Under the pieces are notes generated by a model. The model searched no databases. It had not been told where the DNA came from and saw only the letters and a list, made by a program, of their open reading frames with translations. Source: a virus (taxonomy: Duplodnaviria > Caudoviricetes). Taken from it: a stretch of DNA of 64,000 nt. Each line of letters starts with the position of its first letter. The stretch's first letter is position 1. The stretch lies in the IMG/VR virus record IMGVR_UViG_3300032038_000064, positions 6,906 to 70,905 of that record; one strand, written 5' to 3'. Position numbers and translations under genes: made by a program. Of the stretch, positions 1 through 64,000 are shown piece by piece.

Positions 1-132
1 GCGTTTGCAAAAAAGGCAGACCCGAAGCCACAATTTGTACAGTCTACTGAACCGAAAAAGCCGGATAAACTTACTTTGTCTCAACTTATGAAGATGAAAA
101 ATGATAATCCGGACGCAGTAATTAACATTTAA
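1..132 (+). CDS. capsid scaffolding protein, C-terminal fragment (5' truncated by window)
   Basis: Frame 1 is open to TAA at 130-132 (AFAKKADPKPQFVQ...LTLSQLMKMKNDNPDAVINI); lies directly upstream of the major capsid gene. Confidence 0.55.
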   Translation, partial: AFAKKADPKPQFVQSTEPKKPDKLTLSQLMKMKNDNPDAVINI

Positions 133-146
133 TTGGAGGTATTAAA

Positions 147-1355
147 ATGCCGCAGTTTGATAGCAAACTTTTTAATGGCGAAGTGTTTCAGAAATACGTT
201 GATAGAGTTCCGAATCTGAAACTCAATGAACTGCTTAAATCTAGGGCAGTTGTTGCAAGACCCGACCTTGCTAGTGCAATGGCAGACCAGGTTGGTGGCA
301 ACTATATTACAACTCCCTTAAAGGGACTTATTAGTGGAACTATTCCGCTTAACTATGATGGTGTAACAAATATTACATCTCAGACCACGCAGACCTTCTC
401 TCATAGCAGAGTTGTTGTTGGTCGTGCGCAGGCATGGACTGAGAAGGACTTCTCCTATGACATCACTGGTGGTGTAGACTTCATGGAGAATGTTGCACAG
501 CAAGTTGCTGAGTATTGGGATGAAATTGACCAAGCAACCCTCGTATCTATTCTGACTGGTGTGTTTAGCATGACAGATGCAGAAGGGGCACGTTTTGTTT
601 CCGAACATACTCATGATATTCACACAGTCGCAAACAGTGAAGGCAAAACTGGATTTATGGACGCTACTTCTCTGAACACTGCTATTCAGAAAGCAAGTGG
701 TGACCACAAAAACAGATTCTCTCTTGCTATCATGCACTCCGCAGTTGCTACTAATCTTGAGAATATGAAAGTTCTTGTATATCTCAAATACAACGATGCG
801 AATGGCATGGAGCGTGAGACTGGTCTTGCTACTCTGAATGGTAGACTTGTTATCGTTGATGATAGTATGCCGATTCTTGAAGATACCGGCACTGCTACTT
901 TTTCCAAGACTTCTGATACCGCTGTTACTGCTGGTAAGACTTATTATACTCGCACAGGCACTTCTGGTAACTACACATACACGGTTGTTGTTAATCCTGT
1001 CGATGCTTCTATTAATAACTACTATGAAAAGACGGGCACAGGCAATCCGATGTATGTAACGTATCTGTTCGGTGACGGTGCGATTGAGTATACGAACTGC
1101 GGTGCCAAAGTTCCTGCAGAAATGAGTCGTGACCCGAGGACTAACGGTGGTCAAGATACTCTGTATAACAGACAGAGAAAGTGCTTTGCTCCTTACGGCA
1201 TCTCTTTCACAAAGGCACATATGGCTACACTGTCTCCTACTGATGCTGAACTTGCTGATGGTGCTAACTGGGAACTCGTTAATACCGGTGGTTCTAACAA
1301 GAAATATATCAATCTGAAGGCTATTCCGATTGCGAGAATTATCTCCCTCGGCTAA
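147..1355 (+). CDS. major capsid protein
   Basis: 402 aa; GGAGG RBS; N-terminus MPQFDSKLFNGEVF and C-terminal GGQDTLYNR...PYGISF...NWELV...KAIPIARIIS as in clostridial siphophage capsids; first gene of the head-neck-tail order. Confidence 0.85.
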   Translation: MPQFDSKLFNGEVFQKYVDRVPNLKLNELLKSRAVVARPDLASAMADQVGGNYITTPLKGLISGTIPLNYDGVTNITSQTTQTFSHSRVVVGRAQAWTEKDFSYDITGGVDFMENVAQQVAEYWDEIDQATLVSILTGVFSMTDAEGARFVSEHTHDIHTVANSEGKTGFMDATSLNTAIQKASGDHKNRFSLAIMHSAVATNLENMKVLVYLKYNDANGMERETGLATLNGRLVIVDDSMPILEDTGTATFSKTSDTAVTAGKTYYTRTGTSGNYTYTVVVNPVDASINNYYEKTGTGNPMYVTYLFGDGAIEYTNCGAKVPAEMSRDPRTNGGQDTLYNRQRKCFAPYGISFTKAHMATLSPTDAELADGANWELVNTGGSNKKYINLKAIPIARIISLG

Positions 1356-1383
1356 TAATTGATTACGAAAGGCGGTGACTTCA

Positions 1384-1806
1384 ATGTATCTCACGTATGA
1401 TGAATATTTAGCATTTGGTGGTACAGTAGAAGAAACCGCCTTTGATAATTTAGAATTTGAGGCTCGTACTGTCATTGATTGGTGGACGTATAATAGACTT
1501 CAAAATGATGAAGAATATCCCGAAGCCGTCAAACGTTGTATGTTTAAACTAATTAACATTATCATTGCAAAACAGCGGGCTCAACTTTTGAAAAACAACG
1601 GAACCGTCAATACTGACGTTACTGAAAGTGGAATTGTTCAGCAATCAAATGACGGTGTATCAACAACATACAATATCATGTCGGCAAGTGAGATTATTGC
1701 ACAGTCTGGAGAAGATGTTAAATCCACAATACGAATGTATTTACAAAACGTGCGAAATTCTTTAGGACGAAAAGTTCTATATAGAGGTTTATATCCCGGT
1801 GAATAA
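1384..1806 (+). CDS. head-tail connector (adaptor) protein
   Basis: MYLTYDEY...FDNLEFEARTVIDWWTYNR...LYRG pattern typical of adaptor genes after the capsid gene; start moved to the ATG at 1384. Confidence 0.65.
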   Translation: MYLTYDEYLAFGGTVEETAFDNLEFEARTVIDWWTYNRLQNDEEYPEAVKRCMFKLINIIIAKQRAQLLKNNGTVNTDVTESGIVQQSNDGVSTTYNIMSASEIIAQSGEDVKSTIRMYLQNVRNSLGRKVLYRGLYPGE

Positions 1807-2245
1807 TTATCCTAGTTGGTGGAATACCACAGTAACACTGTTTAATAAATATGAGGACCCGACAACACAACTTGTATCGTGGTATAAAACAAAAATAGAC
1901 GGATGTTTTTGGAGTAATCTTAACGATAAAGTAAAAATCGGTAAAACTATTTTAGAAACGGACGGCGTAATTTGTCGAATCAGAAAAGATAGTCGCTATT
2001 TAGATTTGGAACAGTGGTTATCCCTACCGGCGGATAAGAAAACTGAGTATTTTACAGTAAGTCAGCAAGATATAGTAATTAAGGGTGAAATAGACGATAC
2101 AATTGATGAGTACCAGTCGGGACACCGATCCACTGATTTATTAGCAAAATATAAACGGCTTCAACGCTGTATTGAAGTTGAACAGTTTATGGATAATACA
2201 GGCGGAGGCCGAGGAAACGAGCATTATTTTGTAAAAGGTTTATAA
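1799..2245 (+). CDS. head closure / neck protein
   Basis: 148 aa; TVTLFN N-terminal strand and C-terminal HYFVKG; synteny between adaptor and tail completion genes. Confidence 0.55.
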   Translation: MNNYPSWWNTTVTLFNKYEDPTTQLVSWYKTKIDGCFWSNLNDKVKIGKTILETDGVICRIRKDSRYLDLEQWLSLPADKKTEYFTVSQQDIVIKGEIDDTIDEYQSGHRSTDLLAKYKRLQRCIEVEQFMDNTGGGRGNEHYFVKGL

Positions 2246-2247
2246 CA

Positions 2248-2712
2248 ATGGCAGAGGGTGAAATTAGTGTAATCGTTCAAGACAACGGCATAACAACAGC
2301 ACTGCAAAAGAAATTGTCTTATTTATTGGACGATTGGGAAGTACGAAACGGTGTAACGGAAATTATTCGGGATGAGATGAATAAATTTGTTCCGAGAAAA
2401 ACAGGAAACCTTGCTCGTAATACTGAAATTTCTGATGATGAAATTATATGGACATCTCCATATGCTCATTATCAGTATATGGGATTTGTATATGGTCCCA
2501 ACTTTCCGATAATAGATAAAGATGGTAATTCAGGTTGGCGCTCTCCAAAAGGTAAAGAAAAATATCCAACGGGAAGAGTAATCCAATATCATACTCCGGG
2601 AACAGGTAGTTTCTGGGATGAGAAACTTCTGAATAATTCTAATGCCCGCCGTATAATGAATATTCGTATTACCGCATATCTAAAGCGTATGGCTAGAGAA
2701 AAGGACTTGTAA
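2248..2712 (+). CDS. neck / minor capsid protein (A118 Gp10-like)
   Basis: FVPRKTGNL...SPYAHYQYMG...TPGTGSFWD motif characteristic of this family. Confidence 0.7.
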   Translation: MAEGEISVIVQDNGITTALQKKLSYLLDDWEVRNGVTEIIRDEMNKFVPRKTGNLARNTEISDDEIIWTSPYAHYQYMGFVYGPNFPIIDKDGNSGWRSPKGKEKYPTGRVIQYHTPGTGSFWDEKLLNNSNARRIMNIRITAYLKRMAREKDL

Positions 2713-3191
2713 TGAGTGATAAAAACCAAGCAGTTATTAATTACATATTGCAATGTCCGCAGATAAAGGATACTCCTTTGTATTTTAACTTTATCAACGC
2801 TAAAGACAATACGGCTCAAATTCTAACCTCATCAAATGATAGATATACTGAAAAGCCCGACATTACGGGTGCAGTAGAAAAACAATACACATTTACAATA
2901 ATGGTATTTAAATCTATTACAGATGACGCAATTGTAAAACTTGAAGGATTCGCACATGAAAATGTCGAAGAACTTTCATATATACAGGAATTAATTGATT
3001 GGATTGCGGAACAGGATGATTTAAAAAATTATCCAGATTTTGGAGAAAATTGTGAAGTCGATAGCATTCGTACATCAGAAGAAACTCCGAAATTGGAAGC
3101 AATAAATGCGCAAGTGTCTCCCGCACTTGCAATGTATAGTGTAACTATACAGATAACTTATGTTGACAACAGTAAAAAACTTTGGAGGTAA
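2712..3191 (+). CDS. tail terminator protein
   Basis: 159 aa acidic protein just before the tail tube gene; C-terminal YSVTIQITY strand. Confidence 0.55.
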   Translation: MSDKNQAVINYILQCPQIKDTPLYFNFINAKDNTAQILTSSNDRYTEKPDITGAVEKQYTFTIMVFKSITDDAIVKLEGFAHENVEELSYIQELIDWIAEQDDLKNYPDFGENCEVDSIRTSEETPKLEAINAQVSPALAMYSVTIQITYVDNSKKLWR

Positions 3192-3196
3192 CTGAA

Positions 3197-3712
3197 ATGC
3201 CTATTGCTCAGTTTAATCTTGCTCAAAATCAACGTGCCGAGCGTAAACTGCTCATTACGGTTGCTGAGTGGACAGAGGATAATGCGCAAGTTCGTGAGAT
3301 TCTTGGTAGACGTACAGAAGATTCCAGTATTGATTATAATGCTGACATTGAGACTACTACTGATATTCTCGGCATTAACTATACTGACCTGAACAGAACT
3401 CAGCCTCAGCAGGACTTCGATCCTTATCTGATTCTTGGAGGTTCTAAACTCGGTGCGAAACTGAATGACATCAGACGTAGAAACGCTCTTTCTGAACTGG
3501 ATAACTTTACCGTATATATCATTACTGCGTTTGTTGGTGATTCAACAAAGGGTTATGCAACTGAGAAACACACTGGTTGCACAATTGTATACAATAGCAT
3601 CGGCGGTGATGCGAATGTAAATATGCCCATCAGTGTATACTTTAGTAATAACATTACTACCGGAACAGTTGATAAACTCAGTGACGATTTTGTATTTACG
3701 GCAGACGCCTAA
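3197..3712 (+). CDS. major tail (tube) protein
   Basis: GGAGG RBS before ATG 3197; LGRRTEDSSIDYNADIETTTDILG pattern; position in the tail operon. Confidence 0.7.
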   Translation: MPIAQFNLAQNQRAERKLLITVAEWTEDNAQVREILGRRTEDSSIDYNADIETTTDILGINYTDLNRTQPQQDFDPYLILGGSKLGAKLNDIRRRNALSELDNFTVYIITAFVGDSTKGYATEKHTGCTIVYNSIGGDANVNMPISVYFSNNITTGTVDKLSDDFVFTADA

Positions 3713-3740
3713 TATTGACGTTCTATAGGAGGACAAACTT

Positions 3741-4199
3741 ATGGGAATTGTAAATAATAATATTGTTGACATTGACTTATCTATAACTCGGAAAAAGCGA
3801 TTTAGGATTGATGGGGATGATAACAGAATTATTGAACTTAATACTTCTGATATGACGATCCTAAATCGACTTGACGAGGCTGATAAACAGTTGCGTGAAT
3901 TAGCGGATAAGGCAACTTTCGGTATGTCTGAAACTGGTGAAGATGATAATGCAGATGTTGTAAAGGAACTCCTTGCAACTGATAAACAGATGAGAGCCAT
4001 CATTGATTATCTTTTTGATGCTCCAGTTTCAGATGTTTGTGCTCCTGACGGTTCTATGTATGATCCATTTAATGGTAAATATCGTTTTGAGCATATCATG
4101 GAAACATTGTTCGCACTATACGAAAAGAATATTTCTGAGGAAATAAAAAAGATGCGAAAAAATGTGCAGAAGCACACCGATAAATATACGAAAAAATAA
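3741..4199 (+). CDS. tail assembly chaperone
   Basis: Between tube and tape measure genes; AGGAGG RBS; ends in an A-run (GAAAAAA) next to the stop. Confidence 0.6.
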   Translation: MGIVNNNIVDIDLSITRKKRFRIDGDDNRIIELNTSDMTILNRLDEADKQLRELADKATFGMSETGEDDNADVVKELLATDKQMRAIIDYLFDAPVSDVCAPDGSMYDPFNGKYRFEHIMETLFALYEKNISEEIKKMRKNVQKHTDKYTKK

Positions 4200-4201
4200 T
4201 T

Positions 4202-4786
4202 ATGTATACAATTCCTATTTCAGTCGTAATAGACAATGTTGAATATGGGATAAGAAATAATGGGGACTACCGAGTAATTCTCGATTGCTTTAGCGCATTA
4301 CAGGATGTAGATTTAACAGAGCAAGAAAGAGTATTCGCAAGCCTCATTATTTTTTATCAAGATTTAAATAACTTAGAGGACGTTCTTATACAGACTAATT
4401 TGGTAGAACGAGTGACTGAAATGTATAAGTTCTTCAATTGTGGAGATGCGGATACAATAGGTACAAAAGTTCCTTATAAGTTAATAGATTGGGAACAAGA
4501 TTCTCAATTAATCAGTAGTGCAATTAACGCCGTTGCAAATACTGAAATAAGAAGTTCACCGTATATACATTGGTGGACATTCATGGGATATTTTTCTGCT
4601 ATAGGTAAATCGTTGTTGTCGAATGTAATAACTATTCGAGAGAAACTTCTTAAAGGTAAGAAGTTAGAAAAGTATGAACGAGAATTTAGACGAGATAATC
4701 CTAAATACTTTGTTTGGAATAGTAAGTCAGTCGATGATGCCGAAGCAGATAAACTTTTACAAGAGTTATGGAATAACGGTGAATAA
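4202..4786 (+). CDS. tail assembly chaperone, second ORF (A118 Gp15-like)
   Basis: IRNNGDYRVIL...LIDWEQDSQLISSAIN...YIHWWTFMGYF motif of the Gp15 family; in the -1 frame relative to the upstream ORF. Confidence 0.7.
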   Translation: MYTIPISVVIDNVEYGIRNNGDYRVILDCFSALQDVDLTEQERVFASLIIFYQDLNNLEDVLIQTNLVERVTEMYKFFNCGDADTIGTKVPYKLIDWEQDSQLISSAINAVANTEIRSSPYIHWWTFMGYFSAIGKSLLSNVITIREKLLKGKKLEKYEREFRRDNPKYFVWNSKSVDDAEADKLLQELWNNGE

Positions 4787-4788
4787 CG

Positions 4789-7700
4789 ATGGCAAATGTT
4801 GATGGAGATATTACTTTACGAGTAGACGTAAAGCCTGGTGACGTACTTAGTGCGGCAAACGATATTAAACAAGAATTTAAAGAAATTTTTGACCAAACTT
4901 CTGGACAACAGTTATCTGCCCCGTTCAATAACGCAAAAATAAGCGCCGTAAAATTATATAATGAGATGGAAAAAATTACGTCTAAGATGGCAGAGTTGGA
5001 CGAAGCGATGACCAAAGAAGGCGTTGATCCACTTGACAAAGCAAAATATTCGGCAAAATATGATGCGTTAGTAACAAACTTAAATGACGTAACTAATAGG
5101 GCAACTGTTACACGAGATAAGTTGAATGAGTTAGCATCTGCCGTTAGTAGCGCATCAGATACAGCACTTCCTACAGTTTCTAGGTTTGACATACTTAAAC
5201 AGTCGTTTATAGAAATAGCAAAAAATGCGGGAAAAGTTGTTACTGCTTTTTTAAAAATTAGTAGTAGAAATATATTGGCCGGCATATCACGATTAACAAG
5301 TGGTATGAAAAATCTTCATAAACATACCGGCAGACAAAATAACGCATTACAAGTAGGTTTTAAAAATTTCATTCGATACGGACTCGGGGTTCGTTCTGTA
5401 TTTGCATTAATTAATAAACTAAGAAGAGCATTAGGTGAAGGCATCGGGAATCTTGCCCAATACTCTCCCGAATTTAACGGTGTAATATCTGATTTTATCA
5501 GTGCGCTCGAAACATTAAAAAATGCTTTTGCCACTGCGTTTGCTCCCATTCTCTCAGTAGCATTACCACTACTCACTGCATTAATGAATGCGCTGGTAGA
5601 TGCGGTATCATTAGTAGGACGTTTCTTTGCGGCATTAACCGGCCGTAATACATTTGTACAGGCAAAACACGTAAATAAAGATTATGCGGCATCTTTACAG
5701 AAAACTGGAAAAAGTGCTGACGGTGCGGCAAGCGGTATTGACAATGCAAAAGAATCGGCGGAAGATTTACAACGTACAATAGCGGGATTTGACGATGTTG
5801 AAATTTTGCATGAAAATAAACCGACTAGTTCATCAGGCAGCGGCGGTAGCGGGTCAGGTAGCGGTGCTGGAACAAAACTGTCTCCTGCAGATATGTTTGA
5901 AACTGTAGGAATAGAATCGCCTATTGCTGATTTAGCGAAGCGTTTACGAGAACTAATAGAAAATCAAGATTGGGTAGGGCTCGGGCAGTATCTCGGTGAA
6001 AAGATTAATTCTGTTTTTCAAAAAGCGAAAGAACTCATATCCTGGGATAATTTAGGAGATAGAATAACAAAAATCATAACCGCAATAACAACGACATTTA
6101 ATAGTCTTGTTGATACGATAGATTGGGAGTTAATAGGTAGTACCTTTGCAGAAGGTATTAATACAATAATAAAAACGCTTGATTTATTAATAACAGGAAT
6201 AGATTGGGCACTACTCGGCAGAAGTATTGCAGAGGGCTGGAATGGTTTATTTAGCAATATCGACTGGCTTGGCGCAGGTAAATTAATTGGCGATGGTATA
6301 GTTGCAGTATTTGATTTTTTATATGATGCTATAACAACTTTTAAATGGGAAGATTTAGGTAAGAATCTAGCAACAGCATTATATAAAGTATTTACCACAG
6401 TTAATTGGGACAAAGTAGGAAAGACATTTTCAAACGGAGTAAACGCGGTTCTTAATTTACTATACGGGTTTATAACGACATTTAATTGGGCAAGTGCAAC
6501 CGCTCGTTTAATGGCGGCAGTAAATTCATTTCTTCAAAATGTTGATTGGAAACGTCTAGGTGCAACTTTAGGCGAACTTATAAAGGCGTTACTGCAAACA
6601 TTTAAAACAATCATTGCAGAATTTGATTGGCGCGCACTCGGAGAATCTATTATTAAGTTCCTATCAGGCGTTGATTGGGCAGGTTTAATTTCTGAATTAT
6701 TATCTACTATTGTTCAAATTGGATTAAGTCTATTAGAATTTAATCTTGGTATGAGCAGTGCCCTTGTAACCGGTTTAATAGATATTTTAGGCGGACTTGC
6801 AGAAAAAGTTCGTGAATATTTTGAACAATATGGCGGAGACATTATTCAAGGCTTAATCGACGGCATTGTTGCCGCTATTAAGGGTATTGGAAAATGGATA
6901 GAGGACAACGTTGTTAATCCGATTATAGACGCCTTCAAAGAAGCATTCGGCATCGCATCGCCTTCAAAGGTAATGAAGCAGTTAGGCGGATATGTAACGC
7001 AAGGATTATTATTAGGCATAAGCGGTGCTTGGACAACTATCACTACGTTCTTTAAAAACGCAATTACTACAATCAGTAATTTCTTTAAGAATTTCAATTG
7101 GCGAGATTTAGGAAGTAGTATAATTCAAAAACTGCATAACGGTATTTCAAATGTATGGGGAACGGTAACATCATTCTTTACTAACGGTGTAAATACAATC
7201 AGGAATTTAATAAATTCTTCTAATTGGAGCGGTTCAGGAAATACGATTGTAACTAAATTAAAGAGCGGTATTTCCGCTATGTGGAACTCGTCAATAGTAT
7301 CATATATACGAACCGGTATTTCTGGAATTGTCAGTACGATAACAAATGCGAACTGGACTTCTTCGGGAGCAACAATAGTATCGAAATTACGCTCAGGACT
7401 TGCCGGCACATGGTCATACATTTCCTCATTTGCACAGAGCGGCGTATATCAGTTAATGTCAATGTTTCAATCATCTAGTTGGCACAGTGTCGGTTCAAAT
7501 ATTTGTGCCGGCTTAGCAAATGGTATTTATTCGGGATGGAGTTGGGTAACGACCGCGGCCCGTAATCTAGCCCGTTCTGCGTATAACTCTGCAAGAAACG
7601 CACTGAGGATACATTCACCTTCTGTTGTATTTCGAGATGCAATTGGTAAGATGATTCCAGCAGGTATGGCAGAAGGTATCGAAGATGGTAGTAATCTTGC

Positions 7701-8034
7701 AATACGAGCAGTACAAAATCTTGCAACTGCTGTGGCTGATACTGACATACCGCAATTACAAATTCCGGCTGTTGCATTAGGAGAAGTGGTGCCGTACGAA
7801 ACGACTAAAAATATTGATGCGGTTAATGAAACTATGAAATCTTTATTAGATGTGTTAAAATACAGTCAAAATAATGTTATAACTAAAGACGAACTAGTTT
7901 CCGCACTAAACACTATATTACCAACTATGTTGCAACGTTATGTGAGTTTCTATATTGGAGATGAACAAATTGCAAGACACGCAAATGCAGGTAATAACTT
8001 ATTAGATTACAGATTTAATCCAGTAGGTAAATAA
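4789..8034 (+). CDS. tape measure protein
   Basis: 1081 aa, helical; periodic DW..LG/IG repeats; C-terminal AL.IHSPSVVF motif typical of TMPs. Confidence 0.9.
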   Translation: MANVDGDITLRVDVKPGDVLSAANDIKQEFKEIFDQTSGQQLSAPFNNAKISAVKLYNEMEKITSKMAELDEAMTKEGVDPLDKAKYSAKYDALVTNLNDVTNRATVTRDKLNELASAVSSASDTALPTVSRFDILKQSFIEIAKNAGKVVTAFLKISSRNILAGISRLTSGMKNLHKHTGRQNNALQVGFKNFIRYGLGVRSVFALINKLRRALGEGIGNLAQYSPEFNGVISDFISALETLKNAFATAFAPILSVALPLLTALMNALVDAVSLVGRFFAALTGRNTFVQAKHVNKDYAASLQKTGKSADGAASGIDNAKESAEDLQRTIAGFDDVEILHENKPTSSSGSGGSGSGSGAGTKLSPADMFETVGIESPIADLAKRLRELIENQDWVGLGQYLGEKINSVFQKAKELISWDNLGDRITKIITAITTTFNSLVDTIDWELIGSTFAEGINTIIKTLDLLITGIDWALLGRSIAEGWNGLFSNIDWLGAGKLIGDGIVAVFDFLYDAITTFKWEDLGKNLATALYKVFTTVNWDKVGKTFSNGVNAVLNLLYGFITTFNWASATARLMAAVNSFLQNVDWKRLGATLGELIKALLQTFKTIIAEFDWRALGESIIKFLSGVDWAGLISELLSTIVQIGLSLLEFNLGMSSALVTGLIDILGGLAEKVREYFEQYGGDIIQGLIDGIVAAIKGIGKWIEDNVVNPIIDAFKEAFGIASPSKVMKQLGGYVTQGLLLGISGAWTTITTFFKNAITTISNFFKNFNWRDLGSSIIQKLHNGISNVWGTVTSFFTNGVNTIRNLINSSNWSGSGNTIVTKLKSGISAMWNSSIVSYIRTGISGIVSTITNANWTSSGATIVSKLRSGLAGTWSYISSFAQSGVYQLMSMFQSSSWHSVGSNICAGLANGIYSGWSWVTTAARNLARSAYNSARNALRIHSPSVVFRDAIGKMIPAGMAEGIEDGSNLAIRAVQNLATAVADTDIPQLQIPAVALGEVVPYETTKNIDAVNETMKSLLDVLKYSQNNVITKDELVSALNTILPTMLQRYVSFYIGDEQIARHANAGNNLLDYRFNPVGK

Positions 8035-8035
8035 T

Positions 8036-8410
8036 ATGAGCATAGAAAAGAAGCCGTTTAAAGTTGATGGGGTTGCAATACCAACCCCATCAACATATGA
8101 AGCAGGAATAGAAGATTTATCGTCAGAACAAACGGGGCGAACACTTGATGGAGTTATGCACAAAGATGTTGTTGCCGTTAAAGATTATTATACGTGTACA
8201 TGGAAAGTATTATCGTGGGAAGATATGGCAACAATATTAAACGCGATAGATGGTAAAACTAGTTTTCAATTTACGTATGCTGACCCAAGAGTGCCTAATC
8301 AATTCATCACTAATACATTTTATGTCGGGGAACGCACTACGCCAGCATTAAATTTAGCGGACCCGAAAAAAACATGGAAAGATTTGTCACTCAAATTTAT
8401 AAGGATATAA
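8036..8410 (+). CDS. distal tail protein-like (DUF6711-like)
   Basis: IPTPSTY...DLSSEQTGRTLDGVMHKDVV motif; immediately after the TMP. Confidence 0.6.
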   Translation: MSIEKKPFKVDGVAIPTPSTYEAGIEDLSSEQTGRTLDGVMHKDVVAVKDYYTCTWKVLSWEDMATILNAIDGKTSFQFTYADPRVPNQFITNTFYVGERTTPALNLADPKKTWKDLSLKFIRI

Positions 8411-8413
8411 ATT

Positions 8414-11380
8414 ATGATTGAAGTTTCTCAAACTTATAAAGATACATTAGCAACCGGCAGACGTAATTTTAATGCGCTTATTTATATCACACTTGCAGAC
8501 GGAACAACCTTGCCGGTACTGACGAATGCTAATTTACGTGCATTTTCTATTGATGATGCCGTTTCTGATGATAACGCATTTACTATGTTGGGTAGTACAA
8601 TTATAAATCAGTGTAGAATCACAATTGATAATTTGCACGATGAGTATAGAAACTATAATTTTAAATATGCTGACATAGTTGTATATATTGATTATGCACT
8701 GATAGACGGAACAACGGAACGCATACGAAAAGGTACATTTTATGTAGATACTGATTTATATATTAGCGGAACAGTGGAACTTACGTGTTTCGATAATATG
8801 GCAAAATTTGATAAAGATTATTCCTTGAGTAATCTACAATATCCTGCAACGATTAGAGATATTATTTTAGATGCGTGTACAGTGTGTAATGTGCCATTTT
8901 CTTATATTGAAATACCAAACGGCGACTTTTTAATTCCAGAACGTCCTAATAAAAATCAAACCACGTTTAGACAAGTGCTTGGTTGGGCTTGTCAAATTGT
9001 AGGGTGTTTTGCAAGATGTAATACATTGGGTCAACTTGAAGTAAAGTGGTGTGACCTCGATGTTCTTGAGAACGTATACGGCTCCTTAGACGGTGGTACA
9101 TTTGATGATAATACACCGTATGAAACAGGTGCAACTGCGGATGGCGGAACATTTAATCCATGGAATACGGGATATATAATATCTTCTTCGTCATTCTCAT
9201 CTCAGGCAGAATCTCATAATTTTTATTATAATTATTCACAAGATATTGCGATAGAGGACACAGTAATATCTGGAGTTAGTATAGTTGTAGATACTAATTT
9301 ATTCCTTGATAGCACAAATAAATTAGCATTAGGTATATATGACGGTAATTTAATATTAGAAAAAACTGCTGATGCTCCGGCTGATTTTTATTTAAATGAA
9401 AACGGCGAACTTGTTGTAAATTATATTAATGCGTCAGACGCCTTTTATCTCGATGAAAACGGAAGCGTGATTATGCGAACAGAATCTTCTATGGAACGGG
9501 AAGATTTTACAGATAATCAAGAGATTTATAATGCCGGCTCAGAAGGATATGTAATTACAATTGAAAAGAACGAATTAATTACCGCTGAAATCGCACAACG
9601 AGTAGTTACGCTATTAGGAGATAAACTTGTCGGAATGCGATTTAGAAAAGCAACTACGACACATATGGGAGACCCAACAATTGAAGCGGGTGACATCGCA
9701 GTGTTGTGGGATGCAAAAAATCGTTCATATCCGATAATTGTAACTCGAACAGAATTTTCAATTGGAAAACAACAAAAAACAATCTGCGGAGTAGAAAGCC
9801 CTTCTCGAAATGTTGCGACTAGATACACTGAAACTGCCCAAGCATATTTACGAATAAAAGACCAGCTCAAACGAGAAAAAACTTCGAGAGAACTTGCAGT
9901 AGAAACCTTAGCAGGAAGATTGGCGGCGTCTTCTGGATTATACAGTACAATAGAACAAACAACTGCGGGCAATATTTATTATCTACATGATAGACCTGAT
10001 TTAGACGAATCTCAGATTGTCTGGAAAATGACTGCTGAGGCGTGGGGAGTATCATCTGACGGCGGACAGACTTGGAACGGCGGCATGACAGTAGACGGCG
10101 ATACAATTGTTCGTATTTTATCCGCAGTTGGAATTGACGCTGACTGGATTAAAACAGGTATAATTCAAGATAGAAACGGTCTAAACTTTATAAATTTAGA
10201 TAATGGTAATTTACGCTTTAGAAGTTCTACGTCAGCGGCATATTTAGATTTTAATGATGCAACAATAACAACGTATAATAGATGGAGCGGCTTTAAAGGT
10301 GTAAATTTACGAGACAATAAAGTATTATTGTATAACTGGAATTCTGATGGTCAATTGGCAGGATATTTAACTTCACTCGTTAATAATGTTGATTCTACGT
10401 TTTACGGTACGGCACTTGTTAAACCGTACAATGCAAATCACGTTGCATTAGGATATGAAAGAAATACTGATCCTACTAGCTCAACTTACCGCGGTTTTGA
10501 ACTAGTAGGACGTGACACAAATACACCAGTTCTGCGTTCTAACCTTAAACATATATTTAGAGATGAGATTCAAGTACACGATTATATAAATGGTTCTTAT
10601 GAAACGTGTTTCAGACTTCATGTAGGAAATACACAAGATTCTGCAACTAAAATTACACACGTTCGTTCTAGTTATTTACATATTACAGAACAGGAAATAG
10701 TTAATAATAGCGGCATCTTAATTAGCAGTGATGCTGTTAGAAGCGCATTAGGATTAGATAGTTTTGAATATTCAACTATTACTATAACGGATGATGTAAA
10801 TATTCGAGGCGGATACGACCTTAGACTTATAAGTGGAAGTCATCTCGAACTATGCTACGGTTCTGAATTTGTTAATTTATATTCATGGCCCCAAAACGGT
10901 GAATTATGTGTTCGTTCATCCGGCGGATTATCTTGTTACGGAACTAAGAATAGAATAGTTAAAACCAAGGAATACGGGGACGTGGCGTTAAGTGCATATG
11001 AAACTACAACTCCGTATTTTGGTGACATAGGCTCTGCAAAACTTGACGCAACAGGTGTTTGTTATGTAGAATTAGATAACATCTTTTTAGCGACCATTAC
11101 TACTGACATGGAATATTTTGTATTTTTACAAAAAGAGGGTCCCGGTGATTTATGGGTTGCGAACAAGGAAAAAACATATTTTGAAATTAACGGAACACCG
11201 AATTTAAAATTTGCCTGGGAAGTTAAAGCACGACAAGTGGGATATGAAAAACAGCGTTTAGAGCGTGACTATGCCGCAAGTGACGAAGAATCGGTGAATT
11301 ATGCTGATTTAGGATTCTCAGAATATGTTCAATTCGTAAACCAATTCAATAATCAATCGTTACCGAGTGACGATGAGTAA
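8414..11380 (+). CDS. baseplate hub / tail spike protein
   Basis: 988 aa; N-terminal hub region (IAIEDTVISGVSI, IEAGD, GVESPSRN), DGGTF repeats, C-terminal YFGDIG...YFVFLQKEG.GDLWV...KFAWEVKARQ domain common in Firmicute phage tails. Confidence 0.75.
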   Translation: MIEVSQTYKDTLATGRRNFNALIYITLADGTTLPVLTNANLRAFSIDDAVSDDNAFTMLGSTIINQCRITIDNLHDEYRNYNFKYADIVVYIDYALIDGTTERIRKGTFYVDTDLYISGTVELTCFDNMAKFDKDYSLSNLQYPATIRDIILDACTVCNVPFSYIEIPNGDFLIPERPNKNQTTFRQVLGWACQIVGCFARCNTLGQLEVKWCDLDVLENVYGSLDGGTFDDNTPYETGATADGGTFNPWNTGYIISSSSFSSQAESHNFYYNYSQDIAIEDTVISGVSIVVDTNLFLDSTNKLALGIYDGNLILEKTADAPADFYLNENGELVVNYINASDAFYLDENGSVIMRTESSMEREDFTDNQEIYNAGSEGYVITIEKNELITAEIAQRVVTLLGDKLVGMRFRKATTTHMGDPTIEAGDIAVLWDAKNRSYPIIVTRTEFSIGKQQKTICGVESPSRNVATRYTETAQAYLRIKDQLKREKTSRELAVETLAGRLAASSGLYSTIEQTTAGNIYYLHDRPDLDESQIVWKMTAEAWGVSSDGGQTWNGGMTVDGDTIVRILSAVGIDADWIKTGIIQDRNGLNFINLDNGNLRFRSSTSAAYLDFNDATITTYNRWSGFKGVNLRDNKVLLYNWNSDGQLAGYLTSLVNNVDSTFYGTALVKPYNANHVALGYERNTDPTSSTYRGFELVGRDTNTPVLRSNLKHIFRDEIQVHDYINGSYETCFRLHVGNTQDSATKITHVRSSYLHITEQEIVNNSGILISSDAVRSALGLDSFEYSTITITDDVNIRGGYDLRLISGSHLELCYGSEFVNLYSWPQNGELCVRSSGGLSCYGTKNRIVKTKEYGDVALSAYETTTPYFGDIGSAKLDATGVCYVELDNIFLATITTDMEYFVFLQKEGPGDLWVANKEKTYFEINGTPNLKFAWEVKARQVGYEKQRLERDYAASDEESVNYADLGFSEYVQFVNQFNNQSLPSDDE

Positions 11381-11410
11381 GTTTAACTATATATAAATAA
11401 GGAGAATACA

Positions 11411-11611
11411 ATGATTAGAATTACAAGTTTCACACATTTTCTTACTGGTGAAGGCAATCGAATCGCATACTCATATTCTGAAATTTCCGAAACTGGTGAA
11501 ATCGAAAAACAAAATGAGCGCGGAAATTTCATTGTTGTAGATTCAGAAACCCTCGCCGCAATTAATTTAATTAATTCTAAAATTCAACAGAAATTAGAAG
11601 CAACTGAATAA
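11411..11611 (+). CDS. hypothetical protein
   Basis: 66 aa, AAGGAG RBS. Confidence 0.5.
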   Translation: MIRITSFTHFLTGEGNRIAYSYSEISETGEIEKQNERGNFIVVDSETLAAINLINSKIQQKLEATE

Positions 11612-11622
11612 GAGGTATTTAC

Positions 11623-12714
11623 ATGGCTATACAAAACAGACGCGGTAATTATGCTGACTTTGACCCACAGAAAATGGTTGCGGGTGAATGGGCAGTTGTA
11701 CAGTCCGGTGATCCAAATTCAACAAGGGGCAAAGCCGTATATATGGCGTTTAATGTAGGAGATATTGAACGTATGGCAACATACGAAGATATGCAGGAGA
11801 ATATCGTATCTGCTACATCTGACGTTCAGGCACAATTCGCATCGGAATTAACGCAGACAATTAATGACGCAAATTCGGCAGTAGATGATATGCAAACTAG
11901 TATTGATAATGAAATACAGTCTGCATCGGATACAGTAGCAACTTTGACTACAAATACTAATACTGCTATAAATTCGGCAAATACCGCGGCGGCAACTGCG
12001 AATGCGGCGGCAGACCGTGCGAATGACGCAGTAGAAGCAATTCAAGCAATTATTGATACGGATTCAGTCGTATTATCCTGGAACGGTAGAACAGGAGAGG
12101 TTAATCCGCAGGTCGGTGATTATACGTCCGCACAAATAACCCATGGGTCAGGTACTGTATCTTCGGCATTAACATTTGATTCTGCACCAACAGCAGGTAG
12201 TCAGCGAGCAGTACAGTCAGGAGGAGTATACTCTGTTCTTGGCAATGAGACGATGGGAACAACTGCTACAACTATTACAGGAGCAATAGCGGAATTAGTA
12301 ACTAAGCGAAGTAATAACTTAGTAGTCGGATATGGTGGTTCAAGAGACCTTAGCACGACTTTTGTTATTGTTCCAGTAACTAACGAATATGTATTAGGTG
12401 CATCATTTGAAAAAGTTAGTGATGGCGGGTATCGTGCAACTAAAGACGGTGTAGTATTAGTTTCTGCATATTGTTACGCTTCGGGATTTAATACTGATGA
12501 TGTTGTAGTACTTTCAATTGGACGATATAACAACAGTTGGGTTTGGACATCTGATACTATTGTTATGACTGCGGGTACAACACAACGTACCGGTGTTATA
12601 GCCAATTTTCCTGTACAAGTTAATGCAGGTGATATTATTTATCTACGTGCTAGAAATGCCGCAGCCGCAAGAGGAAGTGTAGCAAGTTCCAGGCTTGTAA
12701 TTGAATACATTTAA
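11623..12714 (+). CDS. tail fibre / receptor-binding protein
   Basis: N-terminal IQNRRG...GEWAVV (Mtd-N-like), Ala/Asn-rich coiled stretch, SWNGRTG repeat motif, beta-rich C-terminal head. Confidence 0.7.
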   Translation: MAIQNRRGNYADFDPQKMVAGEWAVVQSGDPNSTRGKAVYMAFNVGDIERMATYEDMQENIVSATSDVQAQFASELTQTINDANSAVDDMQTSIDNEIQSASDTVATLTTNTNTAINSANTAAATANAAADRANDAVEAIQAIIDTDSVVLSWNGRTGEVNPQVGDYTSAQITHGSGTVSSALTFDSAPTAGSQRAVQSGGVYSVLGNETMGTTATTITGAIAELVTKRSNNLVVGYGGSRDLSTTFVIVPVTNEYVLGASFEKVSDGGYRATKDGVVLVSAYCYASGFNTDDVVVLSIGRYNNSWVWTSDTIVMTAGTTQRTGVIANFPVQVNAGDIIYLRARNAAAARGSVASSRLVIEYI

Positions 12715-12721
12715 TTACCAT

Positions 12722-12922
12722 ATGCAACTATATGATTTTACCGTTCCTGAATTAAATAAGTTTCGTGAACTCTGTAATTTCACACCGGATGAATTAGCCT
12801 ATTTTGAATTGCGCTCAAAATATAAGTCAAACGTGGAAATTGCATTAACGATGCACATAAGCGAAGCAAAAGTATCAAAACTAGCACGAAAAGTTAAAGA
12901 TAAAATAATTAGAGTGGTATAG
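12722..12922 (+). CDS. LuxR/sigma-type HTH DNA-binding protein
   Basis: CNFTPDELAYFELRSKYKSNVEIALTMHISEAKVSKL helix-turn-helix pattern. Confidence 0.6.
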   Translation: MQLYDFTVPELNKFRELCNFTPDELAYFELRSKYKSNVEIALTMHISEAKVSKLARKVKDKIIRVV

Positions 12923-12942
12923 AATTTTCATATAATTTTCGT

Positions 12943-12974
12943 AAGAGAATCGCATAATTGCGGTTCTCTTTTTT
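12943..12974 (+). terminator. intrinsic terminator
   Basis: AAGAGAATCGC-ataatt-GCGGTTCTCTT followed by a T-run. Confidence 0.7.
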
Positions 12975-13016
12975 ATTTTATGCTCTTTATAGAACAAATA
13001 AGTAAGGAGCGTACAC

Positions 13017-13142
13017 ATGAGAGACATAGGATTTGTATTAAATGACATAATGCGAATCAATAACTGCTCTCCTGTGTGCGCTCTTTTTATGCTTACAGAA
13101 AAGGATAAGAGCAGTGAGTTACATAAATTACAATCCGAATGA
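13017..13142 (+). CDS. small hypothetical protein (41 aa, not in ORF track)
   Basis: TAAGGAG RBS; ATGA overlap with the next gene. Confidence 0.45.
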   Translation: MRDIGFVLNDIMRINNCSPVCALFMLTEKDKSSELHKLQSE

Positions 13143-13513
13143 ATATTATAGAGGTAAATGACGCAATAAGAGAATTGGAATCTGCTGATGCTTCTTTATA
13201 TAATATTCGCAATTTAGCGTCACTATATATAGTACAAGGACAAATGCAAGGTAAATTAAATTCTGTGATGCAACAATCTAATGATGCGGTATTAACAGAA
13301 CTATATGAAGTCATACCGTCTTATAAACAATACGTAATCGCAAAAAGGCGGAGACAACTTAATGAAATATCTGAGGACCTAGTGTTAGATACATTAAGTC
13401 GATTAGGAAAGGAATTAAGAGATTTTGTAAAATCTTTATATACGGCTACTGCAAGTGAAAACGAACGAATATTATTAAGCAAGATAATTACCGATTTAAA
13501 GAACGTCACATGA
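13139..13513 (+). CDS. hypothetical protein
   Basis: 124 aa ORF coupled to the upstream gene and followed by a terminator. Confidence 0.55.
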   Translation: MNIIEVNDAIRELESADASLYNIRNLASLYIVQGQMQGKLNSVMQQSNDAVLTELYEVIPSYKQYVIAKRRRQLNEISEDLVLDTLSRLGKELRDFVKSLYTATASENERILLSKIITDLKNVT

Positions 13514-13524
13514 CGTTCTTTTTT
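13499..13524 (+). terminator. intrinsic terminator
   Basis: AAGAACGTCA-ca-TGACGTTCTT plus TTTT. Confidence 0.6.
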
Positions 13525-13526
13525 AT

Positions 13527-13556
13527 TTGACAAAATACATAGTTACGTAGTATAAT
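13527..13556 (+). promoter_or_regulatory. sigma-A type promoter
   Basis: TTGACA-N18-TATAAT followed by ATTA. Confidence 0.7.
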
Positions 13557-13603
13557 ATTAAAGTAGAAATTAACTCAGAACTCAAAAAACGTGAGGTACT
13601 AAA

Positions 13604-14125
13604 ATGAAAGATTTAAACACACTGTTACAGGATGCAAAAGATGTTCTTGATGATTTAGGTATTGAGTATGGAAAGATTGTTCACTGCTATGTGAATAACC
13701 GAGCGCAAAGGCGTTGGGGTCAGTGTCGCAGAGTTGGAAATAACGTTTATGAAATTGAAATTTCCCGTAGTCTCATGACAGATGATGTTACTTGGGAAGC
13801 GGCAATGAACACGATGATTCACGAACTTCTCCACGCACACAAAGACAGAATGTGTCACACAGGTGAGTGGAAAAGATGTGCAGAACTTGTGAATAGAGAA
13901 TATCCTATTTACAATATCAAAAGATGCAGTTCCGCAGAAGAACGTGGTGTAAATATCAGTAACGCTCGGCATTATAATTACAAGGTTGTTTGTGATAATT
14001 GCGGAACTACTTGTTACTACACAAGAGCGGGAAAAGCAATTAAGAAAATTCAAGCATACGGTTCAGCATCCGGATATTTTTGTACAAAATGCAAGAGCAA
14101 AAATTTATATGTGGAGGTATTATAA
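13604..14125 (+). CDS. SprT-like zinc metalloprotease
   Basis: RRWGQC, HELLH (HExxH), H.GEWK and C-terminal CxxC...CxxC zinc ribbon. Confidence 0.85.
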   Translation: MKDLNTLLQDAKDVLDDLGIEYGKIVHCYVNNRAQRRWGQCRRVGNNVYEIEISRSLMTDDVTWEAAMNTMIHELLHAHKDRMCHTGEWKRCAELVNREYPIYNIKRCSSAEERGVNISNARHYNYKVVCDNCGTTCYYTRAGKAIKKIQAYGSASGYFCTKCKSKNLYVEVL

Positions 14126-14334
14126 TGGCAAAGAGGTCAAACAGATGGAGTTGGGAAGAGTGCAGAAAAATTATACAGGAGCATAAAGATAAAACGAATT
14201 GGTTTAATGAAACAATTTCAATGGACAGTATGTTCAATATGCTTCGCTACGACATGAAGTTTGGAGCGGCGGAAGCAACAATCATTATAGCGGCACTAAT
14301 ATTAGCGGGAGCAAGATTTTCTGACAGACAATAA
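14125..14334 (+). CDS. hypothetical protein
   Basis: GGAGG RBS; ATG overlaps the SprT stop; 69 aa. Confidence 0.55.
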   Translation: MAKRSNRWSWEECRKIIQEHKDKTNWFNETISMDSMFNMLRYDMKFGAAEATIIIAALILAGARFSDRQ

Positions 14335-14341
14335 GCGTTTT

Positions 14342-14378
14342 GGTAGCAGTATGACTTTACTCATACTGCTATCTTTTT
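14342..14378 (+). terminator. intrinsic terminator
   Basis: GGTAGCAGTATGA-ctttac-TCATACTGCTATC plus TTTTT. Confidence 0.75.
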
Positions 14379-14379
14379 G

Positions 14380-14409
14380 TTGACAGAATATTATACAACG
14401 TGATACAAT
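14380..14409 (+). promoter_or_regulatory. sigma-A type promoter
   Basis: TTGACA-N18-TACAAT with TG extension, followed by ATTA. Confidence 0.65.
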
Positions 14410-14452
14410 ATTATTGTAGACATATAGATTAAGTTCTGAAAGGAGAACTAAG

Positions 14453-16144
14453 GTGATTAATATAAACATTGCAAACTCAAAAAAGTGTAACGGTGATTAT
14501 TCCATGTTTATTACATTCGACTACGACCAGAAGATTGTCGATGTAATCAGAGAATTTCCTTCTCGTGCATGGGATAAAGAGAAAAAAGAGTGGGAAGTTC
14601 CTTTTACAAAACTCAGTGAGTTCATTACAAAACTGTCCGATTATGACTTTGATATTACGGGCGAATTTGTAACTCTTGAAAAGCCGAAAGCAGTAACTCC
14701 TCACGGATTCAAGTTCAAGACAACTCCGTTTCAGCATCAGGTTGACGGATTCAATTACGGCTTACAGTATGACAGATGGCTTCTCGGTGATGAACAGGGA
14801 CTTGGAAAGACAAAGCAGGTAATTGACATTGCAGTTGCTAAAAAGTTGCAGAAAGGTTATAAGCACTGTCTCATCATCTGCGGAGTAAATGGTCTGAAAT
14901 GGAACTGGCTCAATGAGATTCATACTCACAGCGATGAGAGCGGATGGATTCTCGGACAGCGTTATAAGAATCGTAAACTTGTCATTGGCTCTAACACTGA
15001 TAAATTATACGATTTAACGCACTTAGACGCTATTTCTGACTACTTTCTTATTACTAATGTAGAAAGTATGCGTGATGAGGCTATCGTCGCTCAAATCGCA
15101 AAATACGCAAAGTCTAAAGAGATTGGTATTGTTGCGATTGATGAAGTACACAAGTGCAAGAATCCTTCTTCTCAGCAAGGTAAGGGCATTCTCAAAGTTC
15201 AGCCCGAGTGCAGAATCGCAATGACAGGAACTCCTCTTATGAACAACCCGCTTGATTTATACATTATTCTCAGATGGCTTGGATATGAGAAACATGCCTT
15301 CTACGCATTCAAAAAGCATTATTGCGTGTTCGGCGGTTATGGCGGATATGAGATTATGGGATACAGAAATCTCGATGAACTTCGGGAGCAACTTGATTCT
15401 ATCATGCTTCGCAGACTGAAAAAGGATGTTCTTGACCTTCCCGAAAAAACTCATATCAATGAGTACGTAGAAATGACTCCAAAGCAGGAGATTATTTACA
15501 AAGAAGTCACTGCTCAGATTAGAGCAAATATCGACCAGATTAAGATGGCGAATAATCCGCTTGCTGAACTTATCAGAATGAGACAGGCAACTGGTTATAC
15601 TGGCATTCTTTCTTCTACAATTAAAGAATCTGCTAAACTTGACAGAATGGAAGAACTTGTAGAAGAAGCAGTAGAAAACGGAAAGAAAGTCGTTATCTTC
15701 TCTAACTGGACACAGATGACTGATGCTATTTGCCGTAGATTAAATAAATGGCAAGCGGGTCGCGGATATTATCATGCAATAATTACAGGAGAGACTCCGG
15801 ATGATAATAGACCTTTAATTGTTGATAAATTTCAGAATGATGATAATTGTAAAGTTATAGTTGGTACTATCGGTGCTATGGGTACTGGACTTACTCTGAC
15901 AGCAGGAACAGTCGAAATCTTTATGGATGAGCCGTGGAATCGTGCTAACAAAGAGCAGGCAGAAGATAGATGCCATCGTGTTGGAACTACTGAAAATATC
16001 ACAATTTATACACTGCTTTGCAAAGGTACAATTGATGAGCGAATCAATGAACTTGTAGAGAAGAAAGGAGCAATGGCTGACGCTCTTGTAGACGGCACGA
16101 TTGCTATTGATAAGAGCGAACTGTTGGAGTTCCTTATCGGATAG
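14453..16144 (+). CDS. SNF2-family (SMARCAL1/HARP-like) helicase
   Basis: GDEQGLGKT Walker A, DEVH, MTGTPLMN, MLRRLKKDVL, QAEDRCHRVG motifs; N-terminal HARP-like WDKEKKEWEVP. Confidence 0.9.
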   Translation: MININIANSKKCNGDYSMFITFDYDQKIVDVIREFPSRAWDKEKKEWEVPFTKLSEFITKLSDYDFDITGEFVTLEKPKAVTPHGFKFKTTPFQHQVDGFNYGLQYDRWLLGDEQGLGKTKQVIDIAVAKKLQKGYKHCLIICGVNGLKWNWLNEIHTHSDESGWILGQRYKNRKLVIGSNTDKLYDLTHLDAISDYFLITNVESMRDEAIVAQIAKYAKSKEIGIVAIDEVHKCKNPSSQQGKGILKVQPECRIAMTGTPLMNNPLDLYIILRWLGYEKHAFYAFKKHYCVFGGYGGYEIMGYRNLDELREQLDSIMLRRLKKDVLDLPEKTHINEYVEMTPKQEIIYKEVTAQIRANIDQIKMANNPLAELIRMRQATGYTGILSSTIKESAKLDRMEELVEEAVENGKKVVIFSNWTQMTDAICRRLNKWQAGRGYYHAIITGETPDDNRPLIVDKFQNDDNCKVIVGTIGAMGTGLTLTAGTVEIFMDEPWNRANKEQAEDRCHRVGTTENITIYTLLCKGTIDERINELVEKKGAMADALVDGTIAIDKSELLEFLIG

Positions 16145-16152
16145 ATAACGTG

Positions 16153-16181
16153 TTGACAACGTTCTGTTCATGTGCTATAAT
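16153..16181 (+). promoter_or_regulatory. sigma-A type promoter
   Basis: TTGACA-N17-TATAAT with TG extension. Confidence 0.75.
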
Positions 16182-16260
16182 ATTGAAAAATAGTACGTGA
16201 ACAGAACACTCAGAGAAAGGAAGATGCTTATGATTGATTAATAATTAGTGAGGTGAAGTA

Positions 16261-16605
16261 ATGGAACAGGAACAACGAGAGAAAATGATTTTTTCATTAA
16301 ACGGCTTTGGCAATGAACGATTGCTTAGAGTTGAAGAAGTAGCAGTAAGAATTGGCAGTTCTCTTAATACAATCAATAACTGGTACAGATTTAAGAGAGA
16401 AAATCCCAATGACAAGTACGCAAAATTGTTACCGGAATTTTATCAATTTGAAGGGCCAAGACAAACAAGATATTGGAAAGAATCTGATATTCCTAGATTG
16501 ATTGATTTTAAGACAACAATTCCGAAAGGTTGTAACGGCATTATGGGAAGTGTAACTCAGCGTTATTACAAGAAGAGAAAAAAGGAATCAGATGGACAAG
16601 AGTAA
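16261..16605 (+). CDS. MerR/AlpA/excisionase-like HTH protein
   Basis: LLRVEEVAVRIGSSLNTINNWYR...RYWKESDI wing motif. Confidence 0.65.
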   Translation: MEQEQREKMIFSLNGFGNERLLRVEEVAVRIGSSLNTINNWYRFKRENPNDKYAKLLPEFYQFEGPRQTRYWKESDIPRLIDFKTTIPKGCNGIMGSVTQRYYKKRKKESDGQE

Positions 16606-16756
16606 GTGTTGTAGGTGCGAGAATAAATCTTATACATATTGCTCCAACTGTATAGAGGACAGCAACTTTAAACCGAGTTGTTCATACGAAGAGTGGAAAC
16701 AACAACGTAAACAAGAAAGTAGGAAAGAGCGTGGGAAATTTAGAAAAACTAGATGA
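16592..16756 (+). CDS. small Cys-rich hypothetical protein (54 aa, not in ORF track)
   Basis: MDKSKCCRCENKSYTYCSNC; AAGGA RBS; overlaps both neighbours. Confidence 0.4.
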   Translation: MDKSKCCRCENKSYTYCSNCIEDSNFKPSCSYEEWKQQRKQESRKERGKFRKTR

Positions 16757-17141
16757 ATTAGTTCCCAAATATGGGGAAGAAAAGTCTGTTATGGACAGAT
16801 ATAAAAAATTGTGTGATATGGATAATAAGTTAATTAAAGAACTTATGGAAGATTTAGCACTACAGCACTATACATCAGACGGATATAAAGTCACACGGTC
16901 TGTTCAAGAGCGAGAAAGTGTGGATGAAGATTTACTTCTTAATCTTTTGAAACCATTTCCTGAGGTACAAGTACATAATATTATCAAAACAAAGGAATAT
17001 GTTGATTTTGATGCACTTGAGGCGGCATTATATAAAGATGCACTGCCTAAAGACGTTCTTTTAGCGATTGATAAAGCCAGGACAATAAAACTTGTTACAA
17101 CGCTGAAAGTGTCAAAGGTTAAAAAGAAGGAGACTGAGTAG
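16731..17141 (+). CDS. hypothetical protein
   Basis: 136 aa charged ORF in operon context. Confidence 0.55.
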   Translation: MGNLEKLDELVPKYGEEKSVMDRYKKLCDMDNKLIKELMEDLALQHYTSDGYKVTRSVQERESVDEDLLLNLLKPFPEVQVHNIIKTKEYVDFDALEAALYKDALPKDVLLAIDKARTIKLVTTLKVSKVKKKETE

Positions 17142-17232
17142 TGTATATAAATCAAGTTGTTGTAGGTGTCGTGGGGACACTGTTTGTAGAAGCAGTAGCA
17201 TTTATTATAGTTTCAATTTTGTGGAGTAAAAA

Positions 17233-17436
17233 ATGAGTGTAGGAGTGACAACAGCAATCAGAATAACAAGCAGAGCATCCATTAAAGTAAAGGATTCATT
17301 CTATACAATTGAATATTGTGAGGAAAGAAGTATTCCAGAGGGCGCAGATTTAGAAGAAGAGCGTGCCGACTTGTGGGGAGTGTGTAACACAGAGGTAGAC
17401 AATCAACTTGAGGACATCATACGAATGTCAAAATAG
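17233..17436 (+). CDS. hypothetical protein
   Basis: 67 aa, GGAG RBS. Confidence 0.5.
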   Translation: MSVGVTTAIRITSRASIKVKDSFYTIEYCEERSIPEGADLEEERADLWGVCNTEVDNQLEDIIRMSK

Positions 17437-17439
17437 TTC

Positions 17440-17468
17440 TTGTTTTCTACTAGTATATGTGCTATAAT
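17440..17468 (+). promoter_or_regulatory. sigma-A type promoter of the replication operon
   Basis: TTGTTT-N17-TATAAT with TG extension. Confidence 0.6.
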
Positions 17469-17505
17469 TATTAGTGTTGATAGAGATGTCAACGCAAGCA
17501 AATAG

Positions 17506-17615
17506 GTTAGCTTTCACTTCCGGCAGAGTGTCAGCGAGATACCTCATCAGAAGTAAGGCTAACAAAGTCTATACATTTACATTGCCGGATGTAATTGTAT
17601 AGACTTATTTGTTTT
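17506..17615 (+). promoter_or_regulatory. structured 5' leader with terminator-like hairpin and possible alternative pairing
   Basis: Hairpin AGTCTATACA/TGTATAGACT with inner TTACAT/ATGTAA and a T-rich tail; its loop region TGCCGGA (17583-89) is complementary to TCCGGCA (17519-25). Confidence 0.45.
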
Positions 17616-17627
17616 ATAGGAGGATTT

Positions 17628-18035
17628 ATGTTAAGAAACTATATTACGGATACTGCATCAATCTTTGTGAACTTTCCAAACGAAGCATACGAATATTTCC
17701 TGCCTGGTATTGATATTGATATTATCGACATTGGCATACTTAAACATATTCACACGTTACCGTTATTTTTAGCAAGAACGTGTGATGGACCTAGTAAATT
17801 GGTTGTCGAAACCGTTACAACGAGTAATAGTGACTATGTTCTCTTTTTTGAATTTTCTGAACTGGAGTTTTACACTTGTTATCCTCTGTTTAACGTACAA
17901 ACTGAATTGACTATGAAGGATAGGTTGAATAGACTTGTAAAAAATGGATTACTTACATCTGTTCAATCAAATGAATTTCCGGACGTTACACTGTATCGCA
18001 CAACAGAATTATATGAGGAGTTATTCGTATGTTAA
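17628..18035 (+). CDS. winged-helix protein resembling the initiator N-terminus
   Basis: AGGAGG RBS supports ATG 17628; YPLFNV...TMKDRLNRLVKNGLL recognition-helix pattern. Confidence 0.55.
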   Translation: MLRNYITDTASIFVNFPNEAYEYFLPGIDIDIIDIGILKHIHTLPLFLARTCDGPSKLVVETVTTSNSDYVLFFEFSELEFYTCYPLFNVQTELTMKDRLNRLVKNGLLTSVQSNEFPDVTLYRTTELYEELFVC

Positions 18036-18976
18036 AATGGGTATATGAGTTTGACCAAGAAAAATTATTAGCACTGCAAACCGAAGAGTATAAAATAACT
18101 CCGGCAGATGTACTTATATTGCACTCTGTGGTAAATTCTGTGTGTTCTGTAAAAATGCAGACAATCTTTGAAAACGGAAAGATGTATGTGTGGATTGACC
18201 ATACACACCTTCTTGAATCTTTACCCATTCTCAATATCAGCGCAAAACGGCTGTATAGTATTCTGAAAAAATTCAGAGATATGGGACTCATCGAAACTAA
18301 AACAGTGTCAAACCATAAACTCAAAGGTTCTAAATCATTTATCGCATTATCGGATAGTCTCCTTGATTGTGTTTCGGAAAAAGTAAAAACTGCACATGAT
18401 AGTCGTGTAGACCAATGCTCAAAAACGAGTAGTGAAAGCAGAGCAATACTCAAAAATAAGCATTCAAGTAATACTCAATATAATAGTAATAATAAAGAAT
18501 TATCTAAAGATAATTCTAATATTAGCAAAAATCAGGCAAGTAATACTAATTCATTTTTACGAAGTGCTGGTAAGAAGAAATCTAAAAAATTTACCTATCA
18601 AGATTGTATAGCAAGTATTAATAGTTTTACTGATGATGTAAAATTGCGGCAAGCATTGATAGATTATCTTAATTATAGATTGTCTATTATGAAAGATAAG
18701 CCAATGAGAATGATTCAGTGGAAATCTATGCTTGTCACTCTTACTGATGCATACGAAAAGAGTTCAGATGGCGTTACTATGTCAGATATTGTACGTAGAG
18801 CATTAGAGAGAGGTTATACTACATTTTATCCTATTAATTATAGCGGGTATAACAATAGCGGAATCAAAAGCGAAAGCGGAGCAAGACACGTACCTAGAAT
18901 GACAGATGAGGATTATGCAGAAGAAGAACGCAGACTGGCAGAATTAGAAGCAAAGGGGGTGCAAGTTAGATTTTGA
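18029..18976 (+). CDS. phage replication initiator protein
   Basis: N-terminal wHTH (LPILNISAKRLYSILKKFRDMGLI), low-complexity linker, C-terminal domain (ALIDYLNYR...IVRRALERGYTTFYP); directly upstream of the helicase loader. Confidence 0.75.
   Translation: MLKWVYEFDQEKLLALQTEEYKITPADVLILHSVVNSVCSVKMQTIFENGKMYVWIDHTHLLESLPILNISAKRLYSILKKFRDMGLIETKTVSNHKLKGSKSFIALSDSLLDCVSEKVKTAHDSRVDQCSKTSSESRAILKNKHSSNTQYNSNNKELSKDNSNISKNQASNTNSFLRSAGKKKSKKFTYQDCIASINSFTDDVKLRQALIDYLNYRLSIMKDKPMRMIQWKSMLVTLTDAYEKSSDGVTMSDIVRRALERGYTTFYPINYSGYNNSGIKSESGARHVPRMTDEDYAEEERRLAELEAKGVQVRF
18465..18547. other. candidate replication origin inside the initiator gene
   Basis: Perfect inverted repeat AGAATTATCT-aa-AGATAATTCT (18496-18517) flanked by two CAAGTAATACT copies (18465-75, 18537-47) in very AT-rich DNA. 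Confidence 0.4.
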
Positions 18977-19626
18977 ACAGAAATCCGGATTGTTGGTACA
19001 AAGATGTGTGTACTTATGATTTTTGTACCAACTGTATACGATATTCAGAAATGAAATATCTGATGGACAATAGTGGCATACCGAAGAATCGACAGATTCC
19101 TAAGACGCTGACTGCCGATATTGATTTAGAGCCCTATTCTAAACTTGCTGACATTAAAGCCGATATTGTAAACTTTGTAAAAGACGGAGAAAATCTGTTT
19201 ATTTGCAGTAAGTATACTGGTAACGGAAAGACAAGTTGGGCATTAAAACTACTGCTTAAATATTTTGATGAGATTTGGGCGGGCAATGGATTCAGAGTAC
19301 GTGGGATGTTTGTCAATGTGCCGACACTGCTATTGCAATTAAAGAATTTCAGTCACCCGCTGTCCGAAGAATATAAGCATAATCTAATGGAAGCCGATTT
19401 GATTGTTTGGGATGAGATAGCATCGACCAGCATCAGCACGTATGATTACGGAAATCTTCTTATGTTCTTAGATTACAGATTTTCAGCTGGCAAGTCTAAT
19501 ATATTTACTTCAAATGCGACTACACAGGAAGATATTGAAAAAAGTGTGGGAGCAAAATTAACAAGTCGAATATGGAACTGTAGTGAGGTAGTAGAGTTTA
19601 GGGGCAAAGATAGGAGACATGGTTAG
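18973..19626 (+). CDS. DnaC/IstB-like helicase loader ATPase
   Basis: N-terminal Cys cluster, Walker A SKYTGNGKT, Walker B LIVWDEI, IFTSN, SRI motif. Confidence 0.85.
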   Translation: MNRNPDCWYKDVCTYDFCTNCIRYSEMKYLMDNSGIPKNRQIPKTLTADIDLEPYSKLADIKADIVNFVKDGENLFICSKYTGNGKTSWALKLLLKYFDEIWAGNGFRVRGMFVNVPTLLLQLKNFSHPLSEEYKHNLMEADLIVWDEIASTSISTYDYGNLLMFLDYRFSAGKSNIFTSNATTQEDIEKSVGAKLTSRIWNCSEVVEFRGKDRRHG

Positions 19627-20920
19627 TCTACAAATAATTTCTAAGATACTAGCAACTAAAGATTTATCCATAATAGAGAATAATCTGCTAACTGAGGATT
19701 ATTTTGTAGGATACGAACAGGAATATAATTTCTTGTTACAACATAAAAAAGAATATGGAAGTGTCCCGGATACTGCAACGTTCCTTTCTAAGTTTCCTGA
19801 CATAACTCTTGTCGAAGTCGGAGAATCTGACAGATATTTAGTCGATACGATAAGAGAGGAATATCTGTATTATAAGTCTGTTCCGGTTGTTCAGAAAGTT
19901 GCTGAGTTGCTAAAAACAGATGCGAATGCGGCGGCAGAGTACATGATTCATGCGCTTAAAGATTTGCAACCCAGTTATAGATTAGGCGGTACAGATATTA
20001 TTGCAGATGCGGATGAAAGGTATCAGCAGTTCATTGAGCGCAAGGAGCATCAAGACGATTATTTCTTTACTTGCGGGTTTGAAGAACTGGATGATTTGAT
20101 TCATGGCATTCAGCGAGAAGAGGAATTATTCGTAATTTTTGCAAGAACGAATCAAGGTAAATCTTGGGTGTTAGAGAAGATGTGTACTCATGTATGGCAG
20201 ATAGGATATAATGTTGGGTACATATCGCCCGAGATGGGAGCAAGCAGTATCGGATACAGATTTGATACACTGCATAAGAATTTTAGTAATAAAGGACTTA
20301 TGTGGGGAAAAGATGATGTAGAAGAATCCGATTATAAAGACTATATAGCGGACTTAAAGCAGAGTACGAACAGATTTATAGTTGCAACTCCGAATGATTT
20401 TGATAGGAAGATTACTGTAACAAAATTAAAGAACTGGATACAACAATATAAGTTAGACTTAATCGCAGTTGACGGTATTACTTATATGACAGATGAGCGA
20501 TATAAGAGAGGAGATAATAAGACAACAACTCTTACCAATATCAGTGAAGATTTAATGTCATTGTCAATGGAGATGAAAGTTCCGATTCTTATTGTTGTGC
20601 AAGCAAATAGAAATGGAGTATCACAAGATGATGCAGACGGTACTCCAGAACTTGACACAATTCGAGATAGTGATGGTATATCCCATAATGCGTCAAAAGT
20701 AATATCTATCAGACAGACTAAAGACCACATCTTGAAGATGGAAGTAAAGAAGCAACGATTCGGCTCTGTTGGCGGTAAGTTGAATTATACGTGGGACATT
20801 AATACAGGAACATTTACGTTCATTCCGTCAGAGGATGATGCTGAACCGGCTCATCGAACAGAGCGTAAGGTGCGAGAAGTAAAGAAGCAATTTAGCGGAG
20901 ATAAAGAAGATGTTTTCTAA
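19619..20920 (+). CDS. dnaB: DnaB-like replicative helicase
   Basis: Walker A FARTNQGKS, EM motif, IAVDGITYM, VVQANR, DSDGISHNASKVISI, KQRFG. Confidence 0.9.
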   Translation: MVSLQIISKILATKDLSIIENNLLTEDYFVGYEQEYNFLLQHKKEYGSVPDTATFLSKFPDITLVEVGESDRYLVDTIREEYLYYKSVPVVQKVAELLKTDANAAAEYMIHALKDLQPSYRLGGTDIIADADERYQQFIERKEHQDDYFFTCGFEELDDLIHGIQREEELFVIFARTNQGKSWVLEKMCTHVWQIGYNVGYISPEMGASSIGYRFDTLHKNFSNKGLMWGKDDVEESDYKDYIADLKQSTNRFIVATPNDFDRKITVTKLKNWIQQYKLDLIAVDGITYMTDERYKRGDNKTTTLTNISEDLMSLSMEMKVPILIVVQANRNGVSQDDADGTPELDTIRDSDGISHNASKVISIRQTKDHILKMEVKKQRFGSVGGKLNYTWDINTGTFTFIPSEDDAEPAHRTERKVREVKKQFSGDKEDVF

Positions 20921-21146
20921 AGCATACTATAGACGCATAAAAACAAATGACGGATTTACTGATTTTAAGCATCATTCTAGTAGTTGCCATAATAGTAAAA
21001 AATTGCGTCAAAGAAACAGGAGAACAAAATTGAAATTGACATCGGACCAATTAGAAGAGTTGTATATTGAAATGTTAGAAGCCGAGGAAATAAATCGAGA
21101 AGCAAAATTATATTGCGAACATGAGGACGCAGGAGACCGATGCTAA
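20910..21146 (+). CDS. hypothetical protein
   Basis: 78 aa ORF overlapping both neighbours. Confidence 0.4.
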   Translation: MFSKAYYRRIKTNDGFTDFKHHSSSCHNSKKLRQRNRRTKLKLTSDQLEELYIEMLEAEEINREAKLYCEHEDAGDRC

Positions 21147-21364
21147 ACAATGAATTATTAAAGCAGTGTTCAAAAGTTAAGAAAATGTCCGTTTTGCAAA
21201 TATTTACTTGGGCACAAGAAATATATAAACAAGGATTTATAGACGGATTAAGAGAGGGTGAATCTGAGTTTGACGATGCAGTTATATTGACTGAGGAAGA
21301 AGCGAAGAAGCATTTTGATTCTGAGCGAGTAGATAAATTATTAGGAGAGGCAGATGATAATTAA
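21140..21364 (+). CDS. hypothetical protein
   Basis: 74 aa, AGGAG RBS. Confidence 0.5.
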   Translation: MLNNELLKQCSKVKKMSVLQIFTWAQEIYKQGFIDGLREGESEFDDAVILTEEEAKKHFDSERVDKLLGEADDN

Positions 21365-22367
21365 TGACGTTCAGTTTAACTGCGAATTAGAGGATATACT
21401 TACAGAGTTAATATCGCAACTTCGGGCAAATAACATCAATCTGATTCAGAAGCATAAGGACGGACCGACACATATTCAGTTGTGTTGTCCATACCATGCG
21501 AACGGTATGGAGCGCAGACCGTCAGCAGGACTTAGAAAATCAGACGGCATATTTCATTGTTTTGCCTGTAATGAAACACATTCATTATCCGAAGTTATTT
21601 CACACTGTTTTGGGCATGACGATGATGTTGTAGGTAAGTTCGGATGGCAATGGCTGTTGAGAAACTTTGCAACAGTGCAGATAGAGGAGAGAAAAGATGT
21701 TGAAATTGATTTGTCTAGGAATAATAGTAATAACAGGAATAATAGGCATACTTGTAATTATATATCAGAACAGGAATTAGATAAGTATAGATATTTTCAT
21801 CCGTATATGTATAAAAGAGGATTAACCGATGAAATTATTGAATTGTTTGATATTGGTTATGACGTTTCCACTAAGAGCATTACTTTCCCTGTTAAAGATA
21901 TTAATGGTAATTGTCTTTTTATTGCTCGTAGGTCCGTTGTAAGTAAGTTCTTTAATTATCCGGAGGGCGTTGAGAAACCGCTTTATGGATTGTATGAATA
22001 CTATTCTATGTTTACTGATAGTAAGCAACCATATTTCGATTTATGGGCAAGAGTAAATCCACAGGCAAATGAAATTATAGTTTGTGAATCTATGTTAGAT
22101 GCGTTATCATTTTGGACAGTTGGTAAATATGCAGTAGCACTAAACGGTGTAGAAAGTGAATTGCAGATTAAGCAGTTAAAAGAATTGCCGTGTAGAAAGA
22201 TTATACTTGCTACGGATTCTGATGAAAAAGGAATGTTAGCAAGACAGCGAATTAGAAAAAAGATAGGAAACAGAAAACTCATAACAGAATATATTTTCCC
22301 AAAAGGAAGAAAAGATGCAAACGAATGCACAAGAGAAGAATTATTATCATTAGAAGAAATATTCTAA
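21354..22367 (+). CDS. dnaG: DNA primase (CHC2 zinc finger + TOPRIM)
   Basis: CPYH...HCFAC zinc finger; TOPRIM ICESMLDA...ATDSDEKG...KDANE. Confidence 0.9.
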   Translation: MIINDVQFNCELEDILTELISQLRANNINLIQKHKDGPTHIQLCCPYHANGMERRPSAGLRKSDGIFHCFACNETHSLSEVISHCFGHDDDVVGKFGWQWLLRNFATVQIEERKDVEIDLSRNNSNNRNNRHTCNYISEQELDKYRYFHPYMYKRGLTDEIIELFDIGYDVSTKSITFPVKDINGNCLFIARRSVVSKFFNYPEGVEKPLYGLYEYYSMFTDSKQPYFDLWARVNPQANEIIVCESMLDALSFWTVGKYAVALNGVESELQIKQLKELPCRKIILATDSDEKGMLARQRIRKKIGNRKLITEYIFPKGRKDANECTREELLSLEEIF

Positions 22368-22372
22368 AGTGC

Positions 22373-22401
22373 TTGCATTCTATATTAATATGTAGTACAA
22401 T
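22373..22401 (+). promoter_or_regulatory. sigma-A type promoter
   Basis: TTGCAT-N17-TACAAT. Confidence 0.65.
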
Positions 22402-22458
22402 TATTACGTAGTAAGTAACTCACAACACTCATACACACTATAGAAAGGAAAAAAGAAT

Positions 22459-22733
22459 ATGGGTAAAAGTCGAGTAGTCAGAGAGCCTATTAATGGAGAA
22501 GTATTGAGATCGGAGTTTAAGGCTCGTGGAGTAACATTGTTTGATGCGAGTGCAAAAATCGGATATGATGAATCATATCTTAGTAAAGCAACACGACAGG
22601 GATTGATGCCGAGGTCAACGATGTTGTTGAAGTTGTTCAGCACACAGGACTCACGGAAGAAGATTTTCAGAAGTTGTACAAAGTAGTTTATACGGCAGTG
22701 TATGAAGCGACAAAACGTGCGCTGTCGGAGTAA
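22459..22733 (+). pseudogene. HTH protein gene with apparent frameshift or internal deletion
   Basis: HTH-like N-terminus (ASAKIGYDESYLSKA); an amphipathic C-terminus LYKVVYTAVYEATKRALSE continues in the -1 frame to TAA at 22733. Confidence 0.35.
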
Positions 22734-22762
22734 TAACAAACTAAAAGAAAGGAAAAAGAAAC

Positions 22763-23449
22763 ATGGCAAGATTCCGGTACGATGAAGCAGACAACTATGG
22801 TGGAAATGGGGGAGCGGGGTTTTTCTCGCTTAGAAACGACAAGGATGTAGCAAGAGTAAGGTTTATGTACAACTCTATTGATGATGTAGAGGGATATGCG
22901 GTACATGAAGTAGAGATTGATGGCAAGAAGAGATATATCAACTGCCTCAGAGAGTATAACGAGCCTCTTAGCAAGTGCCCGTTCTGCGAGGCGAAGAAGC
23001 ACCAAGCAGTGAAACTTTTCATTCCTCTTTACAATGTCGATGAGGACAGAACGCAGATTTGGGAGAGAGGTAAGAAGTTCTTTGCGAAGATTTCTTCTAT
23101 CTGCGCAAGATACGCTAGTAAGGATAATCTGTGTTCTCATGTCTTTGAGATTGAGAGAAACGGAAAGCCGAAGGAGACCACTACTACGTATGAGATTTAT
23201 GAGGTAGATAGAGATGAGACTACTCTTGATGATTTGGGAGAAGTTCAGGACCCTATCGGAACTGTTATTCTTGAGAAGTCAGCAGATGATATGAGTTTCT
23301 ACCTAGAGAACGGTTACTTTCCGCCTGATGGCGAGGATGTGCCTGTTCGCAGAAGAGGTCGTGCTGAGGAAGATGAAGTTCCTTTCAGAGAAGAGAGAAG
23401 TGCAAGACGTACTCCCGCATCTTCTGAGCGTAGAAGAGACCGATTCTAA
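22763..23449 (+). CDS. single-stranded DNA-binding protein (gp32-like)
   Basis: GGAGFFSLRNDK N-terminus, zinc motif C...CPFC, acidic/Arg-rich C-terminal tail; between primase and polymerase. Confidence 0.7.
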   Translation: MARFRYDEADNYGGNGGAGFFSLRNDKDVARVRFMYNSIDDVEGYAVHEVEIDGKKRYINCLREYNEPLSKCPFCEAKKHQAVKLFIPLYNVDEDRTQIWERGKKFFAKISSICARYASKDNLCSHVFEIERNGKPKETTTTYEIYEVDRDETTLDDLGEVQDPIGTVILEKSADDMSFYLENGYFPPDGEDVPVRRRGRAEEDEVPFREERSARRTPASSERRRDRF

Positions 23450-23616
23450 ATAAAATATTTCACGGTAACGAGCATATGCGCATATGCTAATCGTTTGAAG
23501 TATTAAGGTCACCGGATGATGTGCGTAAGTGATTGTAGCGTACGGACAATAGCCTTATACGTGTAGTGGTGGGAGAGGACTCTAACGTGATGCACATTTT
23601 ATAAGAGGACAACAAG

Positions 23617-25911
23617 ATGGCATTATTTAATGTTCCGAAAAGAGCAGGAAAATCTCAAGATAAAGCAGTAGCAGGAAAGTCAAAAACAAGAACAAAAGCG
23701 CCGACAACAATGAAGAGTGGGTTGCTCGGACAAATTTCTCAAATTATTGCTACAGTAGAAAAGTATCTTGGGAAATATAAAAATGATTATGAAATCATTA
23801 CAACTAAGGAACGGCTAAAAGAATACATAGATATATGTATAGCCAATGATATTATCAGTATAGATACTGAAACAACAGGTCTTGACCCAATTCTTGATAA
23901 GATTGTAGGACTTTGCTTGTATACTCCTAATGAGAAGCCAGCATATGTTCCTATTAATCACACATCTTATGTAACTGGAGTAAGAGTAGACAATCAATTA
24001 ACAGAACAAGAGGTAGCAAGTGTATTGCAAGATATAGCAACTATGGATACATATGTTGTTATGTTTAATGCAAAATTTGATATTCGGGTAATCAGAAATC
24101 AGTTAGGTGTATATCTTGATTGCGATTGGGATTGTTATTTAGCAGGCAGACTTCTTAATGAAAATGAAGAATCTAAAGGATTGAAAGCACTTCATCAGAA
24201 ATATGTTCTTGACGGAAAAGAAGATGAATTTAGATTCGATGCATTATTTAAAGGAATAACTGCGGATAAAATTCCGATTAACACATTCTATCTGTATGCG
24301 GCACATGATGCGATTATCACGTATGAGTTATACGAATATCAAAAGCAGTTCTTGTATTATGAAGAAGATAAGTCCAATGATGCCCGTAACGGACTGAATG
24401 GTGTTTCGTGGGTATTCTTTAATATTGAGATGCCGTGTGTGAAAATAGTTTGCGATATGGAAGATAACGGAGTAAAGTTCGATTTTGCATATCAACAGAA
24501 GTTATCGGAAAAGTATAATGCACTACTTGAGGAAAAGACAGAACAGTTTTATAAACTGTGCGATATGTATTCAGAGGAGATTCTTAATTATCGTAAGAAG
24601 AACGTAAACTGTAAACTCGATGACCCGATAAATATCGGTAGTCCTACGCAGATTGCGATTCTTCTTTATGATATTTTACAGATTGAGCCTCCTGACCCTA
24701 AAAGTCCTAGAGGAACTGGTGAAGGTATTCTGCAAAAGATTGATAATCCTATTGCAAAAGCAATTCTCGAATTTAGGGAAATGTCAAAACTTGTATCTAC
24801 GTATATTGATAAACTACCGAACTGTGTAAACCCAAAAGACGGAAGAATACACTGTAGTTTCAATCAGTACGGCGCAGATACAGGAAGATTTAGTTCGTCA
24901 GACCCGAATTTGCAGAACATTCCTTCACATAATAAAGATATTCGTAAGATGTTTGTAGCGTCTGAGGGATATGTGCTTATGTCAAGTGACTACTCACAGC
25001 AAGAACCAAAGGTTATGACGCAGATGTGCGGTGACCCAAAGATGATTAAAGCGTATCAAGAAGGAAAAGATTTATATGCAGAAATTGCGGCACTGTCCTT
25101 TAACACTACTTATGAGAACTGCCTTGAATTTAGACCAGATGGAACAACTAATCCAGAGGGCAAAAACAGAAGAAGTCAGGCAAAAAGCATTTTGCTCGGA
25201 GTGCTTTATGGCAGAGGAGTGCCTTCAATCGCTGAACAATTGGGAACTTCTACTAAGAAAGCACAAACAATAAAAGATTCTGTATTCAAAGGATTTCCAG
25301 CAATACCTAAATTTGAACAAGATTCATTAGATATGGCGTATGAAAAAGGATATGTTACAACTTTGTGGGGCAGAAAAAGAAGATTGCCTGATTTACAACT
25401 TCCGGAGTATGAGTTCAAATGGGTTGATGGTGCGCCAAAGGATGATGATTTACTCGACTTTGATTTAGAAGAAGAGATGAATGAACCCGAGATTCCTGAG
25501 GAAGTGCAGAAGAAATATATACGCAGATTAAAGCAAGCCTATTTTGGAAAGAAACGTAAGATATTTGAAGAAGCAAATAAAGAAGGAATATGGATTGTCG
25601 ATAACGGCGGTAAGATAGCAGATGCACAAAGACAGTGTGTAAATGCTAGAATCCAAGGAAGTGCCGCAGATATGTCAAAACTTGCGATGATTTTAGTCGG
25701 AAATGATGAACGATTAAAAGAATTAGGATTCAGACTTCTTATACCCGTACATGATGAATTAATAGCAGAGTGTCCTGAGGAAAATGTAAAAGAGTGTTCT
25801 GAGAGATTTGCAATGCTTATGGGTAAAGCGGCAGAGAGCGGATTAAGTATTCCTATTCGGTGCGATGTTGAGATAACTAGAGAGTGGTACGGAGATAGTA
25901 TTGAGATATGA
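23617..25911 (+). CDS. polA: DNA polymerase family A with 3'-5' exonuclease domain
   Basis: Exo I DTETTG, FNAKFD, YAAHDA; GRFSSSDPNLQNIP; motif A DYSQQE; motif B RSQAKSILLGVLYG; motif C VHDE. Confidence 0.95.
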   Translation: MALFNVPKRAGKSQDKAVAGKSKTRTKAPTTMKSGLLGQISQIIATVEKYLGKYKNDYEIITTKERLKEYIDICIANDIISIDTETTGLDPILDKIVGLCLYTPNEKPAYVPINHTSYVTGVRVDNQLTEQEVASVLQDIATMDTYVVMFNAKFDIRVIRNQLGVYLDCDWDCYLAGRLLNENEESKGLKALHQKYVLDGKEDEFRFDALFKGITADKIPINTFYLYAAHDAIITYELYEYQKQFLYYEEDKSNDARNGLNGVSWVFFNIEMPCVKIVCDMEDNGVKFDFAYQQKLSEKYNALLEEKTEQFYKLCDMYSEEILNYRKKNVNCKLDDPINIGSPTQIAILLYDILQIEPPDPKSPRGTGEGILQKIDNPIAKAILEFREMSKLVSTYIDKLPNCVNPKDGRIHCSFNQYGADTGRFSSSDPNLQNIPSHNKDIRKMFVASEGYVLMSSDYSQQEPKVMTQMCGDPKMIKAYQEGKDLYAEIAALSFNTTYENCLEFRPDGTTNPEGKNRRSQAKSILLGVLYGRGVPSIAEQLGTSTKKAQTIKDSVFKGFPAIPKFEQDSLDMAYEKGYVTTLWGRKRRLPDLQLPEYEFKWVDGAPKDDDLLDFDLEEEMNEPEIPEEVQKKYIRRLKQAYFGKKRKIFEEANKEGIWIVDNGGKIADAQRQCVNARIQGSAADMSKLAMILVGNDERLKELGFRLLIPVHDELIAECPEENVKECSERFAMLMGKAAESGLSIPIRCDVEITREWYGDSIEI

Positions 25912-26360
25912 GAATTTGGGTCGGTATTGATGTTGAGCATACACCGTTATATGGAAAACAAATACTGTTTGTAGAATCAGTAAATCCTGACATAGATAAG
26001 GTTATAGAAATTTTATCTAATCATCAGGTTAATATATTTGGGATTTATTTCGGAGCCGGAGAAGTAGATATTGAAAATTGGGAATTTTTAAGTTCTTTAT
26101 ATAAAATTTCTGATTATACCATAGCAGTAGAGACTTCTAAGTGTTTGAATGAAGAAATGATAACTAATGCCGATTTAGATTTAATTATTTATCGAGTTCC
26201 TATTGAAGCGGTGTCTGATAAGGTATATATTAAATATCGAGCACCGAAAGAAGTTGGAGTTTCTTCATTGCACGGTTTTAAAACTACATCGTTGTACACG
26301 TTAAACGACGGAAAATACGCAGGTGATATAGAACTTTATAATGATGAGGAGAGTGTATGA
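25908..26360 (+). CDS. conserved hypothetical protein of the modification cluster
   Basis: ATGA overlap with polA; GIDVEHTPLYGKQILFV and IYFGAG motifs; coupled to the glycosyltransferase. Confidence 0.6.
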   Translation: MRIWVGIDVEHTPLYGKQILFVESVNPDIDKVIEILSNHQVNIFGIYFGAGEVDIENWEFLSSLYKISDYTIAVETSKCLNEEMITNADLDLIIYRVPIEAVSDKVYIKYRAPKEVGVSSLHGFKTTSLYTLNDGKYAGDIELYNDEESV

Positions 26361-27364
26361 CTATTTTTTATCTTCCTATAGAACCGTATGAAACACGCTA
26401 TACCGCAGATTGGGTAAGGCAGTTTGAGAAAGAATTTGAAAAACACGGCGTTAATTATAAAACGATAATGGGTTCTACAAATTCAACAAAAGTTACGGCA
26501 GGCGGCGTACTCGATGCGTGCGGAACACATTCTTTTAAGTTTACGCAATTGTGTACGCTTATTGATTATATTAATACTGGAAAAGTTAATAACGGCGACA
26601 TTGTATTTTTTGCAGATTTATGGTTTCCCGGGATTGAGAGTTTGTTTTATATTCGGAATATGTTGAATATTGATTTTAAAATTTGTGGGATTTTTCACGC
26701 CGGAACGTATGACAAATATGATTTTACATATAGAAATGGGATGAGGCCGTGGGGAAAGTTTCTTGAAGCAAGTTGGTTTAGCGGCGTTGATATGATTTTT
26801 GTAGCCACAGAGTTTCATAAAAAACTGCTTCTTAGTAATTCCGCATATGTATTGGGCTTAGCGGATAAGATTAAAGTTACGGGATTGCCGTTTTATGCAA
26901 ATGAATTACGACAGAAATATCCGTGTGAAAAGTCCGATGACAATATTTTAGTATTTCCCCATAGATGTGATGCAGAAAAATGCCCCGAATTGTTTGATGC
27001 GTTAGTTACGTGGCTTACAGGGCGTGATGTTAAGTTTGTTGCATGTAAGACAATTCTTGAAACGAATAGTAGGGACGAATATTTTAAATTATTAGCACAG
27101 TCAAAGGTAATGGTATCATTTGCACAGCAAGAGACCTTCGGTTATTCAACACTTGAGAGTATGGCTTTAGGTAATATAGTTGTTGTTCCTAATAAGTTAA
27201 GTTATGTTGAGACAGTTCCTAATGCGTTTCGTTATAATTCAATGGAGGAATGTTTTGATGCGGTATATAATGCGCTTACTGATTATGTTCCGCCGAGTTA
27301 TGTAAATATAGAAAAGTGGGAAAATTCCATACATAATATGCTTATTGAAATGGAGAAGATATGA
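26357..27364 (+). CDS. GT-B (GT4-like) glycosyltransferase, QTMAN/GTDC1-like
   Basis: VFPHRCDAEKCPE and ETFGYSTLESMALG (E-x7-E donor-binding motif), followed by VPNKLSYVETVP; N-terminal IEPYETRYTADW and FHAGTYD. Confidence 0.8.
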   Translation: MTIFYLPIEPYETRYTADWVRQFEKEFEKHGVNYKTIMGSTNSTKVTAGGVLDACGTHSFKFTQLCTLIDYINTGKVNNGDIVFFADLWFPGIESLFYIRNMLNIDFKICGIFHAGTYDKYDFTYRNGMRPWGKFLEASWFSGVDMIFVATEFHKKLLLSNSAYVLGLADKIKVTGLPFYANELRQKYPCEKSDDNILVFPHRCDAEKCPELFDALVTWLTGRDVKFVACKTILETNSRDEYFKLLAQSKVMVSFAQQETFGYSTLESMALGNIVVVPNKLSYVETVPNAFRYNSMEECFDAVYNALTDYVPPSYVNIEKWENSIHNMLIEMEKI

Positions 27365-28257
27365 ATTTATATTTTGCAGGTTGGGGTTCCCAAGACGCGG
27401 ACGAGTATTTACGTAGTAAACAAGCGCATCGGTTATTATCTTGGGTTAATGAGCGTAGAGTGTTAGAGTGGTGGGAGAATGATAATCTTGCAGATAGGTT
27501 GTTTATTGATAGCGGCGCATTTTCAGTTGCACATTCCGGAGTTAATATTAAAATTGATGATTATATTCAGTTTATTAGGGACCATCCGAAGATTTTAAAT
27601 TGGGCAGAATTAGATGTAATTCCGTACCCAGTATTAAATAATGCAACTGCTAAAATGTGTAGCGAAAAAAGTTGGGAAAATTATGTTTATATGCAATCAA
27701 AATTAGCCGGAATAAATATATTACCGCTGTATCATTTTGGAGAGAGTAAATTAGGATTAAAGAGAATATTAGAATCAGAGGTGTGCGGAAAACATGCTGA
27801 TTATATAGGTATAGGTGGACGGCACGGAGTAAGTACCGATTTGCAGGCACGTTATTTTAATGAGATATTTTCAATTATCAAACATAGTAGTAATCCTAAT
27901 GTTAAAGTTCACGCATTCGGAATAACTGTTCCTAAATTATTAGAACAATTTCCGTTTTATAGTGCTGATTCGACAACGTGGCTTCAAGTTGCAATTTCCG
28001 GAGGAATATTAACTGAGGATTTGCAAGCAATTAGAATAAGCGACGGAACAACATATGATAAGACTAATATTCAGTCAATGCCAAAAGATGCACTAGATAT
28101 ATTATTGCCCACGATTGAGAAGTATAACTATGATTTTACTGAATTGTGTGCTGATTATAAAGTGCGATTGCGCTATAATATTGATGTGATGCTGAATTGG
28201 GAAAAACAGTATACATATAAAGGGCCTAAGATATTTAAATCCCAAAAATTGTTTTAG
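27361..28257 (+). CDS. TGT-fold guanine transglycosylase (DpdA-like)
   Basis: LFIDSGAFS (catalytic Asp motif), LDVI, PLYH.GE, YIGIGG, KVHAFG, PFYSADSTTW; no canonical Zn-binding CxCxxC tail of tRNA TGTs. Confidence 0.75.
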   Translation: MNLYFAGWGSQDADEYLRSKQAHRLLSWVNERRVLEWWENDNLADRLFIDSGAFSVAHSGVNIKIDDYIQFIRDHPKILNWAELDVIPYPVLNNATAKMCSEKSWENYVYMQSKLAGINILPLYHFGESKLGLKRILESEVCGKHADYIGIGGRHGVSTDLQARYFNEIFSIIKHSSNPNVKVHAFGITVPKLLEQFPFYSADSTTWLQVAISGGILTEDLQAIRISDGTTYDKTNIQSMPKDALDILLPTIEKYNYDFTELCADYKVRLRYNIDVMLNWEKQYTYKGPKIFKSQKLF

Positions 28258-28348
28258 AAAGGAGGCATTGTTGTTTAGCCCTACCAACGTTATCAAATGA
28301 GGGTAGTTGTTTATCCTTACCAACTTATTAAACGAAGGAGATTTAGTA

Positions 28349-29023
28349 GTGAAGAAAACGAATGAAAATTTGAACCTGTTGTACATGATTTTTGCAGTCG
28401 GATTAGTTACTGCGAATGCTATTTCTGCAAAGATATTTGATACTGGATTTTTATTGTTCGGAAATCCAGTTACTTTAACTGTAGGCGCAATTTGCTATCC
28501 GATAACATTTTTAGTGACAGATATTATCGGAGAAATTTGGGGAAAGCATGAAGCGCAAGTTGCGGTAAAATTTGGATTTATTTGCCAACTTATAGCCACG
28601 TTCGTTATTATAATTGCAAGATATTTACCACCAGTTGATAGTTCAATGCAGGACAGTTATGTTAATTTGATGGGGCAGAATTGGGTGTTTGTGCTTGCAA
28701 GTTTATCTGCATTTTTAATTTCTCAGTCGTGGGACGTTTTTGTTTTTCATAAAATTCGTAATGCTTATATTAAAAAGCACGGTAGTAGAAAGGGCGGTCG
28801 TTGGATTTGGAACAATGGTTCAACGATAGGTAGTCAATTAATTGATAGCATTATTTATGTATTTGTTGCGTTCGGTTTCGGATTTGGCTGGTTGTTTAAT
28901 TCAGATATGTGGGGAATGATGTTTTCTATGATTGCCGGTCAGTTTATTGTAAAGGCAATTTTAGCGTTGCTTGATACGCCTATATTTTATGTTTTAACAA
29001 ATAATAAGGAGGGCACTAAATGA
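28349..29023 (+). CDS. yhhQ: queuosine-precursor transporter (YhhQ/Vut_1 family)
   Basis: Multi-TM; ANAISAKI, GAICYPITFLVTDIIGEIWG, ASLSAFLISQSWDV, RWIWNNGSTIGSQLIDSIIY, KAILALLDTP. Confidence 0.9.
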   Translation: MKKTNENLNLLYMIFAVGLVTANAISAKIFDTGFLLFGNPVTLTVGAICYPITFLVTDIIGEIWGKHEAQVAVKFGFICQLIATFVIIIARYLPPVDSSMQDSYVNLMGQNWVFVLASLSAFLISQSWDVFVFHKIRNAYIKKHGSRKGGRWIWNNGSTIGSQLIDSIIYVFVAFGFGFGWLFNSDMWGMMFSMIAGQFIVKAILALLDTPIFYVLTNNKEGTK

Positions 29024-29208
29024 ACACAAGAACACCGACAAGAGTACATACAAGAAAACTTGATAGGTCAGTTGCTAAAGCATCTATGAAGAGAGCCGGC
29101 ATGGTACAAATTAATAAAACTATGAGATTTGAGAACGTTACTCCACAAGGATGTAAGTATACGGAGGTAACTAGAAGTTATTTTGCTGAAAATTGGAGAA
29201 ACTATTAA
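29020..29208 (+). CDS. hypothetical protein
   Basis: 62 aa basic ORF, GGAGG RBS. Confidence 0.5.
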   Translation: MNTRTPTRVHTRKLDRSVAKASMKRAGMVQINKTMRFENVTPQGCKYTEVTRSYFAENWRNY

Positions 29209-29228
29209 TCACATAAGGAGGACAACAC

Positions 29229-30317
29229 ATGAAACTGACAATGAATACTGCGAAGTTGCAAGATATGGTAGCGAGAGCAGTAAAAGGAGCATCGAATAAT
29301 AAGTTGATTCCGATTACTTCTCTTATGGCGATTGAGTTAAAGCCCAATCACATTCTCACGCTGACAACAACCGATGCTACAAATTATCTGTATATTGATG
29401 AGCATAAAGTCGATGGAGATGAGTTTTATGCAGTAGTTCCTGTGGATGTATTCAGTAAACTTATTGCAAGAATGACTTGTGAGAATGTTATGCTGACAGT
29501 TCGCCCCGATGTTAAGATTCTCGAAGTTAAGGGAAATGGTAATTATAAGATTGAACTTCCGCTCGATGAGAATGGACAACTTATCAAATATCCTGACCCG
29601 TATAAAGAGGGCAAAAATTCTGACATTAAACTTAATCTGTCTACAGTTAAGGTGATTCTTGATACGTTGAAATCTGCACTTGCAACAACGTTAGAAAATC
29701 CGTGCTATACAGGATATTATGCGGGCGATAGTGTGATTGCTACAGATACTTATAAGATTGCAAACATGGACGTTTCGTTGTTCAATGAGCCCGTTCTTGT
29801 AAGTGCGGAACTTATGAATCTGCTTTCTGTAATTACTGAGGAGAATATTTATGTGAATATTGATGGAGATGTATTGCAGTTCTCTACAGACACTTGCAGA
29901 ATCTATGGCAGAGCAATGGAAGGCATTGAAGATTTTGCAGTTGAGCCGATTATGTCTCTAGTAGATACTGAGATGGATAGTCAGTGTTCTCTGAACAAAA
30001 CAGAACTCTTACAGGTACTTGATAGACTTTCTCTGTTCGTTGGTCCTTACGATAAGAATGCAGTAAGATTCACATTTACAAGAGAAGGACTTGAAATTTC
30101 GTCCAAAGCATCTAGCAGTGTTGAGATTATTCCGTATATCAGCAGTAAAGAGTTCAAGGCATTTACGTGCATGATTGATGTGCAGATGATTACACAGGAA
30201 GTAAAAGCAGTACAGGCAGACGTGATTGAAATGTATTACGGCGAAGATAATGCAGTAATTATGAAAGACGGTAACATTACAATCGTAGTCGCTCTGTTAG
30301 AAGATGAAGAGGAGTAA
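29229..30317 (+). CDS. dnaN: DNA polymerase III beta sliding clamp
   Basis: 362 aa three-domain size; LTLTTTDATNYL, VIATDTYKIA, ELLQVLDRLSLF repeats match the beta-clamp domain pattern. Confidence 0.85.
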   Translation: MKLTMNTAKLQDMVARAVKGASNNKLIPITSLMAIELKPNHILTLTTTDATNYLYIDEHKVDGDEFYAVVPVDVFSKLIARMTCENVMLTVRPDVKILEVKGNGNYKIELPLDENGQLIKYPDPYKEGKNSDIKLNLSTVKVILDTLKSALATTLENPCYTGYYAGDSVIATDTYKIANMDVSLFNEPVLVSAELMNLLSVITEENIYVNIDGDVLQFSTDTCRIYGRAMEGIEDFAVEPIMSLVDTEMDSQCSLNKTELLQVLDRLSLFVGPYDKNAVRFTFTREGLEISSKASSSVEIIPYISSKEFKAFTCMIDVQMITQEVKAVQADVIEMYYGEDNAVIMKDGNITIVVALLEDEEE

Positions 30318-30333
30318 TTAGTTGAGTTAGTCG

Positions 30334-30369
30334 GGGCAGTCATATAGTGAATATATGACTGCTCTTTTT
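30334..30369 (+). terminator. intrinsic terminator
   Basis: GGGCAGTCATATA-gtgaa-TATATGACTGCTC plus TTTTT. Confidence 0.75.
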
Positions 30370-30371
30370 AT

Positions 30372-30400
30372 TTGACACTAATGTTAATGTGTGTTACAAT
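30372..30400 (+). promoter_or_regulatory. sigma-A type promoter
   Basis: TTGACA-N17-TACAAT followed by ATTA. Confidence 0.75.
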
Positions 30401-30439
30401 ATTATAGTAGATAGTTGTTTCGTACAGAAAGGAGAAACT

Positions 30440-30622
30440 ATGAAACGAGTAACCCACATATTGGAATTTATTGGATTTTTTGTTATTGCTGGAGCGCTTG
30501 GAAATGACGATGTTATGATATTTTCTACCGGCGCATATCCGATTGCAGAGACTTTGAGAACAGTTGCGGTTGGTGCAGTTCTTATGTTGCCAGCAGTAGT
30601 GATGGAGGTAATTAATGGCTAG
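30440..30622 (+). CDS. small membrane protein
   Basis: AAAGGAG RBS; two hydrophobic segments. Confidence 0.5.
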   Translation: MKRVTHILEFIGFFVIAGALGNDDVMIFSTGAYPIAETLRTVAVGAVLMLPAVVMEVING

Positions 30623-31409
30623 GAGTAGTCTAAGGAACGTTATGAGACTGATAGATGCGGCAAAAGAAACATTGCCGCCGGAGCAGTCATTTTTAAATGA
30701 CTTAAAGAGGTCAATAGAGATGACTGCTGATAAAGGAGGCGATAGACTTCCGAGCAAAACGTATAAGCCATCTGGTATGAATTGTATCAGAGCCAGTTAT
30801 TATCAGATAATGGGAGTACAGCCTGACCTGTCAAGTTCAAGTTATACACTAGTAGGAATTTGTAATAGCGGAACAGATATTCATGTACGTGTTCAGACAG
30901 CCGTTGAGGAAATGAAGAACAACAGCATGGATTGTGAGTATATTGATGTTGCAGAGTTTGTGAAAAGTAGGAATCTTGATTATCTGAATATTGTATCTAA
31001 AAACGGTATGGAGACAAAGTTGTATCATAAGACGTTGAACATAAGTTTTATGTGTGACGGTATTATACGATACAAAGGTAAGTACTATATCTTAGAGTTA
31101 AAGACTGAGAATAGTTATAAGTTTATGAATAGAAATGGTGTAGACCCGTCACACTATAATCAAGGTACTGCTTATTCACTTGCGTTCGGACTTGACGATG
31201 TATTATTTGTTTACATTAGTAGGGATATACTTGATATGAAAGCATTTATGTTCCACGTAACAGATGAAATGAAGCAGAATCTTGTTGGGTACATTGAAGA
31301 GTGTGATGGATATGTTAAGCGAATGGTAGCACCACCGAAGCCCGAAAAAGTATCAAAAAAAGCGTGTTCCTATTGTATGTATAAAAATCAGTGTAAGAGG
31401 GATGGATGA
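30615..31409 (+). CDS. Cas4-like PD-(D/E)xK exonuclease
   Basis: KPSGMNCIR, GTDIH, CDG...ELKT, NQGTAY and C-terminal CSYCMYKNQC Fe-S cysteines. Confidence 0.8.
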   Translation: MARSSLRNVMRLIDAAKETLPPEQSFLNDLKRSIEMTADKGGDRLPSKTYKPSGMNCIRASYYQIMGVQPDLSSSSYTLVGICNSGTDIHVRVQTAVEEMKNNSMDCEYIDVAEFVKSRNLDYLNIVSKNGMETKLYHKTLNISFMCDGIIRYKGKYYILELKTENSYKFMNRNGVDPSHYNQGTAYSLAFGLDDVLFVYISRDILDMKAFMFHVTDEMKQNLVGYIEECDGYVKRMVAPPKPEKVSKKACSYCMYKNQCKRDG

Positions 31410-31410
31410 T

Positions 31411-31578
31411 ATGGTACGAGTTGTGTTTGAGTATGCAGATGCACTTAGTAAGTGGGAATGGCGGCGTCAATCATGTGTTGTTTCTTCTGTAGAAGAGTGT
31501 AAGCGTATATATGGATTAGGCATTGATTGTGAATATAAAATTATCAGTGTTGAGCATATAGAGGAGAACAAACAATGA
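31411..31578 (+). CDS. hypothetical protein (55 aa, not in ORF track)
   Basis: Open frame between coupled genes; ATGA overlap downstream. Confidence 0.45.
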   Translation: MVRVVFEYADALSKWEWRRQSCVVSSVEECKRIYGLGIDCEYKIISVEHIEENKQ

Positions 31579-31754
31579 CTGAGCGAGAAGCCAAAACAAT
31601 TTTACATAGTTATGGGCCTCCTACAAATATAAGAAAGCATATCGAAGCAATAGAGGTCGCAACAAAGATTCTCGGTGAAGAAGCAACAATGGAAGAAATA
31701 TGGAGGTGGGCAAGTGAAAAACGAGACACAGAAACCGACAAAAGAACAGTTTGA
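31575..31754 (+). CDS. hypothetical protein (59 aa, not in ORF track)
   Basis: GAGGAG RBS; ATGA overlap. Confidence 0.4.
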   Translation: MTEREAKTILHSYGPPTNIRKHIEAIEVATKILGEEATMEEIWRWASEKRDTETDKRTV

Positions 31755-31902
31755 GGACTATGTAGCAATCAGAAATAGCGGTGTAGTAAATATGTTTGAT
31801 GTGCGAACCGTTTGTAATCTGTCTATTACAGGATTAACTAGAGAACTTTGTTTATACATTATGTCAAACTTTATGGAACTTGCAAAAGAGTATGGAGTAT
31901 GA
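31714..31902 (+). CDS. DUF5049-like protein
   Basis: EQFEDYVAIRNSGVVNMFD motif; GGAGG RBS before the GTG. Confidence 0.55.
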   Translation: MKNETQKPTKEQFEDYVAIRNSGVVNMFDVRTVCNLSITGLTRELCLYIMSNFMELAKEYGV

Positions 31903-31911
31903 GGTTGATGT

Positions 31912-32280
31912 ATGAAGAATTTTAAATTTAGAGTAGGTGATACAGTTCAAGTAACGGATTGGGGAGAGATGTTTTCTCGGTGTACAGATTTTTTTGATAA
32001 GCATCACAATGAAATAGTGTACAACTATATGGTGCGCTATGCTTATGGTGACAATAGTAATTTTATAGAGCGCAATAACGCAGATAGTAGCGAGTACGTT
32101 GTGTTGTATGTTTATGATGGGAAGGCATTGATTAGTAAGTCTTTGGCAAGTGGCGCTGTGTACTTGATTAACACGAAAGGATTAAAGCCTGTGAACGTGG
32201 TTGAAATGACGCTGGCTGAGATTGAGAGACAATTAGGCTGTAGAATTTGTATTGTTGAGGATTCAACAGATGGCAGTTAA
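31912..32280 (+). CDS. hypothetical protein
   Basis: KFRVGDTVQV SH3-like N-terminus; EMTLAEIERQLG C-terminal motif common in phage ORFs. Confidence 0.55.
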   Translation: MKNFKFRVGDTVQVTDWGEMFSRCTDFFDKHHNEIVYNYMVRYAYGDNSNFIERNNADSSEYVVLYVYDGKALISKSLASGAVYLINTKGLKPVNVVEMTLAEIERQLGCRICIVEDSTDGS

Positions 32281-32797
32281 TAGAGGAAAAAAGTTTGAGA
32301 ATGTAATACGAGAAGCGTTTGAAAAAGTCCCAAATGTATCAGTGGACAGACTGCACGACCAAACAAACGGCTTTAAAGGAAGTCAGAATATCTGCGATTT
32401 TATTGTCTATAAAGAACCGTATGAATATTACATAGAATGTAAATCTGTACATGGAAATACGTTGAGTATTCACAGTAATCCAAAGGCAGATAAGCACGGA
32501 AGATTGCATGGATTTTATGGTGCTATTACAGATACACAGTGGGAAGGACTTCTTGAGAAGTCGAAGATAGAAGGTGTATTTGCAGGAATTGTTTGTTGGT
32601 TTGCCGATAAAAATGACACTCGATTTTTTCCTATACAGTATTTACAAAAATATAGGCAGTTGGGATGTAAGAGTGTTGCGGCGTTTGACGAGTCAGATGA
32701 TGCAATACATCCTATACAAATAAAAGGAAAAAAGAAACGAGTGTTTTACGAATATAACATGGAGGACTTTTTTAATGAAGTTCAATCTGTCAGATGA
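32270..32797 (+). CDS. recU: RecU Holliday junction resolvase
   Basis: NRGKKFE, CDF, IECKS catalytic motifs of RecU. Confidence 0.8.
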   Translation: MAVNRGKKFENVIREAFEKVPNVSVDRLHDQTNGFKGSQNICDFIVYKEPYEYYIECKSVHGNTLSIHSNPKADKHGRLHGFYGAITDTQWEGLLEKSKIEGVFAGIVCWFADKNDTRFFPIQYLQKYRQLGCKSVAAFDESDDAIHPIQIKGKKKRVFYEYNMEDFFNEVQSVR

Positions 32798-33305
32798 GGA
32801 ATTAGAAAGAGTACATGATATACAAGACCATGTAGAGGATTATAGTAAAACTATTGATGCAATAGTTAATGATATTATTCAACCATACTGCAAAGACCTA
32901 GACAATTATGTTGGATTTATTAAAGATTGTTTGAAAGACGGCGAGAATCCGCCCACATCAGATGAACTTGACGATTTTTGTCTTAATCTCTCCACTTATA
33001 TTTACTTTGCCGGTGGTATGTGTGAGCAGTTAGGTATTCGTGATGATATATCAAAAGCAGTGTACAAAGAGATGTACCACACTGCTAGAGCAAGTCAAGA
33101 TAAGGGCACTATTGCAGATAAGGATTCACTTGCTGAATTAGCGTCACAGGAACAGTTTATAGTATCGTCAGCATATACCCGGTCATATAAAATGCTGAAG
33201 GCGAAAGTAGAAAATGCACAAGAACTTTTGTCGAGTTGCAAAAAGGTGCTTAGTAGAAGAATGGCTGAGATGGAACTTACAAGAATGGGAGGTAGTGGTA
33301 AGTAA
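32775..33305 (+). CDS. hypothetical helical protein (possible recombination mediator)
   Basis: 176 aa, all-helical, C-terminal coiled segment; next to RecU. Confidence 0.45.
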   Translation: MKFNLSDEELERVHDIQDHVEDYSKTIDAIVNDIIQPYCKDLDNYVGFIKDCLKDGENPPTSDELDDFCLNLSTYIYFAGGMCEQLGIRDDISKAVYKEMYHTARASQDKGTIADKDSLAELASQEQFIVSSAYTRSYKMLKAKVENAQELLSSCKKVLSRRMAEMELTRMGGSGK

Positions 33306-33604
33306 TGGAACACATTATTCAGTTTGGCGTAACTATTGATGATGCGATTAAAAAGAATATTGAGGAAAAAGCAAGAAATCAGATTACAGAAGAGTTAAAA
33401 GCCGAAATTAGAAAAGAACTATTTGTAGGAACTGGTTGGAATAGGGATTTATCTTACAAAGTGCAGGAACTAATTAAAGATACAGTACGAGAGTGCCAAG
33501 ACCAGATTATTAAAGATGCAACTGCTCAACTGGTTGAAACTATGAGGCGTAGTAAGAAATATAAGGAAGCACTTGCAAAGATTGTGGAGGTTGCAGATGA
33601 GTAA
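33305..33604 (+). CDS. hypothetical protein
   Basis: 99 aa coiled ORF coupled to its neighbours. Confidence 0.5.
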   Translation: MEHIIQFGVTIDDAIKKNIEEKARNQITEELKAEIRKELFVGTGWNRDLSYKVQELIKDTVRECQDQIIKDATAQLVETMRRSKKYKEALAKIVEVADE

Positions 33605-33983
33605 TGCTATTACAGGAAGTATGTATCAGACATTAGCGATGCGAACAAATGATGGTCAATCTTCTCAGAGGTTGCGTAAAGCACTTGATGGGGCTAATGG
33701 AGTTGATTTTGGTGGATTTATGATGGCGTGTCTCGGACTTTCTGGTGAAGTTGGGGAGTTTAATGACACTATGAAGAAGATTATTTTCCACGAAGCGGCT
33801 TTTGATGAGGAGCATCTGAAAAAAGAGTTAGGTGATATTTGTTGGTACGTTGCGATGATGTGCGAAGCGTTCGGGTGGAATCTCGATGATATTATGAAAA
33901 TGAATATTAAGAAATTACGAGACCGCTATCCTGACGGATTTGATACTTATAGAGCGAATCATAGAAAGGAAGGTGATGTATGA
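33597..33983 (+). CDS. MazG-like nucleotide pyrophosphohydrolase
   Basis: LGLSGEVGEF...EELGDICWYVA...NIKKLRDRYPDGF. Confidence 0.9.
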   Translation: MSNAITGSMYQTLAMRTNDGQSSQRLRKALDGANGVDFGGFMMACLGLSGEVGEFNDTMKKIIFHEAAFDEEHLKKELGDICWYVAMMCEAFGWNLDDIMKMNIKKLRDRYPDGFDTYRANHRKEGDV

Positions 33984-34294
33984 AGTGGGAAGAAGAATAT
34001 AGTGAGCGGTTCGATGAGTTGCGGAAAAACCGAGTTAAAACAAGTTATCATAAATACGGAACTGCAAAAATTAATTTCGGACAGGGTCTTGTAGAAACTA
34101 TCCCAACCGCAGAGTTGTGTATTGCTAAGTACAAAAGCACAGGTAATACTGAGTATTTGTGCGATGCGGCGAATTATCTTATGTTTGAATTTATGTATCC
34201 GCAAAAAGAAGGAGCATATTTTCAAGCAACTAGTAGTAAAGAGAGCGCAGGATTAGTAGGAATGGCTGTTAAGCAAATGGAGGAGTATAAGTAA
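33980..34294 (+). CDS. conserved phage protein, possible all-alpha NTP pyrophosphatase fold
   Basis: SYHKYG...NTEYLCDAANYLMFEF; lies between MazG and ThyX. Confidence 0.4.
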   Translation: MKWEEEYSERFDELRKNRVKTSYHKYGTAKINFGQGLVETIPTAELCIAKYKSTGNTEYLCDAANYLMFEFMYPQKEGAYFQATSSKESAGLVGMAVKQMEEYK

Positions 34295-34938
34295 TGAGAA
34301 TCGTTAATCCTAGTGTTGAGTTTGTTACGCCCATGTCAGCGGCTTCTGGTATTGTGATTATGAAGCGCATTGAGGAGATTGGTCGAGTTTGCTATAAATC
34401 TGAGGACAAGATTACAGAAGATAGTTATAAAAAGTTTCTTGGCAATATTATTAAAAGAGGACATGAATCTGTATTAGAGCATTGTTCAGTTACAATGAAA
34501 TTCATTTGTGACCGAGGAGTAACACACGAGATTGTACGGCACAGAATCGGCTCATATAGTCAGGAATCTACAAGATACTGCAATTACAGTAACGATAAGT
34601 TTGGCAATGAAATTACTGTAATTAAGCCGTGTTTCTTTGAAGAGGGCTCGAATAAATATAAAATTTGGTATTTGGGATGTATGGATGCAGAGACGGCATA
34701 TTTTAATCTTATTTACGAAGGAGCAACTCCTCAAGAAGCGCGGTCAGTTCTTCCTAATAGTTTAAAGACCGAGATTGTTGTTACATATAATATCAGAGAG
34801 TGGAGACATTTCTTTAAACTTAGATGCAGTAAAGCGGCACATCCGCAGATGCGTGAAGTTGCTAAGATGGCATTTGAACAGTTTTATAAGTATATGCCCG
34901 AGTTATTTGAAGATATAAAACCGTATACAGAGGATTAA
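34294..34938 (+). CDS. thyX: FAD-dependent thymidylate synthase
   Basis: GHESVLEH, RGVTHEIVRHRIGSYSQESTRY signature, ARSVLP, HPQMR. Confidence 0.95.
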   Translation: MRIVNPSVEFVTPMSAASGIVIMKRIEEIGRVCYKSEDKITEDSYKKFLGNIIKRGHESVLEHCSVTMKFICDRGVTHEIVRHRIGSYSQESTRYCNYSNDKFGNEITVIKPCFFEEGSNKYKIWYLGCMDAETAYFNLIYEGATPQEARSVLPNSLKTEIVVTYNIREWRHFFKLRCSKAAHPQMREVAKMAFEQFYKYMPELFEDIKPYTED

Positions 34939-34946
34939 TTATAGGC

Positions 34947-35318
34947 ATGAAAGCAGAAGCGTTGAGGTGTAATTATTGCAATGGTTTTGTAAATCCAACA
35001 ACATACAAATGCCCTTATTGCGGTACTCAGTATGTCAAGCCGAGGAGTGAGCCTTACAGACCGCCGGACACGAAGATAGTTTCGGTAAATGCTCCTGTTG
35101 ATGTCATCGGGTGTCAGGTTGCAATTCCGTTCGACAGATTTAAGACCATGACAGACATTGGTGTGCCGATTGAGCAAGAGGTAAGACGAGACATGGCGAA
35201 TCAGATTGCCGATATTATAGCCGACAAGATTGAGATTTATGAGGATTTTGACATTACTGGTTATAAGAAAAAGTATACGGCAAGGCTGAGAGTAGTAAAG
35301 CCGGATTTCAGATTTTAA
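34947..35318 (+). CDS. hypothetical protein with N-terminal zinc ribbon
   Basis: CNYC...CPYC. Confidence 0.5.
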   Translation: MKAEALRCNYCNGFVNPTTYKCPYCGTQYVKPRSEPYRPPDTKIVSVNAPVDVIGCQVAIPFDRFKTMTDIGVPIEQEVRRDMANQIADIIADKIEIYEDFDITGYKKKYTARLRVVKPDFRF

Positions 35319-35329
35319 GGAGATAGTTA

Positions 35330-36355
35330 ATGGGACTGAAACTCGATGAGATAATGAAGCAAGCCAATAAGCGGTTTAAAGAAGAGATAATTACACAAGG
35401 ACTTAGTGATTTCTCTTATAGACGCATTCCGTTCACTTCTCCGAGAATGAATTATTGCACATTTGGCGGTATTCCTGTTGGAAAAATCACAGAGTTTTAT
35501 GGAGAAGAACACGGCGGTAAAACTACTACTGCACTTGACATTGTGGCAAATTATCAAAAATCAGATGATGATAGGGATGTATTATACATTGATGCTGAGA
35601 ATACACTTGATGTAGAGTGGGCAAAAAAGATAGGTGTTGATGTAGATAGAATGTATATTTTACAGCCTAAATCACAATCAGCGGAGGAGATATTTCAGAT
35701 TATCTGTGATTCAGTAGATACAGGAGAAGTCGGACTTTGGGTTCTTGACAGTATTGGCGCATTAATGTCAGCGCAAGAACTTGAAAAGACAATGGAAGAT
35801 AAAACATATGGTGGTATTGCAAAACCGCTTACACTGTTCGGCAAGAGAATTGAAATGCTTATGCAGAGACATAAATGTACAGGCATTGGTATTAATCAAG
35901 AACGTCAAGATATGAACAGTATGTACGGTGGTACAACTACTCCTGGTGGTAAAGCATGGAAACATTTTTGCTCTGTTCGTATGAGATTTGCTAGAGGAAA
36001 GTTTATTGATGAGAAAGGAAATGAACTTACTCGCTCGGCTGAAAATCCGGTTGGTAACATTGTTATGATGAGCATGACAAAGAATAAAACATGCCCCCCG
36101 ACAAGAAGAACTGGTTTCTATACATTGAACTATGAAACAGGAATTGACTATCTTAGAGATTTGATTGAGGTCGCAATTAAGTATGATATTATACGAAAGT
36201 CTGGAGCGTGGTTCGATATTATAGATATTAAAACCGGAGAGATTTTAGAAGGCAAAATTCACGGACAAGCGGCAGTTACTGTGTTCTTAAAAGAGAATGA
36301 GGAAATATTGAAACGGATTGAGGAACTCGTCAATTGTGAAATGAATAAGGAATAA
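35330..36355 (+). CDS. recA: RecA recombinase
   Basis: Walker A GEEHGGKTT, YIDAENTLD, DSIGAL, INQER, TTPGGKAWKH, KSGAWF. Confidence 0.95.
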   Translation: MGLKLDEIMKQANKRFKEEIITQGLSDFSYRRIPFTSPRMNYCTFGGIPVGKITEFYGEEHGGKTTTALDIVANYQKSDDDRDVLYIDAENTLDVEWAKKIGVDVDRMYILQPKSQSAEEIFQIICDSVDTGEVGLWVLDSIGALMSAQELEKTMEDKTYGGIAKPLTLFGKRIEMLMQRHKCTGIGINQERQDMNSMYGGTTTPGGKAWKHFCSVRMRFARGKFIDEKGNELTRSAENPVGNIVMMSMTKNKTCPPTRRTGFYTLNYETGIDYLRDLIEVAIKYDIIRKSGAWFDIIDIKTGEILEGKIHGQAAVTVFLKENEEILKRIEELVNCEMNKE

Positions 36356-36365
36356 TTTCTATTTT

Positions 36366-36400
36366 ATAAAGACGCATAAAATAAATATGCGTCTTTATTT
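36366..36400 (+). terminator. intrinsic terminator
   Basis: ATAAAGACGCATA-aaataaa-TATGCGTCTTTAT plus a T-rich tail. Confidence 0.65.
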
Positions 36401-36409
36401 ATTTTATAC

Positions 36410-36438
36410 TTGTTTTCTGTTTGATTGTGTAGTACAAT
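36410..36438 (+). promoter_or_regulatory. sigma-A type promoter
   Basis: TTGTTT-N17-TACAAT followed by ATTA. Confidence 0.6.
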
Positions 36439-36596
36439 ATTAGTGTGCTGATAGATAGCATAAAACGTGAGTGATGTGCGATGTATCAGAACAGTGTCCA
36501 GTAGCCGTGTATAAGGACTGTGCTTCTAAGGAAGATAACGGTACAGATGATACTATCTATCAGCAATCTATAAAAACTCAAAAAAGGAGAATTAAG

Positions 36597-36788
36597 ATGT
36601 ACAAGTGCAGATGTTGTGGAGCAATCTTTGAAGAGCCCAGAATCAGAAAATATAAAGAGGCTCGTGAATTTTGGGGTATGCCTTGCTATGAAGAGTTTTA
36701 TGAAGAGACTTGTCCTGAATGTGATGATTACGACTTCCGAGAGTACGATGAGGACGAAGAAGAGGAAGAGGAGGACGAGTTATGTTGA
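36597..36788 (+). CDS. small zinc-ribbon protein with acidic tail
   Basis: AAGGAG RBS; CRCC...CPEC and a poly-E tail. Confidence 0.55.
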   Translation: MYKCRCCGAIFEEPRIRKYKEAREFWGMPCYEEFYEETCPECDDYDFREYDEDEEEEEEDELC

Positions 36789-37366
36789 CAATGTTGAAGA
36801 ATTGGAAAGGCTCTGTTGAGATAAACGGCGTTCGTTATGAAAATATCAATGACGTTGTAAAAAGCGATTTAAGCGACTTTTCTCAGATACATATAGTTCT
36901 GCATTCAGCATCGAAAAACGCTTCTAAGAGCGTTACAGAGCGTCAGAGCATAGAATCTGTACAGAGTGTACAACAGTATAAAGTCACTGTTAAGAAGTAC
37001 ATGACGCAGAAAGGTTCTCCGTCGTTTGACTTCATGACAAAATGGAATAACGACAACCCGATGCCACTTCGTACAATGATAGGAACTGTAGAGAAAGAAA
37101 CTCGCGGAATGGTATATATGAATCTTCACGGAGATATTTATGCTGAGAAGATTTGTACGTGCATGAAGTGCGGGAGAGCGTTGACGAACCCTGTTTCACA
37201 GTTCTTTGGAATCGGTCCCGAGTGTGGGGGACACAACTACGTAAATCCGTTCAACAGCGATGCTGAACTGAAAGCGGCAGTAAAAGCCTATAGAATGCAG
37301 TTACAAGACATTAAGTGGAGCGGATGGATAATTAAATCGTCAATAATTGAAAAGGAGGAAATTTAA
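36782..37366 (+). CDS. hypothetical protein with DUF6011-like zinc motif
   Basis: CMKCGRALTNPVSQFFGIGPEC motif. Confidence 0.55.
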   Translation: MLTMLKNWKGSVEINGVRYENINDVVKSDLSDFSQIHIVLHSASKNASKSVTERQSIESVQSVQQYKVTVKKYMTQKGSPSFDFMTKWNNDNPMPLRTMIGTVEKETRGMVYMNLHGDIYAEKICTCMKCGRALTNPVSQFFGIGPECGGHNYVNPFNSDAELKAAVKAYRMQLQDIKWSGWIIKSSIIEKEEI

Positions 37367-37367
37367 A

Positions 37368-37607
37368 ATGATTGAAGTCACTATGAAAACTACTAAACTG
37401 GAAGGAACAAAGATTCAGTTGATGAGTGAGTTTTGTTGCTTGGTGAATCACTTAGTTACTAAGCATGATGATGCGGATGAGCCAATTCTTACAAGAGAGG
37501 AACTTGACCACTGCATTGAAATGGCTACGTTGTCGGAAGATGAACTCCATGAGAGGTCGGCAGACGCACTTATTGAGATTCTTGGTATGTTAGGCAAGTT
37601 TCTGTAA
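37368..37607 (+). CDS. hypothetical protein
   Basis: AAGGAGG RBS; 79 aa. Confidence 0.5.
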   Translation: MIEVTMKTTKLEGTKIQLMSEFCCLVNHLVTKHDDADEPILTREELDHCIEMATLSEDELHERSADALIEILGMLGKFL

Positions 37608-37620
37608 GATTTGATAAAGT

Positions 37621-37704
37621 GCTTCCGTGTCGGAATTGGCAGACGAGACGGACTTAAAATCCGTTGCTGAAATAAGCGTGTGGGTTCGAGTCCCATCGGA
37701 AGCA
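37621..37704 (+). tRNA. tRNA-Leu (TAA)
   Basis: Acceptor GCTTCCG/CGGAAGC, D-loop GGAATTGGCAGAC, anticodon arm ACGGA-CTTAAAA-TCCGT, long variable arm, T-loop GTTCGAGTC. Confidence 0.9.
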
Positions 37705-37712
37705 TTTGGTTT

Positions 37713-37804
37713 TGTTGGAGTAGCAACCACAAACACTTCGAGACTGCACAGGAAGTGATGAACTCCAACAGTAGCAAGACTTTAACCCTGTCAGTCTTGC
37801 TACT
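37713..37804 (+). ncRNA. candidate structured RNA or processing element between tRNAs
   Basis: Stems TGTTGGAGT/ACTCCAACA, CACTTC/GAAGTG and a 12-bp AGTAGCAAGACT/AGTCTTGCTACT. Confidence 0.35.
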
Positions 37805-37806
37805 CA

Positions 37807-37926
37807 CGGGACGTAGTTTAGCGGTAGAACATTGATTATGACGGTATCATGTTTGTGGTACAGACAGCATATTTTTCTAAATCGACTGGAAATCGAAAGA
37901 CGTGGGTTCGACTCCTGCCGTCCCGA
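37807..37926 (+). tRNA. interrupted tRNA-like element (Pro-like acceptor, about 48-nt insert in the anticodon loop)
   Basis: Acceptor CGGGACG/CGTCCCG+A, D-arm GTTT-AGCGGTA-GAAC, stem TTGAT/ATCGA enclosing 55 nt, T-loop TTCGACT. Confidence 0.55.
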
Positions 37927-37930
37927 CTAT

Positions 37931-38004
37931 AGCCCTTTCGCCAAAATGGTTAAGGCATCGCACTTTGACTGCGAAATGTGCAGGTTCGAGTCCTGTAAGG
38001 GCTG
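37931..38004 (+). tRNA. tRNA-Gln (TTG)
   Basis: Acceptor AGCCCTT/AAGGGCT, anticodon arm TCGCA-CTTTGAC-TGCGA, T-arm CAGG-TTCGAGT-CCTG. Confidence 0.9.
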
Positions 38005-38034
38005 TTTCTAAAAACTCAGAAAAAGGAGGATAAT

Positions 38035-38262
38035 ATGATACCGACAATTAATGTAGTGGAGACAGGGAAAAACATCAAGCATCTTATGATGTGTAATGGT
38101 GTTACTCCTACGAACATTAAAACAGTGTGCGGATTCTCAACTGTTCAGCCTGTATATCATTGGATACATGGTAGAAATCTTCCTACAGTTGATAATCTGC
38201 TCATTTTGTCTTATTTGTTCGATTGCAGTGTGGAAAGTATTTTAGTGTATGATAAACAATAA
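38035..38262 (+). CDS. XRE-family HTH transcriptional regulator
   Basis: TGKNIKHLM...VYHWIHGRNLPTVDNLLILSYLFDCSVESIL. Confidence 0.8.
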   Translation: MIPTINVVETGKNIKHLMMCNGVTPTNIKTVCGFSTVQPVYHWIHGRNLPTVDNLLILSYLFDCSVESILVYDKQ

Positions 38263-38272
38263 AGGAGGGCAT

Positions 38273-38479
38273 ATGAAAGATTTTAAAGAAGGTGAGTATG
38301 TTATTTATCAGGATGGCAATAGATATGAACTCGGAAAGATTAAACGAATCATAAACGGCAGTATATTTGTATATTATACTTCTGGAAATACTGCGTCTAA
38401 AACTTCTATTTCACATCTTCATAAACTTACAAATGCGTATGTTATTGGGGAAACAAGTTTAGGAGGTGCTATGGAATGA
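38273..38479 (+). CDS. hypothetical protein
   Basis: AAGGAGG RBS; FKEGEYVIY SH3-like. Confidence 0.5.
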   Translation: MKDFKEGEYVIYQDGNRYELGKIKRIINGSIFVYYTSGNTASKTSISHLHKLTNAYVIGETSLGGAME

Positions 38480-38730
38480 AATATGTGGTTGTTTTTGAAC
38501 TTGAAGGCGGCTATATGGATTGTGTTGCCGTTTGTGACAGTATGACTGAGGCTTATGGATATGCGTTTTGTGCTTTAGTTGAAGGGTTTGATAGTGACGT
38601 TTATGTTACAGTACCAAACAACAGAGAAGGTAATAACGGAATAGTCATAGAATTAAAAGACAAAACCACAGATGAAGTTTTGCAGTGGGTAACGATGTTG
38701 TTTTGTAACGATAGGGAGGTAACAATATGA
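38476..38730 (+). CDS. hypothetical protein
   Basis: 84 aa; AGGAGG RBS; ATGA overlaps. Confidence 0.5.
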   Translation: MKYVVVFELEGGYMDCVAVCDSMTEAYGYAFCALVEGFDSDVYVTVPNNREGNNGIVIELKDKTTDEVLQWVTMLFCNDREVTI

Positions 38731-39211
38731 CGGATGAAATGAGAGCAAGAGAAGAAGCAATCTGTAAGGTGGCAAAAGTCGATAGCATCGGTGAGGTGTC
38801 TGATGGATTCACACATTTAACGGACTGTATGAACAGAGAATGATTTTGTTTGCGGCTCTGGTAAAGGCATATAAAGACAAAGCGTGGAAATCATACAGAC
38901 ATGAAGATGGCGAGTACTGCTTTGGCGGCGGTTGGTTTATCGTTGGAATTGATACGCCCGAAGGCAGTTATACATACCACTACGAAAATAAGTATTGGGA
39001 TATGTTCGATTGCGTTGATTTGCCGAGAGCGAAGCACTGGGACGGACACACTGAGGCAGACGCAGAAACAAGGCTTATGTCGTTAAATCCCGAACTGCAA
39101 TACAAAACTAACTACGGTTTCATGTGGCTCTGCCCAAAGTGCGGATTACCGATACACAGTGATTATACAAGGTGTGTCAGATGTGGGCATAACAGAGAGA
39201 AAGGTGTGTGA
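38727..39211 (+). pseudogene. WDGH-motif phage protein with a 1-nt frameshift
   Basis: ATG 38727 with GGAGG RBS; adding one base at about 38810 joins GEVSDGF-HTFNGLYEQR to MILFAALVKAY...HWDGHT of the 38840 ORF. Confidence 0.55.
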
Positions 39212-39215
39212 CAAC

Positions 39216-39533
39216 ATGAACATTGACCTAGAAAAAGATATAGTCCAGTCTCTGTCGAGCCTATACCCTTTGCAAGAGTTTGAAGAAAAGGCAATCGACA
39301 CAGTTCTCAAAGCGATACCGCACTGGATTCCAGTGACGGAGAGACTGCCCGAAAGCAAAGAAGCGGATTTGGAGTATCCAACGGTGCTTATCACCTTTGA
39401 AAACGAAGAGATCATGCTTGGGTGCTTCTATGAATCAACTAAGGAATGGGGTACGGGCGAATACTTCGATAAAAAATGCAATCCTATCGCATGGATGCCA
39501 TTGCCAGAATATTACAAGGGGGTGAATACGTGA
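39216..39533 (+). CDS. DUF551-like protein
   Basis: WIPVTERLPE...IAWMPLPE. Confidence 0.75.
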   Translation: MNIDLEKDIVQSLSSLYPLQEFEEKAIDTVLKAIPHWIPVTERLPESKEADLEYPTVLITFENEEIMLGCFYESTKEWGTGEYFDKKCNPIAWMPLPEYYKGVNT

Positions 39534-39715
39534 AACCTTCCACATACTATCAGGGCAACGGACATAGCAAATACGGAATATACAACAGGCAGAAAAAAGA
39601 ATTTCAGTTTGGAATCTGCGAGGATACTCCGATGCTTGCAGAAGCAAGGCTATTTCAGAAGATTGGTGAGGATGCGAAGAAGTGGAGATTTGAGGTGAGA
39701 GAGGTGACGGAATGA
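39530..39715 (+). CDS. hypothetical protein
   Basis: GTG start with GGGGTG RBS; coupled to neighbours. Confidence 0.45.
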   Translation: MKPSTYYQGNGHSKYGIYNRQKKEFQFGICEDTPMLAEARLFQKIGEDAKKWRFEVREVTE

Positions 39716-39918
39716 GCAAACGAGAATTGAAACCTTGTCCGTTTAGGATACACGGCGAAAGAACTGCATCACTGACGGTAGCAGGCGAGTTCTTCTACAA
39801 CGAAACATTCATGCCGTGCATGGGTAAGGAATGTGCTTGCTTCAAAGAGGATTCGGTTGATGCGTACTGTGAAAGGAACGGCGCATTTATGCTGATGACG
39901 AAAGAGGTGACGGAATGA
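39712..39918 (+). CDS. Cys-containing phage protein (Lar-like N-terminus)
   Basis: RELKPCPF N-terminal motif. Confidence 0.45.
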   Translation: MSKRELKPCPFRIHGERTASLTVAGEFFYNETFMPCMGKECACFKEDSVDAYCERNGAFMLMTKEVTE

Positions 39919-40232
39919 GTCTCATGATACCAATGGAAAAGCCAAAGCGATGCGGATTATGCCCGTGTTTTCACGCAGAACATCCGATGCATTGTCAAGC
40001 GGTTAAAGCACACAAAGATAAAAGGATCATAGCACCATACGGTGCGCCAATACCAGACTGGTGTCCACTCATCGACATTCCCACTCCGCACGGACGGCTG
40101 ATAGCCGAAAAAACAATCACGGAAATTAGATACCACGATGCTGATGGTTATCATATAGTCAACGGCGAGCAGTTGTGCGAGTTAGAAATTGATGCACCGA
40201 CAGTAATCGAAGCGGAAGGAGAGACAGAATGA
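39915..40232 (+). CDS. hypothetical protein
   Basis: MEKPKRCGLCP...PDWCPLIDIPTPHGRLI...IDAPTVIEAE. Confidence 0.55.
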   Translation: MSLMIPMEKPKRCGLCPCFHAEHPMHCQAVKAHKDKRIIAPYGAPIPDWCPLIDIPTPHGRLIAEKTITEIRYHDADGYHIVNGEQLCELEIDAPTVIEAEGETE

Positions 40233-40633
40233 TTTTAACAATTATCGCAATGTTGATGATTCCTGTTGGAGTTTTGATGGTTCACAAAGATAAGTACGAG
40301 GGCGTTGTCTATGGGATAGGACTTCTGCTCACTGTATGCGGTGGGCTTATAGCGTTTATTATGGCAATCTGCATCATCTGCGCCCATGTGGGAGTGGATG
40401 CACAAATCGAGGAAAACAGGATCGAATATGAATCGCTCTGCCAGAGATATGAAATTGTTACGTCAGAGTATGAGGATGTATCAAAGTCGGATGTGATTAA
40501 GGACATAGCTGAGTGGAACAAGGACGTCTACAGTTACAAGCATTGGGCAAATAACCCTTGGACGAGTTGGTTTTACTCTAAGCGAGTTGCGGATGATATG
40601 AAGATGATTGAGATGGAAGGGAGCGAGACATGA
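40229..40633 (+). CDS. membrane protein
   Basis: Two N-terminal TM helices, soluble C-terminus. Confidence 0.55.
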   Translation: MILTIIAMLMIPVGVLMVHKDKYEGVVYGIGLLLTVCGGLIAFIMAICIICAHVGVDAQIEENRIEYESLCQRYEIVTSEYEDVSKSDVIKDIAEWNKDVYSYKHWANNPWTSWFYSKRVADDMKMIEMEGSET

Positions 40634-40803
40634 CCATCGTAGACGTTACCAAAGAAAACGAATGTTGTTGCTCATGTATCCATAACAAGCGCACATTCAT
40701 CAAGGATTATTATTGTACCTGCACTTGCGAACTGGACGGGCACTACATCGGTTATGTGGCAAATTTTGAATCTGTTTGTGAGGAATGGAAGGGGGAGACA
40801 TGA
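40630..40803 (+). CDS. small Cys-rich protein (57 aa, not in ORF track)
   Basis: CCCSCIH...CTCTC...C; ATGA overlaps on both sides. Confidence 0.45.
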   Translation: MTIVDVTKENECCCSCIHNKRTFIKDYYCTCTCELDGHYIGYVANFESVCEEWKGET

Positions 40804-41480
40804 GTAAGTACATCATCGAGTTAGATGAGAACGCCAAAGAGGTGGTAGTAATATCCCTTGAAGATGGGGACATGTGGACGGAAACAATGGAAGTCGAGGA
40901 CCTTGAGCAGTTGAACTCCGACTACATCAACGAGCATTTCGGAGATCTGCAAGATGATGCGTACAATAAAGGCTATGCCCAGTGCCAAGATGATTATGGC
41001 GATGCACTTAAACACGCAAAAGACACGGCATACAAGAAAGGCCTGCATGATGGTGAATCTAAGTGCGGATACTGTAACGAATATCAGCGGGGTCTTAACG
41101 AAGCATGGGAGGCGGCAAGGAAGATTGTTTGCGATGAAGAGTTGGATTGGAACACACTTTTACATCTTTTCAACAGAGGCAATTTTGAGGGCATCTTTGG
41201 AGGCTTTTCTCCATCCGAGGCAATCGCCAAGCTGAAATCGTACAAAGAGAAGCAGAAGGCAGAGGACAAGATAAAGGTCGGGGATGAGGTCGAGTGGGAT
41301 AATGACTTCACTGGTGACCGCTTCATCGTAACCCGAATCTATCAGCCATACGGTAAAAAAGAGCAGTGCGACGGAATAGACGATGATGGAGATGTGTACA
41401 GAGCGGTGCTCATCGAAAGCCTCGTCAAAACAGGCAGACACTTCGACATCGCATCAATACTGGAGGACATGAAAAAATGA
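40800..41480 (+). CDS. hypothetical protein
   Basis: AYNKGY/AYKKGLHDG/EYQRGLNEAW repeats and a C-terminal IKVGDEV SH3-like domain. Confidence 0.6.
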   Translation: MSKYIIELDENAKEVVVISLEDGDMWTETMEVEDLEQLNSDYINEHFGDLQDDAYNKGYAQCQDDYGDALKHAKDTAYKKGLHDGESKCGYCNEYQRGLNEAWEAARKIVCDEELDWNTLLHLFNRGNFEGIFGGFSPSEAIAKLKSYKEKQKAEDKIKVGDEVEWDNDFTGDRFIVTRIYQPYGKKEQCDGIDDDGDVYRAVLIESLVKTGRHFDIASILEDMKK

Positions 41481-41791
41481 GTGAATTAAAATTTGATTGG
41501 AGATGGAAAGACTATGGATTAAGAGCAACTCCGAAACGCTTAATAAGATTTGATAACGATGAATCGAATGAGACCATAGATTTTATAAAGTATTTCAGAT
41601 ATGGCAATGAAGAGAGATGTTACTCTATAGGATATTTTTATTATAATGAGCATGAGCCGTGTTGGGAGTTAAAGTTTGTCGGAGATAGATTTAAAGAAAT
41701 ATCATCTGAGGACTTATCAGTAGTTTGGAAATATCTATTAGCCGCATATGATGTTCTTACGGAGTGGAAACATAGTGAACAAGACATATGA
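41477..41791 (+). CDS. hypothetical protein
   Basis: 104 aa; GGAGG RBS. Confidence 0.5.
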   Translation: MSELKFDWRWKDYGLRATPKRLIRFDNDESNETIDFIKYFRYGNEERCYSIGYFYYNEHEPCWELKFVGDRFKEISSEDLSVVWKYLLAAYDVLTEWKHSEQDI

Positions 41792-42134
41792 ATTATTTAG
41801 TGGACAAGAATTAGTAATTGCTGAAAAGATACAGCAAAGGAGATTACAAATTCTTGTCCATTCTTGTATTTATTATGAATTAAACGGAAGTACAATATCT
41901 GATAAGCAGTGGGATACATGGGCAAAAGAATTAGTAACGTTACAGAAGCAGTTTCCCCACATAGCAGAAAAAGTCGTTTGGAATAGCGACTTTGTAGACT
42001 TTGACGCTACAACAGGATTTAATCTGCCGATTAAAGATGAGTGGGTAATGAAAAAAGCGAGACAATTATCTGGTATTGTTATTAAGCAAAAGCCCAAGCC
42101 AGTGAAAAAAGTAAAGAAAGGAAGATTGTTTTGA
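41775..42134 (+). CDS. stand-alone NAD-dependent DNA ligase domain Ia-like protein
   Basis: RRLQILVHSCIYYELNGSTISDKQWDTWAKELVTLQKQFP resembles LigA Ia (H...YY..D.P.ISD.EYD.L..EL..LE..YP). Confidence 0.6.
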   Translation: MNKTYELFSGQELVIAEKIQQRRLQILVHSCIYYELNGSTISDKQWDTWAKELVTLQKQFPHIAEKVVWNSDFVDFDATTGFNLPIKDEWVMKKARQLSGIVIKQKPKPVKKVKKGRLF

Positions 42135-42316
42135 CAAAGAAGCCGAGAGTATATATAGAAGATTTTGAAATGCCGAAATGTTGTAAAGAGTGTCCCGCAG
42201 TAATGTATTGGGAGTATGATAATGAAACATCGTGTAAGTTATCCGGTCGTTTTTTATGGAACGCAACACCGAATAAGACTAGACATCCAAATTGTCCTCT
42301 CAAAGTTCAGCAGTAA
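42131..42316 (+). CDS. small Cys-rich protein
   Basis: EMPKCCKECP...RHPNCPL. Confidence 0.5.
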   Translation: MTKKPRVYIEDFEMPKCCKECPAVMYWEYDNETSCKLSGRFLWNATPNKTRHPNCPLKVQQ

Positions 42317-42322
42317 TATTAG

Positions 42323-42351
42323 TTGACGTATTAGTTATAATGTAGTACAAT
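42323..42351 (+). promoter_or_regulatory. sigma-A type promoter
   Basis: TTGACG-N17-TACAAT followed by ATTA. Confidence 0.7.
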
Positions 42352-42404
42352 ATTAGAGTAGTAGATAACTATAAATACTGTATAACTTAGAGAGGAGAGA
42401 AACT

Positions 42405-42632
42405 ATGACACTTGTTGAACTTCACAGCATTATGGGAGACAGAATCAAAGTTACACTCAGAGAAGATGTTACACCTGAGGAGCGCACCATTGAGAATGAG
42501 CAGACAAAAATTATCATTGGCGTAGCAAAGCAGATGATTAATAACGGCAAGTTGATTCTTGAATATGAGAAAGCACTTGCACAGGCAAAGACACTTCAGA
42601 AGTCAGTTCTTGCGGACATTATCGGAGAGTAA
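42405..42632 (+). CDS. hypothetical protein (partner of the downstream HNH-like gene)
   Basis: GAGGAG RBS; ENEQTKIIIGVAKQMINNGKLILE. Confidence 0.55.
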   Translation: MTLVELHSIMGDRIKVTLREDVTPEERTIENEQTKIIIGVAKQMINNGKLILEYEKALAQAKTLQKSVLADIIGE

Positions 42633-42633
42633 T

Positions 42634-43446
42634 ATGAACAGAAGTAAAGTCGGCACAAGAACTCCGAGAGTCTATACTGAAGAAATGCAGAGATGGATAC
42701 TAGATAATGCTGACACAGGAGTATTTAAGAGTCAGAAGAATTTTACCGATGTATTTAATGCGATTCATGGCACTGCAATATCATATGCGGCAATGAACAC
42801 TTATTTGTATAGACATGGTATAGTTGTTAAGACTAAGAATAATACAAGTGCTTATACGGAAGAAATGAATAATTGGTTTGTCGCTAATTATCCTAAGTAT
42901 GATAACGATTGGGTTACGCTTGCACGAGATTTTAATTCAGAGTTTTGTACTGACTTTACTTCAACCCGACTTTGCAAGCATTGTGAGAGAAAATTAAAAA
43001 TCCATAATCCTAAGTCAAAGAAAGGTCGAATAAATAAAGGCACTTTTCAGAAAGGTAACAAAGGCGCATCAACAGACAGACAAGCGCCGATAGGTACAAT
43101 CAGAACATACAGTTCTAGCACATCGAAGATACTATACGTCAAAGTAAAACTTGCTGACGGTGATTCTAGTGCAAGGGGACATAATTATAGAAGACCTTGG
43201 TGGATACCATTAAAAGAAAAAGTGTGGATTGATGCACATGGCGAGATACCTGATGGATGTAGCGTAGTTCAGTTAGACAGAGATTATAAAAATTGTAATC
43301 TTGATAATCTTGCACTAGCAGATAAGCGAGGATTAGCAATAATGATGAGTCATAAATGGTGGTCTGAGAACAGCAAGTTTAACGCAACTGGTATTCAGTG
43401 GTGCAATCTTTATATGACAGCAAAAGATAATGGAGTTTTAGCGTGA
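42634..43446 (+). CDS. degenerate HNH-3-like protein with N-terminal repeated helical domains
   Basis: Two YTEEM..W repeats; PIGTIR; VWIDAHGEIPDGCSVVQLDRDYKNCNLDNL (HNH core lacking the canonical His residues). Confidence 0.55.
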   Translation: MNRSKVGTRTPRVYTEEMQRWILDNADTGVFKSQKNFTDVFNAIHGTAISYAAMNTYLYRHGIVVKTKNNTSAYTEEMNNWFVANYPKYDNDWVTLARDFNSEFCTDFTSTRLCKHCERKLKIHNPKSKKGRINKGTFQKGNKGASTDRQAPIGTIRTYSSSTSKILYVKVKLADGDSSARGHNYRRPWWIPLKEKVWIDAHGEIPDGCSVVQLDRDYKNCNLDNLALADKRGLAIMMSHKWWSENSKFNATGIQWCNLYMTAKDNGVLA

Positions 43447-43775
43447 ATACAAGATATTACAGTGGTAGACAAGAGAAAAAAGTAGCAAAAGCAGTCAAGG
43501 GTAGAAAGACTGCGAACAGCGGTGCAACAGCATTTAGTAAAGGCGATGTTATTACAGACCAGTTTTTGATTGAATGCAAGACAAAAACTAAGGATTGCAA
43601 TTCTTTTACAATCAAAGAAGAGTGGTTGTTAAAGAATGAAGAAGAAGCATTCGCAATGGGCAAGAATAATTCAGCACTTGTTTTTGACTTTGGTCCTAGT
43701 GCAAATAAGCGTTACTACGTTATTTCAGAGAGGTTGTTTCAGTTGTTACAAAAGTATTTGGAGGAGGATGTATGA
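43443..43775 (+). CDS. Hjc-like Holliday junction resolvase / PD-(D/E)xK nuclease
   Basis: QEKKVAK...SGATAFSKGDV...IECKT. Confidence 0.75.
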   Translation: MNTRYYSGRQEKKVAKAVKGRKTANSGATAFSKGDVITDQFLIECKTKTKDCNSFTIKEEWLLKNEEEAFAMGKNNSALVFDFGPSANKRYYVISERLFQLLQKYLEEDV

Positions 43776-44086
43776 AACTAACTAGAGAAGAGGCATTGAA
43801 GTATCACCGTCAGATGTGGACTGATATGCAGAAAGAATTGGGAGATAAGCCGCAGAGTGGTAAGCGAGTGTTGTTTAAGGAAAAGTGGTGTGAAGAGCAT
43901 TTTCCGGATGAAGATATAGAGGCAGATTGCTTTCTATGTGAGTATTTAAATACTAGCGGCTGTAACTGTAATCGCGGACGAGATTGTTTGATTGTTTGGC
44001 CCTATGGTGGTTGCACTGCGCATAATTATTATTATGATGCGCCTATTTCAGAGATTCTTGCACTTCCGGAAAGAGAGGTAGAATGA
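43772..44086 (+). CDS. Cys-rich hypothetical protein
   Basis: CFLCEY...CNC...C; GGAGG RBS. Confidence 0.5.
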   Translation: MKLTREEALKYHRQMWTDMQKELGDKPQSGKRVLFKEKWCEEHFPDEDIEADCFLCEYLNTSGCNCNRGRDCLIVWPYGGCTAHNYYYDAPISEILALPEREVE

Positions 44087-44442
44087 TGACATTACAAGAG
44101 CAGATGATTGCCGCTAATGTTCGTAATTGGCTGTCTGACTTAGCAATCGGTGCAAAGGCAACTGCAACATCAGTTCGTTTTGCAGTTTGTAATGAAGAAA
44201 ATGCCTATGGGCATGAAGCATCTGTGTACGATGATGGTATTAGAGATGATATTCCTACCGTACATGTGCATCGGCTCAAAGAACTTGCAAAAGCGGCAGA
44301 ATTAGATGTGCAATATAGGACGTTCACAAAAGACGAATATTATTATAGGTCTTTTAGTGGAGAGTATTTTATAGTATTCAATGGTGTAAAGTTTTCAGAT
44401 ATGAGATTACGAAAGGGATATAAATACAATGAAGGGAAGTAA
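44083..44442 (+). CDS. hypothetical protein
   Basis: 119 aa; ATGA coupling. Confidence 0.5.
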   Translation: MMTLQEQMIAANVRNWLSDLAIGAKATATSVRFAVCNEENAYGHEASVYDDGIRDDIPTVHVHRLKELAKAAELDVQYRTFTKDEYYYRSFSGEYFIVFNGVKFSDMRLRKGYKYNEGK

Positions 44443-44662
44443 AGTGCGTATTTTAGAGCATTTTGAAAAGCAGAATACACTTACAAGTATGGAGGCATTT
44501 CAGAAATATGGTATCACAAGATTAGCGGCAAGAATCAGTGACTTGCGACATTTGGGATATGCTATTGATACTGTAATGGCTGAGAGTACAAATAGATATG
44601 GGGAGCGTGTTCGATTTGCAAATTATGTATATAGAGGAAGGATTTTAGACGATGGCGAGTAA
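44429..44662 (+). CDS. winged-helix protein (HTH_39-like)
   Basis: LTSMEAFQKYGITRLAARISDLRHLGYAI. Confidence 0.75.
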   Translation: MKGSKVRILEHFEKQNTLTSMEAFQKYGITRLAARISDLRHLGYAIDTVMAESTNRYGERVRFANYVYRGRILDDGE

Positions 44663-45683
44663 AGCACTAGCAATAAAATATCGTCCTGCAACGTGGGAAG
44701 ATGTAACAGAGCAGGCAAGTACGACTACTATTTTACGTCAGCAGTTACAGAGCGGAGAAGTAAAAAACGCATATCTGTTCTGCGGACCCGCCGGATGTGG
44801 TAAGACAACTTGTGCGAGAATTTTTGCACATGATATTAATAACGGAGAGGGCAATCCGATTGAACTCGATGCCGCAAGTAACAATGGTGTCGAGGATGTA
44901 AGAGAAATTATTCAACAGGCAAAGACAAAGAGTTTGGACAGTGAATATAAGATTTTCATTATTGATGAGTGCCACGCATTATCAAACAGCGCTTGGCAAG
45001 CAATGTTAAAAATTATCGAAGAGCCTCCGGCAAAAAGTATTTTTATTTTCTGCACAACTGACCCGCAAAAAATACCTAAAACAATTCTAAGTCGGGTACA
45101 GAGATATGATTTCCAAAGAATAAGCCAAGATGGTATAGTTGATAGGTTAGACAGTATTTTGGAAAATGAATTAAATGAACGTTCTGATTTATTGTGGACT
45201 AGAAATACTCTTGAGTATATAGCAAAAATCGCTGACGGCGGTATGAGAGATGCTATTACGCTTATGGATAAGTGCCTTGCATACTCTAAAGACCTTACAC
45301 TTGAGAATGTAGTAAGCGCATTAGGAACAGTAGATTACGAAACTATGATTAGTCTGTCCGCAGATATTCTTGTAAAGAATACAAAGGCAGTTATGTACAT
45401 CATAGAAGCACTATACGCAACAGGAAAAGATATAAAGCAGTTTGTGAAGCAGTATTTACAGTTCCTTCTCGATATTCAGAAGTTTGGAGTTGGCTGTGAT
45501 TGGAAGTATTTACAAGTTCCTAAGATTGAAGATTATGAAGATTGGTTCGAGGATTTAAAATCTGCTGATTACGATAAGTTAGAATCTGTATTGAAGGCAA
45601 TGATTAAACTTAACGCAGATATTAAGTGGAGCAGTACACCTAAGTATGACTTAGAAGCAGTATTATATATGGAGTGCAAATGA
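44652..45683 (+). CDS. dnaX: clamp loader ATPase, DNA polymerase III gamma/tau-like
   Basis: KYRPATWEDV, GPAGCGKTT, ELDAASNNGVEDVR, IIDECH, TILSR, ADGGMRDA. Confidence 0.9.
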   Translation: MASKALAIKYRPATWEDVTEQASTTTILRQQLQSGEVKNAYLFCGPAGCGKTTCARIFAHDINNGEGNPIELDAASNNGVEDVREIIQQAKTKSLDSEYKIFIIDECHALSNSAWQAMLKIIEEPPAKSIFIFCTTDPQKIPKTILSRVQRYDFQRISQDGIVDRLDSILENELNERSDLLWTRNTLEYIAKIADGGMRDAITLMDKCLAYSKDLTLENVVSALGTVDYETMISLSADILVKNTKAVMYIIEALYATGKDIKQFVKQYLQFLLDIQKFGVGCDWKYLQVPKIEDYEDWFEDLKSADYDKLESVLKAMIKLNADIKWSSTPKYDLEAVLYMECK

Positions 45684-45907
45684 TACAACCTAAAAGAGTG
45701 CGGAGAAAGAACATAAAGAATAGAATTAATTGTCCCTTTTGTGGACGCAGTGTAGATTTAAAAGACGCTGATACAGATTTTATTATTCGGGAGAATAAAT
45801 ATTTACAGAAGTCCCGACAGTATTTTCATAAGACCTGTTTTCAAAAGTTCTACAGTGTGAGAGGTGATGAGGGTGATAGGACAACAACATCTACAAAGTC
45901 AGATTGA
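45680..45907 (+). CDS. small zinc-binding hypothetical protein
   Basis: CPFCG...FHKTCF. Confidence 0.45.
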   Translation: MIQPKRVRRKNIKNRINCPFCGRSVDLKDADTDFIIRENKYLQKSRQYFHKTCFQKFYSVRGDEGDRTTTSTKSD

Positions 45908-46688
45908 GCAGATGATAGAGAATGGCACGTTTCCTCGGTTCAGCATTATTGTTGGACCGAGAGGCTGTGGCAAGAAAACATTAGCGCATCTGATATATCA
46001 GAAATTCGGTACTGGTATCTTTTCCAACATTGGAATATCAGTTGACGCAGTACGGCAGTGTATCGCACAGAGTTATATGATTAGAGGTAGTCAATCTATC
46101 TATTTACTTGCTGATGCTGATAATATGTCAAATGCCGCAAAGAACGCACTTCTGAAAGTAACGGAAGAGCCTCCGAATAATGCGTATTTCATTATGACGC
46201 TAGAGGATGAACACAATACTCTTGAAACAATCAGAAGTCGTGGCGCAGTGTTTCGTATGGATAGATATACACCGGATGAAATTATGCAGTATATAACAGA
46301 AAAGTACGGCAGTACAGCAGATGATAATATTGACATATTTAAAGGTATATGTGACACGCCTGGTGATGCTGATATATTAGCAAAGTGCGGTATAAAGAGT
46401 TTTTATGAGTATGTTCAATTAGTTGTGGATAATATAGCAGAAGTATCATTAGCAAATGCTTTTAAGATTCCTAGTAAAGTAGCACTAAAAGACGGTGCAG
46501 AAGGATATGATTTGAAGTTGTTTTGGAAAGCATTTATAAACATTTGTTTCCTTACTCAGACATATGATAAATGGGGACCCGCAGTTTCGATAACGTCAAA
46601 GAGACTGCAAGATTTACGAGTAAAAGGAATTAATAAGCAAATGCTTATGGATAATTGGATATTGGAGGTAAGAGATGCTTGGAGTTAA
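45873..46688 (+). CDS. holB: clamp loader subunit delta-prime-like
   Basis: GPRGCGKKT, ADNMSNAAKNALLKVTEEPP, LETIRSR. Confidence 0.8.
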   Translation: MIGQQHLQSQIEQMIENGTFPRFSIIVGPRGCGKKTLAHLIYQKFGTGIFSNIGISVDAVRQCIAQSYMIRGSQSIYLLADADNMSNAAKNALLKVTEEPPNNAYFIMTLEDEHNTLETIRSRGAVFRMDRYTPDEIMQYITEKYGSTADDNIDIFKGICDTPGDADILAKCGIKSFYEYVQLVVDNIAEVSLANAFKIPSKVALKDGAEGYDLKLFWKAFINICFLTQTYDKWGPAVSITSKRLQDLRVKGINKQMLMDNWILEVRDAWS

Positions 46689-46887
46689 GATAACGATATT
46701 TGTAATAGTTATAGCGGTTATTTGGGTTATCGGTGTCAGACTTTATTTAGAGGAGAACACTGCCGCTTCAATACATATGCGCTTAACTCAAAAGTATGCA
46801 TGGTACGTAGAGGTCGGGGCATGGCTGATTGTGTTCTCTGTTATAGGAATTATTTACTCGACAGTGTATCTGTTATTCATACGGTGA
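46675..46887 (+). CDS. small membrane protein
   Basis: Two hydrophobic helices. Confidence 0.5.
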   Translation: MLGVKITIFVIVIAVIWVIGVRLYLEENTAASIHMRLTQKYAWYVEVGAWLIVFSVIGIIYSTVYLLFIR

Positions 46888-46903
46888 TATAAGGAGGAAT
46901 ATT

Positions 46904-47149
46904 ATGAAGCGTTATAAATTAGAAATTGGAGAAACACTGGTTTATCATCACGAGGTAGTAGTTGAAGTAGAGGACGATGCCGATATAGATGATATTTGCA
47001 GTAGATTTGATAAGTATGCAGACCGATTTGACGATATTTACTATACGGATGATTATGCAGACGGTAAAGTAAAAATTATACAAGTTATAGAAGATGGTTC
47101 GCCCGATTGTGAAGTAGAGATTACAGACTATGATGAGGTTACAGAATAA
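46904..47149 (+). CDS. acidic hypothetical protein
   Basis: AAGGAGG RBS; 81 aa, Asp/Glu-rich. Confidence 0.55.
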   Translation: MKRYKLEIGETLVYHHEVVVEVEDDADIDDICSRFDKYADRFDDIYYTDDYADGKVKIIQVIEDGSPDCEVEITDYDEVTE

Positions 47150-47680
47150 ATGGATGTAGCAACATTAAAGAATCATATAAAATTAAAAACGCTTCCGACG
47201 TTTTTAATCTTTTCGGGAGATGAGTGGAAAGTTCAGCAGATTTATATTGAGCAGATTGCTAAGGTGACAGGAAAGAAATGTGTTCGTATTGATAGTATCG
47301 GTGAAATATTTCAGAAACTATCGAATCGGTCGTTTGTGAAAGAGTCAGTAATCTACATAGTCCGTGATGACAAAGAGTTGATGCAGAACGAAAAACTTCA
47401 GCAGAGAATAGAGAAAGTTCTCGGCGATAATATGCTGATTCTTTTACTGACAAATGTTGATAAGAGAACTAAGTTTTACAAGTCATATAAAGCGTCTATT
47501 TGCGATTTTGAGCGACTTTCTGATAAGATGCTAGAGAAGTATGCACTAAAACAAATAAGTCTCTCAAAACGCAATTTAGAGCGTCTTATAGAAATCTGTG
47601 AACATGATTACGGACGTATGTTGTTAGAGATTGACAAGATAAAGAGGTATGTTGATGGAAGAACTTTGGAAGGACATTGA
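47150..47680 (+). CDS. holA: clamp loader delta (HolA)-like, N-terminal half of a split gene
   Basis: FLIFSGDEW, VDKRTKFYK, LIEICEHDYGRMLLEIDKIKRY match domains I-II of delta; ends where the HNH gene starts. Confidence 0.65.
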   Translation: MDVATLKNHIKLKTLPTFLIFSGDEWKVQQIYIEQIAKVTGKKCVRIDSIGEIFQKLSNRSFVKESVIYIVRDDKELMQNEKLQQRIEKVLGDNMLILLLTNVDKRTKFYKSYKASICDFERLSDKMLEKYALKQISLSKRNLERLIEICEHDYGRMLLEIDKIKRYVDGRTLEGH

Positions 47681-48227
47681 AGGATTTGAAAATTATCAAA
47701 TATCAAATTTAGGCCGTGTTAAAAGTATAGGCAGATTTGATACACGTGGTAAGTATTGGTCTGAAAAAATATTAAAAGTTCGACTGCATCCTCGTGGTTA
47801 TTGTTTCGTGCATTTACGAAAAGATGGTAAATACGTGTATAAATTTATTCATAGACTTGTGGCTGAGGCATTTATTCCAAATCCTAATGGGTTGTCTGAT
47901 GTTAAACACTTGGATGAAGATTTATCCAATAATATTGTGTACAATCTTCAATGGTACGACCACAGTCATGCTATAACTTATGGTAACCACTATAGACGAA
48001 TACAGGATAGACGTAAATTTTTGAATCCGAGAAATGTTAGAGGCGATATATGGGAAAAGCCTGTTTTAAAAATTTCAAAATATAGCGGAAAAATTATTCA
48101 AAAATATGATTCAATTACGCTTGCCAATAAAAGTTTAAAGAGAAGTCCTTATTCATATAGTATAATAGAGTGTTTACGTGGTAAGCGTAAATCATCAGGA
48201 GGATACGTTTGGAAATATGACCTATGA
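47655..48227 (+). mobile_element. NUMOD4-HNH-NUMOD1 homing endonuclease
   Basis: EELWKDIEGFENYQISNLGRVKS (NUMOD4), IHRLVAEAFIPNP...VKHLDEDLSNN (HNH), IIQKYDSI...GYVWKY (NUMOD1/IENR1). Confidence 0.9.
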
Positions 48228-48630
48228 TGAAGCGTTTGAAATATTAGTAAAAGACGGAACAATTCATGTTCCGGCTAAAGATGCGATATTCGATTTTGTG
48301 GATGAAGTGTTAAATCGACACTGTAACAATTCATTCCAGTTATTACAGGAGTGTTATGATGTCGGTGAAGCAACGATGGTAATGTTAAGTGTTCTTTACA
48401 ATAATGCCAAAGCAGTTTTGCAAGTCCGGACCTGTAAAACAAACGATATATCGAAAACTACAGGACTCAGCGGATGGCAGATAAAAAATGCAAAACCCCA
48501 TGTTCATAAATATACTGATGCAGAACTGGTAGATATGTTAAAATTAATACAAGAGTGCGAATCGGGAATTAAAACCGGACGTATCGAGGAACAGTTTGTC
48601 ATGCAGTATATTTTAGCGAGGATATTATGA
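48217..48630 (+). CDS. holA: clamp loader delta (HolA)-like, C-terminal half
   Basis: AGGAGGA RBS inside the HNH gene; AIFDFVDEVL...MLSVLY...GLSGWQIKNA...LIQECESGIKTG matches the delta domain III pattern. Confidence 0.65.
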   Translation: MTYDEAFEILVKDGTIHVPAKDAIFDFVDEVLNRHCNNSFQLLQECYDVGEATMVMLSVLYNNAKAVLQVRTCKTNDISKTTGLSGWQIKNAKPHVHKYTDAELVDMLKLIQECESGIKTGRIEEQFVMQYILARIL

Positions 48631-48854
48631 GTAAGATTGCACCGTGTAAAGATTGTGAAAGTAGGCACGCAGAATGCCACGCAACTTGTAAACTGTATAA
48701 AGATTGGAAAGGAGAATATGAAACGGCGAAGAAAAAATCTTACGCAAGGCAGAAATTAAATATGGACTATGTAGATTATGTACTAGAGCAGAGGTCAAAG
48801 CGTGTTCGACCGAAGTCAGCACTGAGAACACAGAAGATAGTGGCACAGATTTAG
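48627..48854 (+). CDS. small Cys-rich protein
   Basis: APCKDCESRHAECHATCKLY. Confidence 0.55.
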   Translation: MSKIAPCKDCESRHAECHATCKLYKDWKGEYETAKKKSYARQKLNMDYVDYVLEQRSKRVRPKSALRTQKIVAQI

Positions 48855-48866
48855 AAAGGAGTAAAA

Positions 48867-49055
48867 ATGTCATCGTTGACACAGGAACAGATTAAGGATG
48901 AGTTTATTAACTTGTTGTCAGATAGTTACGGATATTGGACAGATAAGGATAATGCAGTTGATGCGGTTTCGTATCTGTGCGGAGCGTATGATTTGATGTT
49001 GCGGTGTGTGCATAAATTGGAAAGGTGTGTAGAAGTGAATGAAGTTAATTACTGA
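48867..49055 (+). CDS. hypothetical protein
   Basis: AAAGGAG RBS. Confidence 0.5.
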   Translation: MSSLTQEQIKDEFINLLSDSYGYWTDKDNAVDAVSYLCGAYDLMLRCVHKLERCVEVNEVNY

Positions 49056-49203
49056 GGAGAAAAATGAGCATGAATTTTGTTTACGGTGTGGTAGAAAGTT
49101 AAAGAATTTGAAAGCACGGGAAATTGGTCTCGGACCCGTGTGCGCAAGAAAATTGAAGCAGGAGAATGAGCAAAGTAAGAAACTTTTCCCAACCGAAAAA
49201 TAG
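49039..49203 (+). CDS. DUF6011-like zinc protein (54 aa, not in ORF track)
   Basis: CLRCGRKLK...IGLGPVC. Confidence 0.55.
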   Translation: MKLITEEKNEHEFCLRCGRKLKNLKAREIGLGPVCARKLKQENEQSKKLFPTEK

Positions 49204-49205
49204 CC

Positions 49206-49237
49206 AAAAAAAAGAGCCCGCTTGCGCAGGCTCTTTT
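49206..49237. terminator. bidirectional terminator between convergent gene blocks
   Basis: A-run, AAGAGCC/GGCTCTT hairpin, T-run, at the +/- convergence point. Confidence 0.75.
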
Positions 49238-49238
49238 A

Positions 49239-49421
49239 TTATGTTAGTTCGTCCTCAATATACGCTTTTGCATCCTTCTTGCGATAAAACCAGAGCGGGG
49301 AACCGTTGTCAGTAATTCTTTCACCGTTGTAAGTGATGTACCAACGTGTTTCTCTTCCGTATCCGGGATAACCGTGATAGTTCTTTATTACGGAAACTTC
49401 CTGTTTTTCAATCTCGTACAT
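49239..49421 (-). CDS. hypothetical early protein
   Basis: AAGGAGG RBS on the minus strand. Confidence 0.55.
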   Translation of the reverse strand: MYEIEKQEVSVIKNYHGYPGYGRETRWYITYNGERITDNGSPLWFYRKKDAKAYIEDELT

Positions 49422-49431
49422 AATTGCCTCC

Positions 49432-49719
49432 TTAGTGCTTTAAATATCCGTACAGCATATCCTCAATCCACTCATCAATCTGCTGATAAGCAGTTCTTCC
49501 GAACTCCTCTTCTTCTGCATCATAGCAAAACACATAAGGATCGGTTGAGTACGACCTCTCTCTTGATGATGCGTTTAGGACTAGAACAAACTGAAAACTC
49601 GTATCACCCCACATCCAATCATCAATATCAATATCCGGCAGAAGTCGTTCCTGCAACTTCTTTGCAGTGTAGTCCATCCAATCGTAAATTCTCCATTCGT
49701 AAATGACTCCGGGTTTCAT
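49432..49719 (-). CDS. acidic hypothetical early protein
   Basis: AAGGAGG RBS; Asp/Glu/Trp/Tyr-rich. Confidence 0.6.
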   Translation of the reverse strand: MKPGVIYEWRIYDWMDYTAKKLQERLLPDIDIDDWMWGDTSFQFVLVLNASSRERSYSTDPYVFCYDAEEEEFGRTAYQQIDEWIEDMLYGYLKH

Positions 49720-49743
49720 ATTTCCTCCTTAACTATGTAGATA

Positions 49744-50040
49744 TTACAGTTCTGCATCCAGATTGTTTGCAACCTGTCTGAGTGCTTTTCTATCAATGCG
49801 AGGCTTGGAAAGAATATCGGCTATCTCATCTCTAGCATCCCGCACAATGTTTACCCAACCTTCATTTGTTACATCAAGTTGTTCCATCATTGAATCAATG
49901 CTGGAATCATATGCGGCACTTACCATGTCGCTTACAATATTTTCGGTAACTTCTGCAAATTCATTTCCTAGTGTATTTCGCAGGACGTCTAAGACGTCCT
50001 GCAGATTGTTGATTAACTTTCCATTATAAACTGTATACAT
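49744..50040 (-). CDS. hypothetical early protein
   Basis: AGGTGA RBS; 98 aa. Confidence 0.6.
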   Translation of the reverse strand: MYTVYNGKLINNLQDVLDVLRNTLGNEFAEVTENIVSDMVSAAYDSSIDSMMEQLDVTNEGWVNIVRDARDEIADILSKPRIDRKALRQVANNLDAEL

Positions 50041-50043
50041 GAT

Positions 50044-50355
50044 TCACCTAACCTTTCTGATTTCTCCAAACATTATCCACCAGTTATAATCATATCCTTT
50101 AGCGTCAAACCAAAGTTCCTGTTCTTCCATCTCACGATATGCCCAAGACTGGGAGCAGTTACACCACTCTCCGTCAAATATGGTTTCAACTGACACCTCG
50201 CAATTCTCATCGTACCAGTGTTTCTTTACATAATGACGGTAAATTGCCTTTGCCTCGGCACGTGTTAGCCAATCGGCAATGACTTCTTCTACAGGCGGAG
50301 CAGTGTATCCAAATGCTCCGTCATCATGCCAGGTAATGGTTACTCTGAATTTCAT
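50044..50355 (-). CDS. hypothetical early protein
   Basis: AAAGGAG RBS; 103 aa. Confidence 0.6.
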   Translation of the reverse strand: MKFRVTITWHDDGAFGYTAPPVEEVIADWLTRAEAKAIYRHYVKKHWYDENCEVSVETIFDGEWCNCSQSWAYREMEEQELWFDAKGYDYNWWIMFGEIRKVR

Positions 50356-50367
50356 GGGTTTCTCCTT

Positions 50368-50547
50368 TCAGATTTTTTCGATTCTGTAGCCTTGGACGCG
50401 GTCATCAGCCTTGAGTTTAGGAATGACGCGGTTCTTTAACTCATCCTCAGTATAACCAACACCGCCGTTAGTCCAGAGAATGCGTTTGACCAAAGTCTGG
50501 TCACTGCGTCTAAGGTGTGCAACAAGGTGAACATAGTATCTTTCCAT
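50368..50547 (-). CDS. hypothetical early protein
   Basis: AAAGGAG RBS supports a start at MERYYVHL. Confidence 0.55.
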   Translation of the reverse strand: MERYYVHLVAHLRRSDQTLVKRILWTNGGVGYTEDELKNRVIPKLKADDRVQGYRIEKI

Positions 50548-50621
50548 TTTTTCTCTCCTTTCTTGAGTGAGCATTATTGACTCATTATCGTCCACAACCT
50601 AAGTTGTGAACGATGTATCAA

Positions 50622-50837
50622 TCAATACATACCACGAATCATACTATTAATCATGCTATTCCAGTTTCTTCTATCCTCGAAGTAAAATCTTCTTGCTTCC
50701 TCGTACTGTTCCTTATACTCGGCAATCTTCATCGCTTTCCATAACTCAAGATAATCCTCATCGAGTTCATCTCCAATTGTAAAACGGGCGACTTCGACTT
50801 CATCTCCACATTCATCAACCATAATTAAAACCATCAT
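50622..50837 (-). CDS. acidic hypothetical early protein
   Basis: AAAGGAG RBS. Confidence 0.55.
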   Translation of the reverse strand: MMVLIMVDECGDEVEVARFTIGDELDEDYLELWKAMKIAEYKEQYEEARRFYFEDRRNWNSMINSMIRGMY

Positions 50838-50897
50838 TGTCGTTATCTCCTTTCACAAAGCTGGCAGACGTTTTCGGTCTGCCAGCAACTTTGTAGA

Positions 50898-51227
50898 CTA
50901 TGCTTCTCTGAACCATTTCCTGTAATCCGAATCCTTACAATATCCAGCCGCAGAGTAGAAGAAGTCCTTTGCTTTTCTCAGCTTGTGCTCCCACTCATCG
51001 CAGTCAATATCAACAACGGCAACAGGACAATCATATTTACACTTCGGCTCGATGACCTCAATCTCATAATCGAGGACTTCTGCGAAGTGCTTCTCTCCGC
51101 ACTTTGTCAGTTTATCACCACCAACGTATGCAATACCAAGTTCCTCACACACGTTATCATACACATCAATGTCCTCATGTGTGCCGTCTGCCCAGAGTTC
51201 AATGAACTCCCTAACTGTCATTTTCAT
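50898..51227 (-). CDS. acidic hypothetical early protein
   Basis: AAAGGAG RBS; 109 aa. Confidence 0.6.
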   Translation of the reverse strand: MKMTVREFIELWADGTHEDIDVYDNVCEELGIAYVGGDKLTKCGEKHFAEVLDYEIEVIEPKCKYDCPVAVVDIDCDEWEHKLRKAKDFFYSAAGYCKDSDYRKWFREA

Positions 51228-51239
51228 GCTTTTCTCCTT

Positions 51240-51620
51240 TCATACATCTGCGGAAACGCAGTGATAAATAACCCAGTTATTATTTACCTTGAAAATGCTA
51301 CGCCAGGCAGTGAATAGCTGACCAGTGCAGTCATATCCTCGATTGTAATAATGGATACGATAGTAATCATCGAACCATAACTTAACCGCTTCTTTTGTAT
51401 CGCCAGGTTCAACAGGCGCTACAATCTTTTCGATATAGCCGTCCCAATCCTTTCGGAATACGGAAACGATATAAGGGTCTTGCTTTTCTGCCTCATCCTT
51501 GTAATACTGGCGAATACGTTTTTTCGCCTTTTTGATAACAATGCTACCGTCCCAATCGGGAAATTCTTTTTGACACTTCTCCCAAAGAAGAAGTTCTTCC
51601 CATAGTTTTTTGAGTTCCAT
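51240..51620 (-). CDS. hypothetical early protein
   Basis: AAAGGAG RBS supports a start at MELKKLW; YDCTGQLFT motif. Confidence 0.6.
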   Translation of the reverse strand: MELKKLWEELLLWEKCQKEFPDWDGSIVIKKAKKRIRQYYKDEAEKQDPYIVSVFRKDWDGYIEKIVAPVEPGDTKEAVKLWFDDYYRIHYYNRGYDCTGQLFTAWRSIFKVNNNWVIYHCVSADV

Positions 51621-51636
51621 GTTTTTCTCCTTTCTT

Positions 51637-51697
51637 GAGTCGAGGATTAATCCCTCATTCCCGCCCACATCCTAAGAGGTGAGCGGAGTATGAAACA
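51637..51697 (-). repeat. structured intergenic motif, copy 1
   Basis: Minus strand TGTTTCATAC-stem-loop-AATGAGGGATTAATCCTC; second copy at 52122-52185. Confidence 0.65.
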
Positions 51698-51913
51698 TCA
51701 ATCTTTGAAATAGTTTACCGCATATTCCAGTGCTTCCGCATACGTGTAGAAGTAGTGTCCTGCGCACCAGGTTCCGTCGGTAATATCATACCCGGAGCAG
51801 AATACATATGGCTCACAGGAGCAGTGGCGGTCGATGATTGCGTAATAATAATTACCTCTTTTGGGCGCAAGGAACATTTTCAGTTCATATCCTTCCTTTA
51901 CAACAATATTCAT
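51698..51913 (-). CDS. hypothetical early protein
   Basis: AAAGGAG RBS; WCAGHYF motif. Confidence 0.55.
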   Translation of the reverse strand: MNIVVKEGYELKMFLAPKRGNYYYAIIDRHCSCEPYVFCSGYDITDGTWCAGHYFYTYAEALEYAVNYFKD

Positions 51914-51943
51914 TTCTTTTCTCCTTTCTTGACTTTGTAGATG

Positions 51944-52096
51944 TTATATTGCTCTGATAATGGCATGACCATTATACAACCGATTATAAATACGTTCCTG
52001 TTCAAGGCAGGCCTCATAGAGATGTAGATACATCTCCACGACCTTCGTGATTTTACCGGTCACGCGGTCTTTTTTCAGATATTGGAATTTGTACAT
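51944..52096 (-). CDS. small hypothetical early protein (50 aa, not in ORF track)
   Basis: AAAGGAG RBS; MYKFQYLKKDRVTGK... Confidence 0.5.
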   Translation of the reverse strand: MYKFQYLKKDRVTGKITKVVEMYLHLYEACLEQERIYNRLYNGHAIIRAI

Positions 52097-52121
52097 CGTT
52101 TTCTCCTTTCTTGATGTTTTT

Positions 52122-52185
52122 GAGTGAGGACTAATCCCTCATTATCGACCACAAACTGTTAGGCTTGTGGTCGAGGTATGAGACA
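52122..52185 (-). repeat. structured intergenic motif, copy 2
   Basis: Minus strand TGTCTCATAC-stem-loop-AATGAGGGATTAGTCCTC. Confidence 0.65.
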
Positions 52186-52461
52186 TTACTCGTTAATAGG
52201 TTCTACCTGTTTATCGGTAAACCAGGCACTGTTTTTCATAAAGCAGTATCCTTTCGCCTGCGCCTCTTCTTCACTCATATCTTTTTTCTTCCCTTTGGTG
52301 TATTTCCAGATGGGGAACTTTGCTACCGCACGTTCTCCTTTTCGCACTTGGAAGCCGAGCGACTTCCAATGTGCGTAGGTATGAATTTCATTCTCCTCAG
52401 TGATAACTCCATCGGCAATAAGCATTGCCATATTTCCCATAATGATTTCTACGTTTGTCAT
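52186..52461 (-). CDS. ArdC N-terminal (ssDNA-binding, antirestriction) domain-like protein
   Basis: HTYAHWKSLGFQVRKGERA...IW...FTDKQVE resembles the ArdC-N T(F/Y).QW...G.QVRKGEK...VF...Q motif. Confidence 0.6.
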   Translation of the reverse strand: MTNVEIIMGNMAMLIADGVITEENEIHTYAHWKSLGFQVRKGERAVAKFPIWKYTKGKKKDMSEEEAQAKGYCFMKNSAWFTDKQVEPINE

Positions 52462-52757
52462 CTTACCACATCCTCCTCTGTCCAAAACACCGGCTTATTC
52501 TTAGACGGCGTGATATACATAATCATCGCCTCTCCTGTTTCCGGATTCATAAACTGAAATGCGGCAGTGAACATGAAAGTGTTATGGGAAAGGATTCTCA
52601 AATCGCTTCCATCATGTTCTGCCATAAGACGTTTGCAGTAATCAAACGCCTCAGCCTTTGCGCGGCTGTAGTTTCCATATACCTGCCACAGTTCTGTATC
52701 ACTGCTCCTCTTATACATTTCGGTAATATACATGGCTTCCTTAGTGTTGTGTTTCAT
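52458..52757 (-). CDS. hypothetical early protein
   Basis: AAAGGAG RBS supports a start at MKHNTKEA. Confidence 0.6.
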   Translation of the reverse strand: MKHNTKEAMYITEMYKRSSDTELWQVYGNYSRAKAEAFDYCKRLMAEHDGSDLRILSHNTFMFTAAFQFMNPETGEAMIMYITPSKNKPVFWTEEDVVR

Positions 52758-52783
52758 AGTTGCTCCTTTCTTGACTTTGTAGA

Positions 52784-53101
52784 TTATACTAACTGTTGAA
52801 TTAGGAAAATCAGAATTGATAATCCTATACAGGATAAGCACCAATATTCTAATGGCATTATTCTTTCCATCAGCATACCAAGTGCTGTATCCAGTGTTGC
52901 TAATTGTGCATCTGTCCGCGATTCTATAATGTATTCAATATCCTGCGGTTCTACTACGATGCACTCTCTTCCAAATTCCTCATCGTAATAGAGCGGAGCG
53001 AGTAGAACCGCACCTGAGGGATAAATCTTTAGAATTTCTCCCTCAGTGTCGCTTCCGTGAAACAATACAGAAACGACATCTCCTACCATGTACTCATCCA
53101 T
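52784..53101 (-). CDS. hypothetical early protein with C-terminal TM helix
   Basis: AAAGGAG RBS; SH3-like N-terminus and hydrophobic tail. Confidence 0.55.
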   Translation of the reverse strand: MDEYMVGDVVSVLFHGSDTEGEILKIYPSGAVLLAPLYYDEEFGRECIVVEPQDIEYIIESRTDAQLATLDTALGMLMERIMPLEYWCLSCIGLSILIFLIQQLV

Positions 53102-53206
53102 TCATATCTTTCTCCTTTCTTGAGTTATTTCTGTTTCCAGACTCTGGAGCATTTCTGCTCCAGGCGCTTTGGGCTTAACTGGCTATTTATAGTCGCCCGA
53201 ACGACT

Positions 53207-53500
53207 TTAGATGAGTTTATCCAGTTTCTTGAGGAAGCCATTGCATACATCAATTGTAATCTGGTCATCCTCATCCAACTCTGCCTTCGGAACATAATCC
53301 CACTTGTCCTTGAAATAGGGAACAGTTTTCTCATCGTCCTCCCATTTCAGTTCACCGGTTCTCCAGTCCCTTGCCTGCTCTTCCTCTTTTCCAACTACAT
53401 CCCAGGTCATGGATTTGTCTCGGATAATCTCATTAAGCACATCCTCAAGTCTCTCCAGTACCTCAGCCTGCTTCCTCATAACTGTAAATCTCTTTGCCAT
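53207..53500 (-). CDS. hypothetical early protein
   Basis: AAGGAGG RBS; 97 aa. Confidence 0.6.
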   Translation of the reverse strand: MAKRFTVMRKQAEVLERLEDVLNEIIRDKSMTWDVVGKEEEQARDWRTGELKWEDDEKTVPYFKDKWDYVPKAELDEDDQITIDVCNGFLKKLDKLI

Positions 53501-53609
53501 TTCTTTTTCCTCCTTATTTTGGCTATTTTGAGTTTCTTCCCTTTCGGGGATAACTCCTGTCAGGTGTCGAGCCTGAATTCCGTTCTCCGCAGGAGTTGAA
53601 CTATGTAGA

Positions 53610-53864
53610 CTATACTCTCATTACCTCATCAAAATAATATCTGATTCCCTGCTTCCTGATATACATTCTTCCAGAAGGTGCAGTATAAATCTTATGTCTC
53701 CTAAAATCATATCTGCCATTTCCAAAGTTGAAACAGGCGATAACATAATCCTCAATTCCGTATTCGATGTCCAGGATTTCAATGCCGCCCCACTGAGTAA
53801 ATGCAGTATTGATATATCCAACTGCCTTAGTGTTGGCATATTTCTTATACAACGGTGTTCTCAT
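53610..53864 (-). CDS. hypothetical early protein
   Basis: AAGGAGG RBS; GGIEILDIEYGIEDY motif. Confidence 0.6.
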   Translation of the reverse strand: MRTPLYKKYANTKAVGYINTAFTQWGGIEILDIEYGIEDYVIACFNFGNGRYDFRRHKIYTAPSGRMYIRKQGIRYYFDEVMRV

Positions 53865-54402
53865 GTTTCCCTCCTTACATTACTTCAAAATTTTCCTGGT
53901 AAATATTTTCGAGGAACTCATAACTCTCCTCATCAATGTCCATCGGGTCAACCTCCGTCTCAAATAAATCGTCCAGCCATTCTTTAAATCTCATTTCTTT
54001 TTCCTCCTTTTTTGAGTTGCTATTCTGACTTTTCACTCCAAGACCGTGAACCTATCGTCAGCCTCAGGAGCGTATTCATCAAAAAATTTCCGCGGCGTAA
54101 TGGAAAGAATGATATATAACATAACTCTGGAAAGTAACTTTTTACATACGTAAAAACAACTCTCCAGGATAGTCAAAAATCATATGTATCCACTACTATA
54201 AAAAGCCGATACAGTAGAAAAATTTTCAAGTCGCCGGATAGGAAAAGAAGATACCCAATACTTGAAAAACCTTATAAATATCAGCCTTTTATAGTAGTAT
54301 ATACAGATAATATATACTACCAATACATAGAAAACGAACTCTGTAGATTACATCTCTCCTGACAATTCTAAAAACGCAAGACACCGAAAATCATCCTCAT
54401 TC

Positions 54403-54642
54403 CTAAATTTCTCCAGCTAACTCCAGTACCCACATTGCAATCCAAGTGGCATGGCGGGGAAATATCATTTTACTAGCGCACTCCAGAAGCCAGGGGATAA
54501 TCTGGTCCTTAGCATCAAAATACGGGCTCAGGTTAAAGTCACTGAGGTAAAACATAGCGTCAGGATGTTTAGTTGACGCTCCCCAAGTCTCAAAAACAGT
54601 TTCCTTATCACTCAGGCGACTATACAATACGTAACTTTCCAT
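54403..54642 (-). CDS. hypothetical early protein
   Basis: AAAGGAG RBS; 79 aa. Confidence 0.55.
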   Translation of the reverse strand: MESYVLYSRLSDKETVFETWGASTKHPDAMFYLSDFNLSPYFDAKDQIIPWLLECASKMIFPRHATWIAMWVLELAGEI

Positions 54643-54754
54643 TTTATACTCCTTTCTATATACGACCTGCCATCATCGGTATGCAGTGGTCAATCTGCAT
54701 AGACAACCAGGGGCAATTGCTTGCCCCCGGTCGTTTCGGCTTCTTATTTGTATG

Positions 54755-55582
54755 TTACTCTGCCTTAGGCTCCTCAGCTTTCTTTGCCTCTGCCTTAGCT
54801 TTCTTGGCAGCTTCCTTCTCGGCTGCCTTTCTTGCCTTCTCCTCAGCCTTAGCCTTAGCCTTTGCTTCCTTCTCTGCCTTCTTGGCAGCCTCCTTCTCTG
54901 CCTGCGCCTTTGCCTTGGCGTCATTGCGGGCTGCCTTGACCTGCTCCATTTTGCTGAGGTACTGTCCGAGCACCTTTTCCAGGTCTGCATGGGCGACCGT
55001 CACTGCATAGGGGTTCACCGGGTTGCCCGCCACGACCTTCGCCGTAACGCCTTCAGGGACCATGTCTTCCTTGCTGTGGAAGATGACCGCCTTCTGACCG
55101 ACTTCCATGTAGAACATGCCGACCTTGCCGTTCAGGACAGTAGTCCGACCCATACCGGGTGTGTACTTGTGGTCAATGTTCTCCAGTGCCTTATCAATGA
55201 CTCCCTGGGCGTTCTCTTTGGCGTGTGCCTTCGCCTCAGCCTTTGCCTTCTTCTCTGCCTCAGCCTTCTCCTTCGCTGCCTTGCGCTCCTCTGCCTTCTT
55301 TGCCTTCTCGGCTGCCTTCTTCTCTGCCTCAGCCTTCCTTGCCTGAGCCTTTGCTTCCTTCTCTGCCTGTTTCCTTGCTTCCATTGCCTTCTTCTCCTCT
55401 TCCTTGTTCTGCTCCTGAGTGCTAACGGTTACTGCGGTCATGTTCTTTTCCTCCTTCTTGCTGGTCTTGGTTGTCTTGCGGGTTTTCTTGGTCTCGGTTG
55501 CTGTAGTCATGTTCTTGTCCTCCTTGTTCTGGTTGTTCATAGCGTCCTGAGTTGCGATGGTTGCGTTGGTCTTGGTTGTCAT
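54755..55582 (-). CDS. Lys/Ala/Glu-rich low-complexity protein (histone H1/TolA-like repeats around a small globular core)
   Basis: AAGGAGG RBS supports ATG 55582; KAEAEKKAAEKAKKAEE-type repeats flank a roughly 90-aa mixed alpha/beta core. Confidence 0.75.
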   Translation of the reverse strand: MTTKTNATIATQDAMNNQNKEDKNMTTATETKKTRKTTKTSKKEEKNMTAVTVSTQEQNKEEEKKAMEARKQAEKEAKAQARKAEAEKKAAEKAKKAEERKAAKEKAEAEKKAKAEAKAHAKENAQGVIDKALENIDHKYTPGMGRTTVLNGKVGMFYMEVGQKAVIFHSKEDMVPEGVTAKVVAGNPVNPYAVTVAHADLEKVLGQYLSKMEQVKAARNDAKAKAQAEKEAAKKAEKEAKAKAKAEEKARKAAEKEAAKKAKAEAKKAEEPKAE

Positions 55583-56106
55583 TGTTTGTTCCTCCTTTGA
55601 GTATTTTGAGATTGTTAAATGTTTATCACGGCTCCTAGGCCTAGCAAACGTCCTCAGCAATGAACTGGGAACGTTTGCTAGTCCCAGGGGACTAGTTATT
55701 GTGCAAAACTCTTTTCCTGCTGTTCGGTGTGTATCTCGGTTGTTTCCCACTGTAATTCAATACCGCTGTTCGTTACGTTTTTCCGTCAAGTTGTCTGCCG
55801 TCAGTGTATGATATACGCACATGCGTACATTGCTAAACTAGCATGGTCGGCCGCTCCCATCGTGCTGGGGCGGGGTGCTGTTAATGTCGCCGTTATTCAA
55901 TTGTATAAGTCAACACTGCACATTATGCTACAGTGGGGTGCTCGGTCATCATTACGTACTGCCCTGTAGTGTCCCCGCTGACACGGCCCGGATACTTGAG
56001 GCTATGGGGGTCCCACGGTGAGGCGATTAAGTACGTTTTTCAACTAGTGGGCAGAACGCCCGGAAAGGGGGGTCGATAGTCAACTGATAGTCAACTATCT
56101 AATAAT

Positions 56107-56135
56107 ATTATATGTCAAGTAGTACAATATTACAA
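56107..56135 (-). promoter_or_regulatory. leftward sigma-A type promoter of the early block
   Basis: Minus strand TTGTAA-N17-TATAAT followed by ATTA; adjacent tandem GATAGTCAACT x2 (56075-56096). Confidence 0.5.
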
Positions 56136-56319
56136 TAAAAATACGGCAATCCGCTGCAGGTCACGTGTAAAAATTTTAGTGCTATTTTTGTGCATAATGT
56201 ACATACATATGTTCGATTAAATTATTTGAATTATCAGAATATTGCATACAATTTTTACGCACTTTTAAGTTGTCTGAATTGTATAAACAATTCAAATTGT
56301 ATACATACTTTAGTCACAT

Positions 56320-56690
56320 ACAGTATTAACGTATTACTACTGTAAAGTATTAATGTTTTAAAACATCATTGCATTAATGCTTTAACGTATTACAGCATTA
56401 ACGCTTTACATCTTTAACACTTTAGTACGATAGAAGATTGTTAAAAACGTAACTATCGAAAAATCGCAGATAACAAAAAATTAGTTACTTTACTACGTTA
56501 CAGCGTTAATACGTTACTACTGCATTGCTTTAATACGTTACAGTGCTACTACATTAAGATGTTACTACTGCACAACTGTAACGCTTCAACGCATTGAAGC
56601 ATTAACGCTTTAACACGCTGATGCGTCAGCACGTTAGCACTGCAACACTTTAACGCTGTGAAGCGTCAGACCCCCCACCCCAGTTAGTTT
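56320..56690. repeat. degenerate short tandem-repeat tract (candidate terminus or packaging region)
   Basis: Many variants of TTAACGCT/TTAATGCT/TTAACACT/TTACTAC/TTACAGC; no ORF; ends at CCCCCCACCCC. Confidence 0.65.
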
Positions 56691-56744
56691 TGACTAACTC
56701 GCACTCTCACTCTCCGCGTCAACTTGACTCTTTTTTGTAATAAG

Positions 56745-56833
56745 AACACACGTTCACTTGCATCGTTGTGGGGCAATAACACACGTTCACTTGTTCTCAA
56801 GTTCTCACGAGTTCTCAGTGATGCAAGTTCTCA
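56745..56833. repeat. direct repeats
   Basis: AACACACGTTCACTTG x2 (56745-60, 56778-93) and GTTCTCA x4. Confidence 0.6.
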
Positions 56834-56991
56834 AAGCCTCTCTTGCATCTCAGATTTTTTGCAACCTACTCTCTAATTAAAGTCAAAATTGTATAACGTA
56901 TTCAAAACGCAAATCCCGAATCTCAGATTTTTTATACACGTAAAATATAGTAAAGTCCCGGCTTTGATTTTTTATTTTTATACGCACTGTA

Positions 56992-57020
56992 TTGACTAGC
57001 GTTGTATAACATTGTATAAT
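56992..57020 (+). promoter_or_regulatory. sigma-A type promoter
   Basis: TTGACT-N17-TATAAT. Confidence 0.7.
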
Positions 57021-57081
57021 AAAGTATGATAGTTTATTTGTTCTGCTGTCCTATCTGCGCTACGGGGAGAAAGAAGTGTTT

Positions 57082-57252
57082 ATGCACGAACGTAAATGGT
57101 TTAATGGTATCGGGATGCTTGAATATCTCAGCGCCGAAGAATTTCATTCAGGACCGTGGGTTGTTTCAGAACTTAGAGCGAAAGACCAGTATGGGCATAT
57201 TTATTGTGTTGTGCGTAATACAGAAAAGTTTGATTTAAGATATGTTGAATAA
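57082..57252 (+). CDS. small hypothetical protein (56 aa, not in ORF track)
   Basis: GGGGAG RBS; MHERKWFNGIGMLEY... Confidence 0.45.
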   Translation: MHERKWFNGIGMLEYLSAEEFHSGPWVVSELRAKDQYGHIYCVVRNTEKFDLRYVE

Positions 57253-57264
57253 GGAGGATTATGT

Positions 57265-57591
57265 ATGGTAGAGGATATGATAAAGATGCACAAAGAATCG
57301 TTTCAGATGTTAGTGAGAGGAAAAGATAATACTGTCGTAGAGATTACTATACCAGGATATACTTTTTCTTTTCTTGGCGTTGATTTCGGATGCACGAATA
57401 AGTATTACTATAATGGTAAGTTAGAAACGTATGACAGACAGTGGATTCTAGTTGATTTAGAGACTAAACTTGTTTGTGGAAGGTCAGTGAGTAGAAGAAC
57501 TTTTTCTTCTTTACTTACTCCGCAGTATGTAAATCGGATTAAGGAGATTAAGAAAAAACGAAAACTTTACAAATCTGAAAACAGATGCTAA
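57265..57591 (+). CDS. hypothetical protein
   Basis: AAGGAGG RBS; 108 aa. Confidence 0.55.
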   Translation: MVEDMIKMHKESFQMLVRGKDNTVVEITIPGYTFSFLGVDFGCTNKYYYNGKLETYDRQWILVDLETKLVCGRSVSRRTFSSLLTPQYVNRIKEIKKKRKLYKSENRC

Positions 57592-57619
57592 GATGAAGTC
57601 AAATAAAGGAGGACGTAGC

Positions 57620-57913
57620 GTGGACAAAGGTACTTATGGCGACACACTCGCAAGCGAATTACTGCATGAAGTAAAACTTTCAGCAAAAAGATGGTTTATA
57701 GCGTTTTGTATTATGGTTGCTCTTGAACTTGCTACAATTGCTGGATTTATGTGGTATATTAGTTTGCCGGCTGATGAATTAACGATTGAGAATGATGATG
57801 GGAACGCTAATTACATCGGCAACGACCTCAACGGAGATTTAAACAATGGCGAGAATAGTAAGAAAACGGAAAGTAGTGAGACGGCACAGACGGAGACGTT
57901 AAATGGCAACTAA
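57620..57913 (+). CDS. single-pass membrane protein
   Basis: AAAGGAGG RBS and GTG start; LASELLHEVK.SAKRWF plus a TM helix. Confidence 0.6.
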   Translation: MDKGTYGDTLASELLHEVKLSAKRWFIAFCIMVALELATIAGFMWYISLPADELTIENDDGNANYIGNDLNGDLNNGENSKKTESSETAQTETLNGN

Positions 57914-58259
57914 TCAGAGAATGGCACTGAAAAAACTCCAGCGGGCTATAAATGCTCGTTCTGAGAGTAAAATTTTAGTCAGTGAAACAGAGTGGTATTC
58001 GGATAAGCGAAACGCTACTATAACTTCATATATTATACGAAAAGCACTGCCTACAAAAGATACTGCTAGAGGACGTAAAAAGCACACTGAGTTGTTTAAT
58101 ACTACGTCACTGATACAAGCGGTATTATATTTACGAGATTATTGGTATTCGCTTATAGGAGAAGAAATACCGACAGACAATGAATACTGGAACAATATAA
58201 AAGACACGAAGGGAATAATTATAGATGCCAAAGCGGAAGAAGAAATTCCTGACGAATGA
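57903..58259 (+). CDS. hypothetical protein
   Basis: 118 aa, coupled upstream of terS. Confidence 0.55.
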   Translation: MATNQRMALKKLQRAINARSESKILVSETEWYSDKRNATITSYIIRKALPTKDTARGRKKHTELFNTTSLIQAVLYLRDYWYSLIGEEIPTDNEYWNNIKDTKGIIIDAKAEEEIPDE

Positions 58260-58662
58260 GCAGAGAATATTTATCAAACATTACATAATGACAACTAATG
58301 CCTCAGAAGCGTATAGAAGAATGGCGAAAGAGATAAATAAGCCTCTTCCTAAACGCTATGTATCTACTGCAAATACATGGCTGAATACACCAGAGGTATT
58401 ACATGAAATTGAAATCTGCATGGCAGAAGCAACTAGAAGAACGATTAATGATAACATCAGTACCGCAGAAGAAGTAATGGAGTTCTTTACAAAGGTAATG
58501 AGAGGACAAGTAAAAGACCAATTTGGACTTGATGCTCCGCTTTCTGAAAGAACTAAAGCGGCACAAGAAATAGCGAAGCGCACAATCGACATTGACAACA
58601 GATTAAAAGGTGTTGCAGACAATGTAACAGAAGTCAAGATTGATTGGGGCAGAAATAAATAA
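58225..58662 (+). CDS. terS: terminase small subunit
   Basis: EQRIFIKHY...NASEAYR HTH; AEEVMEFFTKVMRGQVKDQFGLDAPLSERTKAAQEIAKR. Confidence 0.85.
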   Translation: MPKRKKKFLTNEQRIFIKHYIMTTNASEAYRRMAKEINKPLPKRYVSTANTWLNTPEVLHEIEICMAEATRRTINDNISTAEEVMEFFTKVMRGQVKDQFGLDAPLSERTKAAQEIAKRTIDIDNRLKGVADNVTEVKIDWGRNK

Positions 58663-58811
58663 CTTAGCGTACATCTACTTTTTTGTCATACCCTCCTTTC
58701 CGTAAGCAACTCAGGACGTAATGTTCTGAGTTGTTTGCTTTTGTTATCTTTACTATTCTGTAAATATTTTGTATACTGTACTTAACAAGTTGGTGGGGAG
58801 AAGGAGTTATT

Positions 58812-59030
58812 ATGAAATACGTATGGGAAGATGCTGAATTTTGGAAAGACACTGCAAACAGAGCAATTTGTACTTTTTGTGAAACTGCTTTCGGTATGTT
58901 GACAATCGGACAAGCGTTTACAGAAATTAACTGGTTACACATCGCATCTGTATCAGGTGTTGCCGCAGTTGCAACAGTTTTAAAGTGCTTATGGGTAGCA
59001 ACTAAAAAAGATGAAAATGAGGAAGAGTAA
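58812..59030 (+). CDS. holin (r1t-like)
   Basis: RAICTFCET...[21 protein letters not shown]; two TM helices and a charged tail. Confidence 0.75.
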
Positions 59031-59035
59031 GTTCA

Positions 59036-60394
59036 ATGAATCTTGAAGCAATAAAGACAGTAAAAGCCATAGTGAAAGAGGACGCTTCTCGATATGCAGT
59101 TTCTCAGCCTATCTATAAAGAAGATTATGGATTATATTTTCTCGTAATTGAAGGTCTGGAACTGCCGGAAGTGTATACTGTGGACTTTTCTAATTCTGAA
59201 ACGACCGGTAACTCCGTGCCTATGCTTGGAAATTCTGACGGAGTTCTGATTCCTAAACAGTTCATTGATACCGGGAAAGATATTTTTGCGTTTTTATATA
59301 TTACGGGCGATGGTTTCGGAAGAACTGTTTATAAGTTTAAGATTCCGAATCGTATTCGTCCTGATAGAACGAACGAACAGCCCACTCCCGAAGAGCAGAG
59401 CGTTATTGACCAAACCATTTCTGCGCTAAATGATGCGGTAGACCGTGCCGAAGATGCTGAACAGGCGATTGAGAATATGTCCGTATCTGCTCAGACTTTG
59501 ACAGAGGGGTCATCCGCAACAGTCACCAAGACCGAACAGGATGGAGTTGTACACCTTGCTTTCGGAATCCCCACAGGTGCAACAGGCGCACAGGGAGAGC
59601 GTGGCGAAAAAGGTGATAAGGGTGACACTGGTGCACAGGGTATTCAAGGCGAACAGGGAATACAAGGTGCTAAAGGTGACAAAGGCGATAAAGGCGATAA
59701 GGGAGACAAGGGCGATACTGGTGCGACAGGTGCGCAAGGTATTCAAGGCGCAAAGGGTGACACTGGTGCTGACGGCATCTCCCCGACAGTGACCATAACT
59801 CCCATCACAGGCGGTCACAGGATTACTATCACGGATAAAGACGGTGAGCATTCTGCGGACATTATGGACGGCACAGGGAACGTTGACGATGTGCAGATTA
59901 ACGGAACATCAATCGTCAGTGATGGAGTGGCGAATGTGCCGATTGCAACTGCTACCAAGGCGGGCGTGGTAAAAATCCAAAGCGGTTATGGACTTACAAT
60001 GTTTGAGGGCGTTGCTTGTTTAAAACTGGCAGAAAATGCGGCCGTCAAAGGAGGCGTTAATTATCTAAATGCCATTGTACCAAGCAATCAACACCTCGCA
60101 ACCTTCTACGGTCTCGCCAAAGCCGCCTCTGACACAACCCAATCTCAGAGCAGTAATGCGGTGGGGGTGTATACGGATGAAGCAAAGGGCAAGATACAGA
60201 CCATGTTAGGAATTGCAGACCTTATCGGTAACAGTGAGGGAGCAACGGCAAGTAAAGCCTATTCCGTAGGAGATGTGCTTTTGCATGACGGCAAACTGTA
60301 CAAAGTAACGGCGTCCATCGCACAAGGTTCTGCTATCGTTCCGAACACCAACTGCACTCAGACAACCATCATCGACCTTTTGAGAGGAGTTTAA
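59036..60394 (+). CDS. collagen-like fibre protein (BppU-like N-terminus, CBM-like C-terminus)
   Basis: G-X-Y repeats ([17 protein letters not shown]...); N-terminal YKEDYG...VDFSN...IP domain; C-terminal [17 protein letters not shown]. Confidence 0.75.
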
Positions 60395-60396
60395 GA

Positions 60397-60633
60397 ATGA
60401 CATACTATTCAGAAAGAAAATCCGTGAAAGACGGAGCGGTTCAGCCCGTGGTATACAAGACAGGCACACAGGCAGAAATGGAATATCAGTTCCATCTTTT
60501 CTGCGCATCTGCCGTCAAGACAGACATCAGGGACATTGATTCCATCGAGTGGGGGACGGTCGAGGGAGGCGTTATCGAGCGGAAGAAATACACGAAGCCC
60601 GCTCCCGAACCCGAAGAGGTGAGCGAGGAATGA
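60397..60633 (+). CDS. small virion-associated protein, paralog A
   Basis: MTYYSERKSVK...EMEYQFHLFCASA...SIEWGTVE; paralogous to 60843-61079. Confidence 0.6.
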   Translation: MTYYSERKSVKDGAVQPVVYKTGTQAEMEYQFHLFCASAVKTDIRDIDSIEWGTVEGGVIERKKYTKPAPEPEEVSEE

Positions 60634-60793
60634 TAATCACTCTCGATGAAATTGTATCCCTATATTCAACTGCGATGATTGTTGCGGTTATTGTGGGGCA
60701 TTTTGTGGTAAAGCAGAGGTGACAGAAAATTGAAACCTTAACGGTTTGGAAGTTTCGGACAACTCATTTGTTGCCGTTACTGATTTTTAAAGC

Positions 60794-60836
60794 ACTATTA
60801 ACCACGGGGCGGGAAACCGCCCCTCACAAGAGGATA
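60794..60836 (+). repeat. 43-bp intergenic repeat with GNRA hairpin, copy 1
   Basis: ACTATTAACCACGGGGCGGGAAACCGCCCCTCACAAGAGGATA; 41/43 identical to 62551-62593. Confidence 0.8.
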
Positions 60837-60842
60837 CAGATT

Positions 60843-61079
60843 ATGACGTATTATGCTCAAAGAAAAAGTATAAAAAATGGTATGCCCGTATCTCCTAATA
60901 ACAGATATGGGACCCGGGCTGAGATGGAAAGGCAGTTTCATCTTTATTGTGCGTCTGCGGCAACAAACGAAGCAGATAACGATGTTGATTCAGTAGAGTG
61001 GGGAACAGTTGAACAGGGCCTTATTGAAAGAAAACAATGGACGAAAGTTGGATTTGAGCCCGGTCCTGAGACCGTGTAA
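60843..61079 (+). CDS. small virion-associated protein, paralog B
   Basis: MTYYAQRKSIK...EMERQFHLYCASA...SVEWGTVE. Confidence 0.6.
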   Translation: MTYYAQRKSIKNGMPVSPNNRYGTRAEMERQFHLYCASAATNEADNDVDSVEWGTVEQGLIERKQWTKVGFEPGPETV

Positions 61080-61114
61080 TACTTTAATTGAATTAGATTA
61101 GTTGAGGATATATT

Positions 61115-62482
61115 ATGGCTGTACAGACATATAATTTGGGAGTAGTAACTGCATACGGCGATGCACGTGCCGGCGGATATACAGGAACATTAGAAGAATG
61201 GCGAGAACTTATGGCAAATTATGCTACGGTCAGTGAGCAAGCGGCACAAAGCGCAAGAGATGCGCAGTCTAGTGCTAACCTCGCTCAACAACGTGCAGAT
61301 TCTATTACTAATTTAGTTGCAGTTGCCCAAACATTACCAAAAGAATCAAGTGCAACTGCAAATTACGCAGACGGCGTACTTACATTGGGTATTCCGAGGG
61401 GCGATGGAGACAAAGGCGATAAAGGCGATAAAGGGGATAAAGGTGATGTTGGTCCTGCCCCTACAGTTACAATTACTAGAATAACTGGAGGACATCGACT
61501 TACCATCACTGATGATACCGGCGACCATTCGTGTGATATTATGGATGGAACTGGAGTGGTAAATGATGTACTTGTGAATGGTAATAGTGTTTTAACCAGC
61601 GGTATTGCGAATATTCCTGTAGCATCTTCAAGTACATACGGAGTTGTTAAGCGTCAAACTACCGAACAGCAAGATAGAAACATAACTACTGCGATATTCG
61701 GCAACTCAGCGTATATTCTTAAAAACGTGGGTTCTGAATTAGCCGCCACTAGTATTAGTTCAACTGAGATACAAATTACTGATGGTCAACTTATAGCGGA
61801 AGGATATACATTAGGAATAGATTCAGGCACAACAGAATCATTAACTATTGAACCCGGCAGTTCAGGAATGTTACGAACTGATTTAATTGTTGCACGGTAC
61901 ACAAAAAACTCTGGAACAGGTGTGGAAGATATGCAACTTGTTGTTATCAAAGGAACTCCCGCCGCCTCTAACCCCGCAACTCCGACATATAACACTGGAA
62001 GTATTGCAAACGGAGACAGTCCTGTTGATTTTCCGATTTATCAAGTTAATATTAACGGAACCAGCATCACATCAGTGGATGCACTTGTTGGCACGGTGAA
62101 CATACCCGACCTTATCAGCGACTCCATAAGTAATGCACTGAATAGTGCTCTGAGGTGGAAGATTTTTGGTGGTGGTTATGTACAAGGACAGGCATTTGTC
62201 ACTGTTCCTGCGGCGGCAAAGGAAGTTTATGTCATCGTCTACATTAAATGGACATCGGGTGAAAAGGTCATGGTTGACTTCCACATCCCCATCGAACCGT
62301 TTGCTTTTGGTTCACCGACAAACTTCGCTCAGCACGTCAAATTCTACGGAACTAACCACGATGGCTATGTTTGCATTGAAGCACGTACTACAGATGGCAC
62401 TAATTTCATGCGACTTTATGAGGCGCGTAACGGCAGTACAGACGTAACTTCAAACTCGTACTGTGCTTATATGTACAGATAG
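61115..62482 (+). CDS. second collagen-like fibre / baseplate protein
   Basis: [11 protein letters not shown] plus PTVTITRITGGHRLTITD segment shared with the 59036 gene; RTDLIVARY...VIKGTP baseplate domain. Confidence 0.7.
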   Translation: MAVQTYNLGVVTAYGDARAGGYTGTLEEWRELMANYATVSEQAAQSARDAQSSANLAQQRADSITNLVAVAQTLPKESSATANYADGVLTLGIPRGDGDKGDKGDKGDKGDVGPAPTVTITRITGGHRLTITDDTGDHSCDIMDGTGVVNDVLVNGNSVLTSGIANIPVASSSTYGVVKRQTTEQQDRNITTAIFGNSAYILKNVGSELAATSISSTEIQITDGQLIAEGYTLGIDSGTTESLTIEPGSSGMLRTDLIVARYTKNSGTGVEDMQLVVIKGTPAASNPATPTYNTGSIANGDSPVDFPIYQVNINGTSITSVDALVGTVNIPDLISDSISNALNSALRWKIFGGGYVQGQAFVTVPAAAKEVYVIVYIKWTSGEKVMVDFHIPIEPFAFGSPTNFAQHVKFYGTNHDGYVCIEARTTDGTNFMRLYEARNGSTDVTSNSYCAYMYR

Positions 62483-62550
62483 GGGATAACGCATGAAACC
62501 CACTCCCGAACCCGCAGAGGTGGAAGAGTAAGCAGACATTTAACGAGATA

Positions 62551-62593
62551 ACTATTAACCACGGGGCGGGGAACCGCCCATCACAAGAGGATA
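62551..62593 (+). repeat. 43-bp intergenic repeat with GNRA hairpin, copy 2
   Basis: ACTATTAACCACGGGGCGGGGAACCGCCCATCACAAGAGGATA. Confidence 0.8.
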
Positions 62594-62600
62594 TGAGCCA

Positions 62601-62843
62601 ATGGACCCTTCGATTAAAGGCGCACTTATTGGTGCGCTTGCATCATTAGTTGTTTGTCTGATTAATAATTATTTTCAACGAGCAGAATCAGATAGGCAAA
62701 ATAATACTACAATAATGTTAATTAATTATCAAATTGAGGAACTCAAAAAAGAAGTCAGTAAACATAATGGTGTTATTGAGCGGGTCTATCAATTAGAGAA
62801 AGATGTTGCTATATTGAATGACCGCGAAGATGACGGAAAATAA
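62601..62843 (+). CDS. holin-like membrane protein (XhlA-type)
   Basis: N-terminal TM helix, then LINYQIEELKKEVSKHNGVIERVYQLE coiled coil; precedes the cell-wall enzyme. Confidence 0.55.
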   Translation: MDPSIKGALIGALASLVVCLINNYFQRAESDRQNNTTIMLINYQIEELKKEVSKHNGVIERVYQLEKDVAILNDREDDGK

Positions 62844-62852
62844 GGAGACATA

Positions 62853-64000
62853 ATGAGTAAAATTACTATATTTATTCCACCGCTTCCTAGAAAAGATTAT
62901 TCATACAGATTAGGCGATGCGCAGATTATTCACGATGATAATAAAAACGCAATTGTAATTGACGGCGGTGAAGATAGTTTGTGCAATGAGATTATTAAAT
63001 ACTGTAAGTCTCATGGAATTACGCACATCACTTATATTCTCTCTCACTGGCACTATGACCATGACAGAGGTATGAAACTGCTTCTTGATTCTTCTATTAT
63101 TGTGGATAAAATCTATTGTCCGCCTCCGGCAGATTTAACGAAACTGAGAGATTCAGATGCAAAGGATGATTATAGCCGAGCAATGACTAGAATTGCACAG
63201 GCTAATAAATTGAAGAAATCTATTATTTATCCTCCAGCAGACCAGTATACTACTATCAAAGTGGGAACTATTGTTTGTAAAATTTGGAGAAGAAGTGTTC
63301 GTCCGTCTGAAAATGTGGATTACCAAGTAAATAATACTTCTTTATGTTGCTATTTCCCGGATTTATATTACGCAACTACCGGTGATTCTATTAATGCGTT
63401 TGACGCCTTTCTTCAAACAAAGCCGGGAAAAATAACAGTATTTAAAATTCCGCATCACGGCAATGCGTGTACAACTAATCCTTGCACACTACTTAAAGAA
63501 GCGGGCGCTCAGATTTGCTGGTATAATCACTCTGAAAAATACGGAGTTGATGTTGGCGGTGATAGTTTTAGTAAATGGGGTGCGGGCTACTGTAAGAAGC
63601 ATTTTATTTGCATCAGACCGTTTTATACTATTACTATGACTGCTTGTGATAAGAAGTTATATATCGAACAAAACGGCAGTAAGTGGTCATATGATATTCC
63701 GTATGATGGCAAGCCCAGCGCCAGCGGATGGCTTAAGGGCACAAAGGGTATGTGGTATCAGTACCCCGACGGAACATGGCCCACTGGTTGGGCATTCCTC
63801 AAGACGCAGGACGGCAAAGGCGAGGCGTGGCACTTCTTTGATAATGACGGCTGGTTACAGTACGGATGGATTAAAGATAATGGTTACTGGTACTTCCTCG
63901 ACGAAAAAGACGGGCATATGCTGACGGGCTGGCTCAATCGGTACGGCCTGTTCTATCTCGAACCCGTCAGCGGCAAGAATCAAGGGCACGCTTACATGTC
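62853..64000 (+). CDS. metallo-beta-lactamase-fold (ComEC/Pce-like) hydrolase with cell-wall-binding repeats, 3' truncated (not in ORF track)
   Basis: TAAGGAG RBS; GDAQII, VIDGG, SHWHYDH (HxHxDH), NNTSL, TTGDS, KIPHHG; then GW...WY/WHFF..DG.L..GW choline-binding-type repeats; frame open to the window end. Confidence 0.8.
   Translation, partial: MSKITIFIPPLPRKDYSYRLGDAQIIHDDNKNAIVIDGGEDSLCNEIIKYCKSHGITHITYILSHWHYDHDRGMKLLLDSSIIVDKIYCPPPADLTKLRDSDAKDDYSRAMTRIAQANKLKKSIIYPPADQYTTIKVGTIVCKIWRRSVRPSENVDYQVNNTSLCCYFPDLYYATTGDSINAFDAFLQTKPGKITVFKIPHHGNACTTNPCTLLKEAGAQICWYNHSEKYGVDVGGDSFSKWGAGYCKKHFICIRPFYTITMTACDKKLYIEQNGSKWSYDIPYDGKPSASGWLKGTKGMWYQYPDGTWPTGWAFLKTQDGKGEAWHFFDNDGWLQYGWIKDNGYWYFLDEKDGHMLTGWLNRYGLFYLEPVSGKNQGHAYM

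Follow-up and report, generated by a model that had tools for sequence, protein, structure and literature searches.

A phage gene module that likely yields a sugar-bearing 7-deazaguanine DNA base, undescribed in the literature found

The window analysed here (64,000 nt, positions 6,906 to 70,905 of the IMG/VR record IMGVR_UViG_3300032038_000064) is part of the complete 70,905-bp genome of an uncultured phage (CheckV 100%). It harbors a compact group of genes between a DNA polymerase and a sliding clamp (Table 1). The 4-nt overlaps of the ATGA type that the initial annotation had reported for polA, ORF150, GT and dpdA are real (at 25908, 26357, and 27361); in the first of them, the polA stop codon overlaps the start of ORF150. 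A further ATGA overlap at 29020 joins yhhQ to a small basic ORF, for which family searches gave no match. In relatives, the polymerase usually adjoins the module as well, and the clamp gene lies at the same downstream position in Streptococcus phage Dp-1, Bacillus phage Flasso, and two further loci (L009 and L021). Synteny of DpdA, DnaN, and a Cas4-like nuclease bears out the resemblance to the Dp-1 replication module noted earlier. When the region was compared with phage records by megablast, no match was returned. Of the claim that the cluster is coupled to the polymerase, adjacency and overlap stood, but coupling as such is a reading of gene order only. We propose that ORF150, GT, DpdA, and YhhQ constitute one DNA-hypermodification module that would be expressed together with the replication genes.

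Table 1. Genes of the putative modification module and its neighbors (positions refer to the window)
Feature	Position	Strand	Basis or remark
PolA, family A DNA polymerase with 3'-5' exonuclease	23617..25911	+	Pfam DNA_pol_A 1.5e-94, DNA_pol_A_exo1 8e-15
ORF150, 150 aa	25908..26360	+	QueE-derived candidate without Fe-S cluster
GT, 335 aa, GT-B / GT4-type glycosyltransferase	26357..27364	+	model, motifs, and profile comparison
DpdA-family DNA-guanine transglycosylase (predicted), 298 aa	27361..28257	+	phrog_887 'queuine tRNA-ribosyltransferase' 1.2e-45
YhhQ / Vut_1 (COG1738) queuosine-precursor transporter, 238 aa	28307..29023	+	Vut_1, TIGR00697
Basic ORF, 62 aa, overlaps the YhhQ stop (ATGA)	29020..29208	+	no family match
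Sliding clamp (DnaN-like), downstream boundary of the module	29229..30317	+	phrog_947 3.4e-31; DNA_pol3_beta matches weak

The transglycosylase shares 37% identity with the DpdA of Flasso and 35% with that of Dp-1 over the full length; the DNA of the latter phage carries dPreQ1 (PMC6884629). The protein groups with phage and bacterial DpdAs, away from tRNA TGTs. Pfam TGT does not match it and phmmer against the PDB gave no match; the only PDB match of the DpdA (A4) profile at E<=0.01 is the weak one to the DNA-guanine transglycosylase 7ui4 (E 0.009). D50 and G52 of a DSG-type motif (DSGA) as well as D85, H125, H184, and D203 are invariant among 20 homologues, and the classical DSGGFQ of PA5oct gp168 aligns with this motif. 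Pairwise BLAST against PA5oct gp168 and ACP17 gp123 was not significant, and these two proteins belong to a DpdA subfamily separate from that of the window protein. Judged by sequence, the window protein is a DNA-type DpdA, predicted to exchange guanine in DNA.

The transporter gene follows dpdA closely, as annotated (Vut_1 7.6e-43, 146.9 bits, cut-off 27.2; TIGR00697 8.6e-35, 120.4 bits, cut-off 50.95). Its start codon is uncertain (TTG was chosen by the ORF finder), and orthologues occupy the same position in five other loci (L014, L015, L018, L095, L096). The absence of que genes initially noted for the window extends to the whole 70,905-bp record: the rest of the genome was searched as well, and the profile search gave no match to QueC, PTPS/QueD, GTP cyclohydrolase I (folE), radical SAM (queE), or QueF. 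A salvage reading fits, since YhhQ is present and the complete genome holds no que gene. In the GT tree, the window GT lies within a clade (support 99%) whose seven loci all lack DpdL and which is nested among relatives with de novo base synthesis. The salvage form is derived, YhhQ having taken the place of the synthesis genes in this small clade.

The GT-B fold assigned to GT, with its two Rossmann-like domains, is confirmed by a structural model (pLDDT 93.6) with VIA Z values of about 25 to GT4 enzymes (25.4 to 6kih, 25.3 to BshA; 293-308 residues aligned); the best matches include sucrose-phosphate synthase (SPS), BshA, MshA, and tetrahydrobiopterin glucosyltransferase. GT looks catalytically intact, and a pseudo-enzyme is unlikely, as the EX7E motif (E259, E267), FPHR (200-203) including R203, and K208 are invariant among 41 homologues; R203 and K208 represent the basic residues that GT4 enzymes have for the diphosphate of the nucleotide-sugar. 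All 41 family members match Glycos_transf_1 (best E 2.4e-11), the window GT itself with 24.7 bits (E 2e-5) under the gathering cut-off of 26.4; PHROG glycosyltransferase profiles match it as well. Profile comparison by hhalign with six bacterial PF12038 proteins yielded E 2e-15 (probability 98.5%, 258 columns, 7-290) across both domains, and a BshA control E 8e-7. A custom QTMAN-like HMM matches the window GT at 1.2e-11 and 108 of 111 family ORFs, the BshA HMM 4 of 111. Pfam QTMAN_N (PF12038) matches none of 41 family members at E<=1 (HMMER), and since this profile does not recognise the N-domain, GT is not filed as a QTMAN member. QTMAN_N-type enzymes nevertheless appear to be its closest detectable relatives in sequence, the relation being a distant one.

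QTMAN mannosylates queuosine in tRNA (bioRxiv 10.64898/2026.06.28.735034). This alpha-mannosyltransferase takes mannose from GDP-mannose and places it on queuosine-34 of tRNA-Asp; the acceptor that it is known to use is a 7-deazaguanine base in a nucleic acid. QTMAN/GTDC1 (PF12038 plus Glycos_transf_1) and the window GT are both of the GT4 type. GT shares the signature HR[WL]xx[DE]KxPExF, with aligned motif Lys residues, with bacterial QTMAN_N proteins; K296 of human QTMAN is reported as catalytic, the motif Lys of GT having been compared with the bacterial proteins only. The phage enzyme is shorter than QTMAN (335 aa versus about 370-460), and its partner is a DNA transglycosylase, whereas that of QTMAN is a tRNA pathway.

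The GT family comprises at least 696 clusters (50% identity) at E<=1e-30, almost all from phages. The best 150 matches of a representative-library search all fall inside the family, and an ESM Atlas search with GT returned viral GT clusters only. Among 185,579 prokaryote species genomes, 17 matches were found, nearly all on MAG contigs and several on the same phage contigs as in the viral set; one Paenibacillus polymyxa chromosome harbors a lone copy (50% identical) without que genes. Members occur in the cultured phages ACP17, PA5oct, BUDD, BCSR5, BUCT-ZZ01, and Phosso. Distant homologues in Xanthomonas jumbo phages sit amid sugar-metabolism genes. GT loci were gathered by an alignment-based scan of viral contigs (a single-sequence scan with GT found none), and 99 of 109 carry DpdA, which lies within 300 bp of GT in 68. 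Ten loci are left: some are cut by a contig end or sit on very short contigs, and the others are Phosso (no DpdA within 7 kb of GT), one bacterial orphan, and a distant 26% homologue. The pairing spans two DpdA subfamilies and the unrelated phages ACP17, PA5oct, BUDD, BCSR5, and BUCT-ZZ01. This co-occurrence and the grouping of the transglycosylase apart from tRNA TGTs were the two computational points that the initial annotation had named as able to refute its reading, and both came out in its favor.

Most GT loci also hold FolE, QueD, QueE, and DpdL, a gene set known from dDG phages, and a QueC-like match was obtained in one distant locus only. GT mostly accompanies such QueC-less DpdL clusters (predicted product 7-deazaguanine), not preQ0/preQ1 pathways. 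In related clusters, SPASM/twitch or B12 radical SAM genes adjoin GT; enzymes of these classes often tailor sugars. No GT was among the matches listed for Cellulophaga phage phiST, which makes dDG, so the insertion step as such can do without GT.

ORF150 matches no Pfam, PHROG, or NCBIfam family. For its model (pLDDT 94.3), QueE structures rank as the top three of 48,161 PDB chains, with Z values of only 6.7, 5.9, and 5.8; Foldseek against the PDB gave nothing significant. An hhalign comparison with phage QueE reached E 4.2e-4 (probability 34%), with the CxxxCxxC loop deleted. This Fe-S motif is missing from ORF150, which has a single Cys in the whole protein. The QueE-like features compared at these Z and E values were the core of a partial barrel and the motifs GGE, ETN, and that of the N-terminus. 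Derivation from a second radical SAM family was unsupported (hhalign E 0.02, probability 2%). Homologues are encoded in 21 GT loci, mostly as the gene immediately preceding GT. Pairwise BLAST gave no significant match to the small ORFs of BUDD, BCSR5, and ACP17; an iterated ORF150 HMM links BCSR5 (2e-19) and, marginally, ACP17 gp122. ORF150 hence looks QueE-derived but devoid of the Fe-S cysteines, and is proposed to bind a deazaguanine or pterin-like ligand, or to serve as an accessory of GT.

From the gene content, folds, homologies, and conserved linkage observed, we infer DNA as the target, the order of the steps, the imported base, the sugar donor, and the acceptor atom as follows. As the phage has no synthesis genes, YhhQ would bring in a finished 7-deazaguanine base, made by the host or present in the environment; candidates are preQ0, preQ1, queuine, CDG, and DG. 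DpdA would then swap guanines in the phage DNA for this base, and the QTMAN-related GT would subsequently use a nucleotide-sugar to glycosylate the deazaguanine so inserted, a reaction in DNA parallel to that of QTMAN on queuosine already in tRNA. ORF150, the putative QueE remnant that lacks an iron-sulfur cluster, probably assists and would do so by binding either GT or the deazaguanine moiety. This route would give a 7-deazaguanine deoxynucleoside with a sugar attached, shielding the DNA from restriction and other nucleases. Insertion of an imported base by DpdA followed by its glycosylation is the reading that we hold, with a chance somewhat above even.

The sugar might instead be attached before insertion, e.g. 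at the 2-amino group of the free base, as is done by HuiG with GlcNAc and a derivative of preQ0 (bioRxiv 10.64898/2026.04.15.718813); DpdA would then insert a base that already bears its sugar, or the glycoside would serve for storage or transport. Several traits would suit this order: enzymes with small-molecule acceptors (BshA, MshA, tetrahydrobiopterin glucosyltransferase) are among the structural matches of GT; GT is an acidic protein; its conserved N-domain is rich in aromatic and acidic residues; and the likely ancestor of ORF150, QueE, binds a free pterin or deazapurine. The net acidity of both GT and ORF150, uncommon among enzymes that bind DNA, also speaks against the reading that we hold. 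However, the pockets of TGT-type enzymes enclose the base that enters, where room would be needed for a bulky sugar, and the nearest detectable sequence relatives of GT act on a base already in nucleic acid, which leaves glycosylation of the free base rather unlikely in our judgment. That the base is loaded at position 34 of host tRNA and then glycosylated, reprogramming translation during infection, would agree with the QTMAN-type kinship of GT and with the normal service of YhhQ in tRNA queuosine salvage. It is very improbable, given that the transglycosylase groups with phage DpdAs, one of which belongs to a phage with measured DNA modification (Dp-1; PMC6884629), that its only significant PDB match (E<=0.01) is a DNA-guanine transglycosylase, with Pfam TGT not matching, that the module lies inside the replication operon, that DpdL-type relatives make no queuosine-like side chain, and that PA5oct DNA contains a modified G (PMC12191111). 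The initial annotation had additionally taken the lack of GUN anticodons as an argument for DNA; only tRNA-Leu(taa) and tRNA-Gln(ttg) were indeed found, but the argument is weak, since host tRNAs could still be targets.

GT could finally be unrelated to deazaguanine and merely share its location, with a protein, a polymer of the host surface, or some other DNA base as its acceptor, or it could accompany DpdA as a non-catalytic structural partner. Acceptors of GT4 enzymes are very diverse, and both the Paenibacillus orphan and the genomic setting of the Xanthomonas phage homologues would be in line with such a role. This is quite improbable in view of the linkage to DpdA (adjacent in 68, present in 99 of the 109 loci), which is hard to explain by chance, the invariant catalytic EX7E, Arg, and Lys, and the near absence of the family from prokaryote genomes. 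A pyrimidine acceptor also lacks its enzyme: PF00303, the thymidylate-synthase-type hydroxymethylase, has no match in the complete genome, and service of GT in a 5-hydroxymethyl-pyrimidine pathway was therefore ruled out.

Extending glycosylation after insertion to the family as a whole, we suppose tentatively, at slightly less than an even chance, that phage-specific QTMAN-related GTs and DpdA together put sugars on 7-deazaguanine in DNA. A cyclopentenediol acceptor, present in the case of QTMAN, is not predicted in most family members, and an O-glycoside like that of QTMAN is not obviously possible there, because 7-deazaguanine, the predicted DpdL product, has no hydroxyl; the sugar would have to go onto N2, a carbon of the ring, or a side chain that other enzymes supply. 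If the supposition is true, a whole class of undescribed glycosylated purine-analogue DNA bases would exist, and animal tRNA QTMAN and the phage DNA GTs would descend from one enzyme that was already specialised for nucleic-acid deazaguanine. With queuine as the imported base, the product in the window's clade would be glycosyl-deoxyqueuosine. The QTMAN link would also offer a first functional lead for many bacterial QTMAN_N proteins. A modification of this kind would matter for defences based on restriction, CRISPR, or glycosylases and for base-calling when phage DNA is read by nanopore, and the occurrence of the module in cultured phages makes the question directly testable.

As in the DpdA systems of Dp-1, 9g, CAjan, and phiST (PMC6884629; PMC10516641), DpdA is located here inside a replication module, and an optional YhhQ or QueT transporter as well as DpdA-only 'salvage' phages are already known (PMC6884629; PMC10516641). 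Unlike in the described systems, DpdA is here translationally coupled, as far as the overlaps indicate, to a GT and to an ORF that looks QueE-derived. None of the eight described phage 7-deazaguanine derivatives bears a sugar, the main text of both papers never mentions a glycosyltransferase (PMC6884629; PMC10516641), and no description of a glycosylated deazaguanine DNA chemistry was found in the literature. A sugar on the deazaguanine could explain why the ACP17 pathway was not reconstituted from dpdL and dpdA alone (PMC10516641), and likewise the modified G, chemically unidentified, that restriction analysis indicated for the therapeutic jumbo phage PA5oct (PMC12191111), which carries the GT-DpdA pair. 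HuiG of huimycin synthesis, set beside GT here by its description, is a glycosyltransferase acting on a 7-deazapurine from the same pathway (bioRxiv 10.64898/2026.04.15.718813), but it belongs to secondary metabolism, uses the free base, and is encoded in clusters without DpdA. The T4-type alpha- and beta-glucosyltransferases, which are GT-B enzymes of phages too and act on a modified base (5-hydroxymethylcytosine) once it is in DNA, provide a precedent for the mechanism; they show no detectable sequence relation to the window GT, whose phage, unlike those of the T4 type, has no hydroxymethylase and whose proposed acceptor is a purine analogue. To our knowledge, all DNA bases described to date as glycosylated are hydroxymethyl-pyrimidines (T-even phages, base J), and a sugar on deazaguanine would, if true, represent a new chemical class of DNA base.

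The window corresponds to bases 6906-70905 of the 70,905-bp IMG/VR record, for which CheckV gives a completeness of 100%. The genes of the module match the initial annotation, and all three ATGA-type overlaps described there for PolA, ORF150, GT, and DpdA were confirmed in the sequence; a fourth one joins the YhhQ stop to a small basic ORF. Family searches bore out the absence of que genes from the window and extended it to the complete genome: QueC, QueD/PTPS, FolE, radical SAM, and QueF were not found in the entire 70,905 bp, nor was a thymidylate-synthase-type hydroxymethylase. The only tRNAs detected are Leu(taa) and Gln(ttg). The ends of the record interrupt a lysin-like gene, and a sequence of at least 40 nt occurs both at position 73 and at position 70806 of the genome; probably, the record either is circularly permuted or was opened within this gene.

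Features of the module, its surroundings, and compared loci (window coordinates unless a locus or the genome is named)
Feature	Location	Strand	Annotation
Family A polymerase (PolA)	23617-25911	+	DNA_pol_A 1.5e-94
ORF150, 150 aa	25908-26360	+	without family match
GT, 335 aa	26357-27364	+	weak Glycos_transf_1; PHROG glycosyltransferase
DpdA-like, 298 aa	27361-28257	+	phrog_887 'queuine tRNA-ribosyltransferase' 1.2e-45
YhhQ/Vut_1	28307-29023	+	Vut_1 7.6e-43; TIGR00697 8.6e-35
62-aa ORF, basic	29020-29208		no family match
Lysin-like gene	62853-64000; genome bases 1-950		cell-wall-binding repeats
PA5oct gp168, 540 aa	L003:4379-6001		'hypothetical protein'
Paenibacillus polymyxa ISL-58 GT copy (chromosome)	L010:6001-7023 (= L104)		
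Extra radical SAM genes, examples from related viral loci	L011:1561-2856; L040:7126-8004; L019:6757-7524; L072:2659-3660		

Judged by its sequence relatives, the window transglycosylase is a DNA-type enzyme, and the earlier assignment of the TGT-fold protein to DpdA rather than to tRNA TGT stands. Among annotated proteins it is closest to DpdA of Bacillus phage Flasso (37%) and of Streptococcus phages Dp-1 and MS1 (35%); DpdAs from phages of Vibrio, Pseudomonas, Escherichia, and Mycobacterium are more distant. Dp-1 is known to have dPreQ1 in its DNA (PMC6884629). Searched against the PDB, a profile of 20 DpdA homologues yielded a single significant match (E<=0.01), a weak one to the DNA-guanine transglycosylase 7ui4 (E 0.009), and none to a tRNA TGT. 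The aspartate of the DSG motif and a second aspartate are invariant in the homologues.

Six cultured phages that are not related to one another have homologues of the GT (tblastn, 27-34% identity) inside their 7-deazaguanine clusters, namely Acidovorax ACP17, Pseudomonas jumbo phage PA5oct, Sinorhizobium Phosso, Xanthomonas BUDD, Synechococcus BUCT-ZZ01, and Burkholderia BCSR5. In PA5oct, gp168, the gene product encoded immediately upstream of the homologue, carries the classical TGT motif DSGGFQ and groups with DpdA3-like proteins of ACP17, BUDD, and BCSR5. The phage GT family comprises 233 clusters (90% identity, one search) or 696 representatives (E<=1e-30, 50% library) and occurs on 256 viral contigs. 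Only 17 matches were obtained in 185,579 prokaryotic species genomes, nearly all on MAG contigs and several on phage contigs already in the viral set; the family is nearly phage-only. When 109 GT loci were surveyed with HMMs purpose-built for this analysis, DpdA was present in 99 and lay within 300 bp of the GT in 68. The expected pairing of the GT with DpdA and YhhQ across relatives is thus borne out for its DpdA half, and non-co-occurrence is clearly contradicted; YhhQ was found in six loci. Base synthesis genes are frequent (DpdL in 91, FolE in 81, QueE in 79, and QueD in 58 of the 109), and one putative QueC-like match, from a drifted HMM, falls in L008, the locus of a distant GT homologue (26%). 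DpdL is a QueD paralogue with the motif LxxxHRHxF and a proposed CDG decarboxylase yielding 7-deazaguanine (PMC10516641). DpdA is missing from ten loci: some lie at contig ends or on very short contigs, and the others are Phosso (none within 7 kb), the P. polymyxa copy, and the distant 26% homologue, which is surrounded by sugar genes. The P. polymyxa GT, 50% identical to that of the window, adjoins an AraC regulator and stands alone, without que or dpdA genes; since it is nested within the phage clade of the GT tree, it may be a phage remnant. On the viral contig L076, three tandem GT-family matches precede DpdA and QueD, and the GT branch is very long.

The AlphaFold model of the GT (pLDDT 93.6) shows a GT-B/GT4 fold, with sucrose-phosphate synthase (Z 25.4), BshA (25.3), and MshA (24.8) as structural matches. 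Among 41 homologues the EX7E motif (E259, E267), FPHR (200-203), and K208 are invariant, and large parts of the N-terminal acceptor domain do not vary either; this conservation speaks for a functional enzyme that acts on a single conserved acceptor. A profile of six aligned bacterial QTMAN_N proteins matched the phage GT family in hhalign over both domains (probability 98.5%, E 2e-15, 258 columns), while BshA, the best structural match and sole control family, reached E 8e-7 over 181 columns. As HMMER models, the QTMAN-like profile (E<=1e-3) recovered 108 of 111 phage GT ORFs (window GT 1.2e-11) and BshA four of the 111. Membership in QTMAN_N by the Pfam criterion was rejected, the Pfam model matching none of the 41 family members. 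QTMAN_N-domain proteins are common in bacteria (loci L112-L119; genomes G010, G047, G333, and others), with 77 of 301 sampled genomes positive in the phylum of a Bacteroidetes MAG (G001), often in two copies, and 43 of 301 in that of an Acidobacteriota MAG (G002), a tally including one unpublished genome, G157, which contributed no sequence to the analysis. Mannosyl-queuosine is not known from bacteria. The signature HR[WL]xx[DE]KxPExF is common to phage GTs and bacterial QTMAN_N proteins, and the motif lysines align. In human QTMAN, K296 is reported to be catalytic (bioRxiv 10.64898/2026.06.28.735034); from the comparison with the bacterial QTMAN_N proteins, we infer that the phage lysine is its equivalent.

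ORF150 is modeled confidently (pLDDT 94.3), and its best three matches among 48,161 PDB representatives are all QueE, at middling Z scores (6.7, 5.9, 5.8), with further radical SAM cores ranking next. Alignment with phage QueE (hhalign E 4.2e-4, probability 34%) places W-G-x-E-x-E...G..TLFV on the QueE N-terminal motif, YFGAGE on the GGE motif, and E-x-S on ETN; the deletion coincides precisely with the CxxxCxxC loop, and ORF150 has one cysteine. Sequence and model thus suggest, with moderate confidence, a QueE-derived protein incapable of radical chemistry, which may bind a deazapurine or pterin-like ligand. Homologues occur in 21 GT loci (iterated HMM), in almost every case as the gene immediately before the GT. 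Elsewhere this slot is filled by a SPASM/twitch or B12-binding radical SAM protein, and one of these partners is present in 75 of 105 loci. In many GT-DpdA clusters the extra radical SAM gene, adjacent to the GT, comes on top of a canonical QueE; the B12-binding type (431 aa) was seen in 37 loci and the SPASM/twitch type (216-333 aa, intact CxxxCxxC) in about 25, and the window phage has neither. Both classes often tailor sugars, and BlsE, AprD4, and ArsS are among the weak matches. The extra genes possibly encode sugar- or base-tailoring steps, which would be compatible with, rather than proof of, a sugar adduct.

Close relatives keep the polymerase-to-clamp frame and vary in supply genes. 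L009 and L021 show the order PolA-DpdL-ORF150-like-GT-DpdA-QueD-QueE-FolE-DnaN, L018 shows PolA-DpdA-DpdL-GT-YhhQ-DnaN, and the window shares PolA-ORF150-GT-DpdA-YhhQ-DnaN with L014, L015, L095, and L096. In a quick maximum-likelihood phylogeny of 101 GTs (midpoint root for drawing only; duplicates L097, L104, and L106, distant L008, and fragments <280 aa omitted), the window falls into a clade with six other loci, all seven without DpdL (SH-aLRT 99). As this clade is nested (99) amid de novo relatives, the salvage form looks like a derived state, in which synthesis genes and DpdL would have been lost and a transporter gained, with GT and ORF150 retained.

Gene content, folds, homologies, and linkage are direct observations. 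On these we base a reading that we consider the most likely, somewhat better than even: YhhQ would import a 7-deazaguanine base, DpdA would put it in place of guanine in phage DNA, and the GT would transfer a sugar from a nucleotide-sugar to the base already in DNA, with ORF150 assisting. The interpretation passed all computational tests able to sink it, and its chemical core is a prediction; what we infer is the identity of the base and of the sugar donor, the atom that accepts the sugar, the sequence of the steps, and DNA as the target. Glycosylation of the free base, followed by insertion, would reverse the last two steps and is unlikely. A GT unrelated to the modification, or non-catalytic, is more improbable still, given the linkage to DpdA and the invariant motifs. 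Host tRNA as the target, to which the QTMAN kinship could point, is the least probable, the transglycosylase itself grouping with phage DpdAs.

The main difficulty for glycosylation in DNA is that the predicted product of most relatives is 7-deazaguanine, a base lacking a hydroxyl group; therefore, the acceptor may be N2, a carbon atom of the ring, or a side chain built by the extra radical SAM enzymes. Huimycin provides a precedent for N2 glycosylation (bioRxiv 10.64898/2026.04.15.718813). For the window clade, without these enzymes, one may speculate that imported queuine would supply a QTMAN-type acceptor.

Eight deazaguanine DNA derivatives are described, none of them sugar-bearing, and the main texts of both reports nowhere mention a glycosyltransferase (PMC6884629, PMC10516641). 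A full-text search, with most subscription journals outside its scope, retrieved no publication in which a glycosyltransferase is connected with deazaguanine modification of phage DNA. PA5oct has modified G by restriction analysis, its chemistry not being given (PMC12191111). The GT-DpdA module is widespread and directly testable in cultured phages. DpdA-only and YhhQ-carrying phages form an already known category (PMC6884629); here, a glycosyltransferase is coupled to DpdA in addition. The proposed likeness to the Dp-1 replication module holds in the order DpdA, DnaN, Cas4-like nuclease, common to Dp-1 and the window, but the Dp-1 module lacks a GT, unlike the window. In acting on a base already inserted, the GT would resemble QTMAN, which acts on tRNA, and the T4 glucosyltransferases, which act on DNA.
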